DNA of 63,506 nucleotides, the filler included, from Octopus bimaculoides (lineage: Eukaryota), in the NCBI RefSeq assembly GCF_001194135.2. It is 5 parts of 5 records of this genome, joined end to end, with 100 filler letters (N's around TTAATTAATTAA, not from the genome) between each part and the next. Parts side by side here need not be neighbours in the genome. Positions count along the whole stretch, not along the records: positions 51,725 to 62,335 come from NC_068982.1; 4 more parts are not named here. One strand, 5' to 3'. How positions within the stretch are numbered: the stretch's first letter is position 1; each line of letters begins with the position of its first letter. Both the position numbers and the translations under genes were made by a program. Below the pieces are notes generated by a model. That model was given only the letters and a program-made list of their open reading frames with translations. It ran no database searches and was not told the origin of the DNA. This document shows, one piece after another, positions 1 through 63,506 of this stretch.

Positions 1-300
1 CATACCCACGCCCCTACACCACCACACAACACACCACCATACCACCACACACCACCACCACACCACCACACACCACCACCACACCACCACACTACATCAT
101 ACCACCTCGCACACACTAGCACTGACCACTTCCCAGCACCCACACCACACCACACACCACCACACTACATCATGCCACACCACATCACACTACATCACAC
201 CACCCCACACACGCTAGCATTGACCACTTCCCAGCACCCACACCATCATCCACACACCCACACATTACAGGCGCACACACGTACACAGGTACACATCCAT
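1..300. repeat. C/A-rich low-complexity tract (CACCA/CAC variants) with a twice-repeated ~38-bp unit
   Basis: Degenerate CACCAC/CACACC repeats; CACAC(A/G)CTAGCA(C/T)TGACCACTTCCCAGCACCCACACCA occurs near 110 and near 207. Confidence 0.8.
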
Positions 301-479
301 ACGTCAAGGTCACCAGCCCCTATCCACACGCACACATAAACTCTCACATTCACACGCACGCGCACCTTCGTTTTGGGATCACCAATACTTTATTATCTCC
401 CCTTCTTCCTAGCTCTCCCCTCTAACTACCTCTATCCAGCCAGCCACCATGATTGACCGCTAGCCCCTAAAGCTTTTTT

Positions 480-642
480 TATTCTCCCTCTGTTTATTTT
501 CTCGTGTTCCTTTCTGTTGAAGAGCAGCGGCTCGAAACGTAAAAGACTTTCTCACCTTCCCGAGCGTTAAACTAATACACCTGTTTGTTGTTTATACACC
601 TGCCTTCGTCTTTTGTTTTTCTGTAAATTCCAACTATATATA
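480..642 (+). mobile_element. Penelope-type terminal repeat remnant carrying a hammerhead-like motif
   Basis: Contains CTGTTGA-A-GAGC-AGCG-GCTC-GAAACGTA followed by a T-rich tail that runs into (TA)n. The Penelope assignment is inferred from the motif only. Confidence 0.4.
510..545 (+). ncRNA. minimal type-I hammerhead-ribozyme-like motif (variant core)
   Basis: CTTT-CTGTTGA-A-GAGC(AGCG)GCTC-GAA-AC-GT-A-AAAG: stem I CTTT/AAAG, stem II GAGC/GCTC, palindromic ACGT stem III, GUA triplet. Core reads CUGUUGA rather than CUGANGA. Confidence 0.5.
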
Positions 643-1424
643 NNNNNNNNNNNNNNNNNNNNNNNNNNNNNNNNNNNNNNNNNNNNNNNNNNNNNNNNNN
701 NNNNNNNNNNNNNNNNNNNNNNNNNNNNNNNNNNNNNNNNNNNNNNNNNNNNNNNNNNNNNNNNNNNNNNNNNNNNNNNNNNNNNNNNNNNNNNNNNNNN
801 NNNNNNNNNNNNNNNNNNNNNNNNNNNNNNNNNNNNNNNNNNNNNNNNNNNNNNNNNNNNNNNNNNNNNNNNNNNNNNNNNNNNNNNNNNNNNNNNNNNN
901 NNNNNNNNNNNNNNNNNNNNNNNNNNNNNNNNNNNNNNNNNNNNNNNNNNNNNNNNNNNNNNNNNNNNNNNNNNNNNNNNNNNNNNNNNNNNNNNNNNNN
1001 NNNNNNNNNNNNNNNNNNNNNNNNNNNNNNNNNNNNNNNNNNNNNNNNNNNNNNNNNNNNNNNNNNNNNNNNNNNNNNNNNNNNNNNNNNNNNNNNNNNN
1101 NNNNNNNNNNNNNNNNNNNNNNNNNNNNNNNNNNNNNNNNNNNNNNNNNNNNNNNNNNNNNNNNNNNNNNNNNNNNNNNNNNNNNNNNNNNNNNNNNNNN
1201 NNNNNNNNNNNNNNNNNNNNNNNNNNNNNNNNNNNNNNNNNNNNNNNNNNNNNNNNNNNNNNNNNNNNNNNNNNNNNNNNNNNNNNNNNNNNNNNNNNNN
1301 NNNNNNNNNNNNNNNNNNNNNNNNNNNNNNNNNNNNNNNNNNNNNNNNNNNNNNNNNNNNNNNNNNNNNNNNNNNNNNNNNNNNNNNNNNNNNNNNNNNN
1401 NNNNNNNNNNNNNNNNNNNNNNNN

Positions 1425-1461
<37 letters not shown>

Positions 1462-1560
1462 ATACATGCATACATACATACATACATGCATACATACATA
1501 CATACATACATGCAAACATTCATACATACATGCATACACATACATACATACATACATACA

Positions 1561-1591
<31 letters not shown>

Positions 1592-1592
1592 G
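1425..1592. repeat. (TA)n + (TACA)n compound microsatellite
   Basis: Directly visible after the N gap. Confidence 0.97.
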
Positions 1593-2618
1593 TAAATATA
1601 TATATTCTTTGTGAAGGTCATTTTGCCAAAGAAAAGGTCATGTGCTAATGAAAACGTTTTATTTAATTTCTTTTTATTATTATCAGCCACATACTAAACT
1701 AATTAACTAATGAAGTAATTAATTCTTTGAACAATAATCAGAACAATCCAACTAATTGTCAGAATCTTCTGTCACAATCTGTTATCTTATCAATGATGTG
1801 CCCACAAAAGCCCCTTTCTGTCAGAAAGAAAGCCATCGATAAAACCATAGAAAAACCCACGCTGCAAAAGAACAAATAATGAGTTCTATAGATGACACTG
1901 ATATGAAAAATTTCATTGAGATTTGTATTTTATCTGAATCCATAACACAATCGCAAAAAGATGGAAGGTGACTTATTTTTTGCACTTCAAATATAATACA
2001 GGCGACTCAGTCCGATATGTTGAACCAGATTTTCGACAATCCAGTAAGATAAGTAGCATGGATCAATATGTCTCGTGTTCTAAACAAAATGATTGAAGAG
2101 GAAAGCTGAGCTAGTGCGTCACGTTTCTTATAGACTAGTAAGACTAGAGCTCTGATGCAGGAGACAAACAAATACGAGAAAAACAGTGGAGAAAATGTTG
2201 CGTAAGTGTTGCGGTTAGGGTTAGGGGACCCTGTGGTTCAGCATAACTGTTGTGACACAATATAAGCTCTTACTGAGCACTGGTGTGGTGTTTAATGATA
2301 TGTGGTCGAGGTAGGGTCTCTATTGAATGCAAGTCCTCATGACCTCGCAAATCACCGAGTCACTTCAGTGTTGTATCACGTAGCAAGTGCGCTAAGAAGG
2401 ATTCTACGACTGGTGGTGCCAGGCAATAAGTGGACGAAAGAGTAATTTAAGGATTGTTCAGCTCAGGAAAACTAAAAAGCGCAAGGAGAAAAGAAGTAGT
2501 ATATAGACAACAATAAAAACAGCAGGCCACAAGGGCTTCTGTTCCCAGGACATCGTAACTCTGCAAACGTCGGACTAAGAAACTCCAGTAATTTTCAATA
2601 GGACTAGCCTATCATCTT

Positions 2619-2864
2619 GTGACAGTAAGGATGAAATGGAAACTAGAGATGAGTGGTAAGCTGGCGTTGGCGGTCAAAAAAAAGTTTAAAAAAACAAAGG
2701 CGCACAAGCAGAAAGCATGCAAGATCCAAGAAAAAATTACCATCTCTATGACGAAAGATTTTAACTTTACAATGATCCAAAAGAGCAACGATTACCCGAC
2801 CAATTTAATGTATAGACTGATGAATACCGACCCAGTTAATATGTATGTCGGTCCGAAATATTGA
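2619..2864 (+). mobile_element. possible decayed Penelope-like GIY-YIG endonuclease fragment
   Basis: ORF ends TNLMYRLMNTDPVNMYVG, resembling the (T/S)NxIYxxxC..C..YVG bipartite GIY-YIG motif. The cysteines are absent, so support is weak. Confidence 0.3.
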
Positions 2865-3344
2865 GCCAGTACTGACAACCCGAAAAGGAAAGCTCCTAAT
2901 AAAGTATACGCTGTNNNNNNNNNNNNNNNNNNNNNNNNNNNNNNNNNNNNNNNNNNNNNNNNNNNNNNNNNNNNNNNNNNNNNNNNNNNNNNNNNNNNNN
3001 NNNNNNNNNNNNNNNNNNNNNNNNNNNNNNNNNNNNNNNNNNNNNNNNNNNNNNNNNNNNNNNNNNNNNNNNNNNNNNNNNNNNNNNNNNNNNNNNNNNN
3101 NNNNNNNNNNNNNNNNNNNNNNNNNNNNNNNNNNNNNNNNNNNNNNNNNNNNNNNNNNNNNNNNNNNNNNNNNNNNNNNNNNNNNNNNNNNNNNNNNNNN
3201 NNNNNNNNNNNNNNNNNNNNNNNNNNNNNNNNNNNNNNNNNNNNNNNNNNNNNNNNNNNNNNNNNNNNNNNNNNNNNNNNNNNNNNNNATATATATATTT
3301 ATATATATATATTATACTAATAAAAAGTAAAAGAAAAGAACAAT

Positions 3345-3470
3345 AACAATAAACACAACTATAAGTTAAGACTACCATTTTCAGCATACCACCTATCATT
3401 ACAACAGCAACGACACAAATAACAACAACAACAAACAACAGCAACAGCAAAAACAACAATAATAATAATA
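3345..3470. repeat. (AAC)/(AGC)/(AAT) mixed trinucleotide tract at LINE 3' end
   Basis: Visible tract directly abutting the LINE terminus. Confidence 0.85.
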
Positions 3471-4760
3471 GTTTCTTTATTGGCCACAATAGCTGAACGC
3501 AAAACAAATAGGAACAATATAAAACTGGGGAGATGTGGGGTTTAACACAAAAATCGAGTAAACACTAAAATAGCAATGACGATTAACAATACAAAAGTGG
3601 TGTGGGGGGAGTTATTCACAGGGACAACCGAGGAGCCCTACACATCTTGGTTATCTCGACCGCCAGGTGCACCTCAGCAGGCGCCTCTCTCCTTCTCAAC
3701 TTCTCCGTTTTACATGCAGACGTTCAGAGTAGGCCTATTCACACAAGCCATAAGGCATCTGTCTTCACCCTTTCAATCTGGTCCATCACAGCCACTTTCG
3801 ATAATGCCACCGAACAGATAAATACTGCCTGTCCTTCACGGTCAAAATATGGCGGCGGGATATGGACTCTGCCAATAACCAGATTCACCTTACGTATGAC
3901 AGCAACTGTTCGACATAACCCACAAGTCAGGAATGATCGAGGACTGGATGACTGCGTGCAAAACAGTTTCATCGCCCTGCGTTCATTTAGGGCAGGCCGG
4001 CTGACAGCGCTTACACATCTACAGGGTTCATCTTGAACCGGCAATGGTCCCCGGTTGCACTGCTAAACCAAGGATTTCTTAAAATTATCTATTGTTCTCA
4101 TTATCTCTGGAACATACTAGCCAACCGATTTTCGTCGATGCTTAAATTTATTCGAGAAAGTCATCGCTTTCGCCCACCACTAATATTCTGTTGGCCGCCT
4201 TGGTGGAAATTCTGCTGACTGCTCCACCCGACTGGTAGAGAGCCGTGGGCGCTTGACGACATTTCAGAAGCCAAGCTCCTTATTTTGGTATGTGCTTGAG
4301 CTAGGACTGAAGCTCTAAGAGACAAGCTGTGGTAAAGTGAATCTGACAAACGGCGACCACATCACCGTCACGGAATTGCTGGAGATGTTGCAGTTTCAGC
4401 ACATGCTTGCACTTCTTCAGCTACGACATACCCATTTCTCCGCTCATCGTGAATTCACAACAAATAGAACACCTAATGAATGGAACGCGTCCTTTCCACA
4501 AAAAGCGGAAGAGCAGAGGCTCTAGTCCAGTCAGACGTGAACTAGGTAAGGCAAAGGCACAATGGAGGGGATATAAGCATTCGCCAGCTTTGACAGAACT
4601 TTCAAGGATGGCTTTCTCTCAGCCCATTACACCGTCGAAGTAAGCACTGGAATCTATTCTGCAATCTAGTTCGTCACTTGACCCAATCAATCGAGTAACA
4701 TGTTGCCCAGACGTCGCACACATATATTCAGGTTTAAGTAATATATACCCATCATGAAAG
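3471..4760 (-). mobile_element. 5'-truncated L1/Tx1-clade LINE (RT C-terminal region, zinc-finger region, 3' UTR), decayed
   Basis: Minus-strand translations give WAERKPSLKVLSKLANAYI, LLFRFLWKGRVPFIRCSICC, WSPFVRFTLPQLVS and IPPPYFDREGQAVFICSVA. AATAAA lies just before the microsatellite tail. Multiple stops and frameshifts. Confidence 0.8.
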
Positions 4761-5593
4761 ATCATGAAAGATCGAATTGAGACTTTGTTGTCACACTGAA
4801 CTGTAGCTTTGATGCGCCTCAGCCGCACGCTCCCATCGGACGGCTTTCGTCCTTTCGAGTCTTCGCGTTTTGCAATGAACAGTTGGTCAAGGACAAGTCG
4901 ATTGCGATGCTTTTTCTAAGTACATCTTTAATCTATTTAATCTATATACTCTATGGCTATTTCTTTGCTAAACCATATTGCTTCAATTTTCGCCCGTTTT
5001 AGGGCATATGTAACCTTTGGCGATCTTGTTTATAGATACAGCGACTGTAGTTAGCATGGTAATTCTATTGATAAAACAAACATTAGTTTAGAGTATGAAT
5101 TTGAGTAAGAAGCTTTTTCAGTCTCAACATTGTGACTTTTGTTAAGTGAGCTCTGACTTGATGTCACAGAAGAGGTGAATTTTTAAGGCGTCCACAAGTA
5201 CGTCCTGGCCGCAACGTTTCTAGTCACAGACCTGTATTATCTTCTTCTATCAAGCCCTTAGAGTGAACATAGTCAAAATTAGCTACTGGAATAGATTGTT
5301 TGGGTAATGTTTTCCTCTACAACTAACATTTTTAATTTGCTCTAACCAGTACAACTTTCTTTTCTGATGTTTATAATGTATCTGAGTAACTCGAGCATTT
5401 TGTTCTCATATTCCACTGTTATTCTAATTTTTTTTTGTTCGTACTGCTAATCCATTTGTGTTCCCAGATCTGTAAAACTACCTAGCACTTCCACAAAAAT
5501 CATCCTAGTCTTTTTTACTCATTAGTATCACACAACGGTTTCTTTGGTTAACAATCCAACCTTTCATCTTCCCTTCCATCTCACCCATTTAGT

Positions 5594-5762
5594 TGTGTGT
5601 GTGTGTGTGTGTGTGTGTGTTTGTGGTTGTGTTTGTGTGTGTGTGCGCGCGCGTGCATACCTGCGTGCGCGCATGCGTGCATGCATACGTGCATGCGTGT
5701 GTGCCTGCCTGCCTGCCTGCGTGTGTGCCTGCGTGCGTGCCTGCGTGCGAACGTGTGTGCAT
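5594..5762. repeat. (GT)n/(GC)n/(GCCT)n compound microsatellite
   Basis: Directly visible. Confidence 0.95.
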
Positions 5763-6268
5763 ATGAGCAAGTGTGAAGGTGGCGCTTCCATTTCACTACT
5801 GTTTGTTTNNNNNNNNNNNNNNNNNNNNNNNNNNNNNNNNNNNNNNNNNNNNNNNNNNNNNNNNNNNNNNNNNNNNNNNNNNNNNNNNNNNNNNNNNNNN
5901 NNNNNNNNNNNNNNNNNNNNNNNNNNNNNNNNNNNNNNNNNNNNNNNNNNNNNNNNNNNNNNNNNNNNNNNNNNNNNNNNNNNNNNNNNNNNNNNNNNNN
6001 NNNNNNNNNNNNNNNNNNNNNNNNNNNNNNNNNNNNNNNNNNNNNNNNNNNNNNNNNNNNNNNNNNNNNNNNNNNNNNNNNNNNNNNNNNNNNNNNNNNN
6101 NNNNNNNNNNNNNNNNNNNNNNNNNNNNNNNNNNNNNNNNNNNNNNNNNNNNNNNNNNNNNNNNNNNNNNNNNNNNNNNNNNNNNNNNNNNNNNNNNNNN
6201 NNNNNNNNNNNNNNNNNNNNNNNNNNNNNNNNNNNNNNNNNNNNNNNNNNNNNNNNNNNNNNNNNNNN

Positions 6269-6314
<46 letters not shown>

Positions 6315-6378
6315 GTATGAGCGAGAGAGAGAGAGAGAAAAGAGAGTATGTGTGTGTCTCTGTCTGTCTGTCTGTTTG
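6269..6378. repeat. (GT)n/(GA)n/(TCTG)n microsatellite
   Basis: Directly visible. Confidence 0.95.
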
Positions 6379-6384
6379 TACTTT

Positions 6385-6541
6385 TACCCCCACCACAATC
6401 GGTGTTAGTATGTTTACCGATAGAATAAGTACCAGGCTTTAAAAAATAATAAAAGTACGAGGGGGCGATTCATTCGACTAAAATTCTTCAAGGTGGTGGT
6501 CCTGCATAGCTGCAGTCAAATGACTGGAACAAGTAAAAGAA

Positions 6542-6543
<2 letters not shown>
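6385..6543 (+). mobile_element. SINE 3' tail fragment
   Basis: GATAGAATAAGTACCAGGCTT...CAGTCAAATGACTGGAACAAGTAAAAGAATA matches tails at 22125 (-), 23745 (-), 26700 (+), 45490 (-), 51583 (-) and 52880 (-). Confidence 0.8.
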
Positions 6544-6581
<38 letters not shown>

Positions 6582-6967
6582 CGTGTATTGGAAACATTTT
6601 ATCATCAAATGATGAGAATGTTCACAGTGCTAAAAAAAGGCACAATATAACTAATCAATTGTACAAGTCAAAATGATGTAGAAACCAGAAATATATCGGA
6701 ACCCTGCTAACCATGTCCCCATTTGCTATGTAAAGCCGATATAAACGGCATACTCAGTTGAAAAATATTCCAACGTTTGGAAGGTCAAACAATTTCAGTA
6801 AAATACATTCATCTGTTACCATTCATTTTGAATAAAATCTAAGTAGTTCGAGACGGTAAGCTATAAAAGTACTCCTTCTTTCCCGAAACTCTAAAATCTA
6901 GTGGCGTTAAACATTTTTCATGTGATGATGATAAATGTATAAGCCTGGTTATGTGTGAACTTTTCAG

Positions 6968-7129
6968 TAGCCCAGTGGGATATGTTGCAGAATACTATAG
7001 AATACCTTAGAAAATTTTTATCTAACAATCAAAGGTTTAAATGTCGAATATGGAATAAAGAAAACCGTTACGAAAACCTTGATCATGTCTTTCAATTACC
7101 GTTTGAATCGACTACACTCGCAATTTTTG
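6968..7129 (+). CDS. candidate internal coding exon (162 nt, phase 1-1), product unknown
   Basis: Acceptor ACTTTTTCAG; open frame AQWDMLQNTIEYLRKFLSNNQRFKCRIWNKENRYENLDHVFQLPFESTTLAIF; donor G/GTACGT. Lies inside a 103-codon non-repetitive ORF. Confidence 0.5.
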
Positions 7130-7625
7130 GTACGTATTCTTTTGACATCACTATAACAAAGGATATCTTCTTGAAGTTCCTGAAAAGTGTTTTGTTACCA
7201 GACATGAGAAGGATAAGAATATTCAAAGTACTATATTCTACTAAACAGTGCACCTCCACATACTAGTTTGAATGTACAGCAACTCATTGAGGCATTATAT
7301 CCAAGACATTGGCGAAGTAGAGGTGGACAGAATTTTTGGTCACTGCAAGCCCTAATCACTCGACTTTGATTGTCTTCTGATAAAATTCCAGCCACAGACA
7401 CTGACCATTTAAAGCGAAGGATCTTGGATGAGTCGAATTTAGCAGTTGAAAAACTATGCCGAGCCTATCTATTATTGAGCACCATAACAGACATTCTGAA
7501 TTCTATACTAAACAAAATATAATGAACTACTTATTCAAAAATATGCCATCTTTTATTAGTACATTTGTTCATAAATGAATCAAATAATATCAAAGTACAC
7601 ACTAAATGGACTTTTCAATTGCCCA

Positions 7626-7721
7626 GTCTCTCTCCTTCTCTCTCTCTTCTCTCACCTCTCTCTCTCTTCTCTCNNNNNNNNNNNNNNNNNNNNNNNNNNN
7701 NNNNNNNNNNNNNNNNNNNNN

Positions 7722-7771
<50 letters not shown>

Positions 7772-7790
7772 CTATCTTTTTATCTGTCTG
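7626..7790. repeat. (CT)n microsatellite interrupted by a gap
   Basis: Directly visible. Confidence 0.95.
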
Positions 7791-8287
7791 CTAGGGGAAG
7801 TCAAGAGTTATCCGCACTTTGACCAAAACTTTCTGTGGGCTGACTGCACTTTCTTCAGTACTCGCGCGCTAAAAAGTGATACTCTTGTGGTTACCTAACC
7901 GAGGTTTGACCTTGACCGCTCCAGTTTTCTTTTTTGTGTTTCTTGTGTTACCGAGTAAAGATGGCCGATCCGCTGGCAGTATGCACCAAGGATGAACAGA
8001 GATCAATGATCCGATTTCTCTGGTCTTAAGGTGTAATCGAGGGTTGAAATTCATCGAAAGCTTTTAGTACAATAAGGGACAACGCTTTATTGAATAGAAG
8101 TGTGTATGAGTGGAACGAGAAGTTTTAATAAGGCTCGACTAGTGTGTAACACGAAGAGAGAGCAGGACGCCCAACAACCTCTGCCACTGACGTGAAGATC
8201 CAGCGAGCTCGAAAGACGGCTCTGACAAACTGAGGAGCGACCATCTACGAAGTGGCATATCCTTTGCAAATTAATCATGGTTCTGCA
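7791..8287 (+). mobile_element. mariner-family transposon 5' fragment (TIR-like end + N-terminal HTH remnant)
   Basis: From ATG 7961: MADPLAVCTKDEQRSMIRFLWS*...RSVYEWNEKF...ERAGRPTTSATDVKIQRAR...TIYEVAYPLQINHGSA, a mariner N-terminal pattern with stops. AGGGGAAGTCAAGAGTTATCCGCAC upstream resembles a mariner TIR. Confidence 0.8.
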
Positions 8288-8340
8288 TGTATGTATGTAT
8301 GTATGTATGTATGTATGTATGTATGTATGTATGTATGAGT
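8288..8340. repeat. (TATG)n microsatellite
   Basis: Directly visible. Confidence 0.95.
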
Positions 8341-8608
8341 ACATGCATGTATGTAGGATGATTTGTAGGCAGGAAGATAGGTACGTATGTTACGTAGATT
8401 GGTAGATAGGTATATAGGTGGATATTTAAATAGATGAGTAGGTACTTAGATAGGTAGCCAGGTAGGAACACTAATAAGTAGATAGGTTTATGATCAGGTC
8501 GGCGAACATGTATGCATGAATGCATGTTGGTAGGTACGGAGAAGAGATGAAAATAATTAGGTAAATAGGTGAGTAGGTAGCTAGGTAAGTAATTTCAAAG
8601 ATCGATCA

Positions 8609-8963
<355 letters not shown>

Positions 8964-9658
8964 GTACGTGCATATGTATACCATGAAATACTACCATGGA
9001 CATAAATTTGATACTAAAACCAAATCTTAATTTTAAAATGATTAATTTAGAAAAAGTATTACATTTTATCGTTTTTGTCCCGGATGAACCATTTGACATT
9101 ATCGCACAACAGAGCTGTAGCTATATAAACGAATGTAAATTAACAAAATAACAAGTGAAACTGGTTGCAAAATATAAGCATGTATGTTGGATTGAATGTA
9201 TATGATTAGGACAAAAGAAATGTAGGTCAAACTAGAGAAAGATGCCTTTAGCACTGTAAATTACGATATAACTCTTGTCTCCTGGTAAAAACACTAATTT
9301 TAGAAGCAATTGCACACTTGTAAAAACTTATTTTCTTCAAACTGTGTGCGGAAAAATAAACAAGTGTTCTCTTATACATAGAATGAGGTTTAGCGTATGA
9401 GCTGAGGACTAAATGTACAAGAAAAAAAAAGGATATCAATGCAAAAGAGAGTCATTTGTGTTTGCCTTATGAGTGAATAAAACACAAAACAAAACTATTA
9501 AATCAATTGACGTTATTACGTCAGTAAGACAACTTGAAACGTTGACAGAGAGCTTAAAAGATTCTGCAGTACGAAAAGTTTACAACCGCAAACAGGTGTC
9601 GCATGAAGAGTCACTCAACAGAAGGTGGTATGTATTTATTAAATCTAAGGAAAATAAC

Positions 9659-9725
<67 letters not shown>
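9659..9725. repeat. (AGT)n microsatellite
   Basis: Perfect trinucleotide run. Confidence 0.97.
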
Positions 9726-9879
9726 TATAGAAGCCACATAAACACGCATAAATTAACACATATTTATACACAAAATGCACATATACAATAGAATAACACA
9801 TTGCAGAACAACTGCTAGATTAGCTCTACATGGCTAGTGCAATACGTACATTGACATATAAATACTTGTCAGTCTAAAA

Positions 9880-9907
9880 TCTATCTATCTATCTATCTAT
9901 CTGTCTA

Positions 9908-9938
<31 letters not shown>

Positions 9939-10035
9939 ACCTACCTACCTACCTACTTACCTATCTATATTTCTATATCTCTCTATCTGTCTATCTATCT
10001 GTCTATCTGTCTATCTATCTATCTATCTACCTATA
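9880..10035. repeat. (CTAT)/(CTGT)/(CTAC) compound microsatellite
   Basis: Directly visible. Confidence 0.93.
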
Positions 10036-10525
10036 TCTGTGTATATGTGTTGCACGCGTGTGTATTCTTCAAGACGGGTGTTGACAGCAACTATTGCAAT
10101 ACTGTAGCTTAAAATTCAAGGTACTATCAAAATATTGAGCCTCTAAAAGTATATGTGTGTATGCTTATATGCAACGGAATTTATTGACAATATGATTTAA
10201 CAATACTACTAAGGAGAAATAAAAGGAAGCCTGTCAGTTTTAGTGTGTTCCTTAATGACTAAAAGGATCCCAGATCAAGTCTCTTTGAAAGCAAGTACTA
10301 GGGCTAAATATACTTGTTGTTGTTGTTGTTTTTGATCTTCAAATCAGCCCCTAAGTGCAGCAGATATGTGACAAAGACACTTCAGCCATCATCCTCCCCT
10401 CTTTTTCTAGAGATGCAATGAAACCAAGGCCATATAATTCAATGTGTCAAGAGTTATTTGAGCTTCCTCGTAGACCCCTACATGGCTCGCGTATTTACAA
10501 ACACACTAATGCGCGGGCACGCAAG

Positions 10526-10526
<1 letters not shown>

Positions 10527-10587
<61 letters not shown>

Positions 10588-10600
10588 CACACACACACAT
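10527..10600. repeat. (CA)n microsatellite
   Basis: Directly visible. Confidence 0.96.
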
Positions 10601-10625
10601 CCACACATGCACGGGCATACGCATG

Positions 10626-11075
10626 TGCGCCTGCCCTTCCGCTTTCTGTGGAAGGCATGCATTTCACTGGCCAGGCGTTCCGTTTGTTATCAACGCTGAT
10701 GTGAGCATGTCGTGTTTGATGTTGTGCTCAGGTAGTAACATCTCCAGTGTTTCCATGACAGTGACCAGTGTGGTTACTGTTTGTTAGACTTACTTTTCTA
10801 CAGCTCACCTCTTTGACCGAGCTACAGTCCTGGATAAAGCAAATACCAAAACTGAGCGCTTGGCATCTGGAATGTAGTCAAACGCTCACAGCCTTATATC
10901 TGTAGGGTCGTACGGTGAGCGGAATTGCGGCCAAGGCAGTCTATAGAGGGATAGTGCAAGACGTTCAGGACGAGACTCAGAGCGTGTATAAGAATCAACT
11001 GGTGATCTGATCCGGATGACTTTGGGCCTGGGCCTATGGATAATTTTCAGAAATCTTTGACCTGGCAGTGCTACT
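10626..11075 (+). mobile_element. internal fragment of L1/Tx1-clade LINE ORF2
   Basis: Translates as [47 protein letters not shown] and GPGPMDNFQKSLTWQC, colinear with the copies at 3471-4760 and 24812-25790. Confidence 0.8.
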
Positions 11076-11416
11076 GAGTAGTGAATGGTATTGCAGGTTC
11101 ATGATAAACTCTACAGACATGTTCTCATATCTCTCTACATAGCTGCTCTCCTCCACTCATTAGCATTTCCGTTGTTTTACTTTCTTTTCCTGTGGCTTTA
11201 ACTCTAGCCATCAACATTGAAGCATTCTTTTCACTGGTCAAAATGAGTGGCACTTCTTCCAACACTTGTGACGATGGAAGATTTCACAGACCTCTTCTAT
11301 CTTTTTTTTTTATGTTATCATTTTGAACCTGTCTTCGTTCTTGAGCATCGTCACCCCTGATTTATATACATAGTGCCATCTCTATTCTGCATCTATTAGA
11401 GTTTTCCTCTGCGCGC

Positions 11417-11453
<37 letters not shown>

Positions 11454-12469
11454 NNNNNNNNNNNNNNNNNNNNNNNNNNNNNNNNNNNNNNNNNNNNNNN
11501 NNNNNNNNNNNNNNNNNNNNNNNNNNNNNNNNNNNNNNNNNNNNNNNNNNNNNNNNNNNNNGTGTGTATGAAAGAAAGTTATGTTAACCATGTTCGTACG
11601 ACGAAATACTAAATTTGAAATAATTGTATTCTTTATATAAAGGGCTTCAATGTTACGAATATATTTCCGTCTAAAAACAAGAAACTACAGTTAGCCTTAA
11701 ATTGTAAAGGATAATTAAATGAACCTGTACTCCCAATTGTATGAAGGATAGGTCAGCTGTTACAGTATTTGAAAATTTCAAAATAAAATATTTTATTTTC
11801 TTTCGAAATTATATATTGTTCTAAGCAAGAATTATTGCATGGTAGAAGTTGTTTTAATAAATAATCTATTTTGCTAAGCACAGAAAGACCAGTATATTAT
11901 TCAATTATTTATCATCTTTAATTAATACGTATGCTGTAGAGCAAAATAATAGTCGGACATAACCAATTCTGTGTCGCTTTGTCACTGAAGCGGTTTTGTT
12001 TCATTATAATTATAATGACGTTAGAAAAGCATGACATTTTCAGTGTTTCATTTCCAATCTTTAAGAGTACAAAGACTTCATGCCTCTTTCTAAATCACTT
12101 AATGTTCTTACCGGGTAAATTTGTTACGCAATTTCTGTAAAATTGTTGCGTTCTGTAAAATTGTTGCTGTTGCTGCTTTTGTGATTGTTACCATTCTTAA
12201 GGCTGGGTCATACTTGATGAAGAAGTTCTATGATCAAAGACGTTCCACCCAAAAATATTCCGTTTTTTTTGTAATATATATTTATGACGACGTTGTTCAA
12301 TATACACCTTCCTTTTTCAAGGTCGTAGAGCATGACCTGTGGATGACAATTATTTCCAGCAAGTCAAGTCATTCATTACGTAGAGGCAGATGTGACTAAA
12401 CTTGCGATTTTTTTTTTCCATCAGAGTATACACAATCGTATAATTATTGTACAACAGTGCAAGGGAAAT

Positions 12470-12658
12470 GATAATATTGGTTTCAGATTTCGCCAGAAAT
12501 TTCGGTGGATGGATAAGTCGATTACATCGACCCAAGTGCTCAACTGGGACTTATTTTATCGACCTCAACGGAATTTGAAATTAAAACGTAAAGACGGACG
12601 AAATGCCGTTAAGCATTTTGCTCGGCGTGCTAACGATTCTTCCAGCTCGACGCCTGGG
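12470..12658 (-). mobile_element. tRNA-derived SINE (family A), internally deleted
   Basis: Reverse complement aligns by eye with the 27612-27828 copy (GAGCTGGAAGAATCGTTAGCACGCCG head, AATATT tail). Confidence 0.8.
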
Positions 12659-12685
12659 AAATAGTAATATTGAACGGTTAATGAC

Positions 12686-12730
12686 ATGTGTGTATGTATG
12701 TATGTATGTATGTATGTATGTATATATACA

Positions 12731-12806
<76 letters not shown>

Positions 12807-12814
12807 GAGAGAGA
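12686..12814. repeat. (TATG)n/(TG)n/(GA)n compound microsatellite
   Basis: Directly visible. Confidence 0.95.
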
Positions 12815-24811: not shown

Positions 24812-26362
24812 CCTTTCTTTATTGGCCACAAGGGCAGAACACAAAAACATATAGGGACAATACAGAACAAGGGAAAAGTGAAGTTTAAAACAGCAATCAT
24901 GCAAACTATAAAAAACAAAATCACAAAATCAGTTAACAAAAATATCTAACAATTAAATTCCACAATAGGAGAAGTTCCGTCCAGGGCCAACTAGGGCATC
25001 TCACACATCTTGGTCACCCCAACTGCTAAGGTCACGCCAGGTAGGCTCTTCTCTTCCCCTCAACAGCTCCGGCTTACAGGCGAATATTCAGTGTAGGCCC
25101 ATTCACACGAGCCATTTTCGCAACATTCGCCAACCTTTCAATAAAATAACGAAGAAACATTACTTCTCTCTCCACCCTCAGTTTCCTTTTCAAGTGAAAC
25201 TTGCAAACGTCGATGAGGAAAAATGTCAAAGAGAAAAAATGTCTGTCTTCAGTCATTTCGGCCTCGTCCACTACACTACCTCTTTCGCTATAGCCACCAC
25301 CCGGCCAAAAGAACGCGATGGGGCGATACTCACGATGGAATCAGCTGGTAACCGTTCTACACGCGACAATAGCTGTTCGACAATGCTCCAAATGTCAGAA
25401 ACGCACGTACACTGGACGATTGCATGCAGGACGGTTTCATCACTTTAAGCACAACTCGGGCAGTTCCGTCCGATAGCATTTACGTGTTTGTAGAGCTTTC
25501 TCGAACTGGCAGTGCTCCACGGTGCACTGGCAGACAAGGGATTTCTGAAAGTTACCCATAGGCCCTGGTTCGAAAGTCCTTCGGAAAAGACCCGTTAAGT
25601 TATCCCTCCCAAAGCACAGAATTTCTCCGAAAACGTCATAGCTCCTGTCTGCCACTAATCACCTATAGAACTCCAAAGTGAAACTTCTACCGACCGCATT
25701 GCTCGACTGGCACAAGACAGTAAGCGCTTGCTGACACTCCAGATGCTAAGTACCCTTTCTTGGTCTACGTTTCTTGGTCTACCTCTCCCTTTTTGTGTTC
25801 GCCACATCAGCAAACTTTTTGGATTTGCTGTTGTTGTTTTTTCTGCTACTGTTGTTGCTGTTGCTGTTGGTAGTGGTGGTTGTGGTGGACTTAAGGCCAC
25901 TTACACTGCTGCTATCCTCACCACAACTGTTACTCCTATTTCCTCCCACTCCATTTTTAATTAAAGCATTATAATCCCCGCTAAAACCCATACCGTCGTT
26001 AACGAAAGCTCTGTCTCTACTACTAGTGTCCCTACTACCACTGCTGCTGCTGCTGTTCGCATTGTTGCCGTTACCACTAGTACCACTGTTGCTGTCACTG
26101 CTGCTGCTGTTGCTGTTGCTGTCACTGCTAGCACTGCTGTTTTCAATGCCACCAATTTTACTACTGGTACCGCATTCACTGTTGCTGCCGTGAAGTGGAC
26201 TTTATACTTTTCCCCTCTCAACATTTTCTCATTCCCTTCCCCTGTACTGTTGCCAGTAAAAGAAGGAAGGGGAGGGAAATCTTCAGCAGTCACTTGTCCG
26301 TCACTAAGATGTAATAGTTCTTTGTTGCTATGACTTGTTTTAACTCTTATTTCTAGTAACAT
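24812..26362 (-). mobile_element. L1/Tx1-clade element: ORF2 C-terminus and 3' UTR joined to a Ser/Asn-rich ORF1-like segment (apparently internally deleted)
   Basis: Minus strand: HLECQQALTVLCQSSNAVGRSFTLEFYR, LTGLFRRTFEPGPMGNFQKSL and FHLKRKLRVERE...RLANVAKMARVNGPTL. Upstream frames give AEDFPPLPS and ...KSKKFADVA. No RT or endonuclease motifs seen between them. Confidence 0.75.
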
Positions 26363-26504
26363 TGATGTTGATTTATGCCCTCAGTCACTTTAATGACGTA
26401 TATATTTTTGCATTTCGGTTTAAAATTGCGAACAAACAACCCTTATCATTTATAATTTTCACTTTTACCGTTTAAGAAATCAGCGTATGACAAGGTGAGT
26501 TGAG

Positions 26505-26902
26505 TTTAACCCAAGGCATTAGGTGAGAGTCACTGACGACCAGTAATATAAATGCTGAATCACTGTGATCTGGATATGCCTATGTACTGAGGGAGCTTGC
26601 CTCCTTAGTAAATCACTAAAAATAAGTGCTTATTGTGAGTACGAGTTGTTTTAACACTTATTTGTAGCAATACTGGTTCTGATTAATGCTCTTAGCCACT
26701 TTAGTAATGTGTGTGTGTCCGCTACCACTTGATAACAGATGCCGGTGTTTTTATGACTCCGTAACTTAGCAGTTAGACAAAAAGTTAGATACAATAAATA
26801 CTGGTCTTAAACAGATTAGGTTCTGTCGTCGATTCCGTCGACTAAAATCCTTTATGGTGGTGCTCCAGCATGGCAGCAATCAAAATGAGTAAAATAAGTA
26901 AA
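26505..26902 (+). mobile_element. degraded SINE (family B-type) with shared tail
   Basis: Ends GGTGGTGCTCCAGCATGGCAGCAATCAAAATGAGTAAAATAAGTAAAA. Confidence 0.7.
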
Positions 26903-26969
26903 AATTATATATATATATATATCTATATATATGATTACACTCTAATTCAGCAAATATATGTATATATAC

Positions 26970-27004
<35 letters not shown>

Positions 27005-27203
27005 NNNNNNNNNNNNNNNNNNNNNNNNNNNNNNNNNNNNNNNNNNNNNNNNNNNNNNNNNNNNNNNNNNNNNNNNNNNNCACAATAAATGTTCATATAG
27101 CATCAGGAGTGAAGACGAAGAAACAAAATAAACTAGCAAAAATTACTGGATAATTCCTGATCCCGGATTTCTGGCTTTGCATAAGAAACGCTTTGCCTCA
27201 TCA

Positions 27204-27240
<37 letters not shown>

Positions 27241-27611
27241 TGTATGTGTGAGATTTTATGTAAAAGTTTATATATATAATCACCAAAATTTATGTTATGA
27301 GGCGTAGGCAGAAAAATTTATCAATTTGATCCCAATGTTACAAGAAACGTTTATGTATAATATTTAGTATTTTAAGATAAGACTATTTTCATCCGTGTCA
27401 GTGGACCAATAGGCTGAACACCATTCAATTTGTTTAAATAAAGTCATCCCTGAAGAATATTACCTGAAGTCGATTAATGGAATACCGCTCGAAAACTTTA
27501 TACCACCAACGTATATAATATGAGAAAATTGTACGAAAAATCAAACAAAAACAAACTTAGAATATATGAACTCTAACGTTTATGCGAAATGTAAATATTT
27601 GGCATTCTTAA

Positions 27612-27828
27612 GGTGGCGACCTGGCAGAAACGTTAGCACGCTGGGCGAAATGCTTAGCGATATTTTGTCTGTGCTATTCCTCTGAATTCAAATTCCGCCG
27701 AGGTCAACTTTCCCTTTCATCCTTTCTGGTTCGATAAATTAAGTACCCGTTGCGTTCTGGAGTCGATCTAATCGACTGGCTCCATCCCCATAATTTCGGA
27801 CCGTGTGCCTAGAGTAAAAAAGAATATT
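27612..27828 (+). mobile_element. full-length tRNA-derived SINE (family A)
   Basis: A-box-like TGGCAGAAACGTTAG, B-box-like GAATTCAAATTCC, tail ending AAGAATATT. Homologous to many copies in the window. Confidence 0.9.
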
Positions 27829-28227
27829 TGGAATTCTATAGCAGTGAAATATTACAGAAAGGACAGAAAATGGGCCACCTTACAATAATTGTCATTAGAA
27901 GGATACACTACAAAAGAAAAAAAAAAGATCTCGCTACACAACTGCATCGTTTAGTTAGCATAAATTATGTTATAAAGTTAGCAGTGATAATATGCAATTA
28001 AAAAGTAAAATAAATATTATTGTGTAGACTTCGAATATAAAAGGAGGTCATTAACTTGCTTGAGTCTAATACAAGAGAAATTGGTAGAAATTCAATTCTA
28101 AAACTTAAGCCAATATGATAAAAAGAAAAAGACAACGTAAAATATTTAAATGTTGGAGTGGAATCAAATTTCATATACTAATTTTAAATAAGTGGCAGTG
28201 AAATAGTTATGGATGTCAGAACGTATT

Positions 28228-28350
28228 ATATTTTCAATCCAGAGGGGATTAATAGCAAAGTTAACCTCGACGGAATATGAAATCAGTATGTGAAGATGAA
28301 CGAAACACCGCTAAATCATTTGCACGTCTGGTTAGCGATTCTGCCAGCTC
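28228..28350 (-). mobile_element. SINE (family A), 5' half
   Basis: Reverse complement begins GCGGTGAGCTGGCAGAATCGCTAAC. Confidence 0.78.
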
Positions 28351-28379
28351 ACCGCTTTCAACCAACTAAAAATGTTCAT

Positions 28380-28588
28380 ATGAAATTTTGGCACACGGAA
28401 GGTAATTTCAGGGGCGGGGTTAAGTCGAATACAACAACCCAGGGCTCAAATAACGCTTATTTTATATAACCCAAAGTATGAAGTGCAAAGTCGACCTCGG
28501 CGGAAATTGATCTCAGAACGTAAAGACGGACGAAATGCCGCTAAACATTTTGTCCGGCATGCTAACGACACTGCTACTTAGCAGCCTT
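28380..28588 (-). mobile_element. SINE (family A)
   Basis: AAAGTCGACCTCGGCGGAAATTGATCTCAGAACGTAAAGACGGACGAAATGCCGCTAA is the reverse complement of the family body. Confidence 0.85.
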
Positions 28589-29359
28589 GAAGGAACTCAC
28601 AACATTCATGTCATGGAACATCTTGAATTGTTTCTCTTACTCTATTTCTCGTGAAATATATTTTGTTAGTGGTGCTCACACGAAAGGATGTCCAACTATT
28701 GGTGTGTTTAGATAAGCATTTTCGTGAAGAAGCAAGAAGACTAAGCATAACGACAAATAGATATTAAAGCCTTTGATTGCTGAATGCCGCCATGCATGAG
28801 TGAACAGCAAAAAATGAAATAGAAAGGTGAAGCTAAACCATTTGACAGAACAGAAATAATACAACTGCAACTGCAAGAAAACGATAACAGCAATGTAGGT
28901 ATATATCATATATGTGTTTGCATATATATATNNNNNNNNNNNNNNNNNNNNNNNNNNNNNNNNNNNNNNNNNNNNNNNNNNNNNNNNNNNNNNNNNNNNN
29001 NNNNNNNNNNNNNNNNNNNNNNNNNNNNNNNNNNNNNNNNNNNNNNNNNNNNNNNNNNNNNNNNNNNNNNNNNNNNNNNNNNNNNNNNNNNNNNNNNNNN
29101 NNNNNNNNNNNNNNNNNNNNNNNNNNNNNNNNNNNNNNNNNNNNNNNNNNNNNNNNNNNNNNNNNNNNNNNNNNNNNNNNNNNNNNNNNNNNNNNNNNNN
29201 NNNNNNNNNNNNNNNNNNNNNNNNNNNNNNNNNNNNNNNNNNNNNNNATATATACACTCACATACACATCTGTATATAGTAAAAACTACAGAGAATGGAA
29301 ATGAAGTAAAAACGAGACAACTAGGTAAATCAATATACGTCGTACAAACATACAGCTAC

Positions 29360-29816
29360 AAGTGTGTGCGCGTGCACAAGCACTTGCGCACACACAAACA
29401 CACTCTCTTTCACACACAAACACACAAACACACACACACACACATACATACACACGCACGCACTCACACACACAATTTATTGAGAACAACTTCGAAAACA
29501 TACAGAAATTCACTGTCGAATTTTGAAAAAAATACGGCGCGGAAATTGAATAAGATATTATAAGAAAACGAATGATAAGGGCTACACCATCCATAAAATT
29601 CATAGGCTATGATAAAACAGGAGGAGCAGCAAGTATTTCTTTATACAGCAATGTTTGTTTCAACAAAATTTCCCAACCATCTTGGAGATGAATTACGAAA
29701 TATATTAAAAATTCAATTAATATATATGCGTGTTTATGTGTGTTTATGTGTGTGTGTGTGTGAGTGTGTGTGTGAGAGTGTGTGCGTGTGTATGTATGTG
29801 TTTATGTGTGTGTGTG

Positions 29817-29850
<34 letters not shown>

Positions 29851-29875
29851 CGTGTAACGCCTATATGTTAACACA
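29360..29875. repeat. (CA)n and (TG)n degenerate microsatellite blocks
   Basis: Blocks at about 29365-29475 and 29725-29855. Confidence 0.85.
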
Positions 29876-30289
29876 CAGAGTAATACTGTAAGGAAAGTTT
29901 ATATCAGATAAATGATGATGATGAAAGCTCCAAAGTAATTAATTAATTTGTTGACTAGTTAGAAGAAATTATTTATCTTTGTTAACTGAGGATATCACAA
30001 GAATGCAATATTAACTTTCTTCCTTGGAACGAGGAATTATTCTTTGTAAATAAACTACTACCTCCTCGGTCTTTCAGGGTTTAAATTAATACATTATTCT
30101 AAAATCTTGCACTCCTTAAACGGTTAACCAATACAAATAACTATGCATACTATATTAATATAGATTTGGTACGCATGCGATAATGAATCGAGTGATTACA
30201 CTATACGACGAGGGACATATTTGGTAATTTTTTTTTCTTTTCGAATTTTGACTGTCCTGGAGTAAAATGACAAAATAACAATGGTGTCT

Positions 30290-30680
30290 AATTTAGGCAC
30301 TAGGCCTGCTGTTTCAGAGGAAGGAGTCGGGCTTGACTGGCAAATAATTCTGTCTATCCTGAAAAGTTAGAAGCGAAACTGAACCTCGTAGCAATTTGAA
30401 CCCAGAATTCACAGAATCGAATAAAGTATCGTATCTCTTTTAATNNNNNNNNNNNNNNNNNNNNNNNNNNNNNNNNNNNNNNNNNNNNNNNNNNNNNNNN
30501 NNNNNNNNNNNNNNNNNNNNNNNNNNNNNNNNNNNNNNNNNNNNNNNNNNNNNNNNNTTGACTGGCAAATAATTCTGTCTATCCTGAAAAGTTAGAAGCG
30601 AAACTGAACCTCGTAGCAATTTGAACCCAGAATTCACAGAATCGAATAAAGAATCGTATCTCTTTTAATAATTCTGACAA
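30290..30680 (-). mobile_element. degraded SINE, duplicated across an assembly gap
   Basis: About 110 nt is near-identical on both sides of the gap and contains GCAATTTGAACCCAGAA (reverse B-box-like). Confidence 0.6.
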
Positions 30681-30685
30681 TCCAC

Positions 30686-30720
<35 letters not shown>

Positions 30721-32294
30721 GCAATAATAATATTAAGAAGCTGGTCGTTAATTCTTAAAGATATCTGAATCATATAGCAGGAACTACGAAACATTAATAT
30801 TTTTAATTACGGAGAATGTGTAATTCTGAATTAAGTTTGTGCCAAATTCATTTCACTCATGTCATTTAATGTACAGTATTATCCACAGGGGAAACGAAAA
30901 TATGATATAAGATAATTGCGAGAACATTTGCTTCGGAAAGGCTTGGATGTAAGATCTAATCACAATCAATACACGCGGGTATACACACACACACACATTC
31001 ACAGACACCCCCCCACACACACACACAATCATCTACACACACACACACACACTCACAAGCATCTACACACATACAAGCATCTACACACACAAGCATCTAC
31101 ACACACACACACATACACACACACACACACACAACAGGCCAACACAGACAAATGCTTATCGTCTCAGGGGATTTTATTGAACGCAATTTGCTGTCTGATA
31201 CTTATTTAATCAATCTCTAATTAATGCATATCTATTTCGAAGTAGGCGTTACTTGGCGGGATACACACCACTAGATAGTATTGCTCGATATACCGAGATA
31301 AGCCTGTCTGTGTGTGTTTCTCTGCTATATCCAGCATAACGTAATTACTATCTGTTACATAACCCCAAACCCTATAAACACTAAAGTTTAAATTGATCGC
31401 TGCTAATAAAATATTATGACTATGAACTACATCAAGCTAAATAAGAGATACCTTTAACCTTAATACAAAAGGAAGGTATGTAGAAACAATTAAACCATAC
31501 CCAGTTCCATATCAGAAAATGAAAGAACATTAAACCAACTAGAACTAAAATTTATTATAAGATCAATATGCTGCAGGAGGTAAGAAAACAAAATCATTGT
31601 AAATCGAGCCAAGTTGAACGCCTGCAAAACCCCATAAGCATAACAATATCATCAATTATATCTGTCGTAAACAGATGTAGACATCCTGTCAGTAACTACT
31701 CTTAAGTTTTCAGTACCAATGAATAGCATTCTGCAACAGTATCAACAACATCAAAATATATTTAACGCGCTGTACGAATTACTAAAGGTGATAAAAAAAC
31801 ATGCTAGCCATTTCTACTTTTGGTAGAACTTATGATTTCCCACCAATATTTAACACTTGTTTCACTCTTCTTTGGTTTCAGAACTCAGGAATATGTCTCT
31901 TTTTTTAGTTCTTTCATTCAGGTAGCACTTCGTTTCTGCCATCTAACTTCGACATGTGGAAATAAAGGAATTGAAATATATAACGGATTAAAATCACTGA
32001 CGTTCCCATAATTCAAGTATTAGTTGTACAAAGTTTACAACGCATCATTACATTAATTTATGGGAATTAAACATTCATATTTCCATATTCACTAAAAACA
32101 TTAAGTATTTCTCTAGGTTACCATTTATTAGCTCGCAACCCCAAATCTCTGAATTAGTTTACCTGAAGCTGGTGTTTTAACCCCCAAAATATCTAAATAC
32201 AACATAAATGTACAGAGCAATTGACGTTTTCCTTTTGTTTCCTTACTCATTGTTCTGGCTTATGTATATATATATGATGCCTTGAGCTAACTGG

Positions 32295-32530
32295 ATCCTA
32301 ATCCACCAAGGGAAGGCATGTCAGAAGAAAGTAATTCAACAACGCGGGTTGATGAACCGTAAGACGTGTGGCCAGAACCCCCTGGAAAATAACCATAGCG
32401 AGGGACATTCCACAGTCGAATTAGAACAGTCACAAACAGTGAAAGAAGACATGCACCCAACACCAGAGCTGAAGACACCTCCGAAAGGGGGTGGCCCCCG
32501 CCACGTCATAACGGTAGAGGAGCAGGGGCC
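32295..32530 (+). other. GC-rich coding-like segment truncated by a gap (LINE N-terminal remnant or host exon)
   Basis: Open frame WILIHQGKACQKKVIQQRGLMNRKTCGQNPLENNHSEGHSTVELEQ...; GC content is visibly higher than the flanks. Confidence 0.3.
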
Positions 32531-32737
32531 NNNNNNNNNNNNNNNNNNNNNNNNNNNNNNNNNNNNNNNNNNNNNNNNNNNNNNNNNNNNNNNNNNNNNN
32601 NNNNNNNNNNNNNNNNNNNNNNNNNNNNNNNNNNNNNNNNNNNNNNNNNNNNNNNNNNNNNNNNNNNNNNNNNNNNNNNNNNNNNNNNNNNNNNNNNNNN
32701 NNNNNNNNNNNNNNNNNNNNNNNNNNNNNNNNNNNNN

Positions 32738-32770
<33 letters not shown>

Positions 32771-33099
32771 TATATTGCATTATTGCTTTCCCTTTGTTCG
32801 AAGACCAACTATGCAGTGGGTTTCTTAACATAATGATATGCATACAGGGAATATGATGCAATTGACTAAGTTTAAACTTTCTCTCCAAAACATAATGTTC
32901 CCTGTGAATTATGCTCCTGAGTCATCCAAATGAATCAATAAGTTTATGAACGGAAAGAAATATAAAAATCAGTGTATTACATTTGTTTCTACGCCTTTTA
33001 TGGAATATGATTATGATGCTTTATCATACATACAACACAATATGAATGCGTTAATATATTAAAAGAACCTCTTCCTACAATGAGCACAAGACCTGAAAT

Positions 33100-33268
33100 T
33101 TTGTGGGAGTGGGCTAGTAGATTACAACAACACCAGTGCTTGGTTGATACTTCATTTGCCGTTCCCCCGAAAAGATATATATGTCGACTTGAACTCAGAA
33201 GGTAAAAAGCAGACGAAATACTGGTAAGCATTTTGTTCGGTGTGCTAACTATTTTGCCAGCTCGTCCC
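33100..33268 (-). mobile_element. degraded SINE (family A)
   Basis: TTGAACTCAGAAGGTAAAAAGCAGACGAAATAC...GCTAACTATTTTGCCAGCTCG matches the reverse complement of the family. Confidence 0.75.
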
Positions 33269-34149
33269 TTGACATTAATTAATAATATGGATAATGAAAA
33301 GAGACGTGAGATGTGCTCCAAATCATAGTAGCAAACTACGCTGTCGAAGTAGTGTATTGTCGTATCCATTGTATTAGACTGCATCTAGCATTACAATATA
33401 TCAAGCGTGTGGTATTAGAAATGTCTGAAATATTACACGCTGTGCTTTTTTCTTTCACCTCTCATTATAACATCTAATTTCAGTTCATACTAATTTAATA
33501 TATGTGTAATATTTTACAATTTTCTCTACAGCTCCTTCTGCATAATGGATACTTGCTTCCAGCAGATTAGCTACTGAAATACTTTCTGAAAACTTCAGTC
33601 ACACAAACGTATCTAAATTCAAAGATAGATAGTTATTTAAAACTATCTTAGAAAAGGAAAAAAAAAACATCATTAATATCTTCGTTTAATGCTTAATTAA
33701 TCAACATAGCCAATCAAGACTTAATATAACCCAATAATTTCTAGCACGTCTTGTATTACTAATTAACAGTTTGATACTTTCTAATCATCACTTGATTAGC
33801 AATTATTTTCATAGTTAATTAAATTGCAAGATAATTCACGTATCAGTAGTCATTGTAGTGAATCCAAAGTATTTTTTCTAACCAAGAAATATTTCTCTTC
33901 AGGTTTGTACAATATTTCAAAGCTATATTTAATATAAAAATAATAAACGCAATATATAATCATTACACTGAGACAGATGTAAAATGATTGTGTATGCGAT
34001 AATGTATGGGACTATAATATCATGAGTCGCGTAAATTCAAATGCACGGAAAGTGTTTCATTAAATGATGGATGTTCGCTTAATTGTAGGAAATAAGGACC
34101 ATCTATATTCATTTATTGCAGTGAATGCAGCTGAAATCATTAAACTCAC

Positions 34150-35344
34150 AGTATGTATATTTACATACAGAAGATGTCAGTTTATCTTTCCAGATAGACT
34201 GACATCTGACTGTTCAAAGAAAACTTAAAATGTAACTAGTAGCGACTTCTATTGAACATTGACAAAATTTGGCATATTGGTGTTATCAAATACCTACAGA
34301 AAAAAAAATGTAGCCCCCCAGGACAAATATGCTGACATGGTTGCTACTTTAGGGTCTTAAGCTCCAGCATTGTCAACGCTGCAAAAGTTGGGCAGCTGAA
34401 TTTAGAAGTGGAAGGGAGAATTTTAAATATGGGGTGGCAATTTTATGACATCCAGCCACGTGCTAAAACTGCCACCCCAAAGAAAATATTGATTGTGTTC
34501 CGCACATGGTGATGGATAATAGGAAATGAACCAACGCTATTAGCATTTCCCGTAAAAGAGATGAGAATATTTTGTACAATGAACTTGGGATATGGAAGAT
34601 TTATTTTCGGTGGGTGTCACACCTTCTAACACCTGATCAAAGGGGTACATCACGGGAAAATCTGACATTTTTAAAGCAGATATAGCTGGTTCATTTGAAC
34701 GTTTCCTAGACTGGGATGGGTGTTGGATTCGTCATTTTGAGGCTCAGACAAAGGGAAAATTCATGCAGTGGAAACAACCATCCTCACCTACTCCAAAGAC
34801 GGCTAGGCTCGTTTCATCTGTAGGGAAGTTGGTGGCTGCGGGTGCAAAAAGGCATTGTATTTATTGACTACCTTTGAAAGGGTCACACAGTCAACGCAAT
34901 GTACTATGCTACCATAGTGAGACAGTTACGAAAGTTCAAGACCAAACGCCCAGAAAAACTGATGAATATGTTTTGTTTCTTCATGATAATGCTCTTGCAC
35001 ACATTCATTGGTGTCAATGGCTGCTGTGGGTGACTGTCGCTGAGAACTAGTTTGACCAACCTCTCTATTTTCCTGATTTAGTCCCATCTAACAATCATCT
35101 GTTCTCCAACATGAACATACACTTAGCTAGGAACAATTATCGCAATGATTATGCTGTTTTGTGTCTTGTTGATGACGTTTTGAGAAATAAAATGAAAGCT
35201 TCTTCGCTAACTCAGCCAAGCACTGCAACATCGATGGAGGAAGTGTGTGAACGACAAGGAGGACTACAATGAAAGATAAACCTCATTCGGTCATATTACC
35301 CGAGAATATCGTGGTCAGACAATGAACTTTTCAACCGATTCTCT
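34150..35344 (+). mobile_element. near full-length decayed mariner transposon
   Basis: Remnants of WVSHLLTPDQ (WVPH motif), HDNALAH, LYFPDLVPSNNHLF (YSPDL motif) and QHRWRKCV. The 3' end GTCAGACAATGAACTTTTCAACCGATTCTC is reverse-complementary to the TIR at 50642. Confidence 0.85.
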
Positions 35345-35499
35345 TATTTTCGCTTCTATCTGTCTATTGTTCCGACCAGATCACGTAATAGCATGTGGGT
35401 TCCCTCATTTGGTATATATCAGTTTTGTTGTACAACCCCATGTCAACCCTGATTCTACAACACTATTGTTTACTGGTTGTTGAACATATAATGTGTGAA

Positions 35500-36800
35500 G
35501 GATCCATTTTATCAGCTATACGTTGTTTCCGTATTATTTAAGAGCGCTGTTGACATTCTGTAATCAAGCATTCATATAGTGTCAAACATAACAATATGCA
35601 TGTATTTGACATGCTTTACTATCGTGAGCATTTTTATGTCCTTCGGTATTATCTGGTGGTAGCCATAGGAAAAGCAACCACAACTGAATGCACACAAAGA
35701 ATTTCATCTGTTGTTCTGCTAGATTTATAGTTGGTAGGAGCATATCAACAGATTGAACTTTTCCTCTGATCAGATGCATACTTTTTACTGCTTTTGTTCA
35801 TGTGTTTAGATGATCAGTAGGTGTGATCTGGAATGAAATGCATTGCTACTTTATATTTTTATTGTGGAATGATTAACGGACAAAGTAGGAGAGGCATAAC
35901 CTATGATGGATGTGATGTAGAGCTGTATAAAATTGTTAATGTTTCTTTCGTAATGTCAATAGCGTCCCTTAGCGAAGGTTGTGCATATGTTTTCTGTAGA
36001 TTTCCTTATTTTTTTCTTCTTTTGTGTGGTATACGTAAGTTATTAATTCTAATTGCTTGCTACATTTCATATTCATATATGAGTTTGTCACAGGGACTAT
36101 AGCTGATGGGCTAAGTTATGTTGTCGTGGAACAAACTCATGAAGTGAACTGGGTAGTTTTGGGGAATATGAGCCGCACTGGCTTGCAAAATGAGGAAATG
36201 ACACAAGATTTATGTCAGTTGCTTGAGACTATGTGTATGTTTTGAAGACGTGGAAGAAAGCTGTGTATAGTGAAAATACTTGTGAAGTATCCTTGTGAAA
36301 ACTACATAGTTTGGTTACTAGTCTGCCAGAGGAATATGTTGCTTCTTCATTTGCTAATCGCTATTTTTGTAATTGTATAGTAGGTAATGGAGTCAAAGAT
36401 ACGTAGATACGTATTGATACTGAACTGTTGTGCAGGTGGTCTTTCCTGAAGTCATACTGTATCTTCTGCGTGCATTTGATGACTGTTGTGACTATGTAAA
36501 TGTAGCAATTCTTACTGAGATTTGGAGGAGATATTTCGCTTAATCAAGGTTTAGAAGAGCTACGTTGAAGAATACTCCATCTAGAATAAGTGAGAGTAAG
36601 TAGACCAAGATAATGGGTCTGCATGACATTATTTTATTGCCTGTTTGCTGCGTATATTTGCCTTGATATTTAACTAAGGAATGTTGCAACCAAAAGGTGA
36701 TGGTACGTGTAATTTTACGCGAGAATTTTGCTAGTGATACTTTCAGATAAGTACTTTTAGGTGAATTCTCCTGGTTTCACCTGTTCCCCTGTCCTTCGTT
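35500..36800 (-). mobile_element. possible highly decayed Penelope-like RT remnant
   Basis: Strong strand asymmetry (A-rich minus strand) and a minus-strand RPII motif near 36610 resembling the PLE PxRPIIS motif; otherwise fragmentary. Confidence 0.3.
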
Positions 36801-39800
36801 CATTTGTGGTTCCTTTACTTATTTGATGAACATGATTAAATGATCAACATCATAGACATCCTCTAAGCGTGTCTCCGACATCTTTTTATAACAGATTTCA
36901 AAGAAATGGCAAATGAAGACATTTGCTCAGTGGTAGATATGTAGATTGATACTGTTACTGTGACATAATTATATGATATGTGTATTGTGGCTGTTGATGA
37001 CTATGAAAATTACACTACAGTTATTTTGATGTTTGCATTATCATTTTGTTTGCTGAAACTGTCTGCCAGTTCTTTTTTGTTGTTTTCTTTTAGTGGTGTT
37101 TTAATTTTCCATATTTCTTTGTTAAATTGTTTGGTACAGAGTTGTTTTCTTTTCATCTTTATGTGCTTTGCCATTTCTGGTGTGTAATTGATGTCGCATC
37201 TTTGTTGCTTGGTGAAATATACTTGAGCATGGAATTATTTTAAACACTTTGCTGACTATAATTTTCTCGAAATCTGAAAAGAGGAATTAAATTTTTATAT
37301 GGAACTAGTTCCATTATTTTTCTTTTTCGACGCTTGTAAAATCTCTTTGTTTCCTTTCATGATATCGGTGCTGTGATTATAATTTAATGCACAAAAATAT
37401 CGGGCCTTGATTTGCCAAGTGATGTTTGCAGGGATGGAGTACTTGTACTAAATAACGGGTTATCTAAGAAAATTTTTATAGAATGGTGTAATTTGTATAA
37501 AAAGGAGGTTTGTAATACTGTGTTGCGTAATATATAAAGGAAGTTTTACTGCCATGCCTTTGTGTTATCCTTTGCACTGACAGTTGTATTTAAAAATCCT
37601 TCAAAGACTGAGAGTAGGTTAGTTAAAGAGTTTTAATGCCAAAACTTAATGTCAGTTGGGAAGACTGTTGTTGGTAATGTTCATATATCTCATGTGTCGC
37701 TAGTTTTTGAGTGTTGCATTTATAGTGTCGTGTCATCTCTTAATAGCTGTAATTGTTTTTTATATTTAAATACAGAATGCTTTACATATTGAATATATTT
37801 GTTGTGTCGTGTAGCAGAATAAAATAGTTTAGCATCTTACAGATGTTTATTTTCCCGATGATTTTTGTATTGTATGATGTTTGAATTTTGTCAGTTTCAG
37901 CAAGTTGTTCTTAAAGTAAAATCAGCAAAGCTTTGACGTTGGGATCGGTAGTAAATAATGTTATTTCTTATCTTTATCGTTGGTGCTTCTATTGTTCATA
38001 TTATTGTTTTCTGGAATATCGTTTATTTGCATGGACTTTTGAAAATGTTTGGTCGGATTGCATTTATGTGAGAATTTGTACAATTCTGACATATATAGAT
38101 GTATATTTCGTTTCTTGTTGAGTGATGTGTTTAGTCATTCTTTGACTGAGTTCCCATTATTCCCTTAGAATTTTATCTTTGACTGTCTTTAAAGCCATAG
38201 ATATCCTCTCTTCTTTTCTGGAATAATATTCTCGAGATTACGTTATGCGGGTGACTTATTTATGCTTAACACGGTTGGACAATATATGAGGAAGATTTAG
38301 CCGCAATTTACTATAGCGTAAAACGCTGATGAAGGTCTTCCGGTCGGACACGGCAAAAATTAGTGACCTGCATAGTTGCTAACAAACACTCCAGAGCGGC
38401 AAGAAAATGCAGAGTGTACAGTTCTTTTGTAGAAACGGGTAGAATGGATCATTAAAAGTTATGTATCGTAGATAATAATGATAGTATTAGGTCATTACTA
38501 ACTTCATAGAGAAACAACATACTGACATATCAAGTAATAATGATTATGTAAATAGCAGCAGTTTAATGTATATTAATGTATATTTCACTCATATACACGC
38601 TTGAAATTTACGTTATCGATATTCAGAAGATTGGAAATGAAATTCCAAACCAATAAGGTTGGAATTCAGGATGAGAATGTTTATAAAAATACATAAAAAT
38701 TGAGCTGACTGTAAAGTTTCATTGTTGTCGCTAAAACTGCTAAATTTCCCTGAAGTACGAGTATTTCTACCACCTTATATCAGAAAAGATGTATTGGAGA
38801 ATAAAGTTTCAGACAGAATTACCTAATGAAATATAAATAAAAGCATAGTTACAACAGAAAAACACTTTTTGCCATGTGGTAACACGTCTGCTCATTTACA
38901 ACTGACCTGAGATTGAAAAAAAAAAAAAAAGCTTTAATTATCATGAAGAATTTTGTTCGGATCACTGTTATCAACTTCCTAATCATCGTTTAGAAGTATA
39001 ATCTCCCAGCTTTGTACCATTGGCTAATTGGATTCTTTCTCTTTGGATTATGTTATTGCCTATACGAAAATATTGCATCATGTAATTTCATTATATCCCT
39101 TATGAAAGGTACAAGTTTTGCACTGTTGATATAACGTCAGATGATATATATCTGGCGGTATTCCATCCTACCACCGGCTCTCTGTCGTTTNNNNNNNNNN
39201 NNNNNNNNNNNNNNNNNNNNNNNNNNNNNNNNNNNNNNNNNNNNNNNNNNNNNNNNNNNNNNNNNNNNNNNNNNNNNNNNNNNNNNNNNNNNNNNNNNNN
39301 NNNNNNNNNNNNNNNNNNNNNNNNNNNNNNNNNNNNNNNNNNNNNNNNNNNNNNNNNNNNNNNNNNNNNNNNNNNNNNNNNNNNNNNNNNNNNNNNNNNN
39401 NNNNNNNNNNNNNNNNNNNNNNNNNNNNNNNNNNNNNNNNNNNNNNNNNNNNNNNNNNNNNNNNNNNNNNNNNNNNNNNNNNNNNNNNNNNNNNNNNNNN
39501 NNNNNNNNNNNNNNNNNNNNNNNNNNNNNNNNNNNNNNNNNNNNNNNNNNNNNNNNNNNNNNNNNNNNNNNNNNNNNNNNNNNNNNNNNNNNNNNNNNNN
39601 NNNNNNNNNNNNNNNNNNNNNNNNNNNNNNNNNNNNNNNNNNNNNNNNNNNNNNNNNNNNNNNNNNNNNNNNNNNNNNNNNNNNNNNNNNNNNNNNNNNN
39701 NNNNNNNNNNNNNNNNNNNNNNNNNNNNNNNNCAGATGATATATATCTGGCGGTATTCCATCCTACCACCGGCTCTCTGTCGTTTGAGCTCGAAAACAGA

Positions 39801-39894
39801 CTTGTTCAGTTTATTTCAACATATATGGTACCATTTACAAAAGTAAAAATGCCGCATTTATTCAAGATATTCAGCAGTTGACTGAAGAAACGAT

Positions 39895-40023
39895 ATTGAA
39901 ATTTTCTGAACGTAAACTGTAAAGTTATTCTGAGTTCAAATTCCGACACAGTCGCCTTTGCTTTACTTTCTGTGGAGATGGTTGAAATACATTAGCAGTC
40001 AATTATTAGGGTCAATTGTATCG
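39895..40023 (+). mobile_element. degraded SINE (family A) fragment
   Basis: TTCTGAGTTCAAATTCCGAC...CTTTGCTTT matches the B-box region of the family. Confidence 0.6.
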
Positions 40024-40321
40024 GATCTTTTCCCTTTGAAAGGCACATCGACAAATTAATTTTTTGTAACTAAACACTTTCAAACTTTGGACACTGGTAG
40101 AATGGGTCATATAAAACATCTTTTACTCTTAGTGTTGTTGAGAAAAGTTTATATTTTTAAAGTTATTTCGATAACTTTAACACGAAATAACTTCGAAAAT
40201 ACACAATTTTCTCAAGAACGCCAAGAGTAAATGATGTTTTATGTGACGCATTCTACGAATCTTGAAAGTGTTTAGTTACAAAAAATTATCTTTTAAATGT
40301 GCCGGCCAAAGAGAAAAGATC
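40024..40321. mobile_element. fold-back / palindromic MITE-like element (~300 bp)
   Basis: 40024-40170 is largely the reverse complement of 40183-40321 (e.g. TTTTTTGTAACTAAACACTTTCAA / TTGAAAGTGTTTAGTTACAAAAAA); 12-nt loop. Confidence 0.85.
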
Positions 40322-42751
40322 CATGGTAGCATCTGATCTCCTCGTTTCAAAGTTGCTGGACTTGTATTTAACGCGAAAATGATTATTACATAAGGTTTAT
40401 GGAATATCATAATCTTTAAATGGTCTTTTATTTCTTGGGTTCCTATTCTGCAAAACTAAAATCTGAATACGATTTCAAAGTGCCGCGGCCAAAGTGAATC
40501 AGAGGTGACTTGAAATTGTTACGCAGGAATAGCGAAATGTATTCGAGCCAAAAACATAAACGACGGCAACTAAATAGGGCAACACATTTTGTCCGATATT
40601 CAAACTCTGTAGATAACCATGACTGTTACCCTCTAACATAATATTAATTGGTTTATGGACAAAACAATAAAGATAATTTGATGTTCTTGATTCGTTGTTT
40701 GATTTTCGTTGCGTTGCAGTTATTACTGAGATTTTGCTCTCCTTCTAATCCATGAATAACATTTAATCAGCGTAGATTAAGTTTGTAAAACCGCATAGCG
40801 ACCAATTAAAATAGCTGAAATGAAAAGGCCTCATCAATAATCAAAGAGAAGAAGGTGGGGGAAAAGGGAAAGTAGGAGGATGAGAAAAGGAGGAGGATTA
40901 GAACGAGCTTTTTATTTCTTGATCTTTTTGCTTCTTTTGTTCTATTTTTTTTTGTTCCACTTTATTTACATAGTTTAAAATGAATTACAAAATATTTCCA
41001 CTTCACAATTAAGTATAATATTTGGATTGATGGACCTGCCTTAGGCTATGATGGTGATGATGATGATGATGAGGAGGAGGAGGCGGAGAAGATAGAAGGG
41101 AGATGAGGGAGTGGAGGAAGAAGAAGAAGAGGTATACTAGTGAAAACGTGGAATTAAAAGATATTTACCGATGATTGGAAGATGGCTGCGCTAGATGTAA
41201 AGAGAAAGGCATAATATTGGTTGGATCAGAGATGGCAAAATGAAAGGCTTAGAATAAACATAAGATGTATCATAGAAATTAAGAAATATAGAATAAAATA
41301 GAGATATAGAAATGGTAAGCGTTCGAAAATAACAAGACAACTGGCGGTTTGCATGAGATCATGGGAAAGATAAAGCTCCCTATATGCCGGCAGGAGGAAA
41401 GTAGGATGATTTACTAAACCGGAGATTTCACTAAATTGTAAGCAGCTGAATGAATTATGCAAAGGTTATCCGGCCAAACGGTGGTATTAGACAGAGGGAC
41501 AGATTAAATCTAACTGCCAAGATATATTAATTTTCTCACACTTGATATATAGTGATTTGTACGTAAAATTCAATGCATTAAATTCATTATCTGCGACATC
41601 TACTAGAAATACAAGACATACGTCACTAGAAGGTGTTCAACGATTACATGTAATAGCTACCACCGGAATTGTTGAATTCTTTATTTTTGGAGGATTAAGT
41701 GAAGATTTGAAAAAAGAATTCCAGAAACGAAGCGAAATGTTGAAATGCATTATGTCCTGTGCATCTTTTTAATGTAACAACAAACAACACTCTGAACCAG
41801 TAGTGTCTGAAGAAAGAAAACAAAGACATTTTGAAAGTATAATATCAAATACGTATATGTCTGAAAAAAAAGAGACAAATGAAAAGACTGACACTGAATT
41901 TGAGGACATGTTGCTTCTCAAAATTAAATGTATAGCCCTAGATTTTCACTTACGTTTCTCATTCTGCAATCAACATGGTTTAAGTCGTAAAGATTAACCA
42001 CAGGTTTATGATATAGTTATTTGGACACAATGCTCCGTAAAAATTCATAATTCTTATATGCGATTCTTTTTTTATTAGTTTAATCAAAAACAAATAAAAA
42101 TATTTTCTCAGCTTTATTGGAGACAGCAAGGTTTATAATGAATTTATAAATTTGTAGGAGGGAAAACAAAAAAAAAACAAAACGCATTGTAACGGAATGC
42201 TATACTGTATTAAGACATGCAGTACAGCATTATATCATTCAATGCTAAAAAAAATATTTTTTTATGCAGTTATAGTGTTTTTTAGAAATTGTTATTAAAT
42301 ATTTTGAGTTTTTGTTTTTATCATTTGAGATCTAAGCAAGCCATGTAAATGTCTGCTGCTGTTACACAAATAAATAATAAACAGCAATTAGTGGCAACAT
42401 TTTGAAACAAATTTACTTTACGTTGAAATATGTAATAATTATATCTCAGTGGAGAAGGAGGAAGACTATTTTCTTCTTGAGCTACATTATGTAATGTGAA
42501 TAGTATTCCTATTGAAATATGAAAGTCGAATCAATTGTGCATAAAACAACGCAAATTAATTCATTGAACTAGTAAATGTGTTGTTTTTCTCGTTGATGAT
42601 GTTGTTATAGGTCCTGGCCAGCAGCGATTAAATATACGTCTGACACTGAAATAAAAAGCATCTGTCTTCTCTTTTTTCTTCTGATATCCACTTGAAGTAC
42701 ATCATCCAATGAATATATACTTACTAAAGTAATGTTTCCTTCTCGAAACAT

Positions 42752-42962
42752 ACCGACTCATAAGAGCTTGCCTCCCAGGTTCCATCCATTCCTCACCTGG
42801 ACGAGACTCCGGTCTATCGCAAGAGTTCTCATTTGTGCCAGCTGATTGACAGGGAGCAACGTGAAATGAAGTGTTTTACTCAAGAACACAACGCGTCCAG
42901 GAATCGGAACCACAGTCTTACAATTATGAGTCCAACATCTTAACTACTAAGTCACTCGCCCC
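42752..42962 (-). mobile_element. tRNA-derived SINE (family B variant)
   Basis: Reverse complement: GGCGAGTGACTTAGTAGTTAAG...GTGGTTCCGATTCC...TTCATTTCACGTTGCTCC; shares its body with 63160-63302. Confidence 0.75.
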
Positions 42963-43668
42963 CCGGCTATATGATTTCATTTCAGTTTTCATGGTCGGCA
43001 TACTAACTTTTCATTCGTTGGCTCGGTGTGCTTGAAATAAATCAATTACTTTAAAGTCAGTTGGGAAGTGTAACATATATGGTGTAATAGCTAATTGCCT
43101 TCAAGCCTCCTACAACTAATACAGCCTTCCGTTGCTTTGATGCTGATGAATAAATTAAACGAAGTCTATGTAATTGATAGTATCCTCCCATTAATATTTG
43201 TAGTCTTCCACCAGTTTTAACTTTCTCTTAGACATGCCTTCATTTCAATTTTCATGGTTGGCATACTAGCTTTTCATCGATCCAGGCCTGCAAATATGAG
43301 CATGAGATAAAGACCAGCATCAATTTGAAGTTAAAGTCATGCGCTTATATGAGACGTTATAAATTTAGACTAGATATTTGATACAATTTATATTACTGGC
43401 CCAAATAGCACTGTGATCAAAACGTTAACTTCGCAACCACTGGAATCAATTTCAACGCAGAGAGCCTCAGGTAAGCGATGGGTCGGAAATTTGGACGAAG
43501 GAGATTTGCAGAAACCTGTTGCATATGTATTTAAAGTCGTGGCAGAGTTTGTGTGTGCGCGCGCACCCCTACGTGTGCACGCGCACCCCTACGTGTGCAC
43601 GCATACACGCACGCACACACACATATATATACAATGTGATACAGCAACAATACGACTGAAAATGAAAG

Positions 43669-44553
43669 TATTGAGCCATCCCATAAATAAAGCGCCTTTT
43701 TTTTAATTGCATCAACTAGAAGTCGGAGGAGGATGGTATAAAGTACCTGCATCAATTTGCTATAAAAGCAGGTATTAATTTTGCCAAAGCCCTGTTCTTA
43801 GTGCAAGTTTTGAAGACTGAAGTCCGAGTTTAACAGTTATTTTTTCAAAGCTATAATGGAAGTGACAAAGGAGCAATTTCGGCATACTTTGCTTTATGTG
43901 TTCAATAAAGGTAACAACGAAAAGTGACAGGAATATCAATGTAGTATATGGGAATCGGAGAATAAGCGTAAGCCAGAGTCAATGGTGGTTCCACAAAATC
44001 CGAGCCGGCAACTACAGTGTAGAAGACGAGCCACGTTCTGGAAGATCGGTAGAGCTCGACGAGGACGTCCTGCAAACCCTGGTGAAGCAAAATCCCATCG
44101 TAACTGTTGAGGAACTAGCAGAGAAGCTTGGATTTGATCATACAACCATTCATCGACATCTGCGTACCATTGGAAAACGACCGTCTTTGGTTTCAAGACG
44201 AAAGGTGTTCATCCATCAGGATAATGCTCGGCCATATACACAGAGGATGAGATTCCTAAGGCTGGAGTAGCTTAAATGGGAAACGATGCCCTACGCACCA
44301 TATATGCCGGACATTTCCCCATCTGATTATTATCTATTCCGCAGTGTTCAAGATCATTTGGACAGTAAAAATTTGAATTCTGTAGACAAGGCCAGAACAG
44401 TCCTCGGTGAGTATTTTTCGACACGGACAAGTGAATTTTGGAAAAGGGACCTTGCAAGTCTACCAGACAGATGGAAGAGCATTATAGAAAATAAAGGACA
44501 GTATATTTTAGATTAAAAAAGAACTTCCTTTATCTTAATTTTGAAAAATGAAA
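43669..44553 (+). mobile_element. mariner transposon, internally deleted, 3' end lost in gap
   Basis: TA + TIR-like TTGAGCCATCCCATAAATAA; ATG 43856 MEVTKEQFRHTLLYVFNKG; EDEPRSGRS HTH region; HQDNARP; PYMPDISPSDYYLFRS; LPDRWKSIIENKGQYILD* (44516). The WVPH motif and first catalytic Asp region are missing. Confidence 0.92.
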
Positions 44554-44597
44554 NNNNNNNNNNNNNNNNNNNNNNNNNNNNNNNNNNNNNNNNNNNN

Positions 44598-44609
44598 TTA
44601 ATTAATTAA
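44598..44609. other. artificial contig-join linker
   Basis: 44N-TTAATTAATTAA-44N. Confidence 0.95.
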
Positions 44610-45484
44610 NNNNNNNNNNNNNNNNNNNNNNNNNNNNNNNNNNNNNNNNNNNNATATACATATATATGTATGTGTGCATGTGTTTGTGTGTGTGTATATG
44701 TGTGTGTGTGTGTTTGTGTGTATGTGTGTGTGTGTGTGTGTGTGTATGTGTGTGTGTGTGTGTGTGTGTGATTAAGTGTTTAGAAATGTCAATGCCCCTG
44801 GAATACAATTAGTTTTACTGTGGATCGCAATTAGATGAAAGTCGTAGGACGTTACAGCTATTTATGCTGAAAGTTCTTCATTTTTTGCACATAGTAACCT
44901 ATATTTTCGTTGACACACGCGCGCATCTTCCGGGCACAAGCTCGTACACATAACCCAACAACATTTTGCATATCTCTCTCTCTCTCTCTTTGTATGTATG
45001 TATATATATATATATATACATACACACATACAGACATACATATATAGAGAGACCTGTAGTTGTCATTATCTTCCATTTCGTCGATTATGTGATCATCACT
45101 GCTGTTGAATTCGTCAGGTTTACTCTCTCCTTCAGTGAAGTTAGCATGCGGATGGCAACTTGAATTTTGAAACTTGCTGCCACTTCAATGAAGTTAGCAT
45201 GGGAAAAACAACTAGAAATTTGGAGAGCAATATGCACTAGTGGTGATTGTTAAACGGACTGAGCTTTACATGAACTATACACTGCATAGCTTGTACCGCA
45301 GTCATTTGAAATATGAAGTGAAACAAATGATGTGTATGAGCAGGAATTGTTTTCCTCGGAATTTTGATTCAGAGAACATACATAATCCAACCAGTCTTCA
45401 TTTTATTCTAGCAATTTAAGCCCTAGGGTTTAAGTTTTCCAAATTTACTGAGTTTGGAGAAATCGAAAGTGATTCGGTGGTATA

Positions 45485-45705
45485 CATCTTTTATCTTTTA
45501 CATGTTCCAGCAGTGAGATTGCAGCCATGCTAGGGCACCACCTTGAAGAATTTTTTGTCGATTAGATCAAACCAGTATTGATTATAACCCTGGTACATAT
45601 CATATCGGTCTCTTTTGCCGAATAGTTAAGTTACGGGAACGAAAACGCACTAACATCAGCTATCAAGTGGAAGGAAGACAAGCATAAACAGAAAGACACA
45701 CAGAG
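45485..45705 (-). mobile_element. SINE 3' tail
   Basis: GCAGCCATGCTAGGGCACCACCTTGAAG...TATCGGTCTCTTTTGCCGAA matches the reverse complement of the shared tail. Confidence 0.8.
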
Positions 45706-47168
45706 ATGATACATACGTACATAGCTATTCACCACACAGCTTCTTGTGTGTTTGTGTGTGTGTGTGTGTNNNNNNNNNNNNNNNNNNNNNNNNNNNNNNN
45801 NNNNNNNNNNNNNNNNNNNNNNNNNNNNNNNNNNNNNNNNNNNNNNNNNNNNNNNNNNNNNNNNNNNNNNNNNNNNNNNNNNNNNNNNNNNNNNNNNNNN
45901 NNNNNNNNNNNNNNNNNNNNNNNNNNNNNNNNNNNNNNNNNNNNNNNNNNNNNNNNNNNNNNNNNNNNNNNNNNNNNNNNNNNNNNNNNNNNNNNNNNNN
46001 NNNNNNNNNNNNNNNNNNNNNNNNNNNNNNNNNNNNNNNNNNNNNNNNNNNNNNNNNNNNNNNNNNNNNNNNNNNNNNNNNNNNNNNNNNNNNNNNNNNN
46101 NNNNNNNNNNNNNNNNNNNNNNNNNNNNNNNNNNNNNNNNNNNNNNNNNNNNNNNNNNNNNNNNNNNNNNNNNNNNNNNNNNNNNNNNNNNNNNNNNNNN
46201 NNNNNNNNNNNNNNNNNNNNNNNNNNNNNNNNNNNNNNNNNNNNNNNNNNNNNNNNNNNNNNNNNNNNNNNNNNNNNNNNNNNNNNNNNNNNNNNNNNNN
46301 NNNNNNNNNNNNNNNNNNNNNNNNNNNNNNNNNNNNNNNNNNNNNNNNNNNNNNNNNNNNNNNNNNNNNNNNNNNNNNNNNNNNNNNNNNNNNNNNNNNN
46401 NNNNNNNNNNNNNNNNNNNNNNNNNNNNNNNNNNNNNNNNNNNNNNNNNNNNNNNNNNNNNNNNNNNNNNNNNNNNNNNNNNNNNNNNNNNNNNNNNNNN
46501 NNNNNNNNNNNNNNNNNNNNNNNNNNNNNNNNNNNNNNNNNNNNNNNNNNNNNNNNNNNNNNNNNNNNNNNNNNNNNNNNNNNNNNNNNNNNNNNNNNNN
46601 NNNNNNNNNNNNNNNNNNNNNNNNNNNNNNNNNNNNNNNNNNNNNNNNNNACACTTTCAAATTTATCAGAATATTGAGGCTGAAGATTGGAATAGTGAAA
46701 TTTCTATTCACTTAACCATGAAACGATTCGTATCCAATTAACTAAAAGCTTGGCTTGTTTACGCTTTTCCCTCCGGTTTTTTGTTCTATGTGTGCCATAA
46801 ATATCGCCATCCACTTTAGAGAAAATTTGTAGTTTGGAATCAGTAGTTCTTTGACTGCTATTTCTAAATTTTCAGTATGTTGGAGAAGCAACTCAATTGC
46901 TAATCCCTGTATATTTATAATGATATATATATATATATATATAATAATGTGAGGGGTTTAGATTTAAATCACTTGTGATCTAAACGAATATTTACGCTGA
47001 GTAAGTGTTACAGTTGGTGGACGTTCACAGCTAAGGTTGAATCTAGGGATGCGTGTTAAGATTCCATTATAGCAAGTACATATTATAGTAGAGGAAAATT
47101 CAAAACCAAGGCAGAACGAGTATCTCAAATCATTTAGAATAATTTAATTAGAGTAAGGTGAATTTGAA

Positions 47169-47246
47169 GTCTTACAGACGTTTCCGAGATACCCTAGTGA
47201 TATATGATCACGTCCCTGCTCTGGATATTTCATCATCAGAGACAAG
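47169..47246 (-). ncRNA. type-I hammerhead-ribozyme-like motif
   Basis: Minus strand: GTCT-CTGATGA-TGAAATATCC(loop)GGGTATCTCG-GAA-AC-GT-C-TGTA-AGAC. Canonical CUGAUGA and GAAA, GUC triplet; stem I (GTCT/AGAC) is offset by 4 nt. Confidence 0.5.
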
Positions 47247-47344
47247 GTATGAGTATTTTAGACGGCGAAGATTTACAGTCTACAAGGAATAAAATTCACA
47301 GTTTATAAGGAACAAAATAGAAGAATTCATGAGTAAAAGTAATT

Positions 47345-47513
47345 AGAAGAATATAGGCAGGAGAATAATGTTCACAACTAACCTTCTACCACAGAATATG
47401 GATGTTGGTCAGTACTTCTTAAAAACCTGTAACCTCATGGAAGTACTGACCAACATTCATATCCAGTGGAAAAAGATGGGTTGTTAACATTATTCTCCTA
47501 CTTATATTCTTCT
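47345..47513. repeat. long inverted repeat / hairpin (two ~74-nt arms, 21-nt loop)
   Basis: 47345-47418 pairs with 47440-47513, e.g. GATGTTGGTCAGTACTTC / GAAGTACTGACCAACATT. Confidence 0.92.
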
Positions 47514-47888
47514 GACTATCCTAATATAATATAATTTGATATAATATATATATATATATATATACACTACACGCAATTAATTCAAAAGATATTAAAGTGA
47601 AGTCCCTGAAGAAACTGCAGCAGTATCGTCTTAAGGTTAAAATTGCAACAGTTGNNNNNNNNNNNNNNNNNNNNNNNNNNNNNNNNNNNNNNNNNNNNNN
47701 NNNNNNNNNNNNNNNNNNNNNNNNNNNNNNNNNNNNNNNNNNNNNNNNNNNNNNNNNNNNNNNNNNNNNNNNNNNNNNNNNNNNNNNNNNNNNNNNNNNN
47801 NNNNNNNNNNNNNNNNNNNNNNNNNNNNNNNNNNNNNNNNNNNNNNNNNNNNNNNNNNNNNTAATGCTACTACGTAATAATCCTTATT

Positions 47889-47919
47889 AATCCACCTCCT
47901 CCTCCTCCTCCTCCTCCTC

Positions 47920-47998
<79 letters not shown>

Positions 47999-48010
47999 CA
48001 TTATTATAAT
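47889..48010. repeat. (CCT)n-(ACT)n-(ATT)n graded trinucleotide tract
   Basis: Directly visible. Confidence 0.95.
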
Positions 48011-48399
48011 GTTTAAGTACAAAAAGAAGACAATACTGCAATGGTAAATTTTACCAAATATATTAGCTGAACGCTTAAAAATCGAGGGAATGCGCTAGAA
48101 AATGAAAAGAAAGATGAGCGAAGAATATGAGTGTGTGTGAGTCTTGGTGCCAGTGTGGAAGTGCGTGTAGGTATTATATATATATAAAAAAAAACAATTG
48201 TTTTCCTTAATTTTCTTGTGTTTGTATTTCAAATACAGTTTATTTCTTGTGATAAAGTTCTCGAATACATTTTTATTAATGTTTCAGAGCTATTTCATCT
48301 ATCGCTTTAGAATGTTAAACTTTTTGGCTCTATAATAGTGGACTTCTGTTTCCACAGACTTTTCTGATAATACCTGACTGCTCGAGCCTTCATTCTACG

Positions 48400-49080
48400 T
48401 CATTCGATTTGCATTGCAATGCTTGTATATTGCATGCCAGTGGTAAATATTTGGTGCATTCTTAATATTGATTTTGTAATCAATCGCCTACTACCTACGG
48501 TAAGTCTATTACGTATGGATGTATATTCTGCAAATTTTTCTATGTTCCTTTTTTATATGGTGTTTGATATATTGTGCTGCAAAGGTTTCTTGTTTAAAAT
48601 GCCTGATGAGTCTATGAGAGAGTGTTGTATAAATCTGGTGTATGTAACTGTTGAAAATGTGAAGATTGCCGGTTCTCATTGAAAACTTATCAATTACGTT
48701 GGTCATTCTCAGGTCTACATGGTTGAGGTGCTAGTTAATAAGGACGTGTTAGATCTTATTGCCTTATATAATATACTGCTTATCTCAGGATATATTTTGG
48801 TGTGGCTTATTTTGTGTTTATGAGATTTTTTATTATGGTTTCATCTGTTCTATATCTGGCACGCATTTGGTTCTTATAATTTGTTTGTAATTTATGCATT
48901 TTAGTTCGTAGTGGAGTATATTCTCTTGTATTGCTGCATTGTATTTCTGTATGTATTAATCAATATATCGGTTTACTAATCTCTTTGAACATATATCCAT
49001 TTTCATTAACGCTTATTGAATTTTGTGGATTTCTTTATTTTGTGTTTCATTTGTAGAAGAGAATGTAAATGCTTTTAGAA
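48400..49080 (-). mobile_element. decayed Penelope-like element, linker + GIY-YIG endonuclease region
   Basis: Minus ORF MTNVIDKFS...SYIHQIYTTLSHRLIRHF resembles the TNVIYKFxC...YIGxTxxxLxxRLxxH GIY-YIG pattern. Upstream YKNQMRARYRTDETIIKNLI resembles a PLE linker. Confidence 0.6.
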
Positions 49081-49626
49081 GTGATTGTTACTTGTAACAT
49101 TTTGTACTTAAGTGGTCATTCATTTTCTCCGTGTATATATACAATTGTTTTATGTCTTTTGTGAAAACAGATGTATCTATTGTTGTTAATGTAAAAGATT
49201 ATGTCTACAGATAGAGTCGTATAAATACACTTTGGAATGTTGAGTTTTATTTCTCAACATGAAAGCTTGTATGGTCTCAGAAAGGTTGATGAAATTACTT
49301 TGAGGACTTTCTCGCCTAAAACCAAATGAATTTCTTGGATACGAAGATATGAGAAAACCTAATTTAAAATGATTAAATCAATACAAAGTCATGTTTTCAA
49401 TAGATGTTTAAAAGAAAGGGTGTAAGCCATGTATACCAATACACCCTTCCCATCACACATGTATGAGGTATGTATTTTCGTCAGTGCAATGCCATATTAC
49501 TCTCCCCTCCACGACTAGTAGCTGCAGGAGTAAAGTTGCCCTCAAATCAGAAAGATAATACAAATTCTTTTGACGAACTGGAATCTACTAACGGCAACAA
49601 TGGTGCAAGTTAGAGCTGTTGAACTA

Positions 49627-50002
49627 CAGAGTGATTCAAAAGTCGCCATACATAGGAATAATTTATCTTTTTATAAGAAACAGTTTATAAGAACTGCTTT
49701 TTTTTCTCATTTAACAGGCTCTATATGGTTACCATTGTTTTGAATACACATTGCAATACGTTTACCCCACTCACTGTGAACTCGTAATAGTACATCTGGT
49801 GATACTTGTGCAAATGAGTTGGTGATGTGTTCCTTCAAATGATTTATGTCTTTTATCTTTCCCCGATACACCATGCCTTTCAAATGCCCCCAAAGATAGA
49901 AATCAAATGGGGTCAAATCAAAGGATCTAGGGGATCTCATAAACTGCTTCTTATAAAAAAATTAATATTTTCTATATATATGTAGACTTTTGAATCATCC
50001 TG
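49627..50002 (-). mobile_element. TA-flanked Tc1/mariner deletion derivative with ~70-bp TIRs and transposase C-terminus
   Basis: TA|CAGAGTGATTCAAAAGTC... and ...GACTTTTGAATCATCCTG|TA. Internal minus ORF RSPRSFDLTPFDFYLWGHLKGMVY...RIAMCIQNNGNHIE matches the PRSPDLxPxDFFLWG motif of DD37D/DD41D-type transposases. Confidence 0.88.
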
Positions 50003-50641
50003 TAGGTGTGAGAAAGTAAATTTTATGTTACGCATACTGTGGGGAAGCATAGAGGAAGCGACGATTTCCTTATCTGGTTGGTAAATGAAATCCATCGGCG
50101 GTTTCAGAACCTGAACCTTGGGTGGCTTTAGTGGTTTCCACTCTGTTGTAACCACTCGGGCCAGGTATTTCGTTTGAGTATAAGTCCGTTCCATCCTACC
50201 AGTGCATCGAATGCACTAAGGAAAGTATTAATGTTTTTAAAATAATTTGACAAAACACACTCCTGGTAACATCCTCGCCACCACAAACAAACAACAAACC
50301 ATTTAATTATGATAGTAGTGCACCATCATGGTATTTGTGGTAAGGGCAATTAATAAAAGTTCTACTGAAGACAGAGAGCACGCAGCAGTAATGAGGAAAA
50401 CTTTTGAAAATGGCGATAACAAAGATCGAGCACTGACAGTCTTGAAAGAATGGATTTGTAATGTTAGACCCGTATATCTTCTCTGCATATTCAATACAAT
50501 TACAAATTTTATCCCAACGCATCCTATGACCTGCGTTATAATCATCAGCATAGTTGTCTTCACCGTCATCATCATTATCTTAGTCATCGTCGTCGTCGTT
50601 GCCATCATGACCATCATGGTCATCATACAATACCATCATCG

Positions 50642-51184
50642 CACGAGAGTGGGCTGAAAGCTTCATATGCTGATACTGAAGGAGAGGTGTTAGAGCTGGG
50701 AAATCTTGCATGCCTTAATTTCAACTCTCGTAATTAATAACGGCATTGTAAATTTCCGGCTAAACTGGCATCTGACAGTCGAAAGAAAACTTCAAAATTA
50801 ACTAGCAGCGACTTCCCTTGAAAACAGAGAATTTGAGATCGTGCAGTTTTCAAGTACCTACTGAAAAAGGATTTAGTCTCTAAGTTCATTCATGTTAACA
50901 TGGTTCCTACGTTAGGGGAAGACACTTCAACTTTATCAATAGTTCAAATTTTGGAGGGGACGGGAGATTCGTGAAGATGACTCGAGACCTGATCGTTCTG
51001 CAACTGTCACCACCGAGGAAGACATTGACCGTGCTCACCATAGGTTGATGGAAGACAGGCGACTGGCTACAAATCAAACAATCAATGCTATTGGCACATC
51101 TCTGTTAGCATAGGGATTTGAGAATATTCTGCACAATGCACTTCGTATGACAAAGTTTCCTGCTCGATTAGTGCCACGTCTTTG
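50642..51184 (+). mobile_element. mariner 5' fragment, same family as 34150-35344
   Basis: TIR CACGAGAGTGGGCTGAAAGCTTCATATGCTGA; shared leader (ACTGGCATCTGAC...AACTAGCAGCGACTTC); EDDSRPDRSATVTTEEDIDRAHH...RLVPRL remnant. Confidence 0.85.
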
Positions 51185-51344
51185 TACAATAAATATCATC
51201 ATCATTTCAACAGTTTGTTCTTTCCGTCATTATTAATTTCATTTTCATTTTCCCCAACATCAACATGGTCGTCATTGCAATCGCTGCATCAGCTGCAGCA
51301 ATACCATCTCTTTATTCCTCTCTGTTTGTCTGTCAGTCAATACC

Positions 51345-51491
51345 TTCCTCTTTGTTTGTTTGTTTGTTTGTTTGTTTGTTTGTTTGTTTCTTTCTTTCTT
51401 TCTTTATTTCTTTCTTTCTCTCTGTCCTGTATACATATACATATGCACAAACACACACACGCTCACACATATATATGCAAACGTGTTTACA

Positions 51492-51544
<53 letters not shown>

Positions 51545-51582
51545 ATACTACTACTAATACTAATACTAATAATAATAATATT
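51345..51582. repeat. (TTTG)/(TTTC)/(TAC)/(TAA) compound microsatellites
   Basis: Directly visible. Confidence 0.93.
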
Positions 51583-51668
51583 CTTTTACTCTTTTACTTG
51601 ATTCAGTCATTTGACTGCGGCCATNNNNNNNNNNNNNNNNNNNNNNNNNNNNNNNNNNNNNNNNNNNN

Positions 51669-51680
51669 TTAATTAATTAA
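51669..51680. other. artificial contig-join linker
   Basis: 44N-TTAATTAATTAA-44N. Confidence 0.95.
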
Positions 51681-51902
51681 NNNNNNNNNNNNNNNNNNNN
51701 NNNNNNNNNNNNNNNNNNNNNNNNTCATTTATATATAGCCAGAACCTGAAGACCTTAAGGAAAAACTACGAAAGAGAGAGAGAGGATGGAGGGGTGAGAC
51801 AGAGGCATGGCGGGAGAAAAGATCATCATCATCATCATATATATATATAAAGAGAGAGAGAGAGGGGGGACCAGTCAAGCAGCACATCACGCTGTAATTC
51901 TT

Positions 51903-51937
<35 letters not shown>

Positions 51938-51995
51938 TAATAACAACATTGAAGAATACCTTAGGAATGAGAACCCAGGTTTGAAATTTCCCCAA

Positions 51996-52038
51996 GACAC
52001 CTGAAGAAGGCTGGAGGGTATATCAGCCGAAACGTGTT
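51996..52038 (+). ncRNA. hammerhead-ribozyme-like motif (probably inactive) in a short Penelope-type repeat
   Basis: GACAC-CTGAAGA-A-GGCTG(GAGGGTATAT)CAGCC-GAA-AC-GT-GTT: perfect 5-bp stem II, but the cleavage nucleotide and stem I junction are defective. Confidence 0.45.
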
Positions 52039-52466
52039 AACAACAAACAAGATGAGGACAAATATCCGTCGAATGTAAATAACGAAAATAATGTACATAA
52101 TTCCTCATCTCTTAAATATAGAGCTGTAGAATATTTTGTACGATAAACAGTGTAGCATCCAACATATATTTTATGTTGAACTTTGTAGGAATTGGTTCAT
52201 GCTGTACAGTAAAATGTGTTCAGTTAATGTGCTCTCTTCTTACCATCACTGTTGTATCTCTTGAAGCACTGTAAAATGGAAAACCCTCTCCAAACTGCAA
52301 CTTCAAAATTATCAATGCCTATGAGTCTTCCATAGAAATATTGTCCAACCTTTACAGATGCACAAGTTGCACATCAACTGTGTTGACTATAGAAATGTTT
52401 AAGGTTGCCAAATGTTTATGGGTATCAAACTTACTATTAATATTATTCTATTATCTTTATTTACAG

Positions 52467-52538
52467 AGGCAATGCAAGAAATAGCTGAAGAGCCAGATAG
52501 TGAAGAAGAATCGCAGGCAAAAGATGAAACAGAGTCAG
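52467..52538 (+). CDS. acidic-repeat gene, exon (72 nt, phase 1-1)
   Basis: TTTATTTACAG / AG GCA ATG...AMQEIAEEPDSEEESQAKDETES / GTATAT; symmetric phase; intron flanks homologous to those of 56074. Confidence 0.72.
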
Positions 52539-52877
52539 GTATATTTTGTTATATTCATCTGGAATGTATAAAGTTCTCAAATAATTTAGTAAAATTTATA
52601 TATTCATATTTAAATCTTAGGATATTTTTACACATTAGAAAATTTATCTTGTTTTCAATGCGATTACTATACCTGAGAAGGTATAGTAAGCCTAAATATG
52701 AAAACAAGTATATACTATGATATATAACAAGCCCTACTAGTACATGAACCATCATTTTACAAACAATAAATAACTTTCTGTTTTGATGAAACATAGTGAT
52801 ATAATTCAACAAAAAGTAAATAAATGAAAATAACAAAAATTGGAAACATTTGTTTTATAAATGAAAATAGATATTAC

Positions 52878-52937
52878 TTTTTACCTTTATCTTTTACTTG
52901 TTTCAGTCAATAGACTGCGACCATGCTGGAGCACCAC
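52878..52937 (-). mobile_element. SINE 3' tail fragment
   Basis: TTTTACTTGTTTCAGTCAATAGACTGCGACCATGCTGGAGCACC. Confidence 0.75.
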
Positions 52938-52959
52938 AATATTATAAACGTACTTAAAA

Positions 52960-53176
52960 GGCAGTAAGCTGGCAGAATCATTAGCACACCGGATGAAATG
53001 TTAAGCAATATTTCATTTGTCTACACATTCTGAGTTCAAATTCTGCTAAGCTTGACTTTGCCTTTCATCCTTCTAGGGTTGATAAAATAAGTATCAGTTG
53101 AGCACTGGGATCGATGTAATCAACATACCTCTCCTCCAAAATTATCGATCTTGTGCCAAAATTTGAAACCAATATT
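52960..53176 (+). mobile_element. full-length SINE (family A) with 19-bp flanking direct repeat
   Basis: A-box-like TGGCAGAATCATTAG, B-box-like GAGTTCAAATTC; flanks CAATATTATAAACGTACTT (52937) and CAATATTATAAACATACTT (53170). Confidence 0.9.
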
Positions 53177-53547
53177 ATAAACATACTTCTGAGCCCAACT
53201 ACTATATAAAAAGAATAAGTTCTTCACCTCCATGGATATATTATTAAACTATGTGACTCTTATATGCAGTGTTGTATCAATCCTAAGATGGCCCTGGTTG
53301 TGACATATGGTGTGGCTCAGGCATCTAATTCTGGTGGAACCCATATTTTTCCAGGGCTGAGTATAGCCAATTTCTTCCAGAGAGATAGGGCTGAAGGGAG
53401 AGAGAGAAGAAGAAGAATTGACTGGTAATTCATTTATCAATACCAAAGAGTTGGAGGGTAAAATTTACCTATGTATATTTACCCCAATAATATATTCAGG
53501 ATTTGAGGAGCTGGATGACCAAGCTGTCCATTATATATCACTAATAT

Positions 53548-53665
53548 CATTTTGATGTCCACTTTTCCATGCTCGTATGCATCTGATGAAATTCATTTGG
53601 ATAGATATTTTTTAACCAGAATTTGTTGAGGCAGATTTTCTATGACTGTATGTTCTTCCTGTTGT
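53548..53665 (-). mobile_element. RTE-type tail fragment
   Basis: Reverse complement ACAGGAAGAACATACAGTCATAGAAAA...GCATGGAAAAGTGGACATCAAAATGAT resembles the tail of 53828-54581. Confidence 0.6.
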
Positions 53666-53827
53666 CAATTTTCAACCATGATTGGACATATTTTTATGGG
53701 AGACTGGAAACAAATAACACCACACCACTTGACACTCATTTACAACCATTACTTGATATCACAACAATGAGACACAAGCACTCATACACCTTTATATACA
53801 TACATACAAATGTAAGTAATTAATATC

Positions 53828-54581
53828 TAGATGAACATTAGGCCTCACTGAGGCAATGACTAGTGACCAAGACCTTTGGAAATATGCTGTGCGTAAAAAG
53901 ACCTGGCAAGCCAAGTGAGACCATAACCCGTGGCCTTTGCTAGGGGTGTAGCCAGCCCACTTATGCGTACCTTTCCTTCATTGGACACTAAAACTCTGCT
54001 TGCGATGACCTGTTGAGACAAGTGAAATCAAAATCAAAATCAAACCAAACTTGACGACTGACACCCATGCCAACCTTTCTTTCATTGGGCACTAAAACCT
54101 GTTGGGGCAAGTGAAATCGAAATTGAAGCAAATTCGATGACTGGCACCTGTGCCAGTGGAGTGCTAACAGCACCATCTGAGCGGGATCATTGCCGGAGCA
54201 GCTGTCTGGCTCCCGTGCCGGTGGCACGTGAAACACACCATTTGAGCATGAAGTTACCTAAGTTGCCTTACTGGCACTTGTGCCTGTTGCACGAAAAGCC
54301 ATTTGAGCAAGGTCATTGCCAGTGCCGCTGAACTGGATCCTGTGTAGGTGGCTCATAAAAAACACCATTTAAGTGTAGCCGTTACCAGTACTGCCTGACT
54401 GGCCCCCATGCCGGAGGCACGTAAAAGCACCCACTACACTCTTGGTGTGGTTGGTGTTAGGAAGGGCATCCAGCTGTAGAAACTCAGCCAGATCAGATTG
54501 GAGCCTGGTGCAGCCATCTGGTTCGCCAGTCCTCAGTCAAATCGTCCAACCTATGCTAGCATGGAAAGCGGACGTTTAAAC
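53828..54581 (+). mobile_element. RTE-clade LINE 3' end (last codons + 3' UTR) followed by (GAT)n tail
   Basis: LGLTEAMTSDQDLWKYAVRKKTWQAK* (53838-53918) fits the RTE C-terminal DRxxWR pattern. The UTR ends AGGAAGGGCATCCAGCTGTAGAAA...GCATGGAAAGCGGACGTTTAAAC(GAT)n. Confidence 0.75.
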
Positions 54582-54637
54582 GATGATGATGATGATGATG
54601 ATGATGATGGTGATGGTGATGGTGATGATGATGATGG

Positions 54638-54673
<36 letters not shown>

Positions 54674-54881
54674 GTTTCACGATAGGGTGCTGAAAAGTTC
54701 CTGGTTTTGGGTACAAAAAAATACNNNNNNNNNNNNNNNNNNNNNNNNNNNNNNNNNNNNNNNNNNNNNNNNNNNNNNNNNNNNNNNNNNNNNNNNNNNN
54801 NNNNNNNNNNNNNNNNNNNNNNNNNNNNNNNNNNNNNNNNNNNNNNNNNNNNNNNNNNNNNNNNNNNNNNNNNNNNNNNNN

Positions 54882-54962
<81 letters not shown>
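54582..54962. repeat. (GAT)n microsatellite blocks flanking a gap
   Basis: 54582-54672 and 54882-54962. Confidence 0.95.
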
Positions 54963-54964
<2 letters not shown>

Positions 54965-54970
54965 AAGTTT

Positions 54971-55152
54971 CACGATAGGGTGCTGAAAAGTTCCTGGTTT
55001 TGGGTACAAAAAAATACAGGAGGATCAGTTAATTATGATTTTATCCACACACTTTTTGCAGCTGTCCTTCAGTTTTTCTTAGCCCTGTAAAAGAACTTGG
55101 AAGGTTGGGCTTCCAACTAGGCCTTTCACAACACTCTTAAAGCCAGGGACTT
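54971..55152. mobile_element. mariner-type MITE
   Basis: Left end CACGATAGGGTGCTGAAAAGTTCCTGGTTTT and right end TTAAAGCCAGGGACTT are partly inverted; the left end resembles the TIR at 50642. Confidence 0.6.
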
Positions 55153-56073
55153 GTACTGTTATTAATGTTGTCATTTTAGAAACTTAGATATTGGTATCTA
55201 ATTTAGACCTGCACTGACTAGCTTTCTTAACACTTTTCATTTTCTCTTATACTTCTTGAAATATCATTATCCTGTAGCATACAAACTGCAGTTTTATAAT
55301 ATTTTGAACTGGGGCTTGTATATCACTATTTATAATAACTAATACACCATAACAACAAATACTATAAAATGACAGCTCATATACAAGTAGGATCTGTTAT
55401 ATATGGTATAATCTATAGATTACAGTTGGTAAATGTATAAACAACACTTCTACATATTTTAAATACAATTAGTATATATTTGTTGTCTTCTCTGGAACTA
55501 ATTACAAGTTAAGGGTCTTGTCTTGCAAGTTACTTCATAACATCACTAGTGCTGGTGTCAGGTAAAAAGCACTCTGTGTATGCCCTGTAAAAATTAAGTG
55601 TTGTGTGGTGCCGATTTTGAGAATTAGTGCAAATTTGCTGAACAGTGAATAAAATAGTATGTGTTATGTGGTATACAGTGGGGAAACTTGAGACATAGTG
55701 TGTGTTGTAGAGCGTAGTATTGGGACATATGTAGAGTACATTGTTGCATTAAACATTGTTTATGTTGTACATTGTAGTAGTTATGATATATATTGGAGCA
55801 GTAGATACATATTGTATTTGCTTTACTGTAAAAATGACCCAGCTAATGTATGCTCTCTCACCATTACAATTGAATCTCTTCAGATACCATAAAATGGACG
55901 ATCAAATGCTACCAACCATACCTGAAACTCTAAAAATTTCAATGACTTTGCATGTTTCTTTGACAAATATTTCAAGTTATACATCAGCTGTATTGACCAA
56001 AGAAATGTGTATAGTTGAATGGTTATAAGTATTGACTCAACTGGTAATATTATTGTATTATGTCTATTAATAG

Positions 56074-56136
56074 GTGCTGCACCACAAATATCAGAAAGTC
56101 CATCTGGTGAAGAAGAAATAGATAAAGAAGAGATAG
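56074..56136 (+). CDS. acidic-repeat gene, exon (63 nt, phase 1-1)
   Basis: TCTATTAATAG / GT GCT GCA...AAPQISESPSGEEEIDKEEI / GTATAT. Confidence 0.72.
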
Positions 56137-56602
56137 GTATATTTTGTGTTATACTGAATTGAAATGTATAAAATTGTAATATAATTTAGTAAAATTCACA
56201 ATTAAATTGCAGAATATTTTTGCCTTTCAGAAAATTCCATGATCAATCATGAAATGTTCTGTCATTTCTTTGTTTACTCTTAGAAGCATTTAGTCCAAAC
56301 ATCTAGTTAGAAGTTGTCATCTTTTCAATGCACTACCACCTTCTACTTTTCCTTAAAATGTCAAGAACTAGAAGGAAACACTGTGGACGATTTTTGCTCT
56401 TTTTCTCCTATATCTGAGGAGTTTGTTCCACTCTAGATTTCACTCATCATTTCTTATTCATGTGCAAACCACACATTCTAGTCCTTTCTGTGACACAAAG
56501 CTTTCAACCTCTATCTGTAACCCAGTTCAGCTGTTCAGGCTATTCTAACTTCCCCCTGAAAGATGATGTCTATGTTTACATAAATTTCACTCTCTGTCAC
56601 TT

Positions 56603-56893
56603 ACTTGTTGGTGCCATGTAGAAAGCACCCAGTCCACTTTGTAAAGTGGCTGGTGTTAGGAAGGTCATCAACTCATAAAAAACATGCCAAAACTGACCTT
56701 GCTACCAGTGCTGGTGCTATAGAAAAAGTACCCAGTCCACTTAGTAAAGTGGTTGGCATTAGGAAGAGCATCCAGCCATAAAACCCATGCTAAAACAGAC
56801 GGTAGAGCCTGGTGCGCTCCTCTGGCTTACCAGCTCCTATCAGACTGTCCAACCCATGCCAGCATGGAAAACACATTAAATGATGATGACGAT
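56603..56893 (+). mobile_element. short RTE-tail element with internal tandem duplication
   Basis: GTGC(C/T)AT(G/A)(T/G)A(G/A)AAAG(C/T)ACCCAGTCCACTT...AGGAAG occurs twice; ends GCATGGAAAACACATTAAATGATGATGAC. Confidence 0.72.
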
Positions 56894-57979
56894 ATTTAAT
56901 AAAATATTTCCATCTCTATTTAAATTGCAGAACATATGTAAAAAGTTCCTGTTTAAGCATGTTTGTTTTGTAAGTTGATTATATCCCATGATTTATAGCA
57001 TTTTAGTTTGATGAGTGTGTGGACTACAGGGCAACATTCAGAGTGTCTAAATTGAGGGTATGTTGTGTGTAGTACTCACATACTGCATAGTGAGTTGTAT
57101 TGAAGTAACAATAACAAATGTATAGTGGTCATAATCATGTCATATTGTGTGATATGCCATTTGTAAATAAAGACGTGTGTGATACACTGTCTGGAAATAA
57201 GGACGTACTGTGGGTTGTATGGTATGGAAAAAAACCCAATGGTATTTGAGATATAGTATGGAGATTAAGGGATGTGTTGCCCTCCATCTTTTTGGCATGA
57301 ATAAAATACCTGCCCAGGGTAGTATATTGGCAGACTTTTTAGAGCATTAGACAGAATATTAGGCATGTGTCTGTTCAAGCTCTGTGTATCCTGATTTCAT
57401 ATCTCACCTCCCGTCACTGTCAAAAACAAAAAAAAACCCCCAAAAACAGTGATACTTCATCAGCAACTATGACCAACTGATACCATCAAGAATCAAGAAT
57501 ACTAATGGGATTAGCATGCCCAAATCTCTACACTACACTACACACATTATCACAGAGCAATGATGTATGCTAGATGGTTAACAGTGTGCAAATTATGACA
57601 CATGGTGTGGGAATCAGTATTTAGTTTAGGGAGACAATTGACTCCTTGAAAGGAAACAATCATTGCTAATTACCCAGTATGGGGACATTTAGTGGTATGA
57701 AGAGTAGAGATTAGGACATATTGGATGCTGTATATTGTGGATATGTGGACATGTTGGGTGCAGATTAGGACAGTTAGGGTAGTGTGTAAGGTTGCATTAA
57801 TAATATGCTTTGTGTTGTATAAACCCCCTACAAAAGAACCTCAAATCCTTCATTACCCCGACATGTAACCATTCAAAATTCCATTCCTGTGCATTTTCCC
57901 TACAAATATTGAGCAAGAGATTTTTAAATGGCACAACAACAGTATTACACCAGAACAATCTGCATATTATATATTGCAG

Positions 57980-58027
57980 TGCCATCTATTGGAGAAAAAA
58001 AGAAAACAAAAGGCAAATTAAAGAAAG
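57980..58027 (+). CDS. acidic-repeat gene, candidate basic micro-exon (48 nt, phase 1-1)
   Basis: ATATTGCAG / TG CCA TCT...PSIGEKKKTKGKLKK / GTATGG; the downstream intron is homologous to those of the sister units. Confidence 0.5.
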
Positions 58028-58497
58028 GTATGGTTTACAAAATGTTCTACTGGAAAATTTTATCATTCTTTTTGTTATATTTATTTATCAATATTTAAAT
58101 TTTGGAATAGTTTTACATTTTAGCAGAAACCATGGTTGATGTTTTCATTTTTATGGTTACTTAATCCTGTTAGGAAATGTTTGGAAGGTAGAATTTCCAA
58201 GTTGTTGATAGTATAATATTCAAGAAGTATCATCATATAGGGGATGCTGTGTGTGGTACATATAGAAGTGAGTCTGATGAGTTAGATAGTCAGAACATAT
58301 TATAGTTAGTGTTGTGTGTTGCAGTTTGAACATGTATGGAATGTAGTTCAGAGTTAAGTGTATGTTATCAGTGTCAGTCTGAACATGATGTATAGCATGT
58401 TTAGATTAGAAGTGAAAGTTTACATTGGATGTAGTGAGATTGATAGAAAATATTTCATGGATTTGGATAGTTAGCCAATTATATTCTATTTCTTAAG

Positions 58498-58578
58498 TTC
58501 CTGTGACAAAAGACAAAGTTGCTGCTGCACCTGCTGAAGGAGAAGAGGGAAAGGAAAAAGAAATGGCAAATGAAGAGG
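58498..58578 (+). CDS. acidic-repeat gene, exon (81 nt, phase 1-1)
   Basis: CTATTTCTTAAG / TT CCT GTG...PVTKDKVAAAPAEGEEGKEKEMANEE / GTTTAT. Confidence 0.75.
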
Positions 58579-59165
58579 GTTTATTTAATAGGACATATAT
58601 TTTACTGTAAAGCATCATAAAAAATCTTTAAACATCAGAAAAGGAAACAAAAGAAATATTAGAAGTAGATATGCTTTGTGCAATATTCTACACGAAATTA
58701 TAATTCTTTTCGCAACATTTATGCATATTTAAATTTTAGAATATTCTCGAGCCTGTGTTTAATCCTGTTTTCATATTTATAAATACAATATTTTGTTAGA
58801 AAATGTTTGGAAGGTAGAGTTTCACAGAGTGTTGATTATGTATAAACTACAGCATAATATTCAAGATGTATCATACAGGGCAGAGTAGAGATGAGGACAT
58901 GGTGTATTTGAGATATACAGAAGTTAGAATATTGTATGTGATATAATAAGAACATATATTTTAAGTACATGGTGTGTTGCAGTGTAAACTTAATGTTAGG
59001 TGAAGTGAGTATAGTATAGAGTTGAGTTCAAGTTATCTGTGTTAGAACATGTTGTATGAGGCTTGGTTTATTGGGAGTGAAAGTTTGTTGTGTTGGGCAC
59101 AGTGGGTTTGACAGAAATTATTTCGTCCATTTGAATATTTTGTCCATTATCCTCTATTTCTTAAG

Positions 59166-59336
59166 TTTCTGTGGAGAAAGACAAAATGGCTGCTGCACCT
59201 GCTAAACAAAGAGAAAGAGAAGATGAAGAAGAAGATGAAGAAGAAGAAGATGTAGAAGGAGAAAAAGGAAAGAAAGAAGGAGAAAAAGGAAAGAAAGAAG
59301 GAGAGGAAAAAGAAATGGTAGCGGGCGATAAAAAAG
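59166..59336 (+). CDS. acidic-repeat gene, exon (171 nt, phase 1-1)
   Basis: CTATTTCTTAAG / TT TCT GTG...SVEKDKMAAAPAKQREREDEEEDEEEEDVEGEKGKKEGEKGKKEGEEKEMVAGDKK / GTATGA; paralogous to 58498. Confidence 0.8.
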
Positions 59337-59785
59337 GTATGATATATATATAGTCTATTGTAAAGCATCATAAAATATCTTTAAACAACAGAAATCAGCC
59401 AGCTCTATGTTGTTTTCTTATCTGTGTTGATTATACAGCATGGAATGGAATTATTGATGTAGTGAAGATACAGATGTAGAATTATCACTAAAGCTCTTGA
59501 CATCCATTGCATATAAAGTCAATGATATGTGATAGATATTGATGCAAACAAGTTTGGTACAACTTTTTATAGTTAAAGATGAACACAGCTTTGAAAGAAT
59601 TGTTATGTAGCCCTCATTGAGAAGGACTTATATGTTAAATGGTGCAAATTCTCTGAGTATCATCCCAACTGTTAATATTATTCTATTCTATAAATTGAAT
59701 ATGGCAGAGCAGCTTAGTTGAGAAGAAAAACTAAGAAAAATACATCAGAGACAGTTATGTTTTTTTAATTCCTTTAGTATATTTA

Positions 59786-60343
59786 TTACCTCTGCCAAGC
59801 AAGGATGTTATGTTTTCATCGACATTGTCCATCTGCCCGTCTTTGTGCAAAATAACTCAAAAAGTTGTAAACGGTATTTAATGAAACTTGCAGGAAAAGT
59901 TGGTAATGAGACGAGGAACAGATGATGAAATTTTGGTAGTGATCTAAGAATTTTTATGGATTCTTGAAGGATTTTTCATTTGTTATATTTACTTTACATG
60001 AAGTATTAGTGTTACGTTCTTTGATCATCTCCCTTGAAGACATGTTCATTGTTTCCACATAACCTATGGTGGCATTGCTGTTTCCAAAGTTTTTTTTTTT
60101 TCTCTATGAGTATGTGGAGCTTGCTGTTGTCATTGATGTATTATAACTGGTTCAGATGATTCCTGTTTTTAAAGGGTTTTTTAAAAAAAATCATATGGCT
60201 GTGTCATTTTTTTTACCCCGCCAAGGAGGTTGTGTTTTTGCTGGCGCTGGTTTGAGAAATTGGGCGATTTTCAGCATGCGTGTATATGGGTGGAAATGAG
60301 CTGCTTGGCGGAGGTCTTCACTCTCCGAGTGCTTTTCTAGTTT
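59786..60343 (+). mobile_element. non-autonomous Helentron/HINE-like rolling-circle element
   Basis: Subterminal IR ACCTCTGCCAAGC (59788) / GCTTGGCGGAGGT (60303), 3' stem-loop CACTC-TCC-GAGTG, terminal CTAGT, T-rich flanks. Confidence 0.72.
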
Positions 60344-60800
60344 AAATTTTGAAGTGTTTTAACATGTTAGAATAATCCATGGTTGATTTTATATCCTTTT
60401 TATAGTTATAATAACCACTCAGAAAAAGTTAAAATAGTAGCTTCATAGTTTGTAGATAATGTGTGTACTACAGAATAATATTCAAGATGAATCTGTAGGG
60501 TATTATAGTGATGAGGGAAGATTGTACATGGCATGTATAGAAATCAGGTGTAGTGTATGAAACAAAACATGTTATTTTTGGTGTTCTGTAGAATTTAGGA
60601 TATGCTGTCGGTTGCAGTGTAAACATGGTGTCAGGTGCAATGAGTATAATGCAGAATTAAGTGCATGTTGCCTGCATTAATTAGAATATATTGTATGAAA
60701 CTTAGTTTAGATTGGAAGCGAAAGCTTGATGCAATGAGTTTGACAGAAAATATTACACCCATTTGGATGTCTAGCCCATTATATTCTATTTCATAAATAG

Positions 60801-60897
60801 AAGAAAGATAAAATTGATGTACCTACTGAAAGAGAAGGACAAAAAAGGAGAGAGTGAAAGAGAGGAAAAAGAAATGGTGGTGTGTGTTAAAAAAACT
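60801..60897 (+). pseudogene. decayed paralogue of the 58498/59166 exons
   Basis: KDKIDVPTEREG then, after an extra A, GESEREEKEMVVCVKK. Acceptor phase is not compatible with phase 1, and there is an in-frame TGA. Confidence 0.6.
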
Positions 60898-60920
60898 GTG
60901 TTTAATATGGTATATATTCT

Positions 60921-61872
60921 GGTGGAATATCAGAGTTAGGAAGCACCAAGAAGTTGGAATTTCTCTCTATTGATGGAGATTTTTCTTTTTTTTTTTCTTT
61001 TTTTTTTGTTTCATGGTGCCCTTGGAAATGATCTGGAACATCCTTTTTACAGAAAAAGAAGTTTTTNNNNNNNNNNNNNNNNNNNNNNNNNNNNNNNNNN
61101 NNNNNNNNNNNNNNNNNNNNNNNNNNNNNNNNNNNNNNNNNNNNNNNNNNNNNNNNNNNNNNNNNNNNNNNNNNNNNNNNNNNNNNNNNNNNNNNNNNNN
61201 NNNNNNNNNNNNNNNNNNNNNNNNNNNNNNNNNNNNNNNNNNNNNNNNNNNNNNNNNNNNNNNNNNNNNNNNNNNNNNNNNNNNNNNNNNNNNNNNNNNN
61301 NNNNNNNNNNNNNNNNNNNNNNNNNNNNNNNNNNNNNNNNNNNNNNNNNNNNNNNNNNNNNNNNNNNNNNNNNNNNNNNNNNNNNNNNNNNNNNNNNNNN
61401 NNNNNNNNNNNNNNNNNNNNNNNNNNNNNNNNNNNNNNNNNNNNNNNNNNNNNNNNNNNNNNNNNNNNNNNNNNNNNNNNNNNNNNNNNNNNNNNNNNNN
61501 NNNNNNNNNNNNNNNNNNNNNNNNNNNNNNNNNNNNNNNNNNNNNNNNNNNNNNNNNNNNNNNNNNNNNNNAAATGTTCATTAAATCCCACACCTTTTCA
61601 TCTGGAAATATGTACTTGTTTCTTACCAAAAAGGCTTCTATTGTTTTTAAATGTGTAAGTCTCAAAGAAATCTTCATGTTAAGTGCTCACAAAGTTAACC
61701 AAAATTGGTCCGGAGAGTAGAGGATGGGGTGGGTAGGGGTGACAAAAAATCCAATTTTTTGAGAATTTTTTTTCTGAAAATGATGCCCCAGATCATTTTC
61801 AAGGGCACTGTGAAAAAAAAAATCTGAAAAATCCCCATCAAAATGGAGAAATTCCTAACTCTGACATCCGCC
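60921..61872. mobile_element. long-TIR fold-back DNA transposon derivative with 8-bp TSD (Merlin-like)
   Basis: GGTGGAATATCAGAGTTAGGAA... and ...TTCCTAACTCTGACATCCGCC are inverted over about 140 bp; flanks TATATTCT / TATAATCT; the middle is mostly gap. Confidence 0.7.
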
Positions 61873-62379
61873 TATAATCTACTGTTAAGCATCATAAAAA
61901 CATCTTTAGACTTCATAAATCACAGTTTCCTGATGTTTTCGTGTCCATGTTGACTACTCAGCTGAGGGTAGAATTATTGTAGAATCATCAGCAGAGTTCT
62001 TGACATTCAATGCATATAACTGAAGTCATTGATATGTGATAGATATTGATGCAAAGAAGTTTGGTACAACTTTTTATAACTATGAGCAAGCACTGCTTTA
62101 ATAAAATTATTTAATCTTCATTGATATATGTTAAGTGGTGCATATTCTCTGAGTATCATTCCAACTGTTAATATCATTCTATTCTGTATATTAAATAGGG
62201 CAGTATTGGCTAATGGAGAAACAAAAGAACCATTAGAGATGTCTTTTGTTTCCTTTAGTAATATTTATTCATCTTTATTTAACTCTTTATCTTTCAGATT
62301 CTGCTGTCAAATGATACACTTATTTATTCACATTANNNNNNNNNNNNNNNNNNNNNNNNNNNNNNNNNNNNNNNNNNNN

Positions 62380-62391
62380 TTAATTAATTAA
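62380..62391. other. artificial contig-join linker
   Basis: 44N-TTAATTAATTAA-44N. Confidence 0.95.
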
Positions 62392-62435
62392 NNNNNNNNN
62401 NNNNNNNNNNNNNNNNNNNNNNNNNNNNNNNNNNN

Positions 62436-62479
<44 letters not shown>

Positions 62480-62984
62480 TGTATGTATGTATGTATATAT
62501 GCATGTATGTATGTATGTATTTGTGTAAGCCGTTGACGATACATGAAAATTTAATCTATACGTTTTGTAATTAACTCGCCATATTTTTGCGTGTCACTAA
62601 CAGTTACCGTCATGTTTTTTTTTTGCCTTTCCGTCTCCCAATTAATTACATGTCATCAAAGCAGAAAAAATCATTATAAACATTTTTCGAATTAATTATC
62701 TAGTTTAATGACACAAAGCCCCTTAGGTTGTTTCCTAAAGGTCTCTTTTTTCTTTATTCTTTTCATTTTTTTAATTATGAAAATTACCTCCGGATAAAAA
62801 TATACCTAATTCATTTTCCACTCTGCTAGAACATACTTCCCACTCCGTAGCTGAAGTTTAGATAACATTCTACTGATGAGACCCAACCAACTGAAACATG
62901 CGTGTAAGGTTATACGGTCCCTGCAGAGAATACCGCGCTGCTCTTTGTGTGAGATGGGATTTAGCTAGCCCGAGTTAATATTGG

Positions 62985-63142
62985 TTTGAAATGTTAACCC
63001 AAGACCAGCAGTTTCGGGTTAGGGAGTAAGTCGGTTGCATCGAGCCGAGTACTCGAGTGGTACTTATTTTATCGTCCCCAGAATGATTAAAAGCAATGTC
63101 CACCTCGGTGGAATTTGTACCCAGAATGTAAAGACGAACGCT
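62985..63142 (-). mobile_element. SINE (family A), 5'-truncated
   Basis: GGTACTTATTTTATCGTCCCCAGAATGATTAAAAGCAATGTCCACCTCGGTGGAATTTG matches the reverse complement of the family. Confidence 0.8.
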
Positions 63143-63159
63143 AAGATATATTTTTCATG

Positions 63160-63302
63160 AACTCACTCGTTGTTAAACGACGAGTGAAAGTGTGTTACGT
63201 ATCATATATCGAAAGTGTTGCGGAGTAACGTGAAATGAAGAGTTTTTTCTAAGAAGCACAACGCACCGACCGGTCTGGTAACTGAAAGCACGATCTCACG
63301 GA
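63160..63302 (-). mobile_element. SINE (family B variant) fragment
   Basis: GTAACGTGAAATGAAGAGTTTTTTCTAAGAAGCACAACGCACC matches 42856-42897. Confidence 0.7.
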
Positions 63303-63308
63303 GGTGAC

Positions 63309-63328
63309 ATAGATAGATAGATAGAGAG

Positions 63329-63383
<55 letters not shown>

Positions 63384-63406
63384 CAGAGAGAGACAGACAG
63401 ACAGAC

Positions 63407-63449
<43 letters not shown>

Positions 63450-63460
63450 CAGATAGATAC
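63309..63460. repeat. (AGAT)/(AG)/(AGAC) compound microsatellite
   Basis: Directly visible. Confidence 0.96.
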
Positions 63461-63506
63461 ATTTCTTTTATTAGCCACACAGGGCTCAACGAAGATGGGA
63501 CAAATA
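63461..63506 (-). mobile_element. 3' terminus of a Tx1-like LINE, running off the window
   Basis: TTTCTTTTATTAGCCACACAGGGC resembles the termini at 3471 (TTTCTTTATTGGCCACAA) and 24812 (TTTCTTTATTGGCCACAAGGGC). Confidence 0.6.

What the first reader, a model, noticed from the sequence alone, without database searches (positions are those of the whole stretch)
52467..59336. Gene built from tandemly amplified, symmetric phase-1 micro-exons encoding a charged low-complexity polypeptide
Seen: five AG..GT-bounded segments of 72, 63, 48, 81 and 171 nt, all phase 1-1 and all open, which splice to ...AMQEIAEEPDSEEESQAKDETES-G-AAPQISESPSGEEEIDKEEI-V-PSIGEKKKTKGKLKK-V-PVTKDKVAAAPAEGEEGKEKEMANEE-V-SVEKDKMAAAPAKQREREDEEED... 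The introns are homologous to each other: the 52539 and 56137 starts share GTATATTTTG..TTATA..GAAT/AATGTATAAA..TAATTTAGTAAAATT, and about 250 nt upstream of 58498, 59166 and 60801 align. Established: small symmetric exons can be added or skipped without frameshift, as in titin PEVK or triadin-like regions. Inference: a lineage-specific exon-cassette array that could tune length and charge of a disordered domain by duplication and alternative splicing. I cannot name the protein.
Basis: partly seen in the sequence, partly recalled or inferred. Interest (0 to 1): 0.78.

Follow-up and report, generated by a model that had tools for sequence, protein, structure and literature searches.

The report
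Duplicated charged small-exon array, unproven
A stretch of apparently octopus-like DNA holds nine tandemly duplicated copies of small exon-like segments, five of which are still spliceable and in frame and would encode a charged, floppy protein segment; this is a familiar way for disordered proteins to grow, and nothing here shows that the segments are actually expressed.

Summary
The five AG..GT-bounded segments exist as described: 72, 63, 48, 81 and 171 nt, and only the phase 1-1 frame is open. The intron homology is real and wider than reported. The locus is a decayed tandem array of a three-exon module: A (acidic/Ser), K (basic) and B (KDK-AAAPA plus E/K). It has nine copies. Five carry no defect. 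Four (58611-58668, 59703-59754, 60801-60897, 62199-62238) each carry 2-4 defects among lost AG, lost GT, length not 3n, and stop codons. That all-or-nothing split, the 3n-only indels (9 and 90 nt) and stop counts of 7/12/0 per frame favour real coding exons. Against this, paralogous exons are no better conserved than their introns. Generic splice-site scores are unexceptional: both B exons use AAG acceptors and exon 4 has a GTTTAT donor. Chance AG..GT open segments are common on both strands. The spliced peptide matches nothing among 5.8 billion proteins, in an exhaustive HMMER search or in Pfam. The 54725-54881 gap lies deep in intron 1 between near-identical contig ends and touches no reading frame. 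Verdict: observation confirmed, interpretation partly supported (about 0.5). If real, it is a new member of a known kind (symmetric-exon arrays encoding disorder). Modest interest.

The parts
52467..52538 (+). Best splice sites of the set (ttatttacag| and CAG|gtatat).
   Evidence: (acceptor 9.1, donor 5.3)
52130..52644 (+). Duplication unit A1: exon A1 with about 340 nt of upstream and 105 nt of downstream intron. Homologous to unit A2.
   Evidence: 63.5% over 526 nt, E 5e-45
54725..54881 (.). Assembly gap inside intron 1, flanked by 96%-identical 136-nt contig ends (54589-54724 and 54882-55017). Probably a spurious gap; no coding consequence.
   Evidence: (D1)
55752..56236 (+). Duplication unit A2 (exon plus flanking intron).
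56074..56136 (+). Paralogue of A1 with a net 9-nt (3n) length difference.
57980..58027 (+). The exon and its downstream intron are distantly homologous to the 3' half of the A exons and their downstream intron.
   Evidence: (52486-52638 ~ 57975-58123, 65%)
58498..58578 (+). Weak sites: AAG acceptor and GTTTAT donor.
   Evidence: (acceptor 1.4, donor -1.1)
58611..58668 (+). K2-psi: decayed copy of the K exon. No AG, donor GT changed to AT, length not 3n.
   Evidence: (57998-58583 ~ 58639-59254)
59166..59336 (+). Paralogue of B1, lengthened by 90 nt (3n) of GAA-type internal repeats with periods 15 and 21.
   Evidence: (acceptor 4.3, donor 6.8)
59703..59754 (+). A3-psi: decayed copy of the A exon. 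AG lost, GT changed to TT, in-frame stop, length not 3n.
   Evidence: (D2, D14)
60801..60897 (+). 97 nt, 5-nt and 3-nt deletions, three stops in the phase-1 frame.
62199..62238 (+). A4-psi: decayed copy of the A exon. Donor lost, stop in frame. Part of a 2.5-kb duplication, 59349-59787 ~ 61873-62269.
   Evidence: (71.5% over 446 nt)

Best explanation
The piece is part of a + strand gene in an AT-rich genome with long introns. From memory, the interspersed repeats look octopod. Within that gene, a genomic module of three small symmetric exons was copied head-to-tail several times, introns included. The three exon types are A (acidic, Ser/Glu-rich), K (Lys-rich) and B (KDK-x-AAAPA followed by E/K-rich sequence). 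Unequal crossing-over is the inferred copying mechanism.

The present order is A1, A2, K1, B1, K2-psi, B2, A3-psi, (K3 replaced by an insertion), B3-psi, A4-psi. Five copies are still splice-competent and in frame. Each would add 16-57 residues of polyampholyte, disordered chain. Exon B2 was further lengthened by in-frame slippage of 15- and 21-nt purine repeats. The other four copies have decayed into pseudo-exons.

Every retained exon is phase 1-1, so any subset could be included without a frameshift. The purine-rich (GAA-type) exon bodies are the classical kind of exonic splicing enhancer, which would help the weak AAG acceptors and the GTTTAT donor to be used.

Shown: the duplication architecture, the frames, and the intact-versus-decayed dichotomy. 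Inferred: transcription, splicing at these junctions, translation, disorder, and any alternative splicing.
For:: nine homologous copies split into five with zero defects (AG, GT, length 3n, phase-1 frame open) and four with 2-4 defects each. No copy has exactly one defect, which is the bimodal pattern expected if a subset is kept by selection.

stops per frame are 7, 12 and 0. P is about 6e-5 that all five are open in the required frame given their composition. Under neutral substitution alone at d=0.13, all five would stay intact with P about 9e-4. Codon position 1 is 59% G and 5% T.

net length differences between intact paralogous exons are 3n (9, 90 and 24 nt), whereas all four decayed copies have a length with mod 3 = 1.

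the five exons and B3-psi are among the most purine-rich 48-nt windows of the piece, all on the same strand.

the units include hundreds of nt of intron. SINE and MITE insertions interrupt the array, so it is old, local and not itself a mobile element.

PMC3632108: genes of mostly disordered proteins tend to be built of symmetric exons (calpastatin and MAP2 are 1-1) that often arise by internal tandem duplication.

PMC6469411: short repetitive low-complexity exons (titin PEVK) are routinely missed by standard annotation, which softens the negative database result.
Against:: no protein among 5.8 billion (90% clusters) or 1.84 billion representatives (exhaustive phmmer) matches any part of the spliced peptide, even at E<=10 for exons 1-4. 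So no annotated proteome in those collections contains these exons or recognisable orthologues.

no Pfam family.

paralogous exons are 72-82% identical and their flanking introns 73-76% (84% just after the A donors), so there is no excess nucleotide constraint on the exons. All seven B1/B2 differences in the first 13 codons fall in four codons that change the amino acid.

a generic PWM finds 69 (+) and 94 (-) chance candidates with comparable or better scores. Both B exons use the rare AAG acceptor. Exon 4 scores 1.4 / -1.1. All five donors have T at +4.

Purine-rich tracts avoid stop codons by composition alone. The five exons descend from about three ancestral exons, so their shared phase amounts to 2-3 independent observations, not five.
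Confidence: 0.5

Rival explanations
1. A non-coding tandem segmental duplication in an intron or intergenic region. A 0.5-2.5 kb unit containing purine-rich low-complexity tracts was amplified. Five of the tracts happen to keep AG, GT and an open frame, because GA-rich sequence rarely makes stop codons and because AG/GT were inherited with about 75% per-site identity. Nothing is spliced or translated.
For:: exon-like parts evolve at the same rate as the rest of the unit. AG..GT open segments of equal or better splice score are common on both strands, and several of the five sites are weak (AAG acceptors, GTTTAT donor); no protein or family match anywhere; treating the nine copies as independent, with about 0.27 probability each of staying intact, five or more intact is only marginally unlikely (my binomial estimate is about 0.07).
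Against:: defects are all-or-nothing (0,0,0,0,0 versus 3,4,2,3) instead of a continuum; every intact copy has a 3n length and indels between intact copies are 3n, including a 90-nt expansion; 0 stops in the phase-1 frame against 7 and 12 in the others. All features are on one strand in one phase.
Confidence: 0.33
2. The units are copies of a dispersed transposable element or satellite family that happens to carry a purine-rich core, so the 'exons' are repeat-family sequence found at many loci.
For: The piece is rich in interspersed repeats: SINE-like copies at about 53830-54724 and 56590-56893, and TIR elements at 59788-60315 and 60913-61881. Genome-wide copy number of the A/K/B units could not be tested.
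Against:: the units lie head-to-tail on one strand in a repeating A-K-B order. No terminal repeats, poly-A tails or target-site duplications were seen at unit borders. The units are themselves interrupted by recognisable mobile elements; the conserved B-exon core has no match in the metagenome contig collection, whereas the SINE tail does; the B core occurs only at the two B exons in the window.
Confidence: 0.07
3. Only some of the five are real exons (for example A1, A2, K1 and perhaps B2), or they are exons of a non-coding or UTR transcript. In that case the open frame is incidental and B1 is a pseudo-exon or a rarely used cassette.
For:: A1, K1 and B2 have acceptable combined site scores, while B1 is below threshold and A2 is marginal (3.0/2.7). 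Phase 1-1 symmetry means that skipping B1 costs nothing.
Against:: B1 keeps frame, 3n length, AG and GT just like the others, unlike its decayed sister B3-psi; the frame statistics argue for coding rather than UTR.
Confidence: 0.1

Closest known systems
Symmetric (1-1) exon arrays encoding intrinsically disordered regions that arose by internal tandem duplication, e.g. calpastatin and MAP2 (Schad et al. 2013, PMC3632108)
   Same: All exons are phase 1-1 with 3n length. The product is charged and low-complexity. The exons are paralogous through duplication of exon-plus-intron segments.
   Different: No sequence similarity to calpastatin, MAP2 or any other protein. Expression is unproven. Nearly half of the copies are dead.
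Titin PEVK exon array (PMC6469411)
   Same: Short repetitive exons rich in E, K, P, A and V. Expansion by tandem duplication of exon blocks, with mobile elements in the introns. Poorly captured by automated annotation.
   Different: No PPAK or poly-E repeat homology, no flanking Ig or Fn3 exons in the piece, only five usable exons as against more than 100, and different exon lengths.
Triadin-type KEKE luminal regions
   Same: Many small exons encoding alternating Lys/Glu stretches.
   Different: No detectable homology in the database searches. No transmembrane or other anchoring exon is visible in the piece.
Schistosoma micro-exon genes, MEGs (bioRxiv 10.1101/2023.06.21.545858)
   Same: Genes composed of short symmetric exons separated by long introns. 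Variation is produced by exon skipping.
   Different: MEG exons are 3-81 bp and encode small secreted proteins of flatworms. Here the exons are 48-171 nt, no signal-peptide exon is visible, and there is no homology.

Membership tests
Symmetric-exon tandem array encoding a disordered region (calpastatin/MAP2/PEVK kind) | Consecutive exons of the same symmetric phase with lengths that are multiples of 3 | tested here: met
   72, 63, 48, 81 and 171 nt, all open in phase 1-1.
Symmetric-exon tandem array encoding a disordered region (calpastatin/MAP2/PEVK kind) | Exons are paralogous by duplication of genomic segments that include flanking intron | tested here: met
   A1~A2 over 526 nt; K1+B1 ~ K2psi+B2 over 638 nt; B units ~ B3psi over about 520 nt; a 2.5-kb repeat 59349-59787 ~ 61873-62269.
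Symmetric-exon tandem array encoding a disordered region (calpastatin/MAP2/PEVK kind) | The segments are transcribed and spliced at the predicted junctions | not testable with these tools
   No transcript data for this organism are reachable. Indirectly negative: no protein in the collections contains the peptide.
Symmetric-exon tandem array encoding a disordered region (calpastatin/MAP2/PEVK kind) | Selective maintenance of frame and splice sites | tested here: inconclusive
   For: the bimodal defect pattern and the frame statistics. Against: exon identity equals intron identity and the splice-site scores are weak or ordinary.
Titin PEVK / triadin / calpastatin / MAP2 as protein families | Detectable sequence homology to the family | tested here: not met
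   zero hits; only a meaningless Pfam match (E 2.9).
Schistosoma-type micro-exon gene (MEG) | Most internal exons very short (3-81 bp) and symmetric, in a gene for a small secreted protein | tested here: not met
   Exons are symmetric but 48-171 nt. No signal-peptide exon lies in the piece. No homology.
Dispersed transposable element or satellite family | Many copies at unrelated loci | not testable with these tools
   The source genome is not searchable. The only proxy is that the B-exon core has 0 hits in metagenome contigs, while the SINE tail has 4.
Dispersed transposable element or satellite family | Mobile-element hallmarks at unit borders (TIR, LTR, poly-A, TSD) | tested here: inconclusive
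   Searches show TIRs only for the inserted elements (59788-60315 and 60913-61881), none bounding the A/K/B units. No dedicated TE library was available.

The most novel reading that the evidence does not exclude
A lineage-restricted (orphan) coding region that grew out of purine-rich repeat DNA. On this reading, a cephalopod-specific gene segment with no homologue in any annotated proteome is still undergoing birth and death of symmetric exon cassettes. The five live cassettes would be combined by alternative splicing to set the length and net charge of a polyampholyte linker.
Probability: 0.12. Interest if true: 0.55.

Novelty: new member of a known kind. Interest (0 to 1): 0.3.

Why it matters
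If the five segments are real exons, the locus catches exon birth and death in the act. Live and dead copies of the same three-exon module sit side by side, and in-frame repeat slippage has enlarged one exon. It would also mark a gene segment missing from current annotations. The principle itself is already established: symmetric 1-1 exons, internal tandem duplication and a disordered charged product. The value would therefore be as an example and an annotation fix, not a new mechanism. If the segments are not expressed, the locus is an ordinary intronic or intergenic segmental repeat.

Tried and rejected
1. Naming the protein. Exhaustive phmmer over 1.84 billion representatives gave none. Pfam gave nothing meaningful.

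2. Finding other assemblies of the locus through exact ORF products: not on record.

3. Finding the B-exon core in metagenome contigs: 0 hits. A SINE-tail pattern hit 4 contigs, but only about 50 nt of the tail matched, which is uninformative for the finding and for the taxon.

4. Rfam and tRNA scans of the piece: only sub-threshold snoRNA noise on the microsatellites, and no tRNA.

5. Splice-site PWM ranking as proof of exons. Rejected as evidence, because chance candidates score as well on both strands. The high-scoring minus-strand candidates (for example 55922-56103) exist because the purine-rich exons supply polypyrimidine tracts on the other strand, and they translate to junk.

6. An alternative conserved donor at GAAATG|GT inside the B exons. 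Rejected because it gives a 152-nt exon and breaks the phase.

7. Reading B3-psi as a sixth exon. Rejected: 97 nt with three stops in phase 1. It is open in one other frame, but that frame is incompatible with exon 5's donor phase.

8. Long ORFs or TE proteins in the piece: none.

The third protein-index search was left unused. Searches already covered every exon, and a further query had little chance of changing the answer.
Full report
**What is there.** The usable piece (51725-62335) is AT-rich (about 33% G+C). It has no ORF longer than about 110 codons apart from those running through N. It is full of interspersed repeats. From my own memory, not tested, the SINE-like elements with (ATG)n/(GAT)n tails look like those of octopod genomes.

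| Exon | Coordinates | Length |
|---|---|---|
| 1 | 52467-52538 | 72 nt |
| 2 | 56074-56136 | 63 nt |
| 3 | 57980-58027 | 48 nt |
| 4 | 58498-58578 | 81 nt |
| 5 | 59166-59336 | 171 nt |

Each follows an AG and precedes a GT. Each is open in frame +2, that is phase 1-1. Joined, they give exactly the quoted 144-residue peptide.

**The assembly gap.** The gap at 54725-54881 was tested first.
- It lies inside the putative intron 1, 2186 nt after exon 1 and 1192 nt before exon 2, within a SINE tail and its microsatellite.
- The 136 nt to the left (54589-54724) and to the right (54882-55017) are 96% identical.
- They share an exact non-microsatellite 50-mer that ends precisely at the gap edge.
- The simplest reading is two contig ends that overlap but were not merged because the microsatellite differs. 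The gap is then probably spurious, and intron 1 would be about 3.24 kb rather than 3.54 kb.
- No reading frame crosses it. The overlap supports the scaffold join between exons 1 and 2, unless the 50-mer is itself repeat-family sequence.
- A second gap (61067-61571) lies inside an inserted element with terminal inverted repeats, outside the five exons.

**The duplication architecture is larger than reported.** Self-comparison shows three exon types.
- *Type A:* exons 1 and 2. Their units 52130-52644 and 55752-56236 align over 526 nt.
- *Type K:* exon 3. It and its downstream intron are distantly related to the 3' half of A and its downstream intron (52486-52638 ~ 57975-58123).
- *Type B:* exons 4 and 5. 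The block exon 3 + intron + exon 4 (57998-58583) aligns as a whole with 58639-59254.

There are four further, decayed copies:
- K2-psi (58611-58668), between exons 4 and 5.
- A3-psi (59703-59754).
- A4-psi (62199-62238).

A 2.5-kb repeat (59349-59787 ~ 61873-62269, 71.5%) links the last two modules. The order along the strand is A1, A2, K1, B1, K2-psi, B2, A3-psi, [insertion], B3-psi, [insertion], A4-psi. This is a repeating A-K-B module. SINE-like, MITE-like and TIR elements interrupt the array, so the array is local and older than those insertions.

**Evidence that the five are exons.** This is intrinsic and moderate.
1. The nine copies fall into two classes. Five have AG, GT, 3n length and an open phase-1 frame. 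Four have 2-4 of these features broken. No copy has a single defect.
2. Length differences between intact paralogues are 3n (A1/A2 9 nt, B1/B2 90 nt, A/K 24 nt). All four dead copies have a length with mod 3 = 1 by homology-defined borders.
3. Across the five there are 0 stops in the phase-1 frame, against 7 and 12 in the other two frames. Composition-preserving shuffles give 6e-5 for all five being open in the one required frame. A substitution-only neutral-decay simulation gives 9e-4 for all five remaining intact at 13% change per lineage.
4. The exons are the purine-richest spots of the strand. Codon position 1 is 59% G and 5% T.
5. The design matches a documented rule. [quoted passage not shown]

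**Evidence against.**
1. No protein anywhere matches. It also found nothing, even at E<=10, with the less repetitive first 102 residues (only 86 candidates). Exhaustive phmmer over 1.84 billion representatives gave zero hits. Pfam gave nothing. An exact 23-27-residue exon match should have surfaced, so none of exons 1-4 is part of any protein held there. Either the source genome's annotation omits them or they are not coding. Annotation tools do miss short repetitive exons, as shown for titin PEVK (PMC6469411), which weakens this argument but does not remove it.
2. Paralogous exons are no more similar than their introns: 72-82% against 73-76%, and 84% just after the A donors. The seven differences in the first 13 codons of B1/B2 all fall in four codons that change the amino acid. 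So there is no sign of purifying selection on sequence, only on frame and borders.
3. Splice sites are ordinary. With a generic PWM the piece yields 69 chance AG..GT open candidates on the + strand and 94 on the - strand. Some of these score higher than any of the five. Both B exons use an AAG acceptor, exon 4 has a GTTTAT donor (scores 1.4 and -1.1), and all five donors carry T at +4.
4. GA-rich sequence avoids stops by composition. The five exons descend from about three ancestors, so the shared phase is 2-3 independent observations.

**Weighing.**

| Reading | Confidence |
|---|---|
| Real in-frame exon array of an unannotated or poorly annotated gene | about 0.5 |
| Non-coding tandem segmental duplication whose purine tracts are open by chance and descent | about 0.33 |
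| Only some are real exons, or they are non-coding exons | about 0.10 |
| Dispersed repeat family | about 0.07 |

**How it would work (inferred).** Unequal crossing-over between the homologous intron flanks adds or removes whole A-K-B modules. Slippage of 15- and 21-nt purine repeats lengthens an exon in frame. Every unit is 1-1, so each gain, loss or skip changes only the length and charge of a disordered polyampholyte:
- A copies contribute acidic Ser-Glu clusters of the S-x-x-E type.
- K contributes a Lys cluster.
- B contributes KDK-AAAPA plus E/K runs.

The purine-rich exon bodies are of the kind known to act as splicing enhancers (established knowledge, not tested here). They would compensate for the weak sites. 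Copies that lose selection decay quickly, as the 3' half of the array shows.

**Comparison with known systems.** It works like the symmetric-exon arrays of calpastatin, MAP2, titin PEVK or triadin. It is not a member of any of those protein families, since homology was tested and not met. It is not a Schistosoma-type micro-exon gene, because the exons are too long, no secretory exon is visible and there is no homology (10.1101/2023.06.21.545858).

**Novelty and interest.** If real, this is a new member of a known kind. Interest is about 0.3. It is a tidy, partly decayed example of a known mode of protein growth, with unproven expression.

Noticed in passing
window 54589-54724 and 54882-55017: The two sides of the 157-N gap are 96% identical over 136 nt, including an exact 50-mer that abuts the gap. 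This looks like an unmerged contig overlap caused by (GAT)n/(ATG)n length or sequence variation.
   Followed up: yes
window ~53830-54724 and 56590-56893: Two same-strand copies of a SINE-like element end in CCAACC(C/T)ATGC(C/T)AGCATGGAAA...(GAT)n (54395-54593 ~ 56693-56893, 71%). Each has internal subrepeats (54140-54299 ~ 54270-54428; 56606-56697 ~ 56709-56800, 79%). The roughly 50-nt tail alone recurs in four metagenome contigs (L001-L004).
   Followed up: partly
window 60913-61881 (contains the 505-N gap 61067-61571): An inserted element about 0.97 kb long with long imperfect terminal inverted repeats (60949-61057 versus 61767-61862, 79-82%). It sits directly after the decayed B3 copy and splits the 2.5-kb repeat.
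   Followed up: partly
window 59788-60315: A MITE-like insertion bounded by a 14-nt inverted repeat, ACCTCTGCCAAGCA / TGCTTGGCGGAGGT (93%). It occupies the place where a third K-type copy would be expected.
   Followed up: partly
window 55650-55799, 57675-57824, 58175-58499, 58800-59124, 60425-60599: C-depleted, G+T-rich blocks on the + strand (C 6-7% against a 15% mean; GC skew +0.4 to +0.6) lie within about 420 nt upstream of exons 2-5 and of B3-psi. They are part of the duplicated units. Whether they are GU-rich splicing-regulatory sequence or just inherited composition is unknown.
   Followed up: partly
window 52608-52628, 56201-56221, 56918-56938, 58094-58114, 58731-58751, 60341-60361: A shared motif, ATTTAAATT(NN)AGAATATTTT, lies about 65 nt downstream of the donors of exons 1, 2 and 3 and about 150 nt after exon 4. 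It also occurs at two places with no live exon nearby (56918, just after a SINE; 60341, just after the MITE). These may mark further lost copies of the module.
   Followed up: partly
window 52925-53170: Another interspersed-repeat-like stretch, GCTGGCAGAATCATTAGCAC...TTCAAATTCTGC...GGTTGATAAAATAAGTATCAGTTGAGCACTGGGATCGATGTAATC. From memory it resembles a tRNA-related cephalopod SINE. ARAGORN calls no tRNA here.
   Followed up: no
window 51776-51943: A cluster of simple repeats at the 5' edge of the piece: (GA)n, (ATC)n, (AT)n and (AAT)12.
   Followed up: no
window 55922-56103 (- strand) and 57857-57985 (- strand): The best generic splice-site candidates in the piece are on the minus strand, opposite exons 2 and 3. 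The purine-rich exons supply polypyrimidine tracts there, and the translations look like noise. This is a caution for any PWM-based exon call in this region.
   Followed up: yes
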